Below, in pieces: positions 1 through 10,347 of a stretch of DNA of 10,347 nucleotides. How positions within the stretch are numbered: position 1 is the first letter of the stretch; the number at the start of each line of letters is the position of its first letter. The notes under the pieces were generated by a model that saw only the letters and a program-made list of their open reading frames with translations, ran no database searches and was not told where the DNA came from. Origin of the DNA: a virus (taxonomy: Duplodnaviria > Heunggongvirae > Uroviricota > Caudoviricetes); the IMG/VR virus record IMGVR_UViG_2529293213_000037, one strand, 5' to 3'. The position numbers were made by a program, and so were the translations under genes.

Positions 1-213
1 GGCAGGGCGGGGTATGCCGGGTTTATCCTCGCAGACAATAAATTTATAAGCGCAGTCCTGAGCTGCCGGGAATTGCTCCAGAAATTGCCAGTGAAATTTT
101 GCGCGTGCGCGACGCTCATCACCGGCTTCAATGGCAGTGGCCACCGCAACAGCGCTATCTTCTTTTATGGCCTGTTCGTCAGGAATAGCAGCGCAAATAA
201 AGATTTTACTCAT
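1..213 (-). CDS. Hypothetical protein, N-terminal 71 codons only; gene continues past the left edge of the window
   Basis: ATG at 213-211 on the minus strand opens a frame with no stop to position 1 (MSKIFICAAIPDEQAIKEDSAVAVATAIEAGDERRARAKFHWQFLEQFPAAQDCAYKFIVCEDKPGIPRPA...). GAGGT lies 9 nt upstream. By synteny it sits where ydfE sits downstream of ydfD in Qin-type operons, but I do not recognise the protein. Confidence 0.5.
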   Translation of the reverse strand, partial: MSKIFICAAIPDEQAIKEDSAVAVATAIEAGDERRARAKFHWQFLEQFPAAQDCAYKFIVCEDKPGIPRPA

Positions 214-306
214 TGTGTTTTAACCTCATTACAGATTTAAGGGTGAACAAATCCCTGCCATTGCTGGCATATAAAAATGAAACCGGATATTAATTACGGT
301 GCTGTT

Positions 307-498
307 TTAAAGTCCTGCCGGTATTTCGTTATTATTAGTGTGAGTAGTTTTATCTACCGGATAACAGTTACCGGGAATTTTTTGTTCTGCTGCTGCAGCC
401 ATGCATTCTTTCATTGAACCGTATAAGCCAGTCACCAGCTCAAGAGATTCGCCGGAAACAAGATAAACTGTCAGAACGAGTGCAAATGTTGTATTCAT
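307..498 (-). CDS. ydfD: Small membrane protein, YdfD-like (63 aa; Qin-type lysis protein family)
   Basis: 63-aa ORF with an N-terminal hydrophobic segment (TTFALVLTVYLVSG). Its ATG overlaps the stop of the upstream DicB-like gene (ATGA overlap at 495-498). AAGGA Shine-Dalgarno 8 nt upstream. Size and position immediately after dicB match YdfD from memory. Confidence 0.6.
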   Translation of the reverse strand: MNTTFALVLTVYLVSGESLELVTGLYGSMKECMAAAAEQKIPGNCYPVDKTTHTNNNEIPAGL

Positions 499-683
499 TG
501 TTTATATCCTTTTTGCAGCAGGTCCAGACGAGCCAGCATTGAAGGAATGCATACTTCATTTAACAGGTCCTGCTCGAGTTTTCTCTGCTTAATGGCGTCT
601 TCAATAAATGTTTTGTCTCCAGTGATAACGCCAATTTCGAAACGAAGTTCAGACGTGCTGGCATTACATGATAACTTTTCCAT
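495..683 (-). CDS. dicB: DicB-like cell-division inhibitor (62 aa, MinC-activating family)
   Basis: Internal ATG at 683-681 with GAGGA 7 nt upstream gives a 62-aa product (MEKLSCNASTSELRFEIGVITGDKTFIEDAIKQRKLEQDLLNEVCIPSMLARLDLLQKGYKQ) that matches DicB as I recall it (FEIGV, FxEDAIxKRK, SMLARL). The longer 98-aa ORF in the track has no RBS and is probably an upstream extension artefact. It lies about 180 bp downstream of the DicF-like RNA. Confidence 0.7.
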   Translation of the reverse strand: MEKLSCNASTSELRFEIGVITGDKTFIEDAIKQRKLEQDLLNEVCIPSMLARLDLLQKGYKQ

Positions 684-863
684 TATCGCGTCCTCAACAA
701 TGAATTTTGTGATGCGGTGCCTGGTGCCTCCAGGTGACGTTAACCAGTTAACAATTAACGCCGGATACAGAGCATTCTCGTTACTCAGCAAATGACCGCT
801 TTACCGATTTAACTGTTCCGCGTGCGCTGAGCCGCATTCACCGCATCACAAAATTCACTTTTA

Positions 864-920
864 AAAAAGGGCGGCAGAGCAGTTACGGAGTAAAACTGAT
901 ACCGCCAAATGTCACCAGAA
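864..920 (-). ncRNA. dicF: DicF-like small RNA (ftsZ-targeting sRNA of the dicB operon), including its intrinsic terminator
   Basis: The minus-strand sequence AUUCUGGUGACAUUUGGCGGUAUCAGUUUUACUCCGUAACUGCUCUGCCGCCCUUUUUU matches my recollection of DicF with about 3 mismatches. It ends in a GC-rich stem plus U-tract. Ends are approximate (+/- 3 nt). Confidence 0.7.
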
Positions 921-1256
921 TATTGATAACAGAGGGCGTTGCAGCGGGGTTGTCACTTAAGCGTATGGTCAACCTGACAACCCGGTGTCCTCAACGGGGA
1001 AAGAATAACCCCGCCATACTTACCGCCGCGCCATTTCGCGGATTGCCACAACCGGAAGCGCACGGTCGAATTAAATTTAACGACGGCTCTAAGGGAGAAG
1101 GACTTCGCCGTGCACTTTCGTGTTATGCCCTGACTTTTCAGGGATATATCCTTTCAGTAAACTGTCAGTGCCGGATTCTTATCTGTGTCCGGCGCACGAC
1201 CACACGTAGCAGCGTGTTGGTCTCCATTTTTAATTCAGCCCTTAATGGAGGATAAA

Positions 1257-1442
1257 ATGCCAAACAAACCATGCCCTGCCTGTAACGCTCTTTCTGGCTT
1301 TTTAGAGAAGGGCGGTTATTACATTTTTAACTGTCCAGAACATGTTGAATTTCATATATCAAAACTTGACAGTATCATTACAAAGCCAAATCAGTATCAG
1401 TCTGATTTACTGAATAAAGAGTTAAACGCCGCCCGAGATTAA
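1257..1442 (+). CDS. Small zinc-ribbon-like protein (61 aa; CxxC ... CxxH), encoded antisense within the dicB-type operon
   Basis: ATG at 1257 preceded by GGAGGA (4-nt spacer). Product MPNKPCPACNALSGFLEKGGYYIFNCPEHVEFHISKLDSIITKPNQYQSDLLNKELNAARD has a CPAC ... CPEH pattern typical of a zinc ribbon. Not recognised as a named gene. Confidence 0.4.
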   Translation: MPNKPCPACNALSGFLEKGGYYIFNCPEHVEFHISKLDSIITKPNQYQSDLLNKELNAARD

Positions 1443-1479
1443 GGGCGTAGTGGCCCATTAAAAATATTGCAAAGACCAA

Positions 1480-1632
1480 CTATTGTTGAACTGGATTAAA
1501 CCAGTAATTCTCTATTGCTCTTATTGTTACCATCGGATGATTGCCGGGGGTTATTTTAAGTTCGGGAGGAAAAGGCTCTCCATCAGCAGCCATCATTGAG
1601 TATGTGAAATCCGCCGACGCAGTCCCTTTCAT
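1480..1632 (-). CDS. Either a 50-aa translationally coupled small ORF or the C-terminal part of the frameshifted upstream gene
   Basis: ATG at 1632-1630 overlaps the upstream stop (ATGA). The same frame is open upstream back to about 1838 without an ATG, which suggests a fusion with 1629-2018 after a -1 shift. Product ...MKGTASADFTYSMMAADGEPFPPELKITPGNHPMVTIRAIENYWFNPVQQ. Confidence 0.35.
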   Translation of the reverse strand: MKGTASADFTYSMMAADGEPFPPELKITPGNHPMVTIRAIENYWFNPVQQ

Positions 1633-2018
1633 GATAATTCCGAATTTTTCAAGTAATGAGAGCAGTTCCGGTAATCCTGTGTCATCTGAATAACTTTCCT
1701 CATAGAAAGAAGCGATTGCCGCAGGAGATGACAGTTCTCGCTCTGCAATTTTTTTGTAGTTTTCCAGAATTCTTTTTTTGAATACTTTTCCTCGACATGA
1801 AAACCCATCACCGAGGCAATCCGCTTTGCAGTTTCTTCAGTATTCTGGTTGTTTGTTACCGAAACAGAGTACAATCCGGTAAACGCATCGCGCACATTAC
1901 GAGCCATATTATCAATGTATTTCTTCGTTGCAGATTCTAATTCAACTTCGTTCAGACGTTGGTGAAGTGCATGTGCTGCAATTTCCTGGATTTCTTTTAG
2001 TAAATCTTTAAATTCCAT
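1629..2018 (-). CDS. Hypothetical early-left operon protein at the ydfC position; annotated frame of 129 aa, but probably frameshifted at an A7 tract
   Basis: ATG at 2018 with GGAG 7 nt upstream. N-terminal part (MEFKDLLKEIQEIAAHALHQRLNEVELESATKKYIDNMARNVRDAFTGLYSV...) looks like real coding. After the A7 run (minus strand of 1773-1779) the annotated frame uses rare codons (AGG, CGG x2) while the -1 frame stays open to 1480 and reads more protein-like. Confidence 0.55.
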   Translation of the reverse strand: MEFKDLLKEIQEIAAHALHQRLNEVELESATKKYIDNMARNVRDAFTGLYSVSVTNNQNTEETAKRIASVMGFHVEEKYSKKEFWKTTKKLQSENCHLLRQSLLSMRKVIQMTQDYRNCSHYLKNSELS

Positions 2019-2029
2019 CTTTAACTCCG

Positions 2030-2158
2030 TTAGTCGTTAGATTTTGCCGAACTGGAAAGCGCCTGTTTAAACTCACTGAAGCTGAGAGCTTCCTCGCCTT
2101 CGGCAAGGCCTTCGAAGTATTCTTCGTAAGCCTTTTCCATGATTGTGTCGAAATCCAT
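2030..2158 (-). CDS. ydfB: YdfB-like small protein (42 aa)
   Basis: ATG at 2158-2156, one nt after the ydfA-like stop. Product MDFDTIMEKAYEEYFEGLAEGEEALSFSEFKQALSSSAKSND. Below the 60-aa cut-off of the ORF track. Size (42 aa) and position match YdfB of the Qin dicB operon. Confidence 0.5.
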   Translation of the reverse strand: MDFDTIMEKAYEEYFEGLAEGEEALSFSEFKQALSSSAKSND

Positions 2159-2159
2159 A

Positions 2160-2315
2160 TCACTCACCTGAGTTTCTTTCCAGCCAGCGACGGGCACCAT
2201 TTTCGGTTTTAAACGTTTTGCTTTTGGTATACGTCATCGCGGTGAATGTACCGTCCTGGTTGGGAAACACGCCGTACACCAGAGATTCGTTGTTGCCAAG
2301 ATCGATAGTATCCAT
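2160..2315 (-). CDS. ydfA: YdfA-like small protein (51 aa)
   Basis: ATG at 2315-2313 with GAGGT 4 nt upstream. Product MDTIDLGNNESLVYGVFPNQDGTFTAMTYTKSKTFKTENGARRWLERNSGE. First gene after the second operator/promoter. Size and position match YdfA. Confidence 0.6.
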   Translation of the reverse strand: MDTIDLGNNESLVYGVFPNQDGTFTAMTYTKSKTFKTENGARRWLERNSGE

Positions 2316-2501
2316 GTTGACCTCATTTCCCCTTAACGCCGGGTAGCGGAACAAAAACCTGCTGCATAGTTATTAAAGTTGAACCCTGCCGTCATGTTCA
2401 TACGCCTCGGGCTGGCTACTTACCCCCTGACCACTGCTTGGTAACTCGAAGTATTGCCCGGCGTTCTGTGGGGCGGGGTGGGTGGTTGGTGTATGTAATC
2501 T

Positions 2502-2540
2502 ACAATAAAAAACTGTTTTTGTGTCAACAGTTTTTAATTG
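2502..2540. promoter_or_regulatory. Operator-like palindrome (second copy) overlapping a consensus -35 TTGACA on the minus strand; candidate repressor-controlled promoter of the dicB-type operon
   Basis: ACAATAAAAAACTGTT-(spacer)-AACAGTTTTTAATTG. The left arm is identical over 16 nt to the site at 3537-3552. The revcomp of 2522-2527 is TTGACA. It lies just downstream of the ParE terminator and about 190 nt upstream of the ydfA-like gene. Confidence 0.5.
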
Positions 2541-2550
2541 TTGTTTTGGG

Positions 2551-2574
2551 CAAAAAAATCCCTCGAAAGAGGGA
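2551..2574 (-). terminator. Rho-independent terminator ending the repressor-antitoxin-toxin operon
   Basis: Minus-strand hairpin UCCCUC-UUUC-GAGGGA followed by U7 (revcomp of A2552-A2558), about 20 nt after the ParE stop. Confidence 0.55.
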
Positions 2575-2592
2575 GTATGAAAATTGTTCAAC

Positions 2593-2880
2593 TCAGATAG
2601 AGAAGGGAAATTGTCGCCGAGAATGTGTCACGCTTACAATCTCAATGCTTGAAGCAGCTACTCTGTACAGGATTATGTAGTTAGGGTGGGTCACGATCTC
2701 TCTCAATCCAGAAACCCGTTCGCTTGGTGGATATAAGTACGGATGCTCAGATAGAGGTAATACCGATGTTTCAATGCGTATTTTTAGTCTACGTGCTGCC
2801 GGTGGGTTCTCCTTGGCGATGTAAGTTATGATCTGGCGCAAATCATCGCGAGCAGACGGTAGCCATAAAATGGGTAACAT
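2593..2880 (-). CDS. parE: ParE/RelE-superfamily toxin (95 aa), type II toxin-antitoxin system
   Basis: Product MLPILWLPSARDDLRQIITYIAKENPPAARRLKIRIETSVLPLSEHPYLYPPSERVSGLREIVTHPNYIILYRVAASSIEIVSVTHSRRQFP... has the ParE-family hallmarks. Its start overlaps the stop of the upstream antitoxin gene by 1 nt (TAATG). Confidence 0.8.
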   Translation of the reverse strand: MLPILWLPSARDDLRQIITYIAKENPPAARRLKIRIETSVLPLSEHPYLYPPSERVSGLREIVTHPNYIILYRVAASSIEIVSVTHSRRQFPFSI

Positions 2881-3071
2881 TACTCGCTCTTGTTAGTTAC
2901 AGCAATTTGAGCAATAAGATTTTCCATTTCAGCCATTACCTCGTCATGTGGAATTGCGGGGCGAGTGTCTGCAAGGCTTGACGTTACTTTAGTGCGCAAC
3001 CATTCGTTGTAACTGTTTTCTTGTTCGGTAGTTTCGAATTCTGAAACTATCGGAGAAAGGGCTGTACCCAT
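2880..3071 (-). CDS. paaA: Antitoxin (63 aa) of the three-component ParE system, PaaA-like
   Basis: Product MGTALSPIVSEFETTEQENSYNEWLRTKVTSSLADTRPAIPHDEVMAEMENLIAQIAVTNKSE. GAGGAG Shine-Dalgarno 7 nt upstream. Sits 27 nt after the repressor stop and is directly coupled to the ParE gene. Size and sequence resemble the PaaA2 antitoxin from memory. Confidence 0.7.
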   Translation of the reverse strand: MGTALSPIVSEFETTEQENSYNEWLRTKVTSSLADTRPAIPHDEVMAEMENLIAQIAVTNKSE

Positions 3072-3098
3072 GGCATAACTCCTCTTCTTGTACTGTGG

Positions 3099-3500
3099 TC
3101 ACGCCCGGCGGCTTTTTTGTGCCGCCAGCCACCTAGCAATGGTTTCTTCCATTGATTTTTTCTTGTCTTTGATTTCTTGAAGCATTTTTTCTTGGTCTTC
3201 CTCAGGAAACGCACTAAAAGCTTGGAGCAGTTCGCGTTGGCGAGGACCAATTTTCATCGTGTCAGGGGTGAAAATTTGCTCACACTCTTCAGGAGGCAAT
3301 AAAAACCAATGCAATGGATGCCCTGAAACCTCAACCAGTTTATCCAAACTTGAGGCTTTAGGTGTAGCCTTACCGCTGACCCATTGTTGAACAGTTTGTT
3401 GTGTCACACCAATTCTACGGGCAAGCTCAGCCTGGCTCCATCCAGTTTCCTGAAGAAGCTTGCTGATTCTGTACATAGATACTTCTAGGGCGCTCATCAT
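3099..3500 (-). CDS. XRE-family HTH repressor (DicA/RacR/PaaR-like, 133 aa); probable prophage immunity repressor and regulator of the TA operon
   Basis: N-terminal HTH (QAELARRIGVTQQTVQQWVSG) and a C-terminal domain resembling DicA. Divergent from the Cro-like gene. No Shine-Dalgarno before the ATG, and a TAAAAT -10-like hexamer sits about 7 nt upstream, so it may be leaderless. Confidence 0.8.
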   Translation of the reverse strand: MMSALEVSMYRISKLLQETGWSQAELARRIGVTQQTVQQWVSGKATPKASSLDKLVEVSGHPLHWFLLPPEECEQIFTPDTMKIGPRQRELLQAFSAFPEEDQEKMLQEIKDKKKSMEETIARWLAAQKSRRA

Positions 3501-3608
3501 TATTCAATTTTACAGGTAAATACTGTTAAAAGCATCACAATAAAAAACTGTTGATTGCATACAGTTTTTTATTGTAGGTTTTGCTTATAGTTTTTAGAGG
3601 AGGGCAAA
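3501..3608. promoter_or_regulatory. Divergent promoter/operator region between the repressor and the Cro-like gene; perfect 14-bp inverted repeat at 3538-3574
   Basis: CAATAAAAAACTGT-(9 bp)-ACAGTTTTTTATTG is a perfect palindrome. TATAGT -10-like hexamer at 3586-3591 on the plus strand and TAAAAT on the minus strand. Confidence 0.6.
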
Positions 3609-3881
3609 ATGCTAGATAGCACTCGCGAAAAAATTAGGCAGAAATACACTCAGGCTGAAATAGGTCGTTATATGGGGGTCGCTCAACAGACTGTTTGGCA
3701 ATGGTTTAGCTTTGGCGTTCCCCCAAAGCAGGTAATTCCGTTATGCCAACTAATGAAGTGGGAAGTTACCCCGCATGAAATCCGCCCAGATATTTATCCT
3801 AACCCAACCGACGGTTTACCTGTTGGATGTAAGGTTAACACATCAAATGCGCCGGAGTTGATTCATGAAAATCAAGCATGA
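3609..3881 (+). CDS. ydaS: Cro/CI-type HTH protein, YdaS-like (90 aa)
   Basis: GAGGAGGG Shine-Dalgarno. HTH (QAEIGRYMGVAQQTVWQWF) followed by the WEVTPHEIRPDIYPNPTDG motif typical of the YdaS family. Overlaps the downstream gene by 17 nt. Confidence 0.75.
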   Translation: MLDSTREKIRQKYTQAEIGRYMGVAQQTVWQWFSFGVPPKQVIPLCQLMKWEVTPHEIRPDIYPNPTDGLPVGCKVNTSNAPELIHENQA

Positions 3882-4290
3882 ACACATCCGCATGGCGATG
3901 AATGCCTGGGCGCATCCGGACGGCGAAAAAGTACCGGCTGCGAAAATTACCAAAGCGTATTTCGAGCTGGGAATGACGTTCCCGGAACTGTATGACGACA
4001 GCCATCCGGAAGCCATGGCTCGCAATACTCAGAAAATTTTCCGCTGGGTGGAGAAAGACACTCCTGATGCGGTTAAAAAAATTCAGGCGTTGTTACCAGC
4101 GATCGAAAAAGCGATGCCGCCTCCGCTGGTGGCCCGAATGCGCAGCCACAGTTCCGCTTATTTTCGGGAGTTGGTAGAGACGAAGGAACGGCTGGTGAAA
4201 GATATTGATGATTTCGTTGCATCAGCGATCGTTCTGTTCGATCAGATGAATCGTGGTGGCCCGGCAGGAAACACTCTGGCTGTGCATTAA
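3865..4290 (+). CDS. ydaT: YdaT-like protein (141 aa), the partner of YdaS in Rac-type prophages
   Basis: Starts MKIKHEHI..., with GGAG 7 nt upstream. Co-oriented with and overlapping the ydaS-like gene. Family assignment is from memory. Confidence 0.65.
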   Translation: MKIKHEHIRMAMNAWAHPDGEKVPAAKITKAYFELGMTFPELYDDSHPEAMARNTQKIFRWVEKDTPDAVKKIQALLPAIEKAMPPPLVARMRSHSSAYFRELVETKERLVKDIDDFVASAIVLFDQMNRGGPAGNTLAVH

Positions 4291-4303
4291 TTGGGTAATA
4301 AAT

Positions 4304-4813
4304 ATGAGTAATGACAAAAAATTGACACTGAGCGTTTACGAAAACAGTCCGCACATCTGGCGTGGCGGTTTATCTGATGTGGAGCTGGCAGAGTGGTTGA
4401 TACATAAAGCTAATGCGCTGCTCTGGCGTTTGTCAGCCAGAGAACAGCGCAAGGAAACCAGAATAAAGCTGGCTGATGCAGAAGCGTGTGCCGGGCTTAT
4501 TGAGGATTATACAAATCTTGGTATTTCTTCAGCAGAGAGTGATCCCATTCAGCCTCTGAGCAGGGAGTCAATCCAGCACGCTGGTTGTATGGCACATCTT
4601 GTAACTGCTCGTCAACATGAGGTGGGTATTGGATCACTTCCGGCGGGATATTCGCTGATTCCAGAGCTGGTTGAAGCAAGAAAATCAGTTCAGAAAAAGA
4701 GAGATGACGCACTTCAATTATTGAGAGAGCACTATGGCGCGATACCAGAATGCGAACAGCGTCGATACCCTGAAGGTTATGAATGGATGCAGTCTCTTTT
4801 TGAAGTTCGCTAA
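4304..4813 (+). CDS. Hypothetical phage early protein (169 aa)
   Basis: Long ORF co-oriented with the operon, product MSNDKKLTLSVYENSPHIWRGGLSDVELAEWLIHKANALLWRL.... Weak Shine-Dalgarno. The track places the start at a GTG at 4253 that overlaps the ydaT-like gene; the ATG at 4304 is preferred. Confidence 0.55.
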   Translation: MSNDKKLTLSVYENSPHIWRGGLSDVELAEWLIHKANALLWRLSAREQRKETRIKLADAEACAGLIEDYTNLGISSAESDPIQPLSRESIQHAGCMAHLVTARQHEVGIGSLPAGYSLIPELVEARKSVQKKRDDALQLLREHYGAIPECEQRRYPEGYEWMQSLFEVR

Positions 4814-5030
4814 TCAATATGTCGAGACGAAGGTATGTTTCGGCGCGCAGCCAGGCTCTGTAATCCGGGAGCATTTCGGGGCTGTTACACCAGCGGTTTG
4901 TTGCTGCAACATTTAATACATGAGCCTGATAAAGGCTTTTCAAAAAATACATGTCGAACCTCCTCTGGTTCTGTCGATTGGGAACCACAGATTATATCCG
5001 GAGGAAGGTTCGGCACCAGATGAGGTAGCC

Positions 5031-6122
5031 ATGCGTGATTACGCAAAAGTTTCTCCGCGATTCTGGCTGGGAGAAACGGGGAGAGAACTTAGAAAGGCGG
5101 GTGCAGAAGCGCAAGTTGTTGCTTTTTACCTGATGACATCCCCTCACGCAAATATGCTGGGTTTGTATTACCTGCCAGTTTTATACCTTGCTCATGAAAC
5201 CGGGCTTGGTCTGGAAGGGGCTTCAAAGGGGCTTAAAAGGGCTGTTGAAGCTGGTTTTTGTAGCTATGACCATGATGCAGAGATGGTCTGGGTCCATGAA
5301 ATGGCAGCCTGGCAGGTTGGGGAAACGTTGAAGCCTGGCGATAACCGTTGTGCAGGTGTCAGGAATGAGTATGCATCATTACCTGAAAACGCTTTTCTGT
5401 CAGTGTTTTACGACAGATATAAAACGGATTTCCATCTGGATGTGAGGCGGAATAATAGCCGAAATTCGGTAAGGGGCTTCGAAGGGGCTTTTAAGGGGCT
5501 TCGAAGCCAAGAACAGGAACAGGAGCAGGAGAAAGAACAGGAACAGGACAAAAACACTATGGTTCATGGCAAAAAAAACACCACGAACCAGGCAGGGGAT
5601 GTTCAGACCGTCAATCCTGGTCAGCCAGCAGGCACGACACCGGAAGCCGATTCGGGCGCTGTGCAGCAGGTGATGACCGCAGGGTCGGAGCAATCACACC
5701 AACTGCAGCAGCCTGAAGCCGATTCCGCCATTCAGCGGGAAGCCGATCGGGTAGTCCCGGAAAGCACCGGGCAGTCTGTGGGACGAGTGGATTATCCGGA
5801 TGTGTTCGAACAGGTCTGGCGGGAATACCCGTTGCGTGCTGGGGCAAACCCGAAGAAATCCGCTTTCAGTGCCTGGAAGGCCAGATTGCGCGAGGGGGTG
5901 CCACCAGAGACCATGCTGGATGGTGTGAGGCGTTACGCGAGATACCTGGCGGCGACCGGGAAAGCGGGAACGGAATTTGTTCAGCGAGCGACGACGTTTT
6001 TTGGGCCGGACCGGAATTTTGAAAACCCCTGGTTGCTCCCGGTAAGCGGCACGAACAACCAGCGTTGTGTGAATCATATTTCTGAACCGGATACCGAAAT
6101 TCCGCCGGGATTCAGGGGGTGA
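5031..6122 (+). CDS. Phage replication initiator / replisome organiser (lambda O-like role), containing internal iteron-like repeats
   Basis: ATG at 5031 with GAGGT 4 nt upstream; an in-frame ATG at 4920 without a Shine-Dalgarno is an alternative start. It sits immediately upstream of the DnaC-like loader gene. The internal DNA repeats are translated as GLEGASKGLK and RGFEGAFKGLR, followed by a (QE)n linker. Confidence 0.7.
   Translation: MRDYAKVSPRFWLGETGRELRKAGAEAQVVAFYLMTSPHANMLGLYYLPVLYLAHETGLGLEGASKGLKRAVEAGFCSYDHDAEMVWVHEMAAWQVGETLKPGDNRCAGVRNEYASLPENAFLSVFYDRYKTDFHLDVRRNNSRNSVRGFEGAFKGLRSQEQEQEQEKEQEQDKNTMVHGKKNTTNQAGDVQTVNPGQPAGTTPEADSGAVQQVMTAGSEQSHQLQQPEADSAIQREADRVVPESTGQSVGRVDYPDVFEQVWREYPLRAGANPKKSAFSAWKARLREGVPPETMLDGVRRYARYLAATGKAGTEFVQRATTFFGPDRNFENPWLLPVSGTNNQRCVNHISEPDTEIPPGFRG
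5213..5244. repeat. Iteron-like direct repeats, cluster 1 (AAGGGGCTT-type, 10-bp spacing)
   Basis: AAGGGGCTTC / AAAGGGGCTT / AAAAGGGCTG in tandem inside the replication gene. Confidence 0.45.
5471..5508. repeat. Iteron-like direct repeats, cluster 2: three AAGGGGCTT copies at 11-bp spacing with a palindromic GCTTCGAAGC core; candidate origin
   Basis: AAGGGGCTT at 5471-5479, 5482-5490 and 5493-5501. GCTTCGAAGC is its own reverse complement. Followed by a repeat tract and an A-rich stretch (5550-5580). Confidence 0.55.
5511..5549. repeat. Tandem hexanucleotide repeat (GAACAG-like x6) encoding a QEQEQEQEKEQEQ linker
   Basis: gaacag gaacag gagcag gagaaa gaacag gaacag, seen directly; in frame within the replication gene. 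Confidence 0.8.
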
Positions 6123-6128
6123 TGTGGC

Positions 6129-6875
6129 ATGAAAAACATTGCGGCAGCCGGGGTTCTTGAACGTATTCGCAGACTTGCACCACAGGCGTCGGTTCCACCG
6201 TACCGGACGGTGGAGGAGTGGCGGGAATGGCAACTTGCTGAAGGACGAAAACGCAGCGAGGAGATTAACCGCCAGAATCACCAGTTGCGGGTGGAAAAAA
6301 TCCTGAATCGTTCGGGCATCCAGCCTCTGCACAGCAAATGCTCGTTTGCGAATTATCAGGTGCAGAACGACGGGCAAAAATACGCGCTGAGCCAGGCCAA
6401 ATCCATAGCTGACGAACTGATGACCGGGTGCACGAATTTTGTGTTCAGCGGTAAAACCGGCACCGGGAAAAATCACCTTGCAGCGGCGATGGGTAACCGG
6501 CTGATGGCGAAGGGGCGCAGCGTGATTATCGTCACCGTGTCTGATGTCATGAGCGTGTTGCATGACAGCTACGACAACGGCAAATCCGGGGAAAAATTTT
6601 TACAGGAGCTTTGCAGTGTTGATTTGCTGGTCCTGGATGAAATAGGCGTTCAGCGGGAGACGAAAAACGAGCAGGTGGTATTACACCAGATAATTGATCG
6701 CCGGACAGCATCACTGTGCAGTGTCGGGATGTTAACAAACCTGAATCATGCCGCAATGAGTACACTTCTTGGTGAGAGGATTATGGACCGCATGACCATG
6801 AACGGTGGTCGATGGGTGACGTTTAACTGGGATAGCTGGCGTCCAAATGTCAGCAATATGAGGGTTGTGAAGTAA
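6129..6875 (+). CDS. DnaC-like replicative helicase loader (AAA+ ATPase, 248 aa)
   Basis: Walker A FSGKTGTGKNHLAAA and Walker B LLVLDEIG. Starts 7 nt after the initiator gene stop. The motif resembles E. coli DnaC as I recall it. Confidence 0.85.
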   Translation: MKNIAAAGVLERIRRLAPQASVPPYRTVEEWREWQLAEGRKRSEEINRQNHQLRVEKILNRSGIQPLHSKCSFANYQVQNDGQKYALSQAKSIADELMTGCTNFVFSGKTGTGKNHLAAAMGNRLMAKGRSVIIVTVSDVMSVLHDSYDNGKSGEKFLQELCSVDLLVLDEIGVQRETKNEQVVLHQIIDRRTASLCSVGMLTNLNHAAMSTLLGERIMDRMTMNGGRWVTFNWDSWRPNVSNMRVVK

Positions 6876-6896
6876 TTTTGTCCGGAGGAAATTTTA

Positions 6897-7667
6897 ATGG
6901 AAACCGTATCTGACGCACTGAAAGCACTGAAAAAAGCCTCTTCACATGTGGTGGCAGCTCGCCTTGGAATCAGTCGTGAAGAGGCTGTCAACGAGCTGTG
7001 GGAACTCAAAATAAATGGCGTCGTTGATAAAACTGGTCACACCTGGTTTCTGGCTGGCGAAGGTGAATCCCGGGTAACCGAAGAGCGGCCAGTAAAATCT
7101 GAAGCACAGGATATGCTGACCGGGGAGGTCGAACAAAAAGTTACCGCAGACATGATGATTGAGTTTATCGGTCAGGATGGGGCTAAAACGTGTGAGGAAC
7201 TGGCGGGTAAGTTCGGTGTCAGTACTCGCAAGGTTGCTTCCACGCTGGCGGTGGTAACCGCAACGGGGCGGCTGGCACGCGTTAATCAGAACGGTAAATT
7301 TCGTTACTGCATGCCGGGCGATAATTTACCAGCAGAGCCGAAAGCCGCGCTGGTAACGGAAAGTGATGGTAAGGCCTTTCCTCAGCCAGCAGGTGCTGCG
7401 TTACCAGTCCGGGAAGCCGCAACACAGGAAGAAATTAAAACAGAAACTGTGGCGGACATTGTGCAGCCGTTGCCATCGTTTACCGAAACGCAAGCAGATG
7501 AGCTGATTTTTCCGTCCCTTCGCAGGGCAAACCTGGCGCTGCGCAGGGCGAAAAGTGATGTTCAGAAGTGGGAGCGAGTCTGCGCCGCGCTGCGGGAGCT
7601 GAACAAGCACCGGGATATTGTTCGACAGATTACTGATTCTTCCCGCCGTGTTGTATCGGAAAAGTGA
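6897..7667 (+). CDS. Hypothetical phage protein (256 aa), possibly with two winged-helix-like segments
   Basis: GGAGGA Shine-Dalgarno 7 nt upstream. Co-oriented and tightly packed with neighbours. Product METVSDALKALKKASSHVVAARLGISREEAVNELWELK.... Confidence 0.6.
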   Translation: METVSDALKALKKASSHVVAARLGISREEAVNELWELKINGVVDKTGHTWFLAGEGESRVTEERPVKSEAQDMLTGEVEQKVTADMMIEFIGQDGAKTCEELAGKFGVSTRKVASTLAVVTATGRLARVNQNGKFRYCMPGDNLPAEPKAALVTESDGKAFPQPAGAALPVREAATQEEIKTETVADIVQPLPSFTETQADELIFPSLRRANLALRRAKSDVQKWERVCAALRELNKHRDIVRQITDSSRRVVSEK

Positions 7668-7682
7668 TTGCCGGAGGCGCTT

Positions 7683-8096
7683 ATGGCAAAAGTATTTACA
7701 CAGGAAGAGCGGGAAAAAATTAAAGGGCAGGTTGTTGAGCTAGTACGCCGGAGTGGGCGCGAGACGTTACGGCAACTGGAAGCCAAGACAGGTGCGACAA
7801 GATATCTGATGAGCGTTCTTGCCAGAGAGCTGGTTGCCAGTGGCGATGTATACAACTCTGGTTACGGGTTATTCCCATCTGAACAGGCTCGTAAGGACTG
7901 GCAAAACGCCCGCAAAAAACTATCGAGGGCAAAACTGAAGAAACCGGTTGTGGTTGATCCTGACCTTATCTGGTCATTACCAGACGGAGAAATACGCCGC
8001 TATGACAGGCAATTGAACATAATTTGTAGTGAGTGCCGTAACAGTGAAGTGATGCAGCGAGTTTTGATATTTTACACAGGAGTAATGATGGAATAG
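7683..8096 (+). CDS. Hypothetical phage protein (137 aa)
   Basis: ATG at 7683 with GGAGG 5 nt upstream (the track starts at a TTG at 7668). Product MAKVFTQEEREKIKGQVVELVRRSGRETLRQLEAKTGATRYLMSVLARELVASGD.... Confidence 0.6.
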   Translation: MAKVFTQEEREKIKGQVVELVRRSGRETLRQLEAKTGATRYLMSVLARELVASGDVYNSGYGLFPSEQARKDWQNARKKLSRAKLKKPVVVDPDLIWSLPDGEIRRYDRQLNIICSECRNSEVMQRVLIFYTGVMME

Positions 8097-8447
8097 TGAA
8101 AATAACATGAAACCTTTGGATTCTGGTGTTTCAGTGGATGGGAAAAGAGCAGATACATAGAAAATGAATAGCAATAATTCACAGTCTGGATGTTGTTTGT
8201 ATGCTTATAAAATGATCCTAGTATGCATTGCCGGAGTTGAATCAGCTCCAATGAAGAAACTGAGAGGAGTATTTAGAAGATAGCTAAATGGATGTAATTA
8301 TTAGTATCTAAAAAATAGTATTTTTGAAATGGGTCTAAGAACACAACAATGTACAAATGAGAAGTTATCTTTTAATATGTTCAAAGACCCATTAGGATTG
8401 ATATCAGTTATGTTAGCTAGATTGATAAAGTGATTACATATTTTCTG

Positions 8448-9221
8448 TTATATGCTGAAATGAATAATGCTATTCCAGAGTGCAGCAGAGAAAGTCTCCT
8501 GATGATTGAGCTCTGGAAATTGTACAATAGAAAAATTACTGTATTTTTCTGTCAAAATATTTCTCAAAACAGATTCCGCTTTGATGGCTTCAGGATATAA
8601 AGATGCGGAGTAATCAAGGCTAAGATTTCCGTTAAGCAAGCATATACTTTTAGTGTGCTTTGATTCTGATATATCATCTTTAATTATCTTGATGATTCTT
8701 TCATTCTGCCATAGAAGTGATGGTGCAGATATATAATAATAGTTAAAGCATGAATTATTTTTTAAGCAATCAAGCACAAAAATAGCACCTAGCGAGTGCC
8801 CCCATATACCGATTCTGGAACTGTTCGGAGCAATAGTACTAACCCATGGCATGATCTGAGTTAGTAATAATTCTCGGAAAGACTGGCTTCCTCCACCAGT
8901 AAAGTAGATCCATGCTGGTTTAGAGTTATCAACAATAGCATTTTCACCATCAGGAGTATAATCGTAAGCACGGCGATGAATGCTAAGGTTATTCCAAGAT
9001 TCATAACCAAGTGTAACTAACACTGGTGGATTGGGTAGTGCATCAATAACAGGCAGAATATCAGAAATGTAATTGTTGGCACTATTCCCATCAAGTATAT
9101 AAAGAGTTGCATTATTTTTTTTAATGTTTTTTGGAGTAAAAATACATATTTTATATTTGGTGTCATGGTTAATTGAGTTAAATATGCGTGTTTGACAATG
9201 AATGTCCATATGTTTAGTCAT
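8448..9221 (-). CDS. Alpha/beta-hydrolase, putative esterase (esterase D / Fes / IroE-like family), 257 aa; AT-rich cargo gene
   Basis: GGGGAG Shine-Dalgarno 5 nt upstream of the ATG. Nucleophile elbow GHSLG (IWGHSLGAIF), an LDGNS motif near the N-terminus and a C-terminal NHQET candidate catalytic His. No obvious signal peptide. Roughly 30-35% GC versus about 50% in flanking phage genes. Convergent with the phage operon. Confidence 0.8.
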   Translation of the reverse strand: MTKHMDIHCQTRIFNSINHDTKYKICIFTPKNIKKNNATLYILDGNSANNYISDILPVIDALPNPPVLVTLGYESWNNLSIHRRAYDYTPDGENAIVDNSKPAWIYFTGGGSQSFRELLLTQIMPWVSTIAPNSSRIGIWGHSLGAIFVLDCLKNNSCFNYYYISAPSLLWQNERIIKIIKDDISESKHTKSICLLNGNLSLDYSASLYPEAIKAESVLRNILTEKYSNFSIVQFPELNHQETFSAALWNSIIHFSI

Positions 9222-9825
9222 GCGTTCTCCCCATGAGCATTAAAGGATGCTTAAGATATGCTATGTCACTGATAAAAAATTTGTTGTGTGTGTTTAGTTA
9301 TTTTATCTACCTCCATTATGATTTAAGACTGATATATGTTATCAGCAAAGGTACATCGTTATTATTTTACCTGTCAATACATTTGATATTGATTATCGTT
9401 TACATCGCTTGCTTAGGAAATTGAAGGCAGGTAACTATCATGTCAATGAACTAACCCACAGTCTAACGTACTTCTTTCCCCAATCACCAACAACCAAATT
9501 CCTGTTATCACCACTGGGATTTTGGCGCAACTTCATGGTGCAGAGGTAAATAGCATCAAGCAAAATCTCTTTTTCCGTTGTTGTCCTTATGGGACGTCTG
9601 TCTTTCTGACCGATTTCATATTGGCGAGGTAATGGGAAGTTAAGTAGAATAGCTGCGGGTGCTTGAGGCTATCTGCCTCGGGCATGAACACCAACGGCAG
9701 ATAGAGAAAAGCCCCAGTTAACATTACGCGTCCTGCAAGACGCCTAACATTAATCTGAGGCTCAATCTATGAACGGCAAATCTAGGTTAGCCTCTTACGT
9801 GCCGAAAGGCAAGGAGAAGCAGGCT

Positions 9826-9981
9826 ATGAAGCAGCAAAAGGCGATGTTAATCGCCCTGATCGTCATCTGTTTAACCGTCATAGTGACGGCACTGGTAACG
9901 AGGAAAGACCTCTGCGAGGTACGAGTCCGAACCGGCCAGACGGAGGTCGCTGTCTTCACAGCTTACGAACCTGAGGAGTAA
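9826..9981 (+). CDS. hokD: Hok/Gef-family type I toxin (51 aa), closest to HokD (RelF)
   Basis: Product MKQQKAMLIALIVICLTVIVTALVTRKDLCEVRVRTGQTEVAVFTAYEPEE, about one substitution from HokD as I recall it. AAGGAG upstream. The track ORF (from 9769) is an in-frame N-terminal extension. No relBE-like ORFs upstream. Confidence 0.8.
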   Translation: MKQQKAMLIALIVICLTVIVTALVTRKDLCEVRVRTGQTEVAVFTAYEPEE

Positions 9982-10050
9982 GAGACCTGGCGGGGGAGAA
10001 ATCCCTCGCCACCTCTGATGAATCAGGCATCCTCAACGCACCCGCACTTA

Positions 10051-10074
10051 ACCCGCTTCGGCGGGTTTTGTTTG
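10051..10074 (+). terminator. Rho-independent terminator downstream of the hok-like gene
   Basis: ACCCGC-UUCG-GCGGGU hairpin (UUCG tetraloop) followed by UUUUGUUU. Confidence 0.6.
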
Positions 10075-10255
10075 CGCGCTGAATGCGCAGGGTGAAAAAT
10101 AACCATATATTTGATTATATACACAACAAAAAATAAAAGTCATTGTACCTGCACATTAAATAATCAAATATACGGCGTGAAATAAATATTTTTCAGATTA
10201 ATATTTTTGTCTCTATGTGGATATAACCGTTTGTACTTATAAACTCGGAGGCATC

Positions 10256-10347
10256 GTGGAAAAAATAAAGAAACTATTTAGTTGCAAATACGCAGTCATA
10301 CGTCGTGATGACCTGTCAGTTATAGTCGAAATGGATTACTTCCCTGA
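10256..10347 (+). CDS. Possible 5' end of a gene running off the right edge (GTG start)
   Basis: GGAGG 4 nt upstream of the GTG at 10256. Open frame VEKIKKLFSCKYAVIRRDDLSVIVEMDYFP... to the end of the window. Preceded by an AT-rich promoter-like region. Confidence 0.3.
   Translation, partial: MEKIKKLFSCKYAVIRRDDLSVIVEMDYFP

Follow-up and report, generated by a model that had tools for sequence, protein, structure and literature searches.

A probable homologue of the K-12 Qin dicBF operon, with its DicF-DicB-YdfD module intact, in prophage Sp4 of Escherichia coli O157:H7

Organization of the locus

The window analyzed here, a stretch of 10,347 nucleotides, carries on its minus strand a run of phage genes and RNA elements (Table 1). 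Read along that strand, an immunity repressor gene is followed by paaA and parE, a PL-like promoter region, ydfA, ydfB and a gene for a 129-aa protein, after which come a long leader (922-1200), the small RNA DicF with its terminator, dicB and a ydfD-like gene. Positions 1-10073 of the window match prophage Sp4 of E. coli O157:H7 Sakai at 99.98% identity, while the last 274 nt differ from both Sakai and TR01. Sp4 adjoins yccA in Sakai, where DicB corresponds to ECs_1059, the 63-aa protein encoded after it to ECs_1058 and the repressor to ECs_1069. Within the window, the 1051 nt from 250 to 1300, which hold the DicF-DicB-YdfD module, occur at 100% identity in many O157:H7 chromosomes.

Table 1. 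Features of the locus, with positions in window coordinates
Feature	Position	Strand	Basis or remark
ydfD-like gene, 63 aa, DUF1482	307..498	-	PF07358, hydropathy, K-12 comparison
dicB, 62 aa, cell-division inhibitor family	495..683	-	PF05358, NF049927, RefSeq
DicF-dicB spacer (dicB 5' UTR)	684..862	-	92-99% identical to K-12, variable patch excepted
DicF intrinsic terminator U-run (UUUUUU)	863..868	-	sequence, fold
DicF sRNA, 53 nt, homologous to K-12 b1574	869..921	-	RF00039 match, fold, K-12 comparison
RNA module immediately 5' of DicF, conserved and structured, predicted four-way junction	935..1056	-	conservation, covariation, fold
Further leader, 78% identical to K-12	1057..1200	-	long imperfect hairpin
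61-aa gene, phrog_10133	1257-1442	opposite strand	between 129-aa gene and DicF leader
129-aa protein gene at the place of YdfC	2018..1629	-	operon gene
ydfB	2158..2030	-	operon gene
ydfA	2315..2160	-	100% identical to K-12 YdfA
PL-like promoter region, TTGACA inside a 21-nt-arm palindromic operator	2497..2546	-	sequence
parE	2880..2593	-	3' of paaA
paaA	3071..2880	-	3' of repressor gene
Immunity repressor, 133 aa, HTH, PaaR-type	3099..3500	-	profile searches
OR-like operator, ACAATAAAAAACTGT-N9-ACAGTTTTTTATTGT	3537..3575		between repressor and cro-like genes

DicF and its terminator

The Rfam DicF family (RF00039) matches the minus strand from 920 to 869 over its full length (model positions 1-52 of 52), with 76.9 bits against a gathering cut-off of 48 bits and an E-value of 4.9e-16. 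DicF is taken here as 921..869, that is, the span of this match together with one 5' base from the K-12 annotation. In the MFE fold, nucleotides 1-15 are unpaired and form a 5' seed, and nucleotides 16-52 form a terminator hairpin of -15.5 kcal/mol that runs into UUUUUU, which bears out the DicF-like RNA with terminator proposed in an earlier note on this DNA. A consensus terminator scanner missed this terminator because the hairpin stem is interrupted and the loop is long, and the element was assessed by direct folding instead. DicF lies within the operon, 3' of the long leader and 5' of dicB, colinear with its K-12 counterpart in the Qin prophage.

Relative to the 53-nt K-12 dicF, exactly three of 53 nucleotides differ, in agreement with the earlier estimate of about three. 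T1A coincides with the 5' end that RNase E generates, G12A belongs to the 5' seed, and at the top of the inner stem G38A makes a U-A pair out of U-G. In K-12, most transcripts of the dicBF operon stop at the DicF terminator, and RNase III together with RNase E yields DicF species of 190 and 53 nt (PMC10448788); the sequences of the processing cleavage sites are conserved in the window. A megablast search with 59 nt of DicF returned this allele only, in 617 genomes, a number that is no census of DicF because megablast requires an exact word of 28 nt. RefSeq records annotate dicB at the Sp4 locus and leave dicF without annotation, and the assignment is for that reason useful for annotation.

An intrinsic terminator directly before two toxic genes invites the reading that the DicF hairpin is essentially an operon attenuator, which limits dicB and ydfD and releases an RNA without a role in trans at the Sp4 locus. 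The termination of most K-12 transcripts at this site (PMC10448788) and the quite different terminator hairpins that follow the same upstream module in related phages would suit such a role. However, the target-pairing loop and the 5' tail are near-identical to those of K-12, the structure-preserving G38A change included, and action of DicF in trans has been proven in K-12 by compensatory mutations (PMC5069750). We consider an attenuator devoid of any trans role very unlikely; attenuation and action in trans are in any case not mutually exclusive.

dicB and the ydfD-like gene

The 62-aa protein encoded 3' of DicF matches the DicB families of both Pfam (PF05358; 131.8 bits against a cut-off of 27, E-value 7e-39, positions 1-62 of 62) and NCBIfam (NF049927; 123.7 bits against a cut-off of 100, full length), and RefSeq likewise names the ORF 683..495 dicB. 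The program-made ORF that contains the gene begins with TTG at 791 and spans 98 aa; the K-12 start codon aligns with the ATG at 683, which has GAGGA 7 nt 5' of it. From the end of DicF (869) to this ATG there are 185 nt, U-run included, within which a 34-nt patch (772-805) departs from K-12. Positions 706-855 of this UTR match Rfam STnc100 below threshold, with 33.6 bits where the cut-off is 47. DicB is 55% identical to K-12 DicB, with a dN/dS of 0.54 (dS about 0.6). K-12 DicB acts on Z rings through MinC and ZipA (PMC6832061), and by homology we infer the same activity for Sp4 DicB; a search for a solved structure of any DicB on which to map the MinC/ZipA interface found none.

The gene after dicB encodes a 63-aa protein that matches DUF1482 (PF07358; 69.2 bits against a cut-off of 25, E-value 2.8e-19), the family to which K-12 YdfD also belongs, and is 63% identical to K-12 YdfD with a dN/dS of 0.35 (dS about 0.6). 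Its N-terminus is hydrophobic at residues 5-19, with a top 15-residue hydropathy of 1.66. The ATG at 498..496 overlaps the dicB TGA at 497..495 as ATGA, the same overlap as in K-12, and the proposal of a 62-aa DicB-like protein followed by a membrane protein of 63 aa coupled to it thus stands. K-12 YdfD binds and inhibits IspG and causes lysis (PMC8835842), and the Sp4 protein, as its homologue, may be expected to promote lysis in the same way. The 63-aa gene lies outside the interval 495-920 earlier assigned to the module, save for the 4-nt overlap; DicF, dicB and the 63-aa gene are all on the minus strand.

As a prophage Sp4 is defective (its integrase is frameshifted in TR01, and it carries IS elements in Sakai), and the matches might on that account be chance similarities or decayed remnants (pseudogenes). 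This can be given practically no weight. The E-values of the DicF, DicB and DUF1482 matches are incompatible with chance, both ORFs are full length and free of frameshifts, dN/dS is below 1, and 394 complete E. coli genome records contain positions 250-1300 of the window at 99% identity or more. The module is intact, as the earlier note had held: the full-length ORFs stand beside a full-length match to the DicF model.

Promoter, operators and repressor

The gap between parE and ydfA is 277 nt. A terminator-like hairpin lies 3' of parE at 2574..2559, and the PL-like promoter is located just downstream of it. A consensus promoter scanner did not call this PL-like promoter, whose -10 element is not clear-cut, and promoter-like sites were not found on the minus strand between 1553 and 921. 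The repressor is a distant homologue of DicA (28% identity over 111 aa, E-value 6e-12), and the ParE/PaaA toxin-antitoxin pair sits between its gene and the operon. A cro-like gene and a YdaT (cII-like) gene are divergent from the repressor gene. The operator palindrome at the OR-like position has 15-nt arms that are 100% complementary, and a near copy of it overlaps the TTGACA of the PL-like region, a predicted OL/OR arrangement. From this anatomy, repressor control of the operon appears well supported, as had been proposed, with a DicA homologue rather than DicA itself as the candidate regulator.

The opposite-strand 61-aa gene lies within this operon, and convergent transcription from it could lower read-through. 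At the other end, an exonuclease gene follows the 63-aa gene on the same strand and runs past the left edge of the window; it is intact in Sakai and TR01, at 2.4 kb, whereas its K-12 counterpart is the pseudogene ydfE. Because this exonuclease and then, in Sakai Sp4, xis and int follow on the same strand, the module is not the last on that strand. The earlier placement of the module at the distal end of the operon does not strictly fit this gene order; for K-12, however, it agrees with the transcripts, where nothing longer than ydfABC-dicF-dicB-ydfD was detected (PMC10448788).

Comparison with known systems

The closest parallel is the dicBF operon of K-12 Qin (ydfABC-dicF-dicB-ydfD), which has the same gene order, an identical YdfA and the same ATGA overlap. 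The leader module, DicF and the dicB 5' UTR are 92-99% identical between the two, and in both a DicA-type repressor gene lies upstream together with a divergent cro-like gene. The place of YdfC is taken in the window by the opposite-strand 61-aa gene and the 129-aa protein, the latter without similarity to YdfC. The repressor is only distantly related to DicA, the operators are other ones, and the paaA-parE pair is extra. Taken together, the segment is very probably the DicF-DicB-YdfD part of the Sp4 early-left (PL-type) operon, homologous to K-12 Qin dicBF. This fixes the identity of the window as the Sp4 early-left arm, which carries an intact version of a toxic module for division inhibition and lysis.

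Identity to K-12 is distributed unevenly along this segment. Among non-coding parts, it is 98.4% in the module upstream of DicF, 98.9% in the dicB UTR by the start codon and about 94% in the spacer between ydfD and the exonuclease gene, against 72% for the dicB and 75% for the ydfD coding sequence. Such conserved non-coding sequence beside diverged genes could indicate selection on the RNA elements, or just as well the familiar mosaicism of lambdoid phages with its conserved junctions.

The control region resembles a second system, paaR2-paaA2-parE2/ydaS-ydaT of CP-933P, a sister prophage in O157:H7 EDL933. The layout is the same, with a leaderless-type repressor gene followed by antitoxin and ParE toxin genes, a divergent cro-like gene and then a YdaT (cII-like) gene, and a second PL-like promoter beyond parE. 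In CP-933P, PaaR2 and YdaS repress PL933P by a factor of about 100, and a homologous system has been noted on CP-933M (PMC8630535). Unlike the published GTTTAGTAA repeats of CP-933P, the operator in the window reads AAAAACTGT...ACAGTTTTT, and on this difference in sequence the immunity specificity of Sp4 would be expected to differ as well. Lambda Kil and Rac KilR are, like DicB, division inhibitors from repressor-controlled early-left operons of lambdoid phages that affect FtsZ, but they are proteins unrelated to DicB and are not known to act through MinC. The kil and dicB genes have been placed together in the literature (PMC8630535).

Pairing of DicF with its targets

Genetic work in K-12 assigns pairing with xylR to the DicF 5' end and pairing with ftsZ to its 3' region, the latter repressing ftsZ translation (PMC5069750). 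Full-length RNAduplex energies separated poorly from shuffled sequences, with shuffled DicF performing as well in 16 of 300 cases for ftsZ and nine of 300 for pchA, and the short, experimentally tested cores were therefore used instead. Nucleotides 24-37 of DicF are predicted to pair with positions -13 to 0 of ftsZ, at its ribosome-binding site, with -12.9 kcal/mol, a value shared by the Sp4 and K-12 alleles; T1A, G12A and G38A all fall outside this core. G12A, by contrast, interrupts the 13-bp DicF-xylR duplex (xylR +8 to +20) midway with an A-C mismatch, and the predicted energy changes from -20.3 to -14.5 kcal/mol, so that not all K-12 targets of DicF need be kept. The dicF copies of EHEC, four of them according to a review (PMC7873438), may thus be non-equivalent, the copy studied here having kept the ftsZ core and being predicted to pair more weakly with xylR.

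These observations bear on whether the function of the module, intact as it is, has shifted in EHEC, with DicF mainly regulating virulence and metabolism, DicB acting mainly in superinfection exclusion, and division inhibition and lysis reduced to a minor role or lost. Several points are in keeping with such a shift: the number of EHEC dicF copies, the weakened xylR pairing, the divergence of DicB and YdfD from their K-12 homologues, and the reports in reviews that DicF activates pchA and represses stx2A. pchA (ECs_1091) itself lies on Sp4, the same prophage as the DicF module. For DicB, a second role against ManYZ-dependent phages is known in K-12, where it blocks entry of their DNA (PMC6832061). 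Even so, a shifted function seems rather unlikely: the ftsZ-pairing core is identical to that of K-12, DicB is full length and above the NCBIfam cut-off for the family, and the ManYZ effect in K-12 itself requires the DicB-MinC interaction (PMC6832061), so that, as far as is known, the two roles of DicB cannot be separated. The location of a reported EHEC target on the same prophage is a small point of possible use.

Proposed working of the operon

With division inhibition and lysis retained as the preferred reading, the working of the Sp4 operon can be proposed by homology; we infer repression, processing and the three activities from experiments on K-12 and CP-933P. In the lysogen, the PaaR-type, DicA-like repressor would bind the palindromic operator that overlaps the promoter 5' of ydfA and keep the operon off. 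Upon derepression, a single transcript would run across ydfA, ydfB and the 129-aa gene and then through the conserved leader, with the majority of transcripts expected to go no further than the DicF terminator. RNase III and RNase E would trim these terminated transcripts to the 190-nt and 53-nt forms of DicF, which, together with Hfq, would pair with the ftsZ ribosome-binding site and lower FtsZ synthesis. Read-through RNA would encode DicB, which may bring MinC to the septum via ZipA and dissolve Z rings, and, through translational coupling to it, YdfD, which may inhibit IspG and cause lysis as in K-12. The published K-12 roles (DicF at ftsZ mRNA, DicB through MinC and ZipA, YdfD in lysis) match what the earlier note described as known biology, and the DicF-DicB-YdfD module is ordinary, already described biology to which nothing new is added.

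A structured RNA module upstream of DicF

The stretch of roughly 120-125 nt 5' of DicF is a separately conserved module. It makes up the 5' portion of the 190-nt DicF species already known, and the hairpin of the further leader surrounds the position of the K-12 RNase III cut that generates the 5' end of that species (PMC10448788). The module is predicted to fold into a four-way junction closed by GUUGUGGC/GCUGCAAC. It is 98% identical in PPompW and Stx2a phages, 91% identical in Stx2c phages, Ayreon and cdtI, and 76-81% identical in P1 and P7, and pattern scans of IMG/VR recovered 74 distinct homologues. Across 26 representatives, the 30 predicted pairs are paired in 95.9% of cells, versus 34-54% when slid, and six of the 30 are changed on both sides in this set of modest diversity. 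The thermodynamic z-score of the module (-1.14) is unremarkable, and the structure is supported by conservation with modest covariation only.

Rfam families matching the module were not found at E <= 5. A put-like antiterminator of the HK022 kind was considered, but nothing supports it: matches to the HK022 immunity (PL-nun) region are only 9-13 nt long and at chance level, and a four-way junction of about 120 nt does not resemble putL and putR, with two stem-loops in about 70 nt. Scans of the operon proteins against Pfam, PHROGs and NCBIfam detected no antiterminator families. A tRNA-like element was rejected, as ARAGORN finds none in the window.

Sequence 3' of the module is highly variable, with at least 10 types of terminator hairpin; an intrinsic terminator hairpin is nevertheless always present within about 10-40 nt, and two of the 13 variant loci scanned reach the Rfam DicF cut-off. 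P1 carries the module just 3' of its C1-controlled ban promoter, in a region annotated as 'dicF-like region', and its element ends in a different hairpin from that of Sp4 DicF. The hairpin of a P1-type contig fell below the Rfam DicF cut-off in a scan at the gathering threshold, and P1 itself gave no DicF match at E <= 1.

The combination of an upstream module with swappable 3' hairpins is the only part of the locus that might repay more work. Candidate roles for the module are a scaffold for processing, for stability or for read-through of the terminator. Tentatively, DicF may represent a single 'cassette' within a larger and so far undescribed family of modular RNAs in which the four-way-junction domain is joined to variable terminator hairpins, a possibility to which we assign less than even chances. 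If this is true, the domain would be such a scaffold, and phages could swap the seed-and-terminator part and thereby retarget host mRNAs.

Conserved RNA module upstream of DicF

Immediately 5' of DicF lies a structured RNA module common to Qin- and Sp4-type prophages, the Stx2a, Stx2c and cdtI phages, and the phages P1 and P7. Its alignment (A6) supports a predicted four-way junction with modest covariation, and an intrinsic terminator always follows just 3' of the module; the loci concerned are L004-L006 and L009-L168. A search of Rfam families returned no match for the module. Two candidate identities were also considered and rejected, as the module is neither HK022-put-like nor tRNA-like.

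The hairpin 3' of the module is highly variable, with at least 10 different seed-and-terminator types, and only 2 of 13 variant loci (L034, L131, L010, L165, L124, L114, L138, L106, L071, L048, L069, L137 and L147) reach the Rfam cut-off for DicF. In many of these loci the conserved dicB leader is still present after the variant hairpin. L012, L124 and L138 carry isrK and C4 antisense RNA downstream of the module in place of dicB.

The spacer between DicF and dicB (window 706-855, minus strand) scores 33.6 bits (E 8e-5) with the Rfam family STnc100, below that family's cut-off of 47. Intergenic regions in P1 and Ayreon likewise contain weak STnc100 matches short of the cut-off, at 23-33 bits, and the IMG/VR contig L106 carries two copies of STnc100 at full score.

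Features of the window accompanying the DicF operon
Feature	Window position	Strand	Details
Conserved structured RNA module, ~120 nt	935-1056	-	Directly 5' of DicF; alignment A6
61-aa gene, phrog_10133 (ECs_1061)	1257-1442	+	CPAC and C-P motifs
Paired long palindromic operators	2497-2546, 3537-3575		AAAAACTGT ... ACAGTTTTT; arms 15-21 nt
Three-component toxin-antitoxin/immunity region	2593-3500, 3609-4290	-, +	
Alpha/beta-hydrolase gene, ECs_1077	8448-9221	-	AT-rich island with flanks, 7800-9600
hok/sok type I toxin-antitoxin	9657-9981	+	Rfam sok, 105.6 bits at 9657-9831

Sequence divergence and the DicF allele

Across window positions 310-1200, non-coding segments share 92-99% identity with the K-12 prophage Qin, whereas the dicB and ydfD coding sequences lying between them share only 72-75% (dS ~0.6). 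This excess of non-coding over coding conservation reflects either selection on the RNA elements or the conservation of recombination junctions within the lambdoid mosaic.

Within DicF itself, position 12 (window 910) is changed from G to A. The change is predicted to abolish the centre of the 13-bp DicF-xylR duplex, weakening it from -20.3 to -14.5 kcal/mol when paired with the K-12 xylR sequence, from which that of O157 may differ. The ftsZ-pairing core is unchanged in the G12A allele, and these duplex predictions suggest that target range may vary among the several EHEC dicF copies. According to reviews, DicF activates pchA, an EHEC virulence regulator. The pchA gene (Sakai NC_002695 1183365-1183679) lies outside the window on the same prophage, Sp4, ~18 kb from the dicF copy described here.

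The 61-aa gene is a moron-like insertion within the early-left operon, where it separates the 129-aa gene from the DicF leader and is encoded on the opposite strand. Transcription of this gene and of the DicF precursor would be convergent.

Immunity region and operators

The minus-strand genes of the immunity region encode a PaaR-type repressor, a PaaA2-family antitoxin and a ParE toxin, while the divergent plus-strand genes encode a cro-like protein of the YdaS type and the cII-like YdaT. The region is the Sp4/CP-933M counterpart of the previously studied switch in CP-933P, a sister prophage of O157:H7 EDL933, but its operators differ from those of CP-933P. The two operator palindromes stand 1 kb apart, the first at a PL-like and the second at an OR-like position, and differ by one base in the spacer.

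Right-hand part of the window

A mechanically called ORF of 70 aa (9769-9981) overlaps the Rfam sok match, and its 3' part corresponds to the RefSeq-annotated hokD toxin. The last 274 nt (10074-10347) match neither Sakai nor TR01 after 10 kb of 99.98% identity, indicating that the source strain departs from both just past hok. The alpha/beta-hydrolase gene, which looks like a moron, lies in an island with a GC content of 0.35, compared with 0.44-0.56 across most other parts of the window, and is oriented opposite to the replication genes.

Follow-up and report, generated by a model that had tools for sequence, protein, structure and literature searches.

The effects that defective prophages exert on host division and phage resistance have a model in the dicBF-type operon, and several copies of it are present in E. 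coli O157:H7. In the Rac prophage of strain K-12, the corresponding genes are ordered racR (−), ydaG (−), ydaF/DUF1391 (−), sieB (+), the KilS sRNA (−) and kilR (−). SieB, the superinfection-exclusion protein known from Rac, lambda and P22, is a membrane protein of ~160–190 aa that aborts superinfecting phage. Phages also encode small zinc-finger proteins, among them Com of phage Mu and Ogr of phage P2, and Rac encodes the zinc-binding protein YdaE. The gene described here, ECs1061, is compared below with these proteins, with polymorphic effector–immunity or toxin–antidote pairs and with the lambda OOP unit.

The window, that is, the whole stretch of viral DNA that was analysed, comprises 10,347 nucleotides. 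Its bases 800–1700 match many E. coli O157:H7 chromosomes at 100% identity, and in strain Sakai the region is annotated as ‘prophage Sp4, lambda-like phage’ and adjoins yccA. Window coordinates correspond to those of the identical sequence L001 minus 8701. The early-left operon of Sp4 is located on the minus strand and consists of the repressor (annotated at 3099–3500, −), RelB/RelE, the DUF1391 gene, ydfB, the ydfC-position gene, DicF, dicB, the DUF1482 gene, the exonuclease and the integrase. The DicF sRNA (920–869, −; Rfam RF00039, 76.9 bits) lies downstream of the ydfC-position gene in the operon sense, and dicB was placed at 495–683 (−) from the PGAP annotation of L001. Between DicF and the end of the ydfC-position frame at 1480, the operon strand (921–1479, 559 bp) contains only ORFs of 33–36 aa, in agreement with the initial annotation of this DNA, which had described about 560 bp without operon-strand coding at this location.

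The gene order in Sp4 is repressor (−), DUF1391 (−), ydfB (−), ydfC-position gene (−), ECs1061 (+), DicF (−) and dicB (−). This order agrees with that of Rac, and the ECs1061 slot is therefore positionally equivalent to the sieB slot. The initial annotation had placed an oppositely oriented sieB at the equivalent position of Rac, and this layout agrees with the annotation of K-12 Rac. ECs1061 has the same map position and orientation as sieB, opposite to the early-left operon, and both genes converge on the 3′ end of the upstream gene. However, the members of the ECs1061 family are 61–91 aa long and soluble-looking, with a predicted zinc-ribbon fold, whereas Rac SieB comprises 162 aa, and BLASTP of the 80-aa form of ECs1061 (see below) against Rac SieB yielded no alignment at E ≤ 100. 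ECs1061 thus shares the position of sieB but is not a member of the SieB family. In K-12 Qin, no opposite-strand cargo is found at the slot.

ECs1061 (MPNKPCPACNALSGFLEKGGYYIFNCPEHVEFHISKLDSIITKPNQYQSDLLNKELNAARD) is a 61-aa ORF on the plus strand at 1257–1442, beginning with the ATG at 1257 and ending with the TAA at 1440–1442. The evidence for the gene comes from annotation, conservation, selection, AF2 modelling and Ribo-seq. The Shine-Dalgarno sequence GGAGGA (1247–1252, +) precedes the ATG by four bases and is identical at every locus that carries the conserved leader described below; a published table likewise places a Shine-Dalgarno sequence 4 bp upstream of ECs1061, with a ΔG of −6.3 (Hücker et al. 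2017, S4 Table, PMC5597208). The protein contains the motif C6-x2-C9 … C26-x2-H29. Hence the antisense 61-aa frame, the ribosome-binding site and the CxxC … CxxH pattern of the initial annotation were all seen in the sequence. Its statement that such a protein is not explained by the known operon genes did not stand, because annotations of the ORF date back to the Sakai genome and it is a member of phrog_10133 (E = 7e-48). The respective entries are ECs1061 / NP_309088, a hypothetical protein, in Sakai, WP_001133046.1 in RefSeq and EDL933_1245 in EDL933. The ORF is therefore not new; it is annotated and was previously detected in published Ribo-seq data. A literature search returned no functional study of ECs1061, the ORF goes unmentioned in the papers on DicF, and the supplement of a proteome paper has no entry for it.

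Only one of the six reading frames is open across the ORF, and it is that of ECs1061. Among alleles of 95, 67 and 48% identity, C6, C9, C26 and H29 are invariant and H33 varies, and no insertions or deletions occur over the first 61 codons. Loss of the frame or of its cysteines in homologous loci had been named at the outset as a finding that would speak against the ORF; instead, neither the frame nor any of the four ligands is lost at 67% or at 48% identity. Comparison of the window allele with the 80-aa allele, at ~70% nucleotide identity, yielded a dN/dS of 0.15–0.18 with a dS of 1.4–1.6. Over the 61 codons, pS is 0.64, pN is 0.21 and pN/pS is 0.32 (Fisher p = 9e-7), and over 80 codons the frame-specific Fisher p value is 5e-9. 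The comparison with the 48% homologue yielded a pS of 0.96 and a pN of 0.37 (Fisher p = 4e-15). The synonymous excess is present in the ECs1061 frame only; the other five frames exhibit pN/pS values of 0.55–1.66 and contain 3–6 stops. Minus-strand coding as the cause of the conservation was ruled out because all three minus frames contain stops.

Translation of ECs1061 was recorded in the Ribo-seq study of Hücker et al. (2017, S2 Table, PMC5597208), which groups it with the short annotated genes and takes a gene as translated at RPKM ≥ 1, coverage ≥ 0.5 and RCV ≥ 0.25, the RCV being the ratio of footprints to RNA. In LB, the RNA RPKM is 12.2, the RIBO RPKM 68.2, the RCV 5.58 and the coverage 0.51; the corresponding values in BHI are 33.8, 30.8, 1.04 and 0.69, such that ECs1061 passes the thresholds in both media. 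Hardly any translation was seen under cold/salt stress (PMC5597208). These Ribo-seq and RNA-seq data are from uninduced Sakai cultures, to which spontaneously induced cells may contribute. The body of the ORF is single-copy in E. coli genomes, so that multi-mapping of reads is no concern; the first 60–70 nt of the query, which belong to the shared leader, recur elsewhere. The absence of a transcript or of translation had also been named in the initial annotation as a refutation, and the published footprints in LB and BHI show the opposite. Taken together with the selection analysis, ECs1061 is a real, selected and translated small protein gene and not noise. The level of its RNA is low (RPKM 10–34).

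The ORF points against the early-left (PL-type) promoter and its expression therefore needs signals of its own. No site upstream of the ORF passed a consensus sigma-70 promoter scan. BPROM predicted a promoter 122 bp upstream of ECs1061 (Hücker et al. 2017, S4 Table, PMC5597208), and the parts of the EDL933 Cappable-seq tables that were covered list no transcription start for the gene. A promoter picked by hand, with GTAGCA at 1206–1211, a 17-nt spacer and TTTAAT at 1229–1234, was set aside as unreliable because its −10 region is not conserved among the loci that carry the leader. The only terminator-like site on the plus strand is a weak hairpin at 1490–1505. Transcription of the gene had been proposed to run antisense to the DicF precursor. 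The ECs1061 transcript would instead run away from DicF, and only the portion of the operon transcript that lies upstream of DicF would be antisense to it.

The family is very narrow and is confined to Escherichia-type lambdoid prophages. Among 5.8 billion clusters, five clusters at 90% identity belong to it, namely the 61-aa form, an 84-aa call of the 95% allele, two clusters of the 80-aa form (64–67% identity) and a 91-aa form (48%). An exhaustive HMMER search that covered 1.84 billion representatives yielded one true distant homologue (P0005) and nothing else that was credible; the matches P0003 and P0004 were rejected as repeat-protein artefacts. The scan of GTDB species genomes revealed no true relative, and a Chitinophagales match in it, which covered the helical part alone, was judged spurious. 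A tblastn search of 50,697 phage genomes with the ORF returned nothing significant. Searches of Pfam, NCBIfam, PADLOC and the PDB sequences were negative for the ORF, for the convergent partner gene and for the alternative cargos of the slot. Specifically, the Pfam scan of the ORF returned 0 families at E ≤ 10, and no family of PADLOC-DB v2 reached E ≤ 1, whether the query was the ORF, one of its homologues, the partner or an alternative cargo. The best profile match of the ORF among PDB sequences is a generic zinc knuckle and is weak (E = 0.044).

A single-sequence AlphaFold model was all-helical with a pLDDT of 50, and it was set aside in favour of an AF2 model built from the alignment of six family sequences, which has a pLDDT of 82.5. 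The latter model comprises four β-strands (residues 3–5, 12–18, 21–26 and 30–35) and two helices (39–42 and 46–60). Strands 3–5 and 12–18 flank C6xxC9, and strands 21–26 and 30–35 flank C26xxH29. Because the Cys/His pairs are thus positioned in the turns of two hairpins, the arrangement is that of a zinc ribbon. The N-terminal half of ECs1061 is accordingly modelled as a CCCH zinc ribbon with two β-hairpin knuckles, which is predicted to be followed by an amphipathic helix. The protein has no significant match to a named zinc-ribbon family or solved structure in Pfam, NCBIfam or the PDB. Like Mu Com, P2 Ogr and Rac YdaE, ECs1061 is phage-encoded and within the range of ~55–75 aa, with two Cys/His knuckles ~16 residues apart and a short C-terminal segment (for Com and Ogr, from general background). 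In contrast to these proteins it is near-neutral rather than basic, is encoded antisense to the operon and has a His as its fourth ligand, and no similarity to YdaE is detectable. Inspection of the sequence indicates a hydrophilic protein of near-neutral charge that has no hydrophobic or membrane segment; the near-neutral charge slightly favours a protein target over a nucleic acid.

The copy of ECs1061 in the window is a truncated allele. Proteins 95–97% identical to that of the window ORF are encoded on two contigs, L030 (metagenomic) and L026 (Logan), in which codon 62 is TCA (Ser) instead of the TAA at 1440–1442. Their ORF runs 19 codons further, to …RPTIVELD, and yields a protein of 80 aa, and this length and tail agree with those of the 67% alleles. 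In the window, the 18 in-frame codons beyond the nonsense codon (GRSGPLKILQRPTIVELD) and a following TAA (1443–1499, +) are still readable, and they correspond to the C-terminal tail of the intact allele. By allele comparison, ECs1061 of Sp4 is derived from an ancestral 80-aa protein through a nonsense codon at position 62. In the intact 80-aa form, the ORF shares 20 nt with the 3′ end of the convergent gene.

The convergent partner, the ydfC-position gene (1480–2018, −), is split in the window into frames of 129 aa (1629–2018) and 50 aa (1480–1632). Elsewhere it is intact at 179–186 aa, including 179 aa in both L026 and L030. The split is due to a −1 frameshift, in which one A was lost from a run of eight (T7 on the plus strand, 1750–1756), and it is because of this frameshift that RefSeq (PGAP) ends the ydfC-position gene at 1629. 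Both genes of the Sp4 module thus depart from the intact form, one by the nonsense codon 62 and the other by the frameshift. The Sp4-type module is present at ≥ 99% identity in ~385 of 5,426 complete E. coli genomes and is not limited to O157:H7. Since the commonest allele is truncated and its partner frameshifted, the Sp4 copy may be decaying. As it stands, ECs1061 is a narrowly distributed orphan gene, of which the window copy may be partly degenerate.

The partner family, which spans phrogs 1363, 2151, 9419, 6937 and 33007, has a conserved N-terminal region of ~55 aa (MEFKDLP...NVRDAF..LY) followed by very different C-termini, and the C-terminus switches together with the adjacent small ORF. 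Such a joint change alone is expected from recombination between two conserved flanks, but three observations extend beyond it. The DNA of the partner C-domain is found in 412 of the 5,426 E. coli genomes and that of the zinc ribbon in ~411, and both show the same division into a near-identical class and a 60–80% class. Among 50,697 phage records, the N-terminal part of the partner is common, but neither the C-domain nor the zinc-ribbon ORF occurs. A deeper comparison is provided by the Logan contigs L022–L025, which represent a lambdoid prophage that encodes an integrase, YdfE, DUF1482, Cro and YdaT. In L022, the 91-aa homologue (48% identity) converges, with a 3′ overlap of 118 nt, on a protein of 135 aa that is essentially the partner C-domain (33% identity, E = 1e-12) without the MEFKDL N-terminus. 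The leader and the flanks of this 91-aa gene differ from those of Sp4. In these genomes, the zinc-ribbon gene is co-inherited with the C-terminal domain of the partner. Such co-inheritance could also arise simply because the two genes are physically linked between a pair of conserved recombination flanks.

Of the features that define type II toxin–antitoxin pairs, adjacency is reflected in the joint inheritance of the two genes (412 versus ~411 genomes; L022). A co-directional bicistronic operon is not formed, however, as the genes are convergent and their 3′ ends overlap. Neither the partner nor the ORF exhibits significant homology to a known toxin or antitoxin in Pfam, NCBIfam, PADLOC or the PDB sequences. 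The locus resembles polymorphic effector–immunity or toxin–antidote pairs in that the neighbouring family has a conserved N-terminus and variable C-termini, the adjacent small ORF changes with the C-terminus, and the zinc ribbon and the partner domain remain associated even in deeply diverged loci. It differs from them in its convergent, 3′-overlapping genes, which are not co-directional, and in that one cassette type keeps the large gene without the small ORF. In this last case (L032), the 211-aa partner of a cassette with a 69-aa cargo is retained and the small ORF is mostly deleted, so that, for the 69-aa cassette type at least, an essential antidote role is disfavoured.

The slot is a variable cargo site with a conserved leader, and in other prophages this leader is followed by at least five unrelated small ORFs. 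The leader, or head (1168–1256, +), is ~90 nt long and nearly identical ahead of unrelated ORFs in L004, L033, L034 and L035. It comprises hairpin 1 (1168–1195, +) and hairpin 2 (1198–1222, +), the latter with compensatory changes among loci, followed by UCCAUU (1223–1228, +), which can pair with AAUGGA (1244–1249) and would thereby partly cover the Shine-Dalgarno sequence. The plus-strand RNA of the leader folds with −36.4 kcal/mol and a z score of −4.4, compared with a z score of −1.9 for the minus strand. Both hairpins are also present in the cargo-less K-12 Qin, so that they may act on either strand. A leader query (1199–1268; its first 60–70 nt) matches 1,276 places in 758 genomes, of which ~411 carry the zinc-ribbon cargo. 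The alternative cargos behind this leader are a 69-aa ORF (WP_001133037.1, phrog_4274) that shares its first four codons, MPNK, with ECs1061, an unannotated ORF of ~100 aa (L033), a 75-aa ORF (L034, phrog_20080) in an operon without dicB, and a 57-aa ORF (L035); L032 retains a deletion remnant behind the same leader. The initial annotation had noted that such slots often hold exclusion or defence genes. The unrelated ORFs of 69, ~100, 75 and 57 aa show that this slot does hold variable cargo, and the combination of variable cargo with a conserved front end supports the positional part of that idea. ECs1061 has the distribution of a prophage accessory (‘moron’) gene, which is kept in some related prophages and is missing or replaced at the same site in others. 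The variable slot offers a concrete place in which to seek lysogen-expressed exclusion, immunity or regulatory functions.

The most fitting label for ECs1061 is that of a real but ordinary-looking prophage accessory gene, located in an immunity-proximal slot. Overall, the evidence leans towards a real, translated zinc-ribbon accessory gene that is one of several interchangeable cargos and acts as a small zinc-stabilised binding module. The cargo slot is situated between the DUF1391/ydfB/ydfC-position genes and the pair of sRNA and division inhibitor, antisense within the early-left operon, and according to this reading the lysogen would express ECs1061 by means of signals that belong to the gene itself. 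Its product would presumably be a small zinc-stabilised module for binding. For the target, the C-terminal domain that the convergent gene encodes and that is inherited along with ECs1061 is tentatively favoured, although with considerable doubt; the small protein, expressed in the lysogen, might then inhibit or regulate an effector expressed upon induction, namely this domain of the partner. An external target, in superinfection exclusion or in modulation of the host, is about as likely as the partner domain and is viewed with the same doubt.

Other explanations of the locus were weighed against the binding-module reading. The most extreme of them takes ECs1061 as a chance reading frame or annotation artefact without a consequential protein product. 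The ORF is indeed short and lineage-restricted, the consensus scan found no promoter for it, and many ORFs of 30–110 aa arise by chance in the window; nonetheless, purifying selection that is specific to the frame, ligands and synteny that are kept at 48% identity, a confidently predicted fold and translation in Ribo-seq essentially exclude this explanation. It is unlikely, if less so, that the main role is played by the RNA, in which case convergent transcription from the leader would reduce the leaky read-through that reaches the toxic genes dicF-dicB, by transcriptional interference or by RNase III cleavage of the overlapping 3′ ends, as for lambda OOP, and coding would be secondary. Like OOP, the short unit converges on a phage early operon and overlaps a 3′ end in the intact alleles, by 20–118 nt; its leader is far more conserved than the cargo and is strongly structured as plus-strand RNA (z = −4.4). 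In contrast to OOP, the unit has a protein product on which purifying selection acts. The selection at the protein level is clear, with synonymous sites nearly saturated, the metal ligands are invariant and ribosome footprints cover the ORF, all of which is at odds with a main role at the RNA level, and the presence of hairpins 1 and 2 in the cargo-less K-12 Qin indicates that their conservation may serve the operon-sense RNA.

A more serious competitor is a superinfection-exclusion or anti-phage moron directed at an external target, which would stop an infecting phage in the way that SieB, encoded in the equivalent slot, does. Consistent with such a function, the slot is positionally equivalent to that of Rac sieB, the gene lies opposite to the lytic operon and is translated without induction, and diverse cargo is found behind one leader, as would be the case under diversifying selection. 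Yet ECs1061 resembles neither SieB nor any PADLOC family in sequence, its relatives are hydrophilic proteins of 61–91 aa that have no membrane segment, unlike SieB, and the tight linkage to one partner domain would be needless for an autonomous exclusion gene. On balance an exclusion function is possible but doubtful.

There is also a modest chance that ECs1061 is part of an undescribed convergent two-gene cassette system. In its full form this proposal is rather improbable: it envisages a polymorphic cassette in which an operon-sense gene with a conserved N-terminal region and a swappable C-terminal effector is combined with a convergent small neutraliser or regulator. The small gene would be expressed in the lysogen, would overlap the 3′ end of the effector gene and would be specific to the C-terminal domain of its product, and the cassettes would be swapped as units, often with the small gene behind the conserved structured leader. 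If the small protein and the variable C-domain of the partner are truly a matched pair, they would represent a new module architecture in lambdoid phages. L022 carries two convergent pairs of the kind envisaged in tandem. The second of these, adjacent to the pair of the 91-aa homologue, consists of genes for 157 aa (−) and 65 aa (+) and possesses an Sp4-type leader and repeated flanking sequences.

Three forms of hairpin 2 (window 1198–1222), in the conserved leader that precedes the zinc-ribbon ORF ECs1061, were found among the compared loci. The window form reads CCACACG..CGTGTTGG. A flipped, reverse-complement form is present in the heads of L017, L030 (a metagenomic contig) and L031, and matches the L002 version exactly once reverse-complemented. 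The third form, CTCCAC..GTGGAG, occurs in the distant lambdoid prophage L022 (6490–6520) and in the K-12 Qin prophage (L006, about 4543–4610, just 3′ of ydfC). Comparison of these sequences indicates that the hairpin 2 stem is preserved, either via compensatory change or via flipping of the quasi-palindrome. Hairpins 1 and 2 both occur in K-12 as well, at a site with no gene on the opposite strand. Downstream of hairpin 2, the segment UCCAUU (window 1223–1228, +) is complementary to AAUGGA (1244–1249, +), and pairing between them would mask the start of the Shine-Dalgarno motif GGAGGA. Nearly all leader copies keep the two segments, and, judged by complementarity, the pairing could be a translational control element.

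Region 5733–7206 of L022 contains a tandem of two convergent gene pairs, the first encoding 135 aa (−) and 91 aa (+) and the second 157 aa (−) and 65 aa (+). The pairs are flanked by the repeats D1 (45 nt), D2 (29 nt) and D3 (29 nt), both minus-strand products start with MGERKIS, and the arrangement looks like a cassette array. In two other loci additional opposite-strand genes are located between the sRNA and the leader: a 170-aa gene in L002 (1920–2432, +; phrog_1244, with CPKC...CLHC motifs) and a 106-aa gene in L032 (797–1117, +). The slot is therefore able to carry more than one cargo gene.

The convergent ydfC-position gene (window 1480–2018, −) is frameshifted relative to the intact 179-aa form present in L026 (a Logan contig) and L030. 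The change lies in the T7 run at 1750–1756, where the coding strand has A7 instead of A8, and the RefSeq annotation covers only the 129-aa N-terminal product. Slippage at this slippery homopolymer could in principle restore the frame.

The Rfam DicF match is absent at the sRNA position of L002 (about 1585–1620) and L003 (about 2185–2220). The sequence at this position, GGGCGGACATCAGCC...AAACTGATGCCGCC, is closer to the Rac KilS region than to canonical DicF and is missing the DicF 5′ seed.

According to the EDL933 Cappable-seq supplement (PMC10469882), minus-strand transcription begins at 1253115 (window 921), the DicF 5′ end, and plus-strand transcription begins at CP008957 1254075 and 1254217, the plus-strand starts being detected in 7–8 of 8 conditions. 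The latter two correspond to window positions of about 1881 and 2023 (+), 3′ of ECs1061 and antisense to the ydfC-position gene and ydfB. The same supplement includes a plus-strand gene, '6110' (1253144–1253449, window 950–1255), that is missing in the current RefSeq annotation. At this same place a 110-aa ORF, window 923–1255 (+), overlaps the conserved non-coding block 5′ of DicF and is probably not a gene.

Toxin-antitoxin loci are also present in this prophage. Within the early-left operon, the repressor gene is separated from the DUF1391 gene by a RelE/ParE-RelB pair (window 2593–3071, −), which is missing in several related loci (L002, L004, L005). A sok antitoxin RNA at window 9657–9831 (+; Rfam RF01794, 105.6 bits) indicates a hok/sok locus.

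Follow-up and report, generated by a model that had tools for sequence, protein, structure and literature searches.

Why is the gene that lies between ydfB and dicF of this prophage spread over two reading frames, with runs of seven adenines in the region where the frames change? The stretch of DNA analysed here, hereafter called the window, comprises 10,347 nucleotides and is a segment of an E. coli lambdoid prophage of the O157:H7 type. Between positions 1300 and 2400, it matches NZ_AP018488.1 and hundreds of further EHEC chromosomes with 100% identity. An earlier note, made from the sequence alone, had described the gene at the ydfC position as frameshifted, with two A7 tracts, a -1 frame open to position 1480 and an ATGA overlap between a stop and a start codon. 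We re-checked all of its sequence statements on positions 1480-2018, and they hold.

On the minus strand, from high to low coordinates, the window encodes a DicA-like repressor, RelB/RelE, ydfA (DUF1391), ydfB, the gene in question, DicF, dicB and a DUF1482 gene (Table 1). The slot between ydfB and dicF is occupied by different cassettes in different prophages, as compared with the Qin prophage of K-12 (L012). The DNA homology to K-12 (90% identity) resumes from about position 1198 of the window, approximately 330 bp upstream of dicF, and continues through DicF. The RelE/RelB pair is missing from some loci that carry uninterrupted alleles of the gene (L005, L007, and L010).

Table 1. Positions of the gene, its reading frames and its neighbours in the window
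Feature	Position	Strand	Remarks
RelE/ParE toxin (95 aa) and RelB antitoxin (63 aa)	2593-3071	minus	between the DicA-like repressor and ydfA
Truncated ORF	1629-2018	minus	129 aa; RefSeq WP_000394511.1, "hypothetical protein"; residues 1-90 authentic, residues 91-129 out-of-frame tail
N-terminal helical domain	1850-2018	minus	residues 1-55
First A tract	1773-1779	minus	TCA AAA AAA (Ser-Lys-Lys); in frame in intact homologues; not the lesion
Second A tract, lesion site	1749-1755	minus	A7 here, A8 in intact 179/180-aa alleles
C-terminal coding remainder	1480-1749	minus	89 codons and TAG in the -1 frame; residues 91-179 of the intact protein
Out-of-frame tail	1629-1748	minus	39 codons (LQSENCHLL...NSELS) and TGA; without counterpart in intact homologues
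Remnant ORF	1480-1632	minus	50 aa; start is an internal Met of the ancestral protein
Variant Met codon	1567-1569	minus	ATG, in ...NHP-M-VTIR...
Convergent Cys-rich ORF	1257-1442	plus	MPNKPCPACN...; stop TAA at 1440-1442
DicF sRNA	869-920	minus	Rfam 76.9 bits; same strand as the gene and downstream of it
sok antitoxin RNA	9657-9831	plus	Rfam 105.6 bits; near the other end of the window

In both A7 tracts, the first A occupies the third codon position, which places the run in the A_AAA_AAA phase. The two tracts lie 24 nt apart and the -1 frame is open between them; this frame has no stop between a point some 20 codons upstream of the first tract and the TAG at 1480. Consequently, slippage at one or the other tract would lead back into the C-terminal frame, and a -1 slip at the first tract, owing to its A_AAA_AAA phase, would reach it just as one at the second tract does. 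The predicted trans-frame junction peptides are ...EFWKTTKKIAER... or ...YSKKRILENYKK..., and the zero-frame tail reads ...TTKKLQSENCHLLR. The ATG of the 50-aa remnant ORF (1632-1630) overlaps the TGA of the 129-aa ORF (1631-1629). The A7 runs themselves are not enriched, with eight observed in the window against 7.3 expected, which is no excess over chance. The feature that does exceed chance is the open -1 frame of about 110 codons, and homology accounts for it. The earlier note had also argued from codon usage. Its counts are right, since one AGG and two CGG codons occur in the zero-frame tail beyond the second tract and neither codon occurs in the -1 frame, but the argument carries little weight, because the -1 frame has rare codons of its own (CGA, AGA, and three ATA).

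Which of the two frames represents the original gene? The alignment with homologues that the earlier note had proposed, in search of a single ORF of approximately 180 aa, provides the answer. The conceptual fusion of both frames matches proteins of E. coli and Salmonella that are encoded by single ORFs of 177-186 aa (P0001-P0009), with 61-91% identity and 100% coverage, which bears out the description of the gene as frameshifted. Intact single ORFs are found at the loci L002-L007, L009, and L010. Neither of the outcomes that the earlier note had named as refuting it was obtained: the homologues are not consistently split into two ORFs, and conservation does not follow the 129-aa frame.

The alignments also locate the break. 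The earlier note had assigned the shift to the first tract, but the intact proteins track the zero frame of the window through that tract, and follow the -1 frame only after the second one; at the join, they read ...EEKYSKKEFWKTTKK-IAERELSSPAAIASFYEE... (SKKEFWKTTKK-IAERE). The DNA alignment agrees on this position. At L002-L007, which are intact, the first tract is A7 (or GA6) and the second is A8; at the latter, the window has A7 within near-identical flanks. In the diverged clade of 186-aa proteins (L009), the position of the second tract is occupied by GCC AAA CGC ATC, which is in frame and contains no homopolymer. Moreover, the substitutions that separate the clades in the C-terminal part are distributed over the three codon positions as 24/17/42, a third-position excess in the -1 frame of the window, and the codon changes in the same frame comprise 27 synonymous and 31 non-synonymous ones. 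The alignments, the in-frame codons of L009, and the third-position excess together identify the single ORF as the ancestral state, and as one under selection. The gene proper encodes a protein of 179 aa and is interrupted at an A8 run: one clade gained this run, and the lineage of the window then lost a single A. As expected of a truncation allele, uninterrupted homologues span both halves of the gene, and the break is a length change in a mononucleotide run. A decayed pseudogene or truncated allele, one of the options listed in the earlier note, fits both the single-ORF homologues and the difference between A8 and A7.

The orphaned C-terminal frame contains no further stops or indels, and is nearly the same as in the intact alleles except for an Arg-to-Met change. 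At this nearly invariant position, the window haplotype encodes Met, where Arg or Lys stands in every other intact homologue. The rare A8 copies of the window haplotype (P0154 and P0158) share the Met codon, which may therefore predate the frameshift.

On these grounds, we propose that the window allele is very probably a fixed A8-to-A7 contraction, which is to say an ordinary inherited frameshift that truncates an early-operon gene of the prophage, rather than a programmed recoding site.

Could the A7 run nevertheless have been kept as a recoding signal? According to this alternative, -1 ribosomal frameshifting or transcriptional slippage would set the ratio of the 129-aa to the 179-aa protein, as in dnaX or IS3. 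Several features of the locus agree with it: both tracts are in the phase that the X_XXY_YYZ pattern demands, with the -1 frame open between and after them, the -1 frame encodes a real, selected domain, the A7 length is uniform in 384 complete genomes, and a GAGG sequence lies 10 nt 5′ of the first tract, and of that tract only. However, the GAGG represents conserved Glu-Glu codons, which occur in the intact, in-frame alleles as well. A recoding site needs the correct phase and the open -1 frame, but these two do not suffice to make one; here, it is the diverged homologues that decide. All of them are single ORFs, so the two-ORF layout is not conserved, and L009 lacks the homopolymer altogether. 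No significant downstream structure emerged either, as the RNA folds downstream of both tracts are no better than those of shuffled sequences (z between -0.94 and +0.07). A bare A_AAA_AAA yields only 0.405% of -1 frameshifting in E. coli (PMC4066793 Table S3) and is far less shift-prone than A_AAA_AAG (PMC5009743). [quoted passage not shown] In addition, the gene is absent from the conserved-motif prophage clusters of PMC4066793. We therefore regard a programmed -1 fusion of about 180 aa, which the earlier note had listed first, as quite unlikely.

Next, we examined how stable the length of the tract is. The census covered 5426 complete E. coli genomes and used queries of 81-83 nt that differ only in the tract length, such that a single indel pushes the identity under the 99% band, as validated locally. 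Shorter queries (45-48-mers with flanks of 18-21 nt) proved unsuitable in a local test, because the DUST filter of BLAST masks A7-A9. The window haplotype is present in 386 of the 5426 genomes, and the tract is exactly A7 in 384 of these 386, with neither A8 nor A6 in any. The weakest hit inspected, in strain E105, carries a substitution, with the 129-aa protein still encoded. The carriers include O157:H7, O121:H19, O103, O111:H11, and other E. coli, some of them isolated from pig, fish, or milk. Of the complete genomes, 387 contain the 3′ half of the gene, at 99% identity or more in 386 and at 94% in one; the latter is strain A19, which has an intact 179-aa frame that PGAP calls as 193 aa from an upstream start. 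The exact 129-aa protein is encoded on at least 1000 contigs.

This census bears on two explanations at once. If the A7 were an error of sequencing or assembly, the true genome would have A8; homopolymers are indeed error-prone on some platforms, and noisy assemblies of this gene exist. However, exactly A7 was obtained in 384 complete genomes that are independent of one another and were produced by many laboratories on many platforms, and the 129-aa protein is encoded on at least 1000 contigs. We consider this option of the earlier note to be refuted, with next to no chance of being correct.

The second explanation is a phase-variable contingency gene, in which switching among A6, A7, and A8 would turn the full-length protein on and off within populations; the earlier note had spoken of a slippage-prone on/off gene. 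Draft assemblies of the window haplotype do include A6, on one contig (L008), and A8, on one or two contigs (P0154 and P0158), which may be real or homopolymer errors. On another haplotype, L013 (Logan SRR9326098) is frameshifted at the first tract, which is A6 there. These variants are restricted to one or two contigs each, and several come from indel-ridden assemblies and may be errors: L014 (TA280) and L015 (GCA_949766905.1) contain many scattered homopolymer indels, which look like sequencing noise rather than biology. A run of 7-8 A is also short for a tract of this kind. The tract-length polymorphism expected of a phase-variable locus is found only on isolated draft contigs, and the uniformity of A7 in the complete genomes argues against switching, which we judge to be highly improbable.

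A further possibility is that the gene has been split into two functional polypeptides, with the ribosomes restarting at the ATG 1630-1632 after the TGA 1629-1631, thereby producing a 50-aa C-terminal fragment. The overlapping stop and start codons (ATGA) suit such a restart, and the 50-aa ORF is intact and annotated as a gene of its own in some records (P0168, 659 contigs). However, in the ancestral protein this ATG encodes an internal Met, and it is the place at which the shifted frame happens to end that creates the overlap. There is no clear Shine-Dalgarno sequence before the ATG, the ancestral residues 91-129 would be absent from both products, and no free-standing 50-aa family or homologue was found besides such remnants. 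A split gene is accordingly very unlikely.

What does the truncated protein retain? AlphaFold2 predicts the N-terminal helices (residues 1-50) with pLDDT values of 72-83, and the C-terminal part with values below 50. The N-terminal helical domain (residues 1-55) is a shared module, which is joined to unrelated C-terminal parts in several proteins of 113-129 aa as well as in the "Ybl81" proteins described below, and it is the only part of the protein with relatives outside the immediate cluster. As this domain occurs naturally with several different C-terminal parts, the truncated protein may keep partial activity. An exhaustive HMMER search of 1.84 billion representatives returned 31 proteins; in this search, the C-terminal part was covered, beyond the 50% cluster of the query itself, only by the 50-aa remnant ORF P0194. 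The searches of Pfam, NCBIfam, and PADLOC gave no significant family, and those of PHROGs matched solely families of "unknown function". Among deposited phage genomes, a megablast search of the gene against 50,697 of them yielded no match, and tblastn detected only N-terminal relatives in Stx phages, at 31% identity. The close relatives of the gene are thus known only from prophages in bacterial genomes.

Based on these results, we propose the following course of events for the contraction. The ancestral gene encoded about 179 aa, with a conserved helical domain at the N-terminus and a C-terminal part restricted to its lineage. Within one clade, the Lys-Lys-Ile codons then became an A8 homopolymer (ACA AAA AAA ATT), from which replication slippage probably dropped one A, leaving the A7 of the second tract. 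Ribosomes that pass this tract would translate 39 out-of-frame codons before stopping at 1629-1631, so that the predicted product of 129 aa keeps the N-terminal domain and lacks the C-terminal 89 residues, while the codons for the latter persist as the intact orphaned frame. The allele has since been inherited stably, and the prophage has carried it into O157:H7, O121:H19, O103, O111:H11, and other E. coli. Some full-length protein may still leak through, either by -1 slippage at one of the two tracts or by an extra A inserted by the RNA polymerase, but this should amount to well under 1-2% of the products and would be mere leakage, as opposed to a designed signal. The combined leak of both tracts is likely to be around 1% or less, and the full-length protein below about 1%.

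The same haplotype carries another lesion nearby. In the convergent Cys-rich ORF, a TCA-to-TAA nonsense change shortens the product from 80 to 60 aa. L002, L005, and L007 have the TCA codon, and hence 20 additional codons, with which the ORF extends 20 nt into the 3′ end of the 179-aa gene. The presence of a nonsense lesion in the neighbouring gene of this haplotype suggests local decay.

Several observations count against the reading as an ordinary truncation. The clean C-terminal frame fits a recent lesion, and it fits continued use too. The tandem in-phase heptamers, the open -1 frame, and the GAGG constitute the layout of a recoding site. Furthermore, the allele is common in several serotypes and is not obviously purged. 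It is also conceivable, if quite unlikely, that the A7 run is a retained, attenuated allele of the gene, because the full-length protein would harm the host when expressed from a derepressed dicB-type operon. In that case, the contraction would hold the full-length protein at approximately 0.5-1%, through -1 slippage at the tandem tracts or an A added by the RNA polymerase, and the prophage would retain a trace of the function while the lysogen survives. This arrangement would correspond, in bacteria, to the "savior indel plus low-level compensatory frameshifting" of the herpesvirus thymidine kinase (PMC5009743).

The chief value of the A8-to-A7 contraction lies in correcting annotation. In thousands of EHEC records, the 129-aa form and the 50-aa remnant are passed on as two "hypothetical proteins". 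The family phrog_1363 (139 positions) aligns with the frameshifted product of 129 aa along its whole length, even in the out-of-frame tail. The locus also offers a worked case of how a textbook-looking slippery heptamer can be separated from a programmed signal. It reveals no new mechanism, unless the reading as a leaky attenuated allele proves true.

How does this gene compare with known systems? K-12 YdfC (Qin prophage, b1573; 72 aa) occupies the same operon slot, between ydfB and the dicF/dicB segment, but has no BLASTP match to the window gene at E<=10 and represents a different cassette. The prophage proteins called "Ybl81"/phrog_2151 (208-214 aa) share the first ~50-85 residues, with the helical MEFKDLP...NVRDAFTGLY domain, whereas their C-terminal part is entirely different; a literature search for "ybl81" gave no match. 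The -1 frameshifting of dnaX and the IS3 family resembles the window in its in-phase A_AAA_AAN heptamer and in a -1 frame that encodes a real domain. In the window, by contrast, the site is not conserved, no downstream hairpin or pseudoknot emerged from the RNA folds, the ancestor was a single ORF, and the heptamer ends in A instead of the far shiftier G. In the "pseudo-pseudogenes" (Baranov et al. 2005, PMC1088944), as here, one A inserted into the mRNA would restore the frame and intact homologues exist elsewhere. Those cases rest on runs of nine A or T, while the run in the window has 7 nt, at which slippage is expected to be rare. The homopolymer frameshift pseudogenes, or "authentic frameshift" alleles, in which a coding homopolymer has contracted or expanded, share the one-base change in an A run, the orphaned downstream frame, and the stable inheritance; the window gene is a further example of this well-known kind. 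It differs from them in that PGAP does not mark it as a pseudogene, the truncated form being the predominant one in the databases, and in that its N-terminal domain survives, which makes a partial function possible.

Follow-up and report, generated by a model that had tools for sequence, protein, structure and literature searches.

Putative right and left operator clusters of a lambda-type immunity region around the repressor operon of prophage Sp4 in E. coli O157:H7

In phage lambda, the repressor operon and its non-essential cargo lie between OR, with the promoters PR and PRM, and OL, with PL. The cI mRNA made from PRM is leaderless, and OL and OR are about 2.4 kb apart. The operators of phage 434 are 14 bp long (ACAA-N6-TTGT), come in three-operator clusters and are common to repressor and Cro. 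In the 434 co-crystal structures, Gln28, Gln29 and Gln33 of the repressor contact the bases, and the A/T-rich operator centres are without direct contacts. A three-component toxin-antitoxin operon, PaaR-PaaA-ParE, was reportedly described by Hallez et al. in 2010. For CP-933P, where the right cluster consists of OR1-3, PaaR2 and YdaS footprint OR and repress the left promoter PL933P about 100-fold (Jurenas et al. 2021, mBio, PMC8630535). PaaR2 octamerises like CI (PMC8630535), and paaA2-parE2 replace rexA and rexB (PMC9986795). In prophage Qin, DicA represses dicBp 22-fold and the transcript starts upstream of ydfA (PMC10448788); for dicA-dicC and dicBp see also Bejar et al. 1988, as cited in PMC10448788, and Yun et al. 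2012 (PMC3441716).

The window, by which we mean the whole 10,347-nt (10.3-kb) stretch of DNA analysed here, is the early-regulatory region of the lambda-like prophage Sp4 of E. coli O157:H7. An earlier note on this DNA had described two palindromic operators on either side of a repressor and toxin-antitoxin cassette. We think it very probable that they represent OR and OL, the operator clusters of a lambda-type immunity switch of the usual kind. The arrangement is classical, and Sp4 is a new instance of a principle already known from lambda, 434, Qin and CP-933P. For the Sp4-type immunity region we can now give a definite operator sequence, a map of the operators and an arrangement of the promoters. 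This immunity type is present in about 510 of 5,426 complete E. coli genomes, O157:H7 among them, and appears to be uncharacterised so far. A literature search on PaaR1, ECs1067-1070 and paaA1 brought up nothing specific to the Sp4 locus, and a megablast of 2440-3620 against deposited phages did not find the immunity region, the sole matches being 47-55 nt at the leader end. The genes and their associated features are as follows.

869-920: DicF (76.9 bits), in the leftward operon, where dicB is also annotated
2030-2158: ydfB-like gene, after the DUF1391 gene and followed by a 129-aa ORF
2160-2315, minus strand: DUF1391 (YdfA-like) gene, first gene of the leftward operon and next minus-strand gene after the predicted PL
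2316-2490, minus strand: conserved leader of the predicted PL transcript, upstream of the ydfA-like gene
2559-2574, minus strand: intrinsic-terminator-like hairpin with T7 after the ParE stop, end of the repressor-antitoxin-toxin operon
2593-2880, minus strand: ParE-family toxin, 95 aa (PF05016, E=2.9e-17)
2880-3071, minus strand: PaaA-family antitoxin, 63 aa (PF21217, E=5.6e-19)
3099-3500, minus strand: repressor, 133 aa (Sakai ECs_1069; presumed PaaR1), with an N-terminal HTH_3 domain and recognition helix TQQTVQQ
3609-3881, plus strand: YdaS-family Cro analogue, 90 aa, with recognition helix AQQTVWQW, close to that of the repressor
3858-3875, no strand: site at the ydaS/ydaT junction that agrees exactly with the operator of the CII analogue YdaT (TTGATT-N6-AATCAA)

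Exact copies of the 16-mer ACAATAAAAAACTGTT are found on the plus strand at 2502-2517 and 3537-3552, each with an inverted partner, just as the earlier note said. On the left the partner is at 2526-2541 and has 1 mismatch. On the right it is at 3560-3575, again with 1 mismatch over the 16-mer; the 15-nt arms 3537-3551 and 3561-3575 are 100% complementary. Allowing up to 3 mismatches gave 4 matches where 0.17 were expected, a number reached in none of 200 shuffles. The two sites match each other for longer when inverted (20 nt at 95%; 18 nt at 94%) than when direct (16 nt), and the spacer between the arms is 9 nt in the right site and 10 nt in the left. Judged by its sequence, each palindrome arm is a complete 15-bp operator with the pseudo-dyad ACAR-N7-YTGT. 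This motif has 5 matches in the window, where 0.59 would be expected, and every one belongs to one of the two sites; none of 200 shuffles had as many, and the same five are the only ones in 30 kb of Sakai. The sites of the earlier note are real, but each should rather be seen as a pair of neighbouring 15-bp operators, and a third unit on the right had been missed. The right-hand units are spaced 25 and 24 bp apart. Only two units are recognisable on the left, compared with the three OL operators reported for lambda, 434, CP-933P (OL1-3) and Qin. The operators and the predicted promoters that they overlap are listed here.

2497-2527, minus strand: predicted PL, with TTGACA (2527..2522), a 19-nt spacer and TAGATT (2502..2497); hexamers conserved in nearly all subtypes
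2502-2516, no strand: OL1-like operator, read on the minus strand as ACAGTTTTTTATTGT, identical to OR1, between PL -35 and -10
2527-2541, no strand: OL2-like operator, read on the minus strand as ACAATTAAAAACTGT, with a final T that also opens PL -35
3500-3512, minus strand: predicted PRM, with -10 TAAAAT (3512..3507), 6 nt, and ATG at 3500; assigned from the sequence, with a weak -35
3512-3526, no strand: OR3-like operator ACAGGTAAATACTGT, overlapping PRM -10
3537-3551, no strand: OR2-like operator ACAATAAAAAACTGT, ending in the T with which PR -35 begins
3551-3580, plus strand: predicted PR, with TTGATT (3551-3556), an 18-nt spacer and TAGGTT (3575-3580); hexamer positions conserved across subtypes
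3561-3575, no strand: OR1-like operator ACAGTTTTTTATTGT, filling the spacer between PR -35 and -10, at a fixed -75 from the repressor ATG in 46 loci

For conservation we used IMG/VR viral contigs because species-representative genomes gave too thin a sample: a scan of these with the repressor found only one relative, in Arsenophonus. The IMG/VR set gave 46 E. coli-type loci (45 and the window), all with the same recognition helix. In these loci three units precede the repressor gene, at -75, -51 and -26 relative to its ATG, and a further two lie downstream of the repressor operon; stray ACAR-N7-YTGT matches are rare, only 7 in 323 kb. This 3 + 2 layout is kept in all 45 IMG/VR loci and the window, and also in the Arsenophonus prophage. 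The Arsenophonus repressor is 44-48% identical to that of Sp4, with an identical helix (GVTQQTVQQW). Its motif copies are in the gap between repressor and cro and directly after the repressor stop, around TTGACA, and the locus has no toxin-antitoxin genes. Across the 46 loci the spacing between half-sites is N7 without exception. The spacing between OL2 and OL1, in contrast, can be 23, 24 or 25 bp (24 bp in 35 of 46 loci; 25 bp, as in the window, in 8 of 46), and because it varies while the half-site spacing is constant, we take the unit to be the 15-mer and not the 39-bp palindrome.

On the right, the divergent repressor (3099-3500, minus strand) and YdaS-type HTH gene (3609-3881, plus strand) are separated by a 108-bp gap that holds three units, as in a lambdoid immunity region. 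We infer repressor binding and promoter activity at the Sp4 sites from the sequence and by analogy with the systems described above. One dimer of the 133-aa repressor probably binds each 15-bp unit, and since the recognition helix of the YdaS-type Cro analogue is near-identical to that of the repressor, this protein probably binds the same units. The three right units would overlap the divergent promoters PR and PRM, with OR1 in the PR spacer. OR2 would adjoin PR -35 and could serve in PRM activation: relative to the predicted start of PRM it is centred at about -45, a position of the activator type. OR3 would overlap PRM -10, just upstream of the repressor start. This -10 is only 6 nt from the repressor ATG, and we therefore predict a leaderless repressor mRNA that would start at 3500, which is 1,168,363 in Sakai; for CP-933P, a leaderless paaR2 has been shown. 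The PRM sequence CCTGTAAAAT is kept in all E. coli-type loci, and TATAAT is found in Arsenophonus. The predicted PR would start near 3587, which is about 1,168,450 in Sakai, and drive the ydaS-like cro gene and ydaT. Its -10 is poor, TAGGTT in the window and TAGGCT in Sakai (C at 3579).

The second cluster of the same motif lies beyond the repressor operon, at 2502-2541, around an outward-facing TTGACA/TAGATT pair. The earlier note had placed it at a TTGACA -35 on the minus strand, directly after the ParE terminator and upstream of the ydfA-like gene, and all three points agree with what we find: TTGACA is present on that strand at 2527..2522, the hairpin and T-run are at 2574..2559 on the minus strand, and the next minus-strand gene encodes the DUF1391 protein. 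The predicted PL, which would start near 2490, about 1,167,353 in Sakai, has its -35 beginning with the last T of OL2 and its -10 with the last T of OL1. Since the operators are interdigitated with the promoter in this way, repressor bound at OL1 and OL2 would occlude RNA polymerase. PL would transcribe the ydfA-ydfB-...-dicF-dicB operon, and the candidate lies directly upstream of DUF1391-ydfB-...-dicF-dicB, as in the Qin layout. Its position is that of PL933P in CP-933P and of dicBp in Qin. Across subtypes the PL hexamers are conserved and the operator centres and flanks diverge. The proposal of the earlier note that one repressor controls both the divergent immunity promoters and the promoter of the dicB-type operon thus gains support from sequence (a motif confined to two places, the layout in 46 loci, and conserved hexamers interdigitated with the left operators) and from the precedents of CP-933P and Qin (PMC8630535, PMC10448788).

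A consensus promoter scanner called no promoter at either operator site in the window, and for this reason we base our assignment of PR and PL on their conservation and on what the scanner gave for one relative, L006, in which TTGACA-18-TAGATT is called at 10/12. Most relatives have this 18-nt spacer; with one extra A, the 19-nt spacer of the window is non-optimal. Together with the poor PR -10, it means that PL may be weak in this cryptic prophage. A stronger version would be that the operators are genuine but the left promoter of the window is a decayed relic, disabled by a 1-bp insertion, so that OL/PL no longer drives the dicB-type operon and at most provides an extra place for repressor binding or looping. 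In favour of this, the scanner picks up PL in L006 and misses it in the window, the 25-bp OL2-OL1 spacing is that of the minority, and Sp4 is one of many O157 prophages and is regarded as defective. Against these points, both hexamers are intact (TTGACA 6/6), promoters with 19-nt spacers are still able to fire, and the operon downstream (ydfA-like, ydfB, DicF, dicB) is intact. We consider a relic promoter unlikely.

The repressor of Sp4 is a short one. Pfam gives only HTH families for it and its C-terminus is helical; because the RecA-stimulated, self-cleaving (S24 peptidase-like) C-terminal domain is absent, we class it with DicA and PaaR and not with lambda CI. The C-terminal helical domain is homologous to those of PaaR2 and DicA. 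Identity to PaaR2 is 42% over residues 37-133, mostly in the C-terminal 45 aa, and the N-terminal DNA-binding region does not align; we presume that the Sp4 protein is the paralogue PaaR1. Identity to DicA is 28%, with a common C-terminal motif. In the PDB, the best phmmer matches were chains of the phage 434 repressor (E=3e-5), with TQQTVQQ aligned to TQQSIEQ, and the Gln-Gln-x-x-x-Gln pattern of the recognition helix lines up with that of 434. A single-sequence AlphaFold model (pLDDT 80.6) matched generic XRE HTH proteins in a fold search, which ranked the 434 repressor only 19th and found no match for the C-terminal helices, so we base the link to 434 on sequence and on the operator ends. 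Those ends are alike (ACAA...TTGT in 434, around A/T-rich centres), the sites are predicted to be shared by repressor and Cro as they are in 434, and both have three-operator clusters. However, every Sp4-type unit at OR and OL is 15 bp (N7) and not 14 bp, which makes the 434 docking analogy imperfect, and the C-terminal domain of the Sp4 repressor is of the PaaR2/DicA type and, unlike that of 434, is not RecA-cleavable.

OR1 is the reverse complement of OR2, and the OL allele found most often is likewise a perfect palindrome but another one, with the matching change on both arms. One tentative and on balance doubtful reading is that the mirror symmetry of adjacent operators is selected: the PaaR/DicA-type C-terminal domain would bring 434-like DNA-binding domains together in a tetramer or octamer with two-fold symmetry. 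Such a complex would recognise two 15-bp sites as an oriented pair and form a loop of about 1 kb between OL and OR. If this were so, the toxin-antitoxin cargo would be strictly tied to the lysogenic state and the immunity module would be self-addictive. We rejected each palindrome as one 39-bp tetramer site: OR3 stands alone, the spacing between units is 23-25 bp while that within units is constant, and diverged OL pairs are not mirror images.

The palindromes, 39-40 bp long, could also act as an RNA hairpin or terminator or as a DNA cruciform and not as protein-binding sites. Both form hairpins far more stable than those of shuffled controls, at -14.2 kcal/mol (z -4.6) and -16.9 kcal/mol (z -5.0), the left palindrome of L006 with its T-rich tail was flagged as terminator-like on the strand opposite PL, and mirror identity of OR1 and OR2 persists in three subtypes (15, 14 and 13 of 15). 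But the stems are almost wholly A/U, OR3 has no partner, and in diverged subtypes OL mirror identity falls to 9-12/15, the background level, while the ACAR/YTGT ends are kept. Moreover, transcripts from PL and PR would not include the hairpins, which precede both predicted start sites. We regard a structural role as very improbable. Separately, the PL leader was considered as a structured RNA and dropped: the RNAalifold covariation term was unfavourable, only three pairs had compensatory changes, and Rfam gave no match even at E<=1.

The operators do bracket the toxin-antitoxin cassette, in that it lies between them, but what they bracket is the whole repressor operon, like lambda OL and OR around cI-rexAB; it is not a feature of the cassette. 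The antitoxin lies immediately upstream of the toxin, with its stop and the toxin start sharing position 2880, and matches PDB chains of PaaA2 (E=1.4e-20) without being identical to them. Only 27 nt separate repressor and antitoxin, with a single terminator after parE. Located between the repressor gene and the operon terminator, the pair would be expressed with the repressor in the lysogenic state. Among relatives, the genes between the repressor and OL are PaaA1/ParE1, PaaA2-like/ParE, none, or unrelated proteins of 120 and 134 aa, and in a cassette-less locus (L042) the terminator hairpin directly follows the repressor. Because the 3 + 2 layout is kept while these genes vary, we assign the operators to the immunity module and the toxin-antitoxin genes to its cargo, which is in the position of lambda rexAB. 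The "three-component" PaaR-PaaA-ParE module would then be a prophage repressor operon with swappable cargo. The same variation makes it highly implausible that the palindromes are autoregulatory operators for a PaaA-ParE complex, as in conventional type II systems. A review does report partial repression of the paaR promoter by PaaA-ParE (PMC4803016), and sites are found on both sides of the cassette, but operators are at the same positions in loci with unrelated cargo or without toxin-antitoxin genes, PaaA2 has no detectable DNA-binding motif (PMC8630535), and the left site is downstream of the cassette terminator and faces away.

As an immunity region, Sp4 is close in build to the paralogous prophage CP-933P (Sp12). 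Gene order is the same (PL/OL, parE, paaA, repressor, OR, ydaS, ydaT), and homology extends to antitoxin, toxin, ydaT, the PL leader and the C-terminal domain of the repressor. The YdaT site of Sp4 fits the consensus in PMC9986795 exactly, and CP-933P has a leaderless repressor start (predicted in Sp4) and a repressor-controlled PL downstream of parE (which Sp4 probably shares). The repressor DNA-binding domain, cro and all operators are unrelated, with TTTAGT-type repeats in place of ACAR-N7-YTGT. In the alignment of the two prophages, the parE/paaA/repressor C-terminal region and PL leader are homologous, whereas different sequences stand in for the DNA-binding domain, OR and cro, and for OL as well, despite its homologous flanking DNA. 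Qin has TGTTAG-type sites at OR as well as OL. Sequence comparison thus indicates that operators change together with repressor specificity.

Mosaic joints are normal at immunity-region borders in lambdoid phages. The two sites are mutually inverted over 18-20 nt and CP-933P homology breaks close to both, yet we give next to no credence to their being terminal inverted repeats or recombination scars, about 1 kb apart, of a repressor-toxin-antitoxin cassette that is mobile: the segment between them lacks a transposase or recombinase and has no flanking direct repeats, each unit has dyad symmetry of its own, the 3 + 2 copies are phased at ~24 bp and interdigitated with conserved -35 and -10 hexamers, the cargo changes while the sites stay, and such border joints are expected (also raised in PMC8630535).

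Qin resembles Sp4 in its short repressor without peptidase domain (DicA). Its repressor operon is directly followed by a promoter that serves ydfA-ydfB-ydfC-dicF-dicB and has an operator between -35 and -10 (TTGACC-17-TAATCT), as predicted for PL of Sp4. Qin differs in having no cargo between dicA and dicBp and no long conserved leader, and its operator (Oc) is of the TTGTTAGTCATAACTAACAA type, distinct from the Sp4 sequence. Lambda has the same order of repressor operon and cargo between OR and OL, and its leaderless cI start resembles the one predicted for Sp4, but the protein families differ and we see no N gene where the Sp4 leftward operon begins. OL and OR of Sp4 are about 1.0 kb apart, and with a PaaR2-like C-terminal oligomerisation domain the repressor could possibly loop them together.

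Up to 10073 the window aligns colinearly with prophage Sp4 ("lambda-like phage") of E. coli O157:H7 Sakai and differs from it at just two bases (3579 and 8799); the alignment is lost from about 10074. Nucleotides 2000-4300 are 100% identical to many O157:H7 genomes. The features that matter here are:

about 495-683, minus strand: dicB
869-920, minus strand: DicF, in the leftward operon (Rfam, 76.9 bits)
1629-2018, minus strand: 129-aa ORF
2030-2158, minus strand: ydfB-like gene
2160-2315, minus strand: DUF1391 (YdfA-like) gene
2559-2574, minus strand: terminator-like hairpin and T-run, 3' of the ParE stop
2593-2880, minus strand: ParE toxin
2880-3071, minus strand: PaaA-family antitoxin
3099-3500, minus strand: repressor, 133 aa, HTH_3 (ECs_1069, annotated "phage repressor protein")
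3609-3881, plus strand: YdaS-family HTH protein (Cro analogue)
3865-4290, plus strand: YdaT
9657-9831, plus strand: sok antitoxin RNA at the window's right end, beside a hokD-type gene (Rfam, 105.6 bits)

The antitoxin resembles PaaA2 of prophage CP-933P but is not identical to it, and published primers show that PaaR2 begins differently from the window repressor. We infer that the operon is paaR1-paaA1-parE1, the other paralogue.

The earlier note described an identical 16-mer at two sites, each with an inverted partner, and exact matching and a shuffle test bear this out. ACAATAAAAAACTGTT occurs exactly at 2502-2517 and 3537-3552; its inverted partners lie at 2526-2541 and 3560-3575. Allowing up to 3 mismatches, the window has 4 matches where 0.17 would be expected, a number that no shuffle reached. 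The repeat finder gives the right site 15-nt arms (3537-3551 and 3561-3575) that are 100% complementary with 9 nt between them, and the left site one arm mismatch and 10 nt between arms. The minus-strand TTGACA (2527..2522) is also where it was said to be, at the left copy, after the ParE terminator (hairpin 2574..2559) and 5' of the ydfA-like gene. Aligned as inverted copies, the two sites share longer stretches (20 nt at 95%, 18 nt at 94%) than as direct copies (16 nt only), which points to one promoter-operator module present twice in divergent orientation.

Both palindromic sites are real, but their arms are separate 15-bp units, pseudo-dyads of the form ACAR-N7-YTGT, and a further unit at 3512-3526 had been missed. 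There are five matches in the window against 0.59 expected, a count reached in 0 of 200 shuffles. Three, 25 and 24 bp apart, form the right cluster, OR, in the repressor-cro gap (3512-3526, 3537-3551 and 3561-3575), and two form the left cluster, OL (2502-2516 and 2527-2541). In 30 kb of Sakai sequence the motif occurs only at the same five sites. The OR regions of lambda and 434 also have three operators.

We scanned IMG/VR with the window repressor and obtained 46 loci; L049 and L003 are one and the same Arsenophonus contig, which leaves 45 E. coli-type loci. A search with the 15-bp pattern finds the three-plus-two layout in all 45 and the window, three units standing at -75, -51 and -26 relative to the start codon of the repressor and the other two 3' of the repressor operon. 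Stray matches number only 7 in these 323 kb, the spacing between half-sites is always N7, and unit-to-unit spacing is invariant in OR and 23, 24 or 25 bp in OL. Half-site position 5, left free in the search pattern, is T or G only. Diverged subtypes (repressors 91%, 80% and 68% identical) have altered operator centres and flanks and keep the ACAR/YTGT ends. The Arsenophonus prophage repressor is 44-48% identical and has a recognition helix, GVTQQTVQQW, identical to the window's; there the motif is found between repressor and cro and a second time, 40 bp past the repressor stop, around TTGACA. With the motif confined to both clusters and the layout kept in relatives, these comparisons support, with the refinements described, the idea that one repressor would serve both the divergent immunity promoters and the dicB-operon promoter.

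The left cluster reads OL2-TGAC(A/G)...OL1-AGATT in all examined subtypes except L003 (TAAATT) and L041 (TAGTTT). The -35 of the predicted leftward promoter PL starts on the last T of OL2, and its -10, TAGATT, on the last T of OL1. The spacer is 18 nt in most relatives, and L006 scored 10/12 with the promoter scanner. In the window, one extra A between OL2 and OL1 (2517-2526) makes it 19 nt, as in 8 of 46 loci, and the consensus scanner did not call PL with this spacer. We think it unlikely that PL has decayed in the window allele. The predicted rightward promoter PR is laid out in the same way (TTGATT, 18 nt, TAGGTT), and its putative -10 has T at 3579 in the window and C in Sakai Sp4 (TAGGCT). 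For the repressor promoter PRM, the first base of the predicted -10, TAAAAT (minus strand, 3512..3507), is the last base of OR3; this element is kept in all related loci (TATAAT in Arsenophonus). Because it ends 6 nt before the repressor ATG at 3500, we predict a leaderless repressor mRNA; lambda cI mRNA is leaderless. OR2 is centred about -45 from the predicted PRM start, and lambda CI activates PRM from such a position. In CP-933P, a leaderless paaR2 mRNA has been demonstrated (PMC8630535).

Reverse-complemented, OR2 agrees with OR1 at all 15 of 15 positions in the window type, at 14 in L045 and at 13 in L046, and the centres vary by subtype. At OL, the allele seen most often (33 loci) is again a perfect palindrome but of another sequence, both arms carrying a matching change; among loci L004-L048, OL pairs of diverged subtypes are not mirrored. 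It is very improbable that the palindromes act as structural hairpins: both fold well, but the stems are almost all A/U and the diverged OL pairs are complementary no more than background. The symmetry could come from selection for a two-fold symmetric complex or from quasipalindrome template-switch homogenisation. This exact mirroring of adjacent operators is the one mildly curious feature of what is otherwise ordinary lambdoid immunity architecture.

We compared the slot from the repressor to the terminator/OL, which in L042, L044, L045 and L046 lies some 400-1300 nt past the start codon of the repressor. It holds PaaA1/ParE1 in the window type, a PaaA2-like/ParE pair in L044, an unrelated 120-aa protein (sub-threshold EACC1 match) in L045, an unrelated 134-aa protein in L046-L048, and no cargo in L042, L043 and Arsenophonus; in L042 the same terminator hairpin is directly 3' of the repressor. 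Since the cargo varies and the sites stay, the operators bracket the repressor operon and the toxin-antitoxin (TA) pair is cargo. The cassette does lie between the clusters, as had been noted, but the sites are kept in loci without any TA genes, which also makes it hardly credible that they are autoregulatory sites of the TA complex. Transposon-type terminal repeats are just as implausible, fitting poorly with three plus two phased dyads interleaved with promoter hexamers and with cargo turnover inside fixed sites. Lambda has rexAB in this slot, and the CP-933P authors likewise see paaA2-parE2 in place of rexA/rexB (PMC9986795).

By BLAST, Sp4 and CP-933P share about 70% homology over 2326-3164 (from the PL leader through parE and paaA into the 3' part of the repressor gene) and about 88% from the YdaT site onward (3854-4290); the stretch 3165-3853, which holds the repressor DNA-binding domain, OR and cro, finds no match in CP-933P. 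Within the homologous block, the OL/PL segment has undergone local replacement, and homology is back at ACCAACCCACCCC, just past the -10. The heterologous block is thus exactly the DNA-binding domain, OR and cro, plus the OL patch. CP-933P has TTTAGT-type repeats at both OR and OL in contrast to ACAR-N7-YTGT, and prophage Qin has TGTTAG-type sites at both: the experimentally defined Oc, TTGTTAGTCATAACTAACAA, at OR and TGTTAGTCATGGCTAA, between TTGACC and TAATCT, at OL. The operators thus vary with repressor specificity, each of the three immunity specificities having its own motif in both clusters.

Over its C-terminal 45 residues the repressor closely resembles PaaR2 and, recognisably, DicA of Qin, and the N-terminal DNA-binding domains of the window repressor (3099-3500) and PaaR2 (L002, 3501-3872) are unrelated. 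The protein is modular, with a PaaR2-like C-terminus on an unrelated DNA-binding domain. PaaR2 octamerises, like CI (PMC8630535); given the similar C-terminus, OL-OR looping over the 1,035 bp between clusters is plausible. In the AlphaFold model (pLDDT 80.6) the N-terminus forms a five-helix HTH domain, followed by a linker modelled with low confidence and by a C-terminal helix-turn-long-helix; a fold search with the model returned generic XRE-family HTH proteins and no match for the C-terminus. Among solved structures, sequence comparison places 434 repressor chains first (E=3e-5), and in the alignment TQQTVQQ falls opposite TQQSIEQ. In 434, OR and OL each have three 14-bp operators of the form ACAA...TTGT, whose A/T-rich centres are not contacted; the Sp4-type unit differs in being 15 bp, and the system would work like that of 434. 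The Cro analogue has a near-identical recognition helix (AQQTVWQW), consistent with operators shared by the two proteins.

We found nothing in the literature on operators of the Sp4-type locus. For two homologous prophages, CP-933P and Qin, the hypothesis of the earlier note is the accepted model. In CP-933P, PaaR2 and YdaS footprint the intergenic region, and a PL933P fragment 3' of parE2 is active in a GFP fusion, where either protein represses it about 100-fold (PMC8630535). In Qin, DicA represses dicBp by a factor of 22, transcription of dicBF begins 5' of ydfA, and a likeness of the operator clusters to lambda OR and OL has been pointed out (PMC10448788).

At 3858-3875, spanning the ydaS stop and ydaT start, TTGATTCATGAAAATCAA exactly fits the published operator of YdaT, the CII analogue (TTGATT-N6-AATCAA; PMC9986795). 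From this match, a PRE-type establishment circuit is probably present in the Sp4-type prophage too.

The predicted PL transcript has a leader of ~180 nt (window 2316-2495, minus strand; L002 4483-4650; L003 4510-4640). It is strongly conserved among Sp4, CP-933P and the Arsenophonus prophage and mostly absent in Qin, with no Rfam match and no covariation support. At its 3' end is a short, variable upstream ORF starting ATGACGGCA.

Follow-up and report, generated by a model that had tools for sequence, protein, structure and literature searches.

The region at positions 2593-3500 of the window (the whole stretch of 10,347 nucleotides that was analysed) is almost certainly the already described paaR1-paaA1-parE1 operon of the Escherichia coli O157:H7 cryptic prophage CP-933M/Sp4. 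The original prediction of a prophage repressor followed by a ParE toxin-antitoxin (TA) pair is correct, yet the arrangement is already known and not new. The prediction spoke of a resemblance to the paaR-paaA-parE systems of E. coli prophages; beyond mere resemblance, the operon is one of the two original systems.

The identity of the locus was established at the DNA level. Window positions 1-10073 are 100% identical to the chromosome of O157:H7 FRIK944. The same positions are 99.98% identical to Sakai, where they fall within the region annotated as "prophage Sp4, lambda-like phage" and the operon corresponds to ECs_1067-1069. Sp4 of Sakai is CP-933M of EDL933 (PMC2884950), and the second paaR-paaA-parE system, the paralogue of paaR2-paaA2-parE2, is sited on CP-933M (PMC8630535; PMC4803016). 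According to the papers that cite the work, paaR1-paaA1-parE1 was named and tested in 2010 by Hallez et al. (Mol Microbiol 76:719; cited in PMC8630535, PMC4803016 and PMC3141249). Each O157:H7 genome contains exactly two paaA-parE places. The locus tags ECs1067-1069 gave no match in the literature. Compared with the published CP-933M locus, the operon shows no difference at all, and divergence is confined to the final 274 bp of the window, past the hok terminator at 10073, which differ from both FRIK944 and Sakai. Thus, the prophage of the source strain may be a mosaic relative of Sp4 and not Sp4 itself. CP-933M/Sp4 is a cryptic prophage with IS elements.

The operon is made up of the following features:

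3099-3500, minus strand: paaR1, a 133-aa helix-turn-helix (HTH; XRE/DicA-type) regulator and first gene of the operon (open reading frame and Pfam HTH_3)
2880-3071, minus strand: paaA1, a 63-aa PaaA-family antitoxin without a DNA-binding domain (Pfam PF21217)
2593-2880, minus strand: parE1, a 95-aa ParE-family toxin (Pfam PF05016 and PDB 5cw7_B)
2552-2574, minus strand: intrinsic terminator ending the operon (terminator scan)

These three are real genes and not chance open reading frames. ParE1 matches Pfam ParE_toxin at 2.9e-17 (63.5 bits, cut-off 23) and PDB ParE2 (5cw7_B) at 3e-36 over residues 1-93, with 67% identity to ParE2, which bears out the ParE-fold homology predicted for 2593-2880. 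PaaA1 has a single domain, Pfam PaaA2, at 5.6e-19 (68.3 bits, cut-off 27), with the match limited to the 33-residue PaaA2 toxin-binding motif. It also matches PDB PaaA2 (3zbe/5cw7) at 1.4e-20, and its identity to PaaA2 ranges from 62% (global) to 70% (local). The NCBIfam label of PaaA1, "RelB family antitoxin," comes from a 45-position model. A canonical ParD-ParE pair was rejected because PaaA1 carries the PaaA2 motif only and lacks an N-terminal RHH DNA-binding domain. PMC4803016, citing Hallez 2010, reports that PaaA1 does not neutralise ParE2, nor PaaA2 ParE1, and the same paper reports both O157:H7 systems to be functional and specific.

The gene junctions agree with the predicted order of a 27-nt gap, a 63-aa antitoxin, a 1-nt overlap, a ParE toxin and a terminator, all of which were found in place. 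The gap separates the paaR1 stop (3099) from the paaA1 ATG (3071) and contains a Shine-Dalgarno sequence, AGAGGAG (3085-3079), 7 nt 5' of that ATG. The paaA1 stop and parE1 start form TAATG, in which base 2880 is common to both genes. The terminator stem-loop, TCCCTCTTTCGAGGGA at 2574-2559 (minus strand), has a 6-bp stem with four GC pairs, a 4-nt loop and a T7 tail (TTTTTTT). The hairpin also appears in the MFE RNA fold, and an equivalent hairpin and T-run occupy the same place in the related loci L005 and L006. A scan of the minus strand from 3500 to 2593 found no terminator-like or promoter-like site. The operon is reported to be transcribed as one unit from a sigma70 promoter located before paaR (PMC4803016, citing Hallez 2010; also PMC8630535). 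By homology, transcription of paaR1 would continue across both TA genes and end at the terminator (2552-2574). PaaA1 would be translated from its own Shine-Dalgarno sequence, and ParE1 translation would be coupled to that of PaaA1 through TAATG.

The regulator was described in the original prediction as an XRE-family repressor facing a Cro-like gene, and both proteins were recognised by domain searches. PaaR1 matches Pfam HTH_3 at 2.3e-12 and Phage_CI_repr at 7.4e-5, and its HTH is similar to that of the 434 repressor. The label "DicA/RacR-type" held for its first half only. PaaR1 is 28% identical to K-12 DicA over 111 aa, nearly full length (E 4e-11), and the two share a C-terminal ELLxxFxAxPE motif. 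The NCBIfam DicA model NF007257 matches residues 11-130 at 8.4e-14 (model positions 9-131 of 135), with a score of 51.5 bits that is below the cut-off of 101. Judged by these matches, PaaR1 is DicA-like in architecture and not a DicA orthologue. A RacR-type repressor was rejected, since the two proteins resemble each other in the HTH alone (34% identity over 53 aa, E 0.008); what PaaR1 has in common with RacR is position only, divergent from ydaS-ydaT. The alignment with the paralogous system was close for ParE and PaaA and partial for PaaR2, to which PaaR1 is 42% identical over residues 37-133 (E 4e-20). The C-terminal 50 aa contain 30 identical residues, and the N-terminal HTH halves are not alike.

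PaaR1 would act as the CI-equivalent repressor of the prophage, with an N-terminal HTH and a C-terminal domain of the oligomerisation type. That the regulator is the prophage's own repressor, as predicted, is supported, the CI-equivalent role having been shown experimentally for the paralogue PaaR2 (PMC8630535). Peptidase_S24 is absent from the 18 Pfam matches to the 133-aa protein, as the S24 self-cleavage domain is from PaaR2 (PMC8630535). A cleavable repressor of the lambda CI or LexA type was rejected on the short length of PaaR1 and the missing C-terminal S24 peptidase domain. Without autocleavage, RecA-dependent induction is not expected.

The surroundings of the operon are those of a lambdoid cryptic prophage immunity region of the CP-933M/Sp4 type: ydaS and ydaT genes, the Sp4 annotation, paired 15-mers at OR and OL and an exact YdaT site are all present. 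The regulatory and flanking features are as follows:

3537-3575, either strand: OR, two inverted copies of the 15-mer ACAATAAAAAACTGT (3537-3551 and 3561-3575) between paaR1 and ydaS
2502-2541, either strand: OL, two inverted copies of ACAATAAAAAACTGT (2502-2516 and 2527-2541) just past the terminator
3551-3556 and 3575-3580, plus strand: candidate PR, -35 TTGATT and -10 TAGGTT, overlapped by OR
2527-2522 and 2502-2497, minus strand: candidate PL, TTGACA and TAGATT, overlapped by OL
3512-3507, minus strand: -10 TAAAAT of candidate PRM (region 3500-3526), 6 nt before the paaR1 ATG (3500), with no Shine-Dalgarno sequence
3512-3526, either strand: possible weak third operator, ACAGGTAAATACTGT, an 11/15 match to the 15-mer
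3858-3875, either strand: YdaT operator (OM site), TTGATTCATGAAAATCAA, at the ydaS/ydaT junction, the only exact TTGATTN6AATCAA in the window
3609-3881, plus strand: ydaS-like gene (Cro-equivalent), divergent from paaR1 (Pfam YdaS_toxin 8e-10; phrog_35 9e-29)
3865-4290, plus strand: ydaT (CII-equivalent activator; Pfam YdaT_toxin 1.2e-9; phrog_163 "CII-like transcriptional activator" 4.3e-46)

The two OR copies are 100% complementary in the repeat search, with centres 24 bp apart. The motif search found only four copies of ACAATAAAAAACTGT in 10.3 kb, and each of them belongs to OR or OL; in the shuffle control four copies were reached in 2 of 200 shuffles. By homology with the paralogue, PaaR1 would bind these pairs at OR and OL and shut off two operons, ydaS-ydaT to the right and ydfA...dicF-dicB to the left. 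YdaS would compete with PaaR1 at the same sites, as Cro does. The -10 of candidate PR is poor. Candidate PL is tentatively assigned as the promoter driving ydfA-ydfB...dicF-dicB, because its 19-nt spacer is longer than optimal. In this downstream operon YdfA and YdfB are 100% identical to the Qin proteins, and the DicF sRNA and DicB- and YdfD-like proteins are also encoded. Downstream of PL, at 2395-2490, is a conserved GC-rich leader. It matched nothing in Rfam even at E<=1 and did not resemble the HK022 put region, and its four nearly identical copies showed no covariation. The terminator, immunity-specific repeats and conserved leader have the same layout in three other loci.

The spacing of 6 nt between the PRM -10 and the ATG, together with the lack of a Shine-Dalgarno sequence, implies a leaderless paaR1 mRNA, which would most likely start at the ATG from a PRM-like promoter. 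The same spacing occurs in the paaR2 locus (GATAAT-N6-ATG), for which leaderless translation was demonstrated by 5' RACE and N-terminal sequencing (PMC8630535). At PRM, the minus strand yielded no sigma70 consensus in the promoter scan, which is expected of a weak, activator-dependent promoter and is no proof of one. TTGATTN6AATCAA is the published YdaT site, located at the end of ydaS (PMC9986795), and YdaT activates PRE933P of the paralogue (PMC8630535). The site at 3858-3875 thus marks a candidate PRE-equivalent, through which YdaT would activate a second route into the paaR-paaA-parE operon.

PaaA1 would neutralise ParE1 through direct binding. Once free, ParE1 would, as a ParE-fold toxin and by homology, poison DNA topology and induce SOS. 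The original prediction also coupled toxin expression to lysogenic repression. When the paaR2 operon is switched on, active toxin is not released (PMC8630535); thus, the coupling holds for transcription and not for toxin activity. The TA pair sits at the position of lambda rexA-rexB and, in the lysogenic state, would share a transcript with the repressor. From its homologues, the most likely role would be addiction: if the immunity region were lost or replaced, the labile antitoxin would no longer be made, the cell would be killed and the region would thereby be stabilised.

Many prophage-borne TA systems are defence systems, and the pair could instead serve mainly in phage exclusion (abortive infection), as lambda rexAB does. 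We consider this improbable. The location beside the repressor gene and expression in the lysogenic state are consistent with it (PMC9986795; PMC8630535), but PaaA1 and ParE1 match none of the PADLOC defence models. Moreover, the sole phenotype tested in the family is post-segregational killing with plasmid stabilisation, and toxin activation was seen in neither state of the switch (both PMC8630535).

A second alternative concerns the operon itself. It could be an ordinary two-gene paaA-parE system with its own promoter, lying beside an unrelated repressor gene, so that the transcripts are separate and no three-component unit exists. Such an arrangement would be compatible with the strong Shine-Dalgarno sequence of PaaA1 in the 27-nt gap, with the partial repression of the paralogue operon by the PaaA2-ParE2 complex itself (PMC4803016) and with the suggestion that the TA pair was an insertion into a pre-existing immunity region (PMC8630535). 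It is nevertheless very unlikely, for several reasons. First, the gap is short and the minus strand has neither a terminator-like nor a promoter-like site. Secondly, the genes are linked: 507 genomes carry 80% or more of the 1221 bp that run from OL through the three-gene operon to OR, compared with 510 complete genomes that carry the paaR1 allele. Third, three immunity types have their genes in the order regulator, antitoxin, toxin with gaps of 17-27 nt, and the regulator's conserved C-terminal domain accompanies the TA pair. Lastly, co-transcription has been reported for the family (PMC4803016).

A decayed, non-functional remnant is the least credible reading, for although CP-933M/Sp4 is cryptic with IS elements and several neighbouring genes are pseudogenes in the related locus L003, the three open reading frames are intact and full-length relative to solved homologues, 437 complete genomes carry the 479-bp paaA-parE segment at 99% identity or more, the operators, terminator and Shine-Dalgarno sequence are intact, and both O157:H7 systems are reported to work (PMC4803016).

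The paaA-parE pair is found in 833 of 5426 complete E. coli genomes (about 15%), behind a prophage repressor gene in every locus inspected, and three different immunity types have the same three-gene layout in the same syntenic position. The operon had no match among 50,697 phage records, in which only the leader beyond OL was matched; judged by this result, the cassette belongs to chromosomal prophages. It is possible, though we hold it with less than even confidence, that the two O157:H7 paralogues are fully insulated in their repressor DNA-binding domains, operators, Cro-like proteins and non-cross-protecting antitoxins, and that a cassette of the regulator C-terminal domain, paaA and parE moves between immunity types, each policing its own region. 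If true, such cassettes would be lethal to recombinants in which immunity modules are exchanged among the many co-resident lambdoid prophages, which would possibly shape EHEC prophage mosaics.

As a discovery the locus carries little weight: its name dates from 2010, and how the sister locus is wired was established in 2021. As far as could be found, the PaaR1 operator code (the 15-bp ACAATAAAAAACTGT, two sites 24-25 bp apart at both OR and OL) has no earlier description. The analysis also corrects the annotation, since the RefSeq "helix-turn-helix domain-containing protein," "RelB family antitoxin" and "RelE/ParE family toxin" are PaaR1, PaaA1 and ParE1, respectively. In addition, it provides concrete predictions of operators and promoters for the CP-933M copy, which has been studied less.

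The closest known system is paaR2-paaA2-parE2 of CP-933P/Sp12, for which a TA pair embedded in a lambda-like bistable lysogeny switch was shown experimentally in 2021 (PMC8630535) and for which ParE2/PaaA2 structures are available (3ZBE, 5CW7, 5CZE and 5CZF). The two loci have in common the three-gene order, spacing and immunity-region position divergent from ydaS-ydaT, as well as the YdaT operator, the -10-to-ATG spacing and an OL/PL set beyond the toxin gene, analogous to PL933P/OL1-3 (PMC8630535). YdaT is 86% identical to its CP-933P counterpart. In contrast, the N-terminal DNA-binding half of the regulator, YdaS and the operators are unrelated, with ACAATAAAAAACTGT pairs here and GTTTAGTAA repeats in CP-933P. 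Similarity between the two YdaS proteins was undetectable in our comparison, which fits a different immunity specificity. The locus is thus heteroimmune with CP-933P, and regulatory details of PaaR2 are not simply transferable to PaaR1. Each operator region has two clear sites here and three or four in CP-933P, and ParE1 is 3 residues longer than ParE2.

Lambda cI-rexA-rexB also places accessory genes after the repressor gene, on one lysogenic transcript as predicted here, and the repressor is probably leaderless. Operator sets flank both sides, about 1 kb apart here and 2.4 kb apart in lambda, and both have a Cro-equivalent in divergent orientation, as well as a CII-equivalent with a PRE-like promoter (PMC8630535). 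However, PaaR1 is related to CI in the HTH only, and the accessory genes are a TA pair and not RexAB. The Qin prophage of K-12 has a homologous PL operon, ydfABC-dicF-dicB; there, dicA is followed by ydfA after 166 bp with no TA pair between them. Lastly, omega-epsilon-zeta and pasABC likewise place DNA binding and neutralisation on separate polypeptides (PMC3141249; PMC4803016), but their protein families are unrelated, and here the regulator is also the master repressor of a prophage.

The three genes lie on the minus strand of the window, with a terminator behind them and two divergent genes in front, as follows.

2593-2880, minus strand: toxin gene parE1, 95 aa
2880-3071, minus strand: antitoxin gene paaA1, 63 aa
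3099-3500, minus strand: regulator gene paaR1, 133 aa
2574 to 2552, minus strand: intrinsic terminator (stem-loop then T-run) downstream of the toxin gene
3609-3881, plus strand: YdaS/Cro-like gene facing the regulator gene
3865-4290, plus strand: YdaT gene, labelled CII-like activator in PHROGs

Between the regulator and antitoxin genes lie 27 nt with the Shine-Dalgarno sequence AGAGGAG 7 nt upstream of the antitoxin ATG, and the antitoxin and toxin genes have one base in common within TAATG. Every feature described in the original prediction (three genes, 27-nt gap, 1-nt overlap and terminator) was present. The ParE-fold homology expected of 2593-2880 was also found. The 95-aa protein matches Pfam PF05016 (2.9e-17) and the crystallised E. 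coli O157 ParE2 (5cw7_B; 3e-36, 67% identity), and by these matches it is assigned to the ParE-family toxins. The sole motif matched by the antitoxin is the PaaA2 toxin-binding motif PF21217 (5.6e-19), and it aligns with the solved PaaA2 structure 3zbe (1.4e-20). The regulator carries an XRE/434-type HTH and no peptidase domain. PaaA1 is entered in RefSeq as 'RelB family antitoxin' with relB as gene name, and for some genomes as 'hypothetical protein'; the entry for ParE1 is 'RelE/ParE family toxin'. The NCBIfam match of the toxin is to a RelE/StbE mRNA-interferase model, barely over the cut-off (28.4 vs 27.9 bits). These names could wrongly lead one to expect an mRNA interferase instead of a ParE-type toxin.

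Positions 1-10073 match the O157:H7 FRIK944 chromosome at 100% identity and the Sakai strain at 99.98%. In Sakai, the three genes bear the locus tags ECs_1067 (annotated 'plasmid stabilization system protein'), ECs_1068 and ECs_1069 (annotated 'phage repressor protein') and lie within the annotated 'prophage Sp4, lambda-like phage' adjoining yccA. Sp4 corresponds to CP-933M of EDL933 (PMC2884950), which carries a homologue of paaR2-paaA2-parE2 (PMC8630535), and each O157:H7 genome has exactly two paaA-parE places. Together, these observations indicate that the window holds paaR1-paaA1-parE1 itself and not a mere relative, which supports the predicted likeness to the paaR-paaA-parE systems of E. 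coli prophages. As Hallez et al. 2010 is summarised in PMC4803016, the operon is co-transcribed, with a sigma70 promoter upstream of paaR, and ParE2 is not neutralised by PaaA1, nor ParE1 by PaaA2.

The 15-mer ACAATAAAAAACTGT occurs four times at no more than one mismatch in the 10.3-kb window, in the two pairs listed here and nowhere else in it.

3537-3551 and 3561-3575: OR-like inverted pair between paaR1 and ydaS, centres 24 bp apart, overlapping candidate PR (TTGATT-N18-TAGGTT)
2502-2516 and 2527-2541: OL-like inverted pair immediately past the terminator, overlapping candidate PL (TTGACA-N19-TAGATT)
3512-3526: weaker match ACAGGTAAATACTGT (11/15), overlapping the candidate TAAAAT promoter of paaR1
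3858-3875: single exact YdaT site, TTGATTN6AATCAA, on the ydaS/ydaT junction

The pairs appear to be OR- and OL-like operator sets, about 1 kb apart, that bracket the operon. PR and PL, which have imperfect hexamers and spacers, are put forward as candidates, and ACAGGTAAATACTGT could be a weak OR3. In CP-933P the high-affinity YdaT site is likewise placed at the ydaS/ydaT junction (PMC9986795). No Shine-Dalgarno sequence was found upstream of paaR1; the -10-like TAAAAT ends 6 nt upstream of its ATG, a spacing equal to that at paaR2 (GATAAT-N6-ATG), the mRNA of which is leaderless by 5' RACE and protein sequencing (PMC8630535). By analogy, the paaR1 translation start is likely leaderless.

For this copy, the mechanism with the best support is that worked out in the paralogue (PMC8630535), carried over here on the basis of the conserved anatomy. 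In the paralogue, the regulator acts in the place of CI by repressing PR and PL. YdaS takes the role of Cro through competition at overlapping sites, and YdaT that of CII as the activator of a PRE-like promoter. The switch is bistable, the TA pair is transcribed to some level in both states with no detectable toxin activation, and the region is addictive, since post-segregational killing stabilises an unstable plasmid (PMC8630535). PaaR1 would similarly repress PR and PL as CI-equivalent, the YdaS of the window would compete at overlapping sites as Cro-equivalent and its YdaT would activate a PRE-like promoter as CII-equivalent. The CP-933M copy would then be a bistable switch, with paaA1-parE1 transcribed to some level in both states without detectable toxin activation, and its immunity region would be addictive through post-segregational killing.

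A two-gene TA that is merely adjacent to a repressor gene is unlikely, because the spacing is tight, the genes are linked and the layout recurs. In all six loci inspected, paaA-parE lies downstream of a repressor gene divergent from ydaS/ydaT-like genes. Of 5426 complete E. coli genomes, 510 carry the paaR1 allele, 507 contain 80% or more of the 1221-bp stretch 2400-3620 (OL, three-gene operon and OR), and 833 have a paaA-parE pair of any type. The three-gene operon was not found in any sequenced phage of the phage collection searched. A Rex-like phage-exclusion role has nothing in its support and is improbable, and decay of the locus is contradicted by its intact ORFs and signals and its high conservation.

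Immediately downstream of candidate PL/OL is a GC-rich leader, about 95 nt long (ACCCACCCCGCCCCACAGAACGCCGGGCAATACTTCGAGTTACC...AGCCAGCCCGAGGCGTATGAACATGACGGC; 2395-2490, minus strand). It has counterparts in three E. coli comparison loci, at ~3765-3860 in L003 (CP-933P type), ~2275-2370 in L005 and ~2245-2340 in L006. The leader is nearly invariant over three immunity types while the adjoining operators are wholly different, and about 11 temperate phages of E. coli also carry it, at 91-97% identity. Rfam gave no match, the HK022 put region showed no similarity, and there was no covariation by which a fold could be assessed. The element may act as a cis-acting RNA or nut-like site at the start of the early-left transcript.

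Three other features lie towards the far end of the window.

9657-9831, plus strand: sok RNA (RF01794, 105.6 bits)
9826-9981, plus strand: Hok-family ORF, annotated hokD, part of a complete hok/sok type I toxin-antitoxin (9657-9981)
8448-9221, minus strand: gene for an alpha/beta hydrolase of 257 aa, flanked by the replication/DUF977 genes and hok

The hok/sok system is a second addiction module within one 10-kb prophage stretch. The hydrolase has a high content of Asn, Ile and Lys, and its gene resembles a prophage insert of foreign origin (moron). Identity to FRIK944 and Sakai stops abruptly at 10073/10074, just past the hok terminator hairpin ACCCGCTTCGGCGGGTTTTGTTT, where a different module takes over for the final 274 bp. 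For 9800-10347, the best match among complete E. coli genomes does not exceed 98.9%. The position 10073/10074 thus reads as a mosaic junction.

The repressor had been predicted to be of the DicA/RacR type. The DicA part stood, as alignment of PaaR1 to K-12 DicA gave 28% identity (E 4e-11) over nearly the full length, including the C-terminal ELLxxFxAxPE motif, and the NCBIfam DicA model was matched end to end with a score under its cut-off. The RacR part held only for gene position, since likeness to RacR is restricted to the HTH. The leftward operon past OL is the Qin-type ydfA-ydfB...dicF-dicB-ydfD, with YdfA and YdfB 100% identical to the K-12 proteins and with DicB- and YdfD-like proteins present. 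However, in Qin ydfA directly follows dicA, whereas in the window the TA pair, terminator and OL are interposed. Two features of this early-left operon are as follows.

869-920, minus strand: DicF antisense sRNA (Rfam RF00039, 76.9 bits)
495-683, minus strand: DicB-like cell-division inhibitor, 55% identical to K-12 DicB

With ParE1, the dicF/dicB-like genes place a second host-toxic function under one repressor.

L003 was taken as the CP-933P-type reference. Its regulator begins MQKKE, the PaaR2 start determined by N-terminal sequencing (PMC8630535), and its ParE is identical to the PDB sequence. Alignment to this paralogue, proposed in the original prediction for the three operon proteins, gave 67% identity for ParE, 62% global and 70% local identity for PaaA and 86% for YdaT, but no detectable similarity for YdaS. 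PaaR1 is 42% identical over residues 37-133 and at 30/50 of its final residues, whereas its N-terminal DNA-binding half is unrelated. This pattern is that of a classic swapped immunity module, in which the repressor DNA-binding domain, operators and cro appear to have been exchanged. L006 has a third immunity type with a 166-aa regulator, in which the C-terminal 50 residues are shared again (34/50 identical); for PaaA and ParE of this locus, identity is 84-85%. The C-terminal domain of about 50 residues (ELLQxFxAFPxEDxE...ARWLAAQKxRRA) is therefore alike over the three types (60-68% identity) while the HTH domains are unrelated, which places a recombination boundary inside the repressor gene. 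It is encoded at the following positions.

3099-3250, minus strand: window
4491-4640: L003
2956-3105: L006

This domain appears to have been inherited along with paaA-parE. L005 (strain Z1323CEC0011) has the PaaR1/YdaS immunity type of the window (98% and 83% identity) with a different YdaT (3774-4295, 173 aa, 38% identity); thus, the CII-equivalent seems exchangeable independently of the repressor/Cro pair. The system itself is not new: the present locus has been known from 2010, and the concept of a TA embedded in the lysogeny switch from 2021. To it, this analysis makes two modest additions: the operator/promoter map of the CP-933M copy, and the regulator C-terminal domain that accompanies the TA cassette in all three immunity types.

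Follow-up and report, generated by a model that had tools for sequence, protein, structure and literature searches.

Two clusters of a 9 bp word, AAGGGGCTT, lie within the replication initiator gene of a lambdoid prophage, and probably represent initiator-binding iterons that form its origin of replication. The best reading of the locus is a lambda-type intragenic iteron origin, with a probability of about 0.75; both the binding and the origin activity are inferred from comparison of sequences. The window, meaning the whole 10,347 nt stretch of DNA that was analysed, is 100% identical to a prophage of E. coli O157:H7, and has an early region of the Rac/lambdoid type. The relevant features, in the order in which they occur, are as follows.

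3099-3500, minus strand: HTH repressor of the early region.
3609-3881: YdaS-like cro of the early region.
3865-4290: YdaT-like gene of the early region.
Between the YdaT-like gene and the 363 aa gene, opposite strand: ECs1072-family gene.
5031-6122, plus strand: replication initiator gene, 363 aa, identical in sequence to RefSeq WP_001205823, a 'hypothetical protein'.
5031-5450, plus strand: N-terminal winged-helix domain (aa 1 to approximately 140), as modelled; the presumed iteron-binding module.
5215-5244, plus strand: iteron cluster 1, exact AAGGGGCTT at 5215 and 5226 and a degenerate third unit.
5471-5501, plus strand: iteron cluster 2, three exact copies of AAGGGGCTT at 11 bp spacing.
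5502-5514, plus strand: junction CGAAGCCAAGAAC, in 11 bp register with cluster 2, with a half-site-like AAGCC; nearly invariant in all loci.
5509-5556, plus strand: purine-rich hexamer tract (GARCAR)n encoding (Q/E)n, detected by TRF with period 6.
5551-6122, plus strand: C-terminal module, approximately 92% identical at the nucleotide level to E. coli prophages and phages with unrelated N-terminal halves.
5560-5590, no strand assigned: imperfect inverted repeat TGGTTCATGG / CCACGAACCA with an A8 loop at 5571-5578.
6129-6875, plus strand: DnaC-like helicase loader (NCBIfam PRK12377, E 1.6e-153; DnaC, E 3e-89; Pfam IstB_IS21).
Downstream of the loader: genes encoding DUF1627 and DUF977 proteins.

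All five exact copies of AAGGGGCTT in the window, starting at 5215, 5226, 5471, 5482 and 5493, are on the plus strand and inside the initiator gene. The phasing within each cluster is 11 bp, and the two clusters are approximately 255 bp apart. Base composition predicts 0.045 occurrences per strand, and in 2000 sequences simulated from the window with a second-order Markov model, five or more copies never arose (mean 0.05, maximum 2). The initial annotation had recognised the three copies 11 bp apart at 5471-5501, which prove to be exact matches to the word, as well as a looser second cluster at 5213-5244, which resolves into the two exact copies and a degenerate unit, AAGGGCTG, at 5237-5244, with one G missing. 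In the structural model, cluster 1 codes for aa 62-71, which belong to helix 3 (aa 60-73), the recognition helix of this winged-helix fold; cluster 2 codes for aa 147-157, in a disordered inter-domain linker in which the pLDDT falls below 50 at aa 148-158. The self-complementary core originally proposed does exist, as the palindrome GGCTTCGAAGCC at 5497-5508 (arms 5475-5484 and 5499-5508), but it arises because a CG spacer joins two near-palindromic units of the form AAG-NNN-CTT; the palindrome, or GCTTCGAAGC dyad, is incidental and has no separate conservation.

The gene start is taken as the ATG at 5031, following the RefSeq annotation of the identical sequence, the ORF finder having listed 4920. 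The protein matches PHROG 1701 over its full length (E 9e-149), and no Pfam family or specific NCBIfam family was matched. Its C-terminal half matches PHROGs 3729 and 18526, both annotated as replication initiation proteins, and ends in a DnaT-like tail, IPPGFRG (DnaT match, E 0.002); the role of the DnaT-like tail is not clarified in the DnaT paper (PMC13377028). An AlphaFold2 model of the N-terminal domain built with 51 diverse sequences, replacing a shallow-alignment run that gave a pLDDT of 58, has the predicted topology H1-b1-H2-H3-b2-b3, that of a winged helix. This domain belongs to a very large group: among 1.84 billion representatives, 4075 relatives were found at E<=0.001, of which 2403 reach E<=1e-10; almost all of the best 150 of the 4075 align from residue 1 of their protein or from close to it. 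The N-terminal 140-160 residues recur joined to many different C-termini, and megablast matches to the C-terminal module of the window begin at query base 652, corresponding to position 5551. As this recombination junction is directly past the hexamer tract, the N-terminal domain and the sites travel as one module. The DnaC-like protein encoded immediately downstream is presumed to be the partner of the C-terminal domain; of ten diverse lineages, five have a gene for a DnaB-like helicase in the next position and one has a gene for an IstB/DnaC-like ATPase.

Homologous loci were compared from 48 species-representative genomes and 80 viral contigs, with hosts including the Enterobacteriaceae, Burkholderiales, Acinetobacter (38% GC), Lysobacter (67% GC), Acidobacteriota and Pirellulaceae, amongst others. 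Most of the 48 species-level genomes have the exact 9-mer at +185/+196 and, within the same gene, at around +430 to +470; in total, approximately 100 distinct homologous genes, from several phyla and spanning 38-67% GC, have the same 9-mer at the same two positions. It is largely confined to these genes, with 118 exact matches in 42.4 kb of initiator gene sequence against 16 in 224.8 kb of flanking sequence, 11 of the latter falling within one truncated gene copy. Two phages were scanned for the word, Acinetobacter phage B1251 over its full 45 kb and Shigella phage 75/02 Stx over the first 50 kb of its 60.9 kb; in both, it is found only within the initiator gene or immediately ahead of it. The initial annotation had suggested looking for the absence of the repeats from functional homologues; both of these viable phages have them. 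Spacing is also strongly maintained, at 11 bp in 209 of 218 adjacent pairs, whilst the 2 bp spacer itself carries little information.

Conservation at the level of codons was assessed in 44 genes, using as background the codons for the same amino acid elsewhere in the domain. Within cluster 1, Gly63 is encoded by GGG in 36 of 36 genes (background 23%), Lys66 by AAG in 38 of 38 (63%), Glu62 by GAA in 33 of 36 (48%), Ala64 by GCT in 29 of 38 (16%) and Leu68 by CTT in 33 of 44 (10.5%). Cluster 2 gives the same picture: Lys155 is AAG in all 35 genes (background 63%), Pro156 is CCC in 29 of 31 (19%), and Ser159 is AGC in all 39 (25%). In the junction that follows, which also includes Ser159, Gln160 is CAA in 30 of 37. 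Other conserved glycine columns have a codon entropy of 1.5-1.8 bits, with GGC the commonest codon. The frozen synonymous sites coincide exactly with the word; judged by this codon usage, selection is acting on the DNA word rather than on the peptide.

These data bear directly on the proposal that the repeats are a by-product of a structurally required peptide, EGASKGL, which is highly conserved at both positions in the enterobacterial homologues. The initial annotation had pointed to such an echo in the protein, and the segments EGASKGLKRA and EGAFKGLRS are indeed present; however, as 11 is not a multiple of three, successive copies of the word are read in three frames, and hence do not constitute a peptide repeat. 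Peptide selection does not explain frozen synonymous positions; cluster 2 is in a disordered segment, the inverted version of the word encodes a different peptide, and one subgroup of homologues replaces the helix 3 peptide altogether. On one contig (L040), a second, truncated copy of the gene upstream of the intact one has lost the gene start, and yet not only keeps the words but has expanded cluster 1 to seven units; the five added units amount to 55 bp, not a multiple of three, and cluster 2 and the hexamer tract are retained. This example is weaker evidence than the others, because the contig derives from a metagenome-assembled genome. Taken together, the frozen codons, the confinement of the word, its spacing, its changes of orientation and the truncated copy exclude a peptide repeat, leaving the by-product explanation barely credible.

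Cluster 2 varies between homologues from one to five copies, in either orientation. It is often inverted (AAGCCCCTT), including in phage 75/02 Stx, in which case the encoded peptide is KPL/SKPL rather than KGL/EGA. Of 101 distinct sequences, 40 have the arrangement ++/-- or ++/---, 31 are ++/++ or ++/+++ and the remainder are mixed or partial. The inverted arrangement offers up to approximately 22 complementary bases, such that the clusters might pair in mRNA or single-stranded DNA to give a long-range helix or cruciform controlling translation or priming. This is very improbable, given that such pairing is destroyed in the 31 sequences with directly oriented clusters, the window included, and in several of the mixed type. 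Furthermore, the spacers between units are complementary from one cluster to the other in only six of 41 loci, all of them self-complementary CG or GC, and there is no covariation outside the 9-mers; the flip from GGGG to CCCC alters the RNA, but not the duplex word; and a search of the region against Rfam gave no match. The peptide-repeat and RNA-helix readings were both rejected on this combination of codon, frame, orientation and spacer evidence.

The iteron reading assigns recognition of the word to the N-terminal domain of the initiator. A different DNA-binding protein, of phage or host origin, might read the sites instead, and one subgroup (L033-L035, L042 and L051) provides an argument for this: cluster 1 has been lost and the N-terminal half of helix 3 is different, but a consensus or near-consensus site persists in cluster 2, with L035 retaining only a degenerate one. 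Either helix 3 residues 62-68 are not specificity determinants, being conserved mainly through the DNA word, or another protein reads the site or recognition otherwise differs from that assumed here. Against a different protein, the N-terminal domain is the only constant companion of the word across phyla, the C-terminal domains, the helicase or loader and the upstream genes all being variable, and a host factor of this specificity shared by Enterobacteria, Acinetobacter, Burkholderiales, Acidobacteriota and Planctomycetota is implausible. Hence recognition by a protein other than the initiator is considered improbable.

Acinetobacter (L023 and phage B1251) and one further locus, L028, have extra sites 12-44 nt ahead of the start codon; those of B1251, at 5611 and 5622 of the phage genome, adjoin the Shine-Dalgarno sequence. 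Autoregulation is frequent among iteron-type initiators, and these upstream sites suggest that in some lineages the same protein-site pair also autoregulates the gene. They could further be taken to mean that the sites are operators only, through which the protein represses or roadblocks its own gene, with the true origin elsewhere. This is unlikely: most lineages, including the window, lack the upstream sites; no other cluster of the word that could act as a separate origin occurs in the phage genome sequence examined; and the position of the repeats at a domain linker, beside a repeat tract and a module junction, matches that of the lambda origin. In any case, autoregulation and origin function are not mutually exclusive.

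Directly after cluster 2, the junction CGAAGCCAAGA continues the 11 bp register and is nearly invariant. It is followed by the hexamer tract, which in the window is (GAACAG)n at 5511-5548/5556 with a purine fraction of 0.85. Across 41 loci, the tract is richer than the N-terminal domain in both purines (0.76 against 0.53) and AT (0.54 against 0.45), and its copy number and length vary among homologues. Gln and Glu codons vary freely within it, so it is composition and periodicity that are conserved, rather than the exact sequence. The tract is a candidate unwinding or flexible region. Both the repeat tract and the A-rich stretch that the initial annotation placed after the iterons are present, the latter as the A8 run. 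This A-rich stretch is neither strongly AT-rich nor conserved in high-GC homologues. Nearest-neighbour stability calculations found the least stable 40-mers in the gene to be only around 1 SD above the window mean, and no marked low-stability or clear AT-rich unwinding element was found in the gene.

On the iteron reading, initiation might proceed in the following manner. The N-terminal domain (aa 1 to approximately 140) would recognise the 9 bp word, as suggested by the strict co-occurrence of the two. With the observed 11 bp spacing, neighbouring protomers would all sit on the same side of the helix, potentially as a short protein filament on each cluster, and the two clusters approximately 255 bp apart could then join in a single nucleoprotein complex resembling the lambda O-some. 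Such a complex would deform the purine-rich tract that adjoins cluster 2, or the DNA flanking that tract; no strong AT-rich element is present. The C-terminal domain, which recombination at around 5551 can exchange, would recruit host DnaB along with the DnaC-like loader from the downstream gene, a step suggested by the gene order and by the lineages with a DnaB-like helicase partner. The putative origin would therefore comprise the two AAGGGGCTT clusters and the adjacent purine-rich hexamer tract. This particular copy of the prophage may be inactive; amplification of the related prophage Sp4 in strain Sakai has been reported to occur solely through regional replication that starts in a neighbouring prophage (PMC2669165).

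The closest analogy is with lambda and the lambda-type Stx phages, such as 933W and P27, in which the repeats bound by the initiator are inside its gene. In the middle of lambda O, four iterons precede a purine-rich tract with an AT content of 74% (PMC7466680). As in lambda O, cluster 2 lies between an N-terminal DNA-binding part and a C-terminal part that recruits the loader (presumed roles here), and is followed by a purine-rich tract on the coding strand; in both types, relatives differ in repeat number and so gain or lose residues. The gene order in Shigella phage 75/02 Stx, namely repressor, cro, cII, initiator homologue, DnaC-like loader and ren, puts the homologue in the position of lambda O. 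The lambda-type analogy drawn in the initial annotation is thus strengthened by gene position, selection at the DNA level, the predicted winged-helix N-terminal domain and the location of cluster 2 in the linker. There are also differences. The putative sites are 9 bp long at 11 bp phasing, in contrast to the 18-19 bp palindromic iterons approximately 20-24 bp apart in lambda; the tract of the window is only around 50-56% AT; the loader is DnaC-like, rather than lambda P; and cluster 1, approximately 255 bp upstream in the coding region of the DNA-binding domain, is additional to the lambda arrangement. No homology to lambda O was detected, with Pfam Phage_rep_O giving no match at E<=1 and hhalign of the family profile against lambda O returning an E value of 0.58 and a probability of 0.1%.

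The initiator and loader genes of the window have collinear homologues, gp15 and gp16, in Shigella phage 75/02 Stx, the type phage of the Eru4 replication unit, although Eru types are formally defined by the genes adjoining cI, which differ in the window. Across both genes, 91% of the 2 kb query aligns with 79% nucleotide identity (73% at the amino acid level). Cluster 2 consists of three direct copies in the window, but two inverted copies in 75/02 Stx. Eru4 is reported to be common among European Stx1 phages (PMC8951638). Fagerlund et al. 2022 (PMC8951638) give neither a function nor a described domain for its first protein, and mention no origin or repeats; iterons or origins are not mentioned in the Eru papers. 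A search of the literature on organizer and iteron origins found nothing describing this initiator family, and no binding or replication experiment was reported for any family member in the literature searched; full-text searches for AAGGGGCTT and AAGCCCCTT returned unrelated primers and sequences only. A plasmid collection searched for a replicon dependent on the initiator gene yielded nothing informative, the hits being prophage-bearing chromosome fragments or large plasmids.

Phage replisome organizers of the Phage_rep_org_N type resemble the window in having intragenic repeats and a modular protein. SPP1 G38P, with oriL inside gene 38, and the lactococcal phage organizers have origin repeats in the organizer gene and a modular protein. 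There is no match between Pfam Phage_rep_org_N (PF09681) and aa 1-160 at E<=1, and PHROG 6251, 'replisome organizer DnaA-like', matches only at E 1.5e-4. One E. coli prophage variant, L003, combines an N-terminal domain of the Phage_rep_org_N type with the same C-terminal module as the window. Its repeat word is a different one, GTCACG, with seven exact copies that are confined to that gene. They form two clusters separated by 260 bp and phased at 10-11 bp, after which comes a simple-repeat linker; hhalign aligns only the C-terminal module of L003 with that of the window. This parallel hints that the two-cluster geometry is general. The iteron origins of theta plasmids (RepA, pi and TrfA) share with the window a winged-helix initiator, direct repeats and possible autoregulation. 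Plasmid iterons are 17-22 bp long, approximately two helical turns apart and outside the rep gene, whereas the units in the window are 9 bp, one turn apart and inside the gene, and the N-terminal domain matches no Pfam family.

An iteron origin inside an initiator gene is a classical kind of element. What is new is that a putative lambda-like origin is served by an unrelated winged-helix domain missing from Pfam and NCBIfam, with a word conserved across phyla. A function, as initiator and origin, can thereby be proposed for the Eru4 protein listed as being of unknown function in the Stx phage literature, and the same assignment extends to a very large family in the prophages of many phyla that is absent from both databases. 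An iteron conserved letter for letter in hosts of 38%-67% GC, partly within recognition-helix codons, would be a natural case of overlapping constraints on protein and DNA. The word could mark phage origins and help to classify replication modules; as the sites are short, known and can be recoded synonymously, the putative origin is directly testable.

A broader and decidedly more tentative proposal is that the locus represents a portable origin cassette, essentially unchanged across phyla, comprising the winged-helix domain (at least 2400 clusters at 50% identity) and the 9 bp iteron, with one iteron cluster in the codons of the recognition helix, a two-cluster looped or wrapped initiation complex and an architecture that is a general rule for organizer origins. 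Were this doubtful generalisation true, the recognition-helix codons would carry an iteron cluster, such that the protein and its site constrain one another's evolution, and the fixed distance of approximately 255 bp between clusters would build the looped or wrapped complex. The same geometry in the unrelated family to which L003 belongs, with its GTCACG word, would then point to an undescribed architectural rule for phage 'organizer' origins.

A scan for promoters and terminators across 4700-6200 gave results at the level expected by chance. The imperfect inverted repeat at 5560-5590 is part of the exchangeable C-terminal module and was not found outside enterobacteria. Amongst its enterobacterial variants are one compensatory exchange, of T-A to C-G, and one repair, of A.C to A-T.

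The junction CGAAGCCAAGAAC that follows cluster 2 (window 5502-5514) is the most invariant DNA of the region across phyla, with the Ser159 codon that lies within it being AGC in 39 of 39 cases, and itself constitutes less than a full copy of the iteron word. Further 3' lies a structure that resembles a terminator on the minus strand:

window 5560-5590: inverted repeat, TGGTTCATGG-(A8 loop)-CCACGAACCA

In enterobacterial variants of this repeat, a T-A pair is replaced by C-G through compensatory exchange, and an A.C pairing is repaired to A-T.

In a subgroup of the homologous initiator genes (L033-L035, L042 and L051), cluster 1 has been lost (gene nt 160-240) and the N-terminal half of helix 3 differs from that of the other homologues; a consensus or near-consensus cluster 2 site is kept (gene nt 440-480), this being merely degenerate in L035. 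This pattern is relevant to the question of which residues read the word. An E. coli O145 prophage (L003:2142-2450, NZ_CP031345) encodes an initiator that shares the C-terminal module of the window's protein and has an unrelated N-domain. This gene contains its own repeat, GTCACG, the seven exact copies of which are confined to it, along with the variants GTCACA and GTCATG. The GTCACG copies form two clusters with 260 bp between them, phased at 10-11 bp and followed by (ACAGATAAAGAT)n; in this two-cluster layout the gene matches the window.

A second, truncated copy of the initiator region, lacking the gene start, is found in a Burkholderiales MAG contig (L040:865-1400). Its cluster 1 is composed of seven tandem AAGGGGCTT units, a gain of five units that adds 55 bp, which is not a multiple of three; cluster 2 has one unit on the plus strand and three on the minus strand, and the hexamer tract is long. 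This could represent an origin-only copy or, given that the contig is from a MAG, an assembly artefact.

In Acinetobacter phage YMC/09/02/B1251, two additional inverted sites (5611-5630) lie immediately 5' of the initiator gene's Shine-Dalgarno sequence, a position which suggests autoregulation through these putative sites.

B1251 5649-6542: initiator gene, given in RefSeq as 5916-6542

The start of the RefSeq CDS seems to be placed 267 nt downstream of the true one, leaving out the winged-helix N-terminus.

The final 24 or so residues of the window's initiator (aa 340-363, window 6050-6122; …PDTEIPPGFRG) are similar to the extreme C-terminus of the primosomal protein DnaT (NCBIfam, E 0.002; PDB 6aep, E 0.019). 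This IPxGFRG tail is retained in homologues that otherwise have different C-terminal domains, and could act as a peptide that docks to the DnaB-DnaC complex.

Elsewhere in the window, a long plus-strand ORF overlaps a long minus-strand ORF (4253-4988), each with a match to a curated family, one of which probably rests on a shadow ORF; the tandem repeats that lie between the repressor gene and the divergently transcribed cro-like gene are probably operator sites, and both RNA matches exceed the Rfam gathering score.

4253-4813, plus strand: ORF, PHROG 8304 (E 6e-120)
4497-4988, minus strand: ORF, NCBIfam 'ECs1072 family' (E 3e-30)
3555-3595, intergenic: 13-bp tandem repeat TTGCTTATAGTTT, 3.2 copies
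869-920, minus strand: DicF antisense RNA
9657-9831, plus strand: sok antitoxin RNA (hok/sok-type module)

Follow-up and report, generated by a model that had tools for sequence, protein, structure and literature searches.

Several esterases that process siderophores have been described. IroE, the salmochelin/enterobactin trilactone hydrolase of the iroA locus in E. coli CFT073 and Salmonella (PDB 2gzr/2gzs), has an N-terminal anchor or signal, is periplasmic and is encoded within a five-gene siderophore locus; its residues Asp90 and Arg130 were reportedly found to be necessary for activity by Larsen et al. in 2006. The bacillibactin esterase of Bacillus, BesA or BES (PDB 2qm0), lacks an export signal and works on the iron-loaded trilactone within the cytoplasm, while Fes and IroD hydrolyse catecholate trilactones (enterobactin, salmochelin), also in the cytoplasm. 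PfeE of Pseudomonas aeruginosa and Cee of Campylobacter are periplasmic ferric-enterobactin esterases, encoded beside a receptor gene and controlled by two-component systems, that let cells use enterobactin from other bacteria (PMC8001512). Regarding the residues involved in catalysis, IroE possesses a Ser189/His287 dyad and Fes a Ser-His-Glu triad (PMC10515146).

The stretch of DNA analysed here (10,347 nt, hereafter the window) contains a gene for a signal-less, IroE-like siderophore-esterase homologue of 257 aa, recognised from its sequence, profile searches, predicted fold and the Sakai annotation, in which it is ECs1077 (WP_000160654) of prophage Sp4. As the earlier note on this DNA had described, it is a single well-formed gene on the minus strand (8448-9221) with an intact reading frame, a strong ribosome-binding site (the Shine-Dalgarno sequence GGGGAG at 9227-9232, minus strand, five nucleotides ahead of the ATG) and a GHSLG serine-hydrolase motif (residues 141-145, bases 8787-8801). 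The same Shine-Dalgarno sequence is found in a divergent allele (L005, the 90.7% allele), which occupies the same slot in a different prophage. RefSeq names the product merely "alpha/beta hydrolase", and no paper on ECs1077, WP_000160654 or NP_309104 was found in the literature searched.

Both sequence and structure relate this protein to the siderophore esterases. When the single sequence was compared with the PDB using phmmer, IroE (E 5e-26, residues 8-253), BES (9e-13) and PfeE (1.5e-11) were recovered, with fungal siderophore esterases also among the best solved relatives, and a 16-sequence profile gave E values of 4e-95 for IroE, 2.5e-74 for PfeE and 3.6e-58 for BES. As the single-sequence AF2 model was unusable (pLDDT 47), an alignment-based model was used instead (pLDDT 88.7 and pTM 0.90, for a prediction built from the family alignment), and all of its Foldseek matches in the PDB from rank 1 to rank 30 were siderophore esterases, with an E of 1.4e-19 and TM scores of 0.78/0.80 for IroE (2gzs). 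Identity is merely 20-27% to characterised esterases and at most 33% to proteins from outside E. coli. The Pfam model PF00756 ("Putative esterase") matched partially (residues 81-161, E 0.005), with 17 bits against a threshold of 22; it is the right superfamily, but this esterase lineage is too divergent for that model. No match to the protein was found in NCBIfam, and PHROGs returned only phrog_8493, a family of unknown function.

Judging from homology and from the modelled fold, the protein clearly belongs to the IroE/PfeE/BesA siderophore-esterase family. The profile search and the structure prediction confirm the serine alpha/beta-hydrolase identity that had been proposed and place the protein in this subfamily, so that the label "orphan" must be abandoned for a member whose catalytic and family-invariant residues are intact. 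Among the functions that had been listed for it, that of a siderophore-modifying enzyme now has direct homology evidence. In addition, it had been argued that the earlier interpretation would be refuted if the protein fell into a well-characterised housekeeping esterase family that every relative keeps at this locus; the family is indeed well characterised, but relatives do not consistently have the gene at this position. The protein is not IroE proper, since it has no N-terminal signal or anchor and is encoded outside a siderophore locus (iroBCDEN or equivalent).

The GHSLG nucleophile elbow aligns with GHSYG of IroE, and Ser143 (codon 8793-8795, minus strand, as are the following) and His240 (8502-8504) align with IroE Ser189 and His287. 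Additionally, Asp44 in the LDGN motif (9090-9092) and Arg84 in the RxYDYTP motif (8970-8972) align with chain residues 50 and 90 of IroE, which correspond to Asp90 and Arg130 with a numbering offset of 40 (set by Ser149 = Ser189). These four residues are among those invariant in the 16 sequences of the family alignment, namely D44-G-N, R84-x-x-D-x-T, G-H-S143-x-G, S168 and H240. The explanation that we favour, and to which we would grant slightly better than an even chance, is that the gene codes for an iron-regulated, cytoplasmic siderophore trilactone esterase that is carried as lysogenic-conversion cargo. According to it, Ser143, activated by His240 in an IroE-type Ser-His dyad, would attack the esters of a catecholate trilactone siderophore, for instance enterobactin or a related xenosiderophore (salmochelin, bacillibactin), either free or iron-loaded, and the opening of the ring would lead to iron release or to recycling of the scaffold. 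The substrate, the cytoplasmic site of action, the control by Fur and the benefit to the host are the parts of this explanation that we infer, and E. coli already possesses Fes, which counts against it, as does the absence of siderophore uptake or synthesis genes next to the gene.

Since the identities mentioned above are low, the substrate could differ. In that case, the protein would have the same fold and be active in the cytoplasm as a serine esterase or lactonase, and the prophage would carry it as a moron of metabolic or fitness value. Its target might be, for instance, a siderophore other than a catecholate, a conjugate of a siderophore with an antibiotic or microcin, or an ester from the host or its diet. 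We regard this alternative as a real, albeit minor, possibility, which is favoured by the distance to the nearest relatives, by the sub-threshold match to the generic Pfam esterase model, by the solitary condition of the gene, which has no transporter partner, and by the fact that the family already covers both catecholate trilactones and fungal hydroxamate fusarinines. By contrast, IroE, the nearest relative of known structure in both sequence and fold, is a catecholate trilactone hydrolase, every family-invariant residue is retained and Fur-like sites are present upstream (see below). A homologue with 31% identity (P0020), the single one from outside E. coli for which the neighbouring genes were inspected, also points to a catecholate substrate, as it lies within a catecholate siderophore cluster in which it is adjoined by genes resembling EntE, EntB and EntA, by two TonB-dependent receptors and by a transporter of the FecCD type. 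The neighbours of the island gene are phage replication genes and hok/sok, and siderophore uptake and synthesis genes are absent. The only other sizeable ORF of the island (9233-9424, plus strand) was considered as a partner gene and rejected, as a 1-nt indel shifts its frame in the divergent allele; the gene therefore stands without partners, as had been claimed.

An N-terminal hydrophobic segment is found in 90 of 108 full-length relatives (83%), corresponding to an export signal of roughly 40 residues, and the median number of residues before LDGN is 80 in these relatives versus 42 in the island protein. In the first 35 residues of the latter, the highest Kyte-Doolittle mean over 11 residues is 0.35, i.e., there is no hydrophobic segment, and no N-terminal extension or hidden signal exists upstream of the ATG, where the frame is shut by several stop codons, in agreement with the lack of a signal peptide noticed before. 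As the export signal or anchor has been lost, the island esterase, like Fes and BesA, should be a cytoplasmic enzyme.

The loss of a signal that is typical of most relatives might also indicate a decaying remnant, that is, a 5'-truncated periplasmic IroE-like gene that hitch-hikes without a function. In line with such a fate, the gene is flanked by another gene remnant, of the ORF6N/antirepressor type, at the slot's right edge (9483-9566, plus strand; a RefSeq pseudogene with an ORF6N E of 0.0039, below the Pfam threshold), and there are IS elements in or near the gene in some strains. For instance, IS629 splits it in the O26:H11 strain 11368, where it is therefore dispensable. However, the truncation takes just the signal and the linker, leaving the whole crystallised IroE domain covered, and signal-less relatives exist, BesA among them; the N-terminus is likewise short in 11 of the 108. 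Furthermore, the gene is under purifying selection, with a dN/dS of 0.165 (rounded, 0.17) against the divergent allele over 72 substitutions (dS 0.31). The 257-codon frame is intact in that allele and in nearly all carriers (at least 80% of the gene length is covered in 467 of the 471 genomes described below), the ribosome-binding site is good and the upstream region is conserved. Decay without function seems, consequently, very improbable.

The carriers of the gene, mostly EHEC, number 471 (~9%) among 5426 complete genomes of E. coli. Many of the AT-rich, signal-less, prophage-borne genes of EHEC code for type III secretion effectors, and the low GC, the lack of a Sec signal and the limitation of the listed carriers to LEE-positive EHEC-type strains would all suit an effector. 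Nevertheless, effector loci in EHEC prophages sit beyond the tail genes, and this gene lies in the early/nin region; its product has the fold of a bacterial metabolic enzyme, from a family with bacterial-type substrates, and non-O157 isolates from pigs and fish carry the gene as well. We thus consider an effector function to be extremely unlikely.

The abrupt drop in base composition that first drew attention to this region was borne out. GC is 33.6% at 8100-9480 versus 47.5% in the rest of the window, a contrast of ~10 binomial standard errors by our own arithmetic and the deepest dip of the window. When measured in 300-nt segments, it lies between 0.29 and 0.39 in each segment from 8101 to 9450, compared with 0.45-0.60 in the replication genes and 0.46-0.53 in hok, which delimits an AT-rich island at 8097-9450 (~29-39% GC). 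Likewise, GC3 is 0.28 in the esterase gene versus 0.42-0.67 in six flanking genes. Homology with HannyBb, mEp460 and Tritos ends at 8059-8087 and restarts at 9579-9602, with different genes in between. These homology breaks define an exchangeable cassette that runs from the DUF977/LygF gene to the sok/hok locus (8075-9602) and whose edges would be located at about 8075-8090 and 9580-9602, a little beyond the 8100-9480 first proposed. We take the foreign composition and the existence of these boundaries as established. A search for direct repeats at the island edges, which had been suggested and in which insertion scars were sought, gave no convincing pair, only short, chance-level ones (the best of 13 nt and 85%, at 8175/9452). 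The tRNA scan detected no tRNA gene, and sok and DicF were the sole matches in the Rfam scan. The gene combines atypical composition, a predicted promoter, a predicted terminator and variable presence between conserved phage genes, which supports the earlier view of an AT-rich moron that consists of a single gene, was acquired horizontally and converges with the early operon. Within the explanation that we favour, and with the same modest confidence as the whole of it, the island would be a single-gene lysogenic-conversion cassette of a lambda-like EHEC prophage.

The slot is anchored on the left by the DUF977 gene ("LygF" or "Ren-like exclusion"), the last of the replication-module operon (7668-8096, plus strand; Pfam PF06163, 4e-27), and on the right by the sok RNA and the mok/hok toxin (9657-9981, plus strand; Rfam RF01794, 105.6 bits; Pfam HOK_GEF, 1.5e-22). 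Comparison with related phages confirmed the suspicion that it is variable and holds known defence genes, which are most of its contents: PD-T7-1 in mEp460 (E 4e-157), an FRG/PDC-S15 candidate in Tritos, IetA/IetS in vB_EcoS-683R6, a BstA-like protein in vB_EcoS-666R9 and HigBA in PhiR5_2. In HannyBb, it contains QueH, i.e., non-defence cargo. The island gene could, in this company, be involved in anti-phage defence or superinfection exclusion, either directly, via some substrate, or through the iron status of the cell and, with it, the Fur-controlled TonB-dependent receptors that are used by phages and colicins. Several genes of the same slot are also single, AT-rich and encoded on the minus strand; besides, PD-T7-1 came to light through a selection experiment, and prophage hotspots harbour systems that have yet to be recognised. 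Against this argument, which is one of position and applies to a slot that also carries non-defence cargo, stand the strong homology to metabolic enzymes with an intact active site, the absence of a sensor or effector partner and the fact that none of the 5027 models of PADLOC-DB v2 matched the protein at E<=1. The defence function, which had been raised speculatively, is hence unlikely in our opinion. A more specific version of it, in which a siderophore-esterase fold in a lambdoid defence hotspot was co-opted to act, from a single gene, as a factor that senses iron and counters or excludes phages, is a shade more doubtful; such a factor might reprogram Fur-controlled TonB-dependent receptors or hydrolyse an ester required by the phage and, if it existed, would tie iron metabolism to prophage-encoded immunity.

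Returning to the siderophore esterase that we favour, its regulation may be considered from the DNA around the gene. The 260 nt upstream are 92% conserved between the two alleles, although their dS is 0.31. A promoter-like site (ATAACA-16-CATAAT; 9315-9342, minus strand) lies inside a stretch that is identical in both; it is a consensus match, and the count of such matches is not above that in shuffles. Its -35 hexamer is overlapped by a Fur-box-like palindrome, TGATAACATATATCA (9330-9344; 12/15 of 7-1-7), that is perfectly kept in the divergent allele. A second Fur-box-like site (9384-9403), with one substitution in that allele, agrees at 15/19 positions with GATAATGATAATCATTATC and at 13/15 with 7-1-7. 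Both lie in the region 110-180 nt ahead of the ATG, and the window has no other Fur-box-like match of this kind. No site with three or fewer mismatches to the 19-mer Fur consensus was found, only these weaker matches in AT-rich DNA. Two of 500 dinucleotide shuffles reached 15/19, a figure that is not a clean probability, as the search was prompted by homology. In the favoured explanation, Fur would probably repress the promoter, which would become active when iron is limiting and, as a promoter of the gene's own that opposes the phage early operon, could allow expression in the lysogen. On the other side of the gene, ~55 nt past the stop codon, a long hairpin followed by a U-rich tract (inverted repeat I4; 8328-8393, minus strand) is a candidate terminator, with an RNA fold of -23.6 kcal/mol (z -3.47) and arms that are conserved in the divergent allele.

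Possible evidence of expression comes from the literature, where contact with HEp-2 cells raised Z1341 of CP-933M by a factor of 2.5, alongside ent, fep, chu and exbB genes (PMC2654852). Z1341 is probably the island esterase gene, a putative locus-tag match made because Z1342 is the adjacent Hok-family gene. The literature search turned up no usable EHEC Fur-regulon data set.

If the favoured explanation is true, the gene would be an unrecognised accessory factor for iron acquisition or xenosiderophore piracy, spread by phages among EHEC pathogens, and a case of a temperate phage that carries a siderophore-processing enzyme. To our knowledge, the iroA salmochelin system is absent from EHEC O157:H7 and from the major non-O157 EHEC serogroups, and a literature search for links of IroE or siderophore esterases with prophages or O157 found nothing relevant. 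In addition, the DUF977-hok junction of lambdoid prophages appears to be a hotspot of cargo and defence genes that is worth mining.

Among the known systems, IroE is the top match by sequence, profile and fold. Both proteins consist of a single alpha/beta-hydrolase domain, without the N-terminal domain of Fes, and have in common the positions of the Ser-His dyad and the LDGN and RxYDYTP motifs; however, identity is ~27%, and the island protein is signal-less, solitary and prophage-borne. PfeE and Cee share family and fold with it. Fes is a distant structural relative (Foldseek E ~5e-10, TMq 0.68), ~17% identical, that, unlike the island protein, carries an additional N-terminal domain and is encoded in the core ent/fep cluster. 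The cassettes of PD-T7-1, IetAS, FRG/PDC-S15, BstA-like and HigBA occupy the same slot, from DUF977/LygF to the hok or nin region, and, like the island gene, are often AT-rich, self-contained and encoded on the minus strand, but they code for defence or toxin-antitoxin proteins with no relation in sequence or fold to the esterase. BesA belongs to the same family as the island protein (~20% identity) and, although its gene, unlike that of the island, is chromosomal and forms part of the bacillibactin system, under Fur control, in a Gram-positive organism, it is the closest counterpart for the mode of action that we propose.

The abrupt drop in base composition described in the earlier note is evident in the profile, as GC content is 29-39% in all 300-nt windows from 8101 to 9450, compared with 45-60% in the upstream replication genes and 46-53% in the downstream hok region (33.6% at 8100-9480 vs 47.5% in the remainder of the window). 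GC3 is 0.28 in the esterase gene and 0.42-0.67 in six neighbouring genes. The island is bordered by the DUF977 gene on the left and by the sok/hok locus on the right, that is, it lies between the replication module and hok, and in the ORF list it holds a single long frame, at 8448-9221 (-), coding for 257 amino acids. This gene has a strong RBS (GGGGAG, 5 bases ahead of the ATG) and encodes the GHSLG serine-hydrolase motif at residues 141-145. No hydrophobic stretch was found at the N-terminus, and the frame upstream of the ATG is shut by stop codons, in line with the proposed lack of a signal peptide. The descriptive claims of the earlier note were all correct; the direct-repeat search that it suggested at the island edges yielded no meaningful pair.

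In the Sakai strain, the gene is named ECs1077, a "hypothetical protein" of the lambda-like prophage Sp4, while RefSeq labels it "alpha/beta hydrolase" (WP_000160654); a literature search found no published study under either name. The match of its product to Pfam "Esterase" is below threshold, NCBIfam and PADLOC gave none, and PHROGs matched only a family of unknown function. Among solved structures, the best match was IroE (E 5e-26, residues 8-253), an enterobactin/salmochelin trilactone hydrolase, followed by Bacillus BES, Pseudomonas PfeE and fungal siderophore esterases. Close relatives among 5.8 billion clustered proteins are only E. coli alleles (at least 83% identity), the next one being 31% identical, and 1.8 billion representatives, scanned exhaustively with HMMER, yielded 998 relatives, of which those beyond the E. 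coli group reach 33% identity at most. Among relatives with a name, Pantoea "alpha/beta hydrolases" come nearest. When the protein was aligned with 15 relatives, D44-G-N, R84, D87, T89, G141-H-S143, G145, S168 and H240 were invariant. S143 and H240 align to the IroE catalytic dyad Ser189/His287 (PMC10515146). The profile derived from these 16 sequences matched IroE (4e-95), PfeE (2.5e-74) and BES (3.6e-58), and the AlphaFold2 model obtained from the same alignment is confident (pLDDT 88.7, pTM 0.90), its best 30 PDB matches all being siderophore esterases, with IroE first (TM 0.78-0.80). Furthermore, one 31%-identical homologue adjoins EntE/EntB/EntA-like genes, two TonB-dependent receptors and a FecCD-type transporter. 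Because of these structural matches, invariant residues, fold, profile and homologue neighbourhood, membership in the siderophore-esterase family is secure; the profile and structure checks thus place the protein in the IroE-type subfamily and locate its predicted catalytic residues at S143 and H240. We infer that its substrate would be a siderophore ester, and consider it rather improbable that the same fold acts here on another substrate.

As this family is iron-related, Fur boxes were searched for. No site within ≤3 mismatches of the 19-bp consensus was found. Two weaker matches are present upstream of the gene, namely a Fur-box-like site at 9385-9403 (15/19 match; at 9384-9398, 13/15 to the 7-1-7 form) and a Fur-box-like palindrome at 9330-9344 (12/15), which overlaps the -35 hexamer of the promoter-like sequence ATAACA-16-CATAAT and is perfectly kept in the divergent allele. 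Among 500 dinucleotide-preserving shuffles of the upstream region, only 2 attained the best score. At those thresholds, the sites at 9384-9403 and 9330-9344 are the only matches in the window. The gene body and 3′ flank, which are just as AT-rich, have none, and only three weaker sites (12/15 or 14/19) occur in some 10 kb of the cassettes that other phages carry instead. These predicted sites are suggestive of Fur control. It has been reported that, in EHEC on epithelial cells, Z1341 (CP-933M) and Z1787 (CP-933N) rose alongside the ent/fep/chu iron regulon, being the only two function-unknown prophage genes so induced (PMC2654852, Table 1). Since Z1342 is listed as a Hok/Gef-family protein, Z1341 is probably the gene directly ahead of hok, that is, the esterase gene. 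That its product is a type III effector seems most unlikely. Downstream of the stop codon, a candidate terminator hairpin (8328-8393; RNA fold z -3.5) consists of an inverted repeat of 16 nt that encloses a structured loop of 34 nt and is followed by a U-rich tract; it is kept in the divergent allele save for a 12-nt insertion in the loop, and is bigger than the usual intrinsic terminator.

A 1.7-kb stretch with the gene shows 100% identity to prophages of E. coli O157:H7, O26, O103 and O145 and of certain isolates from pigs and fish. Of 5426 complete E. coli genomes, 471 carry the gene (identity of at least 99% in 458 and 90-95% in 13); it is absent from all sequenced free phages in the phage collection. 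The 90.7% allele (locus L005) occupies the same slot in a pig-isolate prophage that has a different replication module. The two alleles, whose frames are intact, differ by 41.5 synonymous and 30.5 non-synonymous changes (dN/dS 0.165), the RBS is identical, and the 260 nt upstream are 92% identical, whereas dS in the gene is 0.31. These values argue for purifying selection on both protein and control region, and the dN/dS contradicts a decaying remnant, which we regard as very improbable. The gene is, nevertheless, dispensable in some lineages, as it is split by IS629 (IS629/IS1203) in O26:H11 strain 11368 and has another IS3-family element upstream in pig strain PE164.

Homology to related phages stops at 8059-8087 and restarts at 9579-9602. 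The slot, compared from the DUF977/LygF gene to the hok or nin genes, spans 8075-9602 in the window and 1890-4176, 1593-3771, 571-4572, 523-4097 and 600-2551 in loci L003, L004, L007, L009 and L006 of related phages. The comparison suggested in the earlier note shows that it is variable, with known defence genes among its occupants, which are PD-T7-1 in mEp460 (E 4e-157), IetA/IetS in vB_EcoS-683R6, a BstA-like protein in vB_EcoS-666R9, an FRG-domain PDC-S15 candidate in Tritos, HigBA plus an unknown gene in PhiR5_2, QueH plus a methyltransferase fragment in HannyBb, and ordinary small phage genes in Rac-SA53. PADLOC did not match the unannotated occupants at L006 633-1307 (-), L009 685-1188 and L009 2813-3178. 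Given these occupants, the slot is a cargo hotspot rich in defence genes, which agrees with the published view of prophage hotspots. A defence or exclusion function of the esterase gene is suggested by position only and seems unlikely. At 9483-9566 (+), a 28-codon fragment, a pseudogene in RefSeq, resembles the N-terminus of an ORF6N/antirepressor-type protein (E 0.0039, sub-threshold) and is what remains of a previous occupant or neighbour; in L005, the stretch corresponding to 9475-9608 of the window is swapped for unrelated sequence.

Other features were also observed. IS elements occur in or around the island in loci L012 (988-2201), L013 (1869-3082) and L001 (9509-11821), and, in O157 strain PV15-279, the DUF977 gene is interrupted by ISEc8. 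DicF antisense RNA (Rfam RF00039, 76.9 bits) lies at 869-920 (-), beside a dicB-like region. The immunity region is of the Rac/Qin type rather than lambda cI/cro/cII, with YdaS-like (Cro position) and YdaT-like proteins at 3609-4290 (+) after an HTH repressor (3099-3500, -), and contains a type II toxin-antitoxin pair (2593-3071, -; ParE-family toxin, PF05016, and PaaA2-type antitoxin, PF21217) immediately upstream of the repressor gene. Between ydaT and the replication gene, an antisense ORF of 163 amino acids (4497-4988, -), annotated as a 151-aa 'ECs1072 family phage-associated protein' and with no Pfam match, may be another moron. A second AT-rich stretch (10075-10235) directly follows the hok terminator (10050-10067) and has two minus-strand promoter-like sites (10/12 and 9/12); the next small ORF begins near 10257.

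The best-supported reading, towards which we lean, is that of an iron-regulated, cytoplasmic siderophore trilactone esterase acting as a lysogenic-conversion gene. As E. coli already has Fes, the benefit would likely be extra esterase capacity, cleavage of glucosylated or foreign trilactones handled poorly by Fes, or recycling of apo-siderophore. The gene is solitary, as no receptor, transporter or synthesis gene was found nearby. For both EHEC iron biology and the lambdoid hotspot, it offers a concrete lead that can be tested.

An N-terminal hydrophobic segment is present in 90 of 108 full-length relatives, which have a median of 80 residues ahead of the LDGN motif; the phage protein has 42 and lacks such a segment, and about a tenth of the relatives are equally short. 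It spans all of the IroE domain that was crystallised, and nothing but the export signal and linker is missing; the protein should, therefore, be retained in the cytoplasm. In this predicted location it resembles Fes and BesA, which are cytoplasmic, and differs from the periplasmic enzymes IroE, PfeE and Cee. The family and its cytoplasmic variants are already known, and the gene is no surprise in kind; what is new is its carrier, a temperate phage of EHEC, together with a deep divergence (≤33% identity outside the E. coli group) and, compared with the nearest relatives, a lost export signal.

Follow-up and report, generated by a model that had tools for sequence, protein, structure and literature searches.

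Positions 9621–10073 of the window, by which we mean the whole 10,347-nucleotide stretch of DNA that was analyzed, hold what we judge, with a probability of roughly 0.9, to be a complete and apparently intact hok/mok/sok type I toxin-antitoxin cassette. A promoter and a structured leader are followed by the mok and hok open reading frames (ORFs), a 3′ fold-back element and a terminator, and the minus strand carries a Sok antisense gene. The feature is already known: this is an ordinary copy, of the textbook type, of the well-known hok/sok killer-gene cassette, in which an antisense RNA restrains a small membrane toxin. Its carrier is very probably a lambdoid (Qin/Sp-like) prophage of a Shiga-toxin E. 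coli, in which the cassette is cargo; the hok/sok family is enriched in prophages. The assignment is carried by the sequence and structure elements at the locus, by their conservation and covariation, and by near-identity to annotated and experimentally studied loci, and the sequence itself offers no counter-evidence.

The toxin gene and its promoter

The toxin ORF (9826–9981, plus strand) has 51 codons, and its product covers the full HOK_GEF profile PF01848 (positions 1–42) with a score of 80.7 bits against a cutoff of 22 (E = 5.8e-23). A previous sequence-only reading had described a HokD-like toxin here, and the match places the protein firmly in the Hok/Gef family. The same reading had credited the gene with its own ribosome-binding site and a UUCG-tetraloop terminator, and both are present: a Shine-Dalgarno (SD) sequence, AAGGAG, lies at 9811–9816, 9 nt ahead of the ATG, and an intrinsic terminator at 10050–10067 consists of the hairpin AACCCGC-TTCG-GCGGGTT followed by a T run, UUUUGUUU. 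The esterase gene estimated to lie about 600 bp away is an alpha/beta-hydrolase gene on the minus strand (8448–9221) that ends 605 bp before the hok ATG. The region of this gene has a GC content of 31–37%, in keeping with the AT-rich neighborhood noted earlier, compared to 45–51% across the hok locus. The locus is 100% identical to the one annotated by PGAP as "hokD" in O157:H7 (product WP_000813263.1); RefSeq annotation at this locus is limited to the hok coding sequence (CDS), leaving out mok and Sok.

Upstream of the leader lies a promoter-like site for hok and mok on the plus strand (9621–9650), with a −35 hexamer TTGGCG at 9621–9626, an 18-nt spacer and a −10 hexamer TAGAAT at 9645–9650; the predicted +1 is G9657. 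Related loci carry −10-like hexamers (TAGAAT, TATAAT, TACAAT or TAAGAT) at an equal distance from the conserved GGGTGCTTGAGG.

Folding and conservation of the hok mRNA

A conserved, structured hok mRNA leader is present, far beyond chance. Rfam model RF01794 matches the plus strand at 9657–9831 over its full length (model positions 1–157 of 157) with 105.6 bits against a gathering score of 59 (E = 1e-23). The start of this match and the terminator delimit a predicted full-length hok mRNA of about 417 nt (9657–10073). At its 5′ end lies tac, the translational activator element (GGGUGCUUGAGG, 9657–9668). Two mutually exclusive hairpins follow: a metastable 10-bp hairpin of the nascent transcript (9660–9684; 9660–9669 with 9675–9684), which is the minimum free energy (MFE) structure of the first 30–52 nt, and a stable hairpin (9669–9704) in which CTATCTGCC at 9669–9677 pairs with GGCAGATAG at 9696–9704. 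The latter is the perfect 9-bp inverted repeat that had been singled out as a possible hok mRNA folding element; the repeat is exact, and it corresponds to the conserved 5′ hairpin, the first helix in the Rfam consensus. Further along lie the anti-SD element ucb (AAGCCCC, 9709–9715), the downstream complementary box dcb (AGCCUC, 9789–9794), a compound 3′-UTR stem-loop found by folding (9970–10027, core hairpin 9988–10011) and the fold-back inhibitory element fbi (CCUCAACGCACCC, 10031–10043), which forms 12 bp with tac, interrupted by one bulge. The 3′-UTR stem-loop is presumed to act as a road-block to 3′ exonucleolytic trimming, a role that is taken over from R1 (PMC1635323).

Folding of the full-length mRNA gave an MFE structure of −175.6 kcal/mol in which the two ends of the molecule pair (9657–9668 with 10031–10043, tac with fbi), as do 9710–9715 and 9757–9762 (ucb with the mok SD). 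When the RNA was trimmed in silico to about position 10030, 9657–9664 paired instead with 9709–9715 (tac with ucb) and 9757–9762 with 9789–9794 (mok SD with dcb). The predicted folds reproduce the switch published for R1, in which tac/fbi and ucb/SD give way to tac/ucb and SD/dcb, as laid out in PMC9841398. All elements named in the R1 model (PMC9841398 and PMC1635323) are found in the window in the same order as in the plasmid prototype R1 hok/sok (parB): tac pairs with fbi across the two ends, a metastable hairpin, ucb, the mok SD and dcb are all in place, and the single-stranded 5′ tail of Sok matches the mok start by complementarity. The two cassettes differ in carrier, a plasmid for R1 and a prophage here, and in Sok, which is 64 nt long in R1 and has a longer hairpin and a predicted 71–77 nt in the window. 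They are also far apart in sequence: in classical plasmid loci blastn picks up only 9784–9830, the stretch with dcb, the Sok promoter and the hok SD, and R1 Hok shares 44% identity with HokW (PMC8621323), a protein 5 residues away from the Hok of the window.

The structures were compared across 36 loci from Escherichia, Shigella, Kluyvera, Citrobacter, Pseudocitrobacter, Photorhabdus and Pantoea. The full-length structure was 82.7% paired compared to 37–46% when slid along the alignment, a control that is biased in its favor in that the tested structures came from the window's own MFE; 42 pairs were changed on both sides, and none of 500 shuffles was as high. The leader helices were 82% paired (35–50% slid), and the stable 9-bp hairpin was 94% paired with 3 pairs changed on both sides. 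For the metastable hairpin the figure was 95.8% (30–53% slid), with UA/CG and AU/GC covariation. The tac–fbi duplex was 89% paired with compensatory changes (UA 22/CG 11 and GC 20/AU 5). It was retained in 34 of the 36 loci, and the two that lack it look like decayed copies. Counting pairs column by column gives too low a score for the outer half of tac–fbi in Photorhabdus, since the 1-nt bulge is missing from that clade, and the duplexes were therefore folded locus by locus. Position 4 of tac covaries both with fbi (UA 22/CG 11) and with its partner in the metastable hairpin (UA 23/CG 12). Such "coupled covariations" are a known trait of the hok family. In the 3′ UTR, the core helix 14 (9988–10011) and helix 13 were 88% and 86% paired across loci and the outer helix 12 only 60%. 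The sequences of ucb and dcb are invariant in the 36 loci and the tac/ucb and SD/dcb helices are 98–100% paired, so these two helices are supported by conservation and not by covariation.

By homology to R1 hok/sok and to hokW/sokW, we infer that both RNAs are transcribed, that hok mRNA is processed at its 3′ end, that Hok is toxic and that the cassette has a biological role; it would work as follows. A weak constitutive promoter would produce the stable, ~417-nt hok mRNA. During synthesis the metastable 5′ hairpin would hold the leader closed, and in the finished mRNA tac would pair with fbi and ucb would hide the mok ribosome-binding site, a state that would allow neither translation nor Sok binding. 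Slow 3′ exonucleolytic trimming would take off fbi, and the leader would then refold into the tac–ucb and mok SD–dcb pairings with the mok start region exposed. Short-lived Sok from the minus strand would bind this region via its single-stranded 5′ tail, and the duplex would be destroyed by RNase III. Should the supply of Sok stop, upon loss of the element, a block in transcription or prophage induction, mok would be translated and, by translational coupling, hok as well, and the resulting 51-aa Hok would depolarize the inner membrane. The cassette might serve to retain the prophage, to assist lysis at induction, as has been reported for hokW, or to keep out other phages.

The closest studied counterpart, hokW/mokW/sokW of Stx2 phage 933W and Sakai prophage Sp5 (AF125520), has the same organization and element order, and both cassettes are cargo of lambdoid prophages of O157:H7. 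The 933W locus is 93% identical to the window over 9638–10053, mokW and hokW align exactly with 9769–9981 and 9826–9981, and HokW differs from the Hok of the window at 5 of 51 residues. The 933W sequence diverges after 10053 and thus has a different terminator, and its cassette sits near the right end of the phage, whereas that of the window has the replication genes on one side and the nin/Q region on the other. In Sp5, hokW–sokW was shown experimentally to be a toxin and RNA antitoxin pair; Northern blots detected both RNAs, and dependence on RNase III was partial (PMC8621323).

It is conceivable, though we consider it unlikely, that the cassette is structurally intact and yet a physiologically silent passenger that, under natural conditions, does not release Hok at all. 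The chromosomal hokA, hokB and hokC have been concluded to be silent in this way: intact copies showed neither post-segregational nor rifampicin-induced killing, according to work cited in bioRxiv 10.1101/2025.08.07.668861, so intact architecture is no guarantee of activity. Decay is also found among the relatives, with a mutated tac in L005, a frameshift in L046, disruption of K-12 hokC on its 3′ side by IS186 and truncation of K-12 hokD. However, all regulatory elements of the window's cassette are intact, and constraint is evident among 64 viral loci (nucleotide diversity π is 0.000 in both tac and ucb and 0.007 in the hok CDS). Moreover, the close paralogue hokW–sokW has a measurable phenotype at prophage induction: after mitomycin C, lysis was faster and phage release doubled (PMC8621323).

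mok, Sok and the variable Sok tail

The mok ORF (9769–9981, plus strand; 70 codons) aligns with the annotated mokW of 933W and mokC of K-12 and is preceded by an SD region, GAGGCU (9757–9762), whose GAGG (9757–9760) is found ahead of the mok ATG in 34 of the 36 loci. Likewise, the mok start is kept at −57 or −58 from hok, in frame 0 or +1, in 34 of 36 loci; of these, 32 have an ORF of 55–70 codons, and in two (L014 and L015) it is cut to 19 codons. In the window mok is in frame with hok, and the mok product is therefore an N-terminally extended Hok; in R1, by contrast, mok is out of frame. This arrangement raises the possibility that the active product is a 70-aa Mok–Hok fusion rather than the 51-aa Hok, with "mok" an alternative toxin start: a protein begun at the mok ATG contains all of Hok, and mok shares the hok frame at 24 of the 34 conserved starts. 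We regard this as improbable. The mok start is in the +1 frame in 8 of the 36 loci, where the product is unrelated to Hok and the start, SD and ORF length are nonetheless retained, a pattern that fits a role for mok translation itself, through coupling, and not for its product. In addition, hok retains its own strong SD (AAGGAG).

An antisense, Sok-like RNA had been proposed for the minus strand around 9700–9830. The annotated sokW of 933W and sokC of K-12 both map inside this interval, aligning from a shared 5′ end at 9777 to 9707 and 9701, respectively, and point to a Sok RNA of 71–77 nt in the window (9707–9777, minus strand). This RNA is predicted to begin with a 5′ tail of 14 unpaired nucleotides (GCCGUUCAUAGAUU), to continue into a long stem-loop and to finish with a U tail; the fold energy is −34.1 kcal/mol (z = −6.3), and the structure is identical to that of sokW. 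Thus, at the level of sequence, a putative cis-encoded Sok gene overlaps the mok translation start. A candidate Sok promoter can be read on the minus strand at 9784–9812, with a −35 element TTGCCT (9812–9807), a 17-nt spacer and a −10 element TAACCT (9789–9784) whose last base is 7 nt ahead of the 5′ end mapped for Sok. A promoter scan of the window did not call it because TAACCT fits the consensus at only 3 of 6 positions, and this tentative assignment, with its weak consensus match, follows from position and homology. The structure of the hok mRNA puts constraint on the promoter's bases too, so their conservation does not count as independent evidence. The Rfam search of the window gave no minus-strand hit at the locus. 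Being on the hok-sense strand, the only Rfam "sok" hit speaks for the leader of the hok mRNA, and we rejected it as evidence for the antisense RNA.

We also observed that the Sok 5′ tail and its target near the mok start (9763–9782) form a sharp hot spot of diversity in copies that are otherwise near-identical. Among 64 distinct viral-contig loci encoding nearly the same Hok, π was 0.305 over these 20 nt compared to 0.017 in the rest of the Sok-complementary region and 0.007 in the hok CDS, and 15 distinct Sok tail types were present. The window and 933W leaders differ at 8 clustered positions within the hot spot (9768–9781, the Sok 5′ tail and mok codons 2–4) and at only 3 elsewhere across 187 nt. 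Diversification of tail and target would make hok/sok copies orthogonal within one poly-lysogenic cell, an idea that we put forward tentatively and that has an analogy in plasmid incompatibility groups, which are defined by antisense loops. Sok tail variability would then be a possible determinant of antitoxin specificity in strains with up to nine copies. The variability may instead reflect relaxed constraint, in the loop and in mok codons 2–4, or mosaic recombination of old alleles.

Relatives, distribution and flanking DNA

K-12 hokC/mokC/sokC (gef) has a homologous leader, alignable from the −10 to the hok ATG, and its mok is also in frame. HokC differs from the Hok of the window at 10 residues and is one residue shorter, and 18 nt of the second hairpin, the one that corresponds to the Sok stem, are missing from hokC.

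K-12 hokD (relF), the distal gene of the relB–relE–hokD operon in the cryptic prophage Qin, occupies the same relative Qin-like place as hok in the window, rightward of a dicA/dicC-type immunity region. Its toxin differs by a single residue (I34V) and is toxic upon overexpression (bioRxiv 10.1101/2025.08.07.668861). The K-12 gene is ~98% identical to 9812–10072, which covers the hok SD, CDS, 3′ UTR, fbi and terminator. It lacks everything upstream of 9812, namely the promoter, tac, ucb, mok start, Sok target and Sok gene; relE ends 71 nt upstream, in place of the leader. K-12 hokD is thus clearly a 5′-truncated derivative of a widespread complete cassette.

The earlier statement that no RelB/RelE-like ORF precedes hok was correct, since homology to K-12 begins at 9812 and a full leader, not relE, lies before it; the K-12-type relB–relE–hokD (relBEF) arrangement is absent from the window. 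The only RelE/ParE-superfamily gene in the window belongs to a ParE/PaaA2 pair at 2593–3071, ~6.5 kb away. That the absence of relBE is an oddity, however, did not hold up. Among 5426 complete E. coli genomes, 3928 have the complete cassette and 1173 the K-12-type relE–hokD junction, which shares only 9812–10072 with the window, and we reject the notion that a stand-alone hokD is a rare arrangement. It is very improbable that hok in the window is the distal gene of a longer phage or neighboring operon under no promoter or Sok control of its own, as the genomes in which hokD directly follows relE without a leader and a Kluyvera locus (L026) with the same arrangement and a different Hok might suggest. 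Promoter-like hexamers, tac, ucb and mok are all present here as part of a full leader, a terminator-like hairpin comes before it, and the DNA upstream is a gene remnant with the hydrolase gene beyond it on the opposite strand.

The growth-inhibitory genes listed by the sequence-only reading are indeed present in the window: ParE (PF05016, 2.7e-17), paired with a PaaA2-type antitoxin, DicB (match 7e-39), a YdfD-like DUF1482 protein and YdaT, along with DicF RNA. Contrary to what had been suggested, their density is not unusual. Clusters of small toxic genes are normal in the early region of Qin/Rac-like lambdoid prophages.

The feature delimited in that reading as 9430–10080 is real, and its functional extent is the narrower 9621–10073. 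The only contents of 9430–9620 are a remnant of ~28 codons of an ORF6N-domain gene (a weak match, E = 0.004, and the only one obtained from a reading of 9465–9632) and a hairpin at 9582–9596. In O157:H7 the ORF6N-domain gene is a pseudogene according to PGAP. The small ORFs upstream of hok (9409–9549 and 9522–9632) and the start of an ORF downstream (10256 onward) had no Pfam match. The hairpin is terminator-like, is followed by a T-rich run and lies on the plus strand directly upstream of the hok promoter, where it may shield the cassette from transcription that enters from upstream. Matches to phages Evi, Tritos and mEp460 start at 9579–9581. Its membership in the cassette is uncertain, and we rejected it as a conserved part: it occurs in a few phages and is absent upstream of most other hok loci.

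On the other side, identity to O157:H7 and to K-12 hokD stops at ~10072–10073. The remaining 10074–10347 does not follow hokD in O157:H7 and is found after another hokD allele in 173 other genomes. This is mosaicism of the kind usual in prophages, in which the hok terminator marks a module boundary, and an artefact was rejected.

The hok/mok/sok cassette

The locus at 9621-10073 is a canonical, complete and already-known hok/mok/sok type I toxin-antitoxin cassette, not a novel one. The sequence-only reading had proposed a HokD-like toxin with its own ribosome-binding site and a UUCG-tetraloop terminator. We found that the 51-codon ORF at 9826-9981 belongs to the Hok/Gef family (PF01848, E 5.8e-23), that AAGGAG lies upstream of it at 9811-9816, and that AACCCGC-UUCG-GCGGGUU with a U-rich tail occupies 10050-10067. 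The 9-bp inverted repeat described in the leader is present exactly where it had been placed, with arms CTATCTGCC (9669-9677) and GGCAGATAG (9696-9704). The same reading suggested that the leader holds hok mRNA folding elements or a Sok-like antisense region and proposed an Rfam search. RF01794 matches 9657-9831 over the full model with 105.6 bits (gathering score 59), a feature far beyond chance, and both the switch folds and the mapping of sokW and sokC to the minus strand bear the suggestion out. Within the toxin ORF, the Tyr47 codon is UAC followed by G (9964-9967), and its UUACGAA context is invariant in 36 of 36 aligned loci. In hokB, a site of A-to-I editing by TadA that changes Tyr to Cys has been described, with a similar phenomenon in hokC, hokD and hokE (bioRxiv 10.1101/2025.08.07.668861).

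A promoter-like site for hok/mok (TTGGCG-18-TAGAAT, 9621-9650, plus strand) places the transcription start at G9657, the same base at which the RF01794 model begins. The mok ORF (70 codons, 9769-9981, plus strand) is in frame with hok in the window. Among 36 related loci, 34 keep its ATG, with a GAGG Shine-Dalgarno (SD) sequence, at -57/-58 relative to that of hok, and in 32 of those 34 the ORF has 55-70 codons; in two loci, L014 and L015, it is cut to 19. The mok frame relative to hok in the 34 loci is 0 in 24, +1 in 8 and +2 in the 2 truncated cases. These data suggest that the conserved feature is translation of mok rather than its product.

The position of the antisense RNA was predicted from annotated relatives. 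The window aligns without gaps, at 93% identity, to mokW/hokW/sokW, which are annotated in the phage 933W record; by this alignment the 71-nt SokW RNA maps to the minus strand from 9777 down to 9707. SokC as annotated in K-12 maps to the same strand from 9777 to 9701, independently agreeing on the 5' end; the hairpin is 18 nt longer in the window than in SokC. In the predicted Sok, a single-stranded tail of 14 nt, GCCGUUCAUAGAUU, is complementary to the mok start and is followed by a long stem-loop and a U tail (-34.1 kcal/mol, z = -6.3). A putative Sok promoter (TTGCCT-17-TAACCT, 9812-9784, minus strand) is a weak match and was not called by the promoter scan. In classical Klebsiella and Enterobacter plasmid hok loci, blastn detects no part of the cassette other than the 47 nt at 9784-9830, which hold the downstream box (dcb), the Sok promoter and the hok SD; the ORF overlapping this stretch in the plasmids is annotated as a DUF5431 family protein.

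Experiments on the hokW-sokW locus of prophage Sp5 established it as a toxin paired with an RNA antitoxin, partly dependent on RNase III and Hfq; upon mitomycin C induction SokW vanishes and HokW appears, and when the locus is deleted growth arrest comes later and phage release falls by half (PMC8621323). A recent survey found hok enriched in prophages and HokD toxic, and noted that intact chromosomal hokA, hokB and hokC give no post-segregational killing (bioRxiv 10.1101/2025.08.07.668861); activity of the window copy therefore cannot be assumed.

Folding of the hok mRNA

In the predicted full-length fold (9657-10073), the 5' end, tac (9657-9668), pairs with its near-3' partner fbi (10031-10043) in a helix that stacks on the 9-bp hairpin, and the anti-SD element ucb (9710-9715) pairs with the mok SD (9757-9762). 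When the RNA was trimmed to about 10030, tac instead paired with ucb (9709-9715) and the mok SD with dcb (9789-9794). The first 30-52 nt form an alternative, metastable 10-bp hairpin (9660-9669 with 9675-9684) that competes with the 9-bp hairpin. These predicted folds agree element for element with the established model of plasmid R1 hok mRNA (PMC9841398; PMC1635323).

We compared 36 aligned loci from Escherichia, Shigella, Kluyvera, Citrobacter, Pseudocitrobacter, Photorhabdus and Pantoea. The full-length structure was 82.7% paired across these loci compared to 37-46% with slid partners, a control biased in favor of the tested structures, which were taken from the window's own fold; 42 pairs were altered on both sides. 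Position 4 of tac (U or C) covaries with two partners, one in fbi (UA 22, CG 11) and one in the metastable hairpin (UA 23, CG 12). Compensatory changes also occur at position 12, with fbi (GC 20, AU 5) and with the metastable-hairpin partner (AU 15, GU 13, GC 8). When duplexes were folded locus by locus, the 12-bp helix between tac and fbi was recovered in 34 of 36 loci, and the remaining two are visibly decayed copies. The tac/ucb and SD/dcb helices are conserved but give no covariation signal because they are invariant.

Diversity of the Sok tail

We compared 64 distinct IMG/VR loci that encode a Hok with at least 96% identity to that of the window. These cassettes are otherwise nearly identical, but their nucleotide diversity has a sharp peak at 9763-9782, where the Sok tail target and mok codons 2-4 lie. 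Here pi reaches 0.305, the highest of all 20-nt windows of the transcript, compared to 0.017 elsewhere in the Sok-complementary region, 0.000 for tac and ucb, and 0.053 overall; the hok CDS value (0.007) is biased downward by selection of loci on Hok identity. The 64 loci carry 15 distinct Sok tail types, and 8 of the 11 leader differences between the window and 933W fall in 9768-9781. Different tails are found within one genome (L004, L005 and L012 in one E. coli; L007, L009 and L013 in one Shigella), as expected by chance since tail types are so many. Selection may have favored orthogonal Sok/hok pairs where a strain carries many copies, or the hot spot may simply stem from relaxed constraint. 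Variation at 9763-9782 may set antitoxin specificity between co-resident hok/sok copies. We found no discussion of this hot spot in the literature searched.

Prophage context and distribution

The context is that of a lambdoid, Qin/Sp-like prophage. The window runs from a YdfD-like gene, DicB, DicF, a ParE/PaaA2 pair, an HTH repressor, a YdaS-like Cro and YdaT through replication genes, DUF1627, DUF977 and an AT-rich hydrolase island to hok and the nin/Q region. The DicF sRNA gene (869-920, minus strand; RF00039, 76.9 bits, full length) adjoins DicB (495-683) and lies near the YdfD-like DUF1482 protein (307-498), the same grouping as in K-12 Qin. A ParE-family toxin (2593-2880; PF05016 at 2.7e-17), a PaaA2-type antitoxin (2880-3071; PF21217 at 5e-19) and an adjoining HTH repressor-like gene (3099-3500), all on the minus strand, lie beside the immunity region; this 2593-3500 group resembles the three-component paaR-paaA-parE type system of O157:H7. 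The AT-rich island noted earlier has 31-37% GC, compared to 45-51% for the hok locus, and its proposed esterase gene (8448-9221, minus strand) is an alpha/beta hydrolase according to PGAP, with a weak Pfam esterase match. A remnant of about 28 codons of an ORF6N-domain (KilA-N-like or antirepressor-type) gene (9480-9566, plus strand; Pfam E 0.004, below cutoff) is truncated before the cassette and is an incomplete pseudogene in the O157:H7 PGAP annotation.

Window 8100-10073 is 100% identical to the chromosomes of many E. coli O157:H7 strains, where the ORF bears the PGAP label "hokD, type I toxin-antitoxin system toxin" and mok and Sok are unannotated. In O157:H7 PV15-279 (locus L001, 7079-9391) an ISEc8 (IS66-family) insertion splits the DUF977 gene; it is absent from the window counterpart (7668-8096), indicating that the window derives from a related prophage or strain without ISEc8. 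Identity to O157:H7 breaks off at 10073, right behind the hok terminator, and the final 274 bases (10074-10347) are not what comes after hokD in those strains. They belong to another prophage module, which in 173 other genomes (for example, locus L054, 3501-3910) adjoins a different hokD allele, and they encode a 70-aa hypothetical protein starting at GTG 10256. The terminator is thus a mosaic, or recombination, module boundary.

Of 5426 complete E. coli genomes, 3928 carry the 453-bp cassette, counting places that cover at least 80% of it, and 1173 carry a relE-hokD junction. The sequence-only reading had correctly contrasted the window, with no relBE upstream, to K-12. K-12 hokD matches only from 9812 to about 10072. 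The shared stretch comprises the hok SD, a CDS with a single I34V change, the 3' UTR, fbi and the terminator; upstream lies relE instead, ending 71 nt before hokD. The promoter, tac, ucb, the mok start and the Sok gene are thus all missing from K-12, whose arrangement is a derived form. In Kluyvera sp. CHPC 1.2972 (locus L026), a relE 3' end near-identical to that of K-12 lies directly upstream of hok (ATG at 1201), whose product shares only 70% identity with HokD. A hok gene placed behind relE with no leader of its own thus occurs beyond E. coli hokD.
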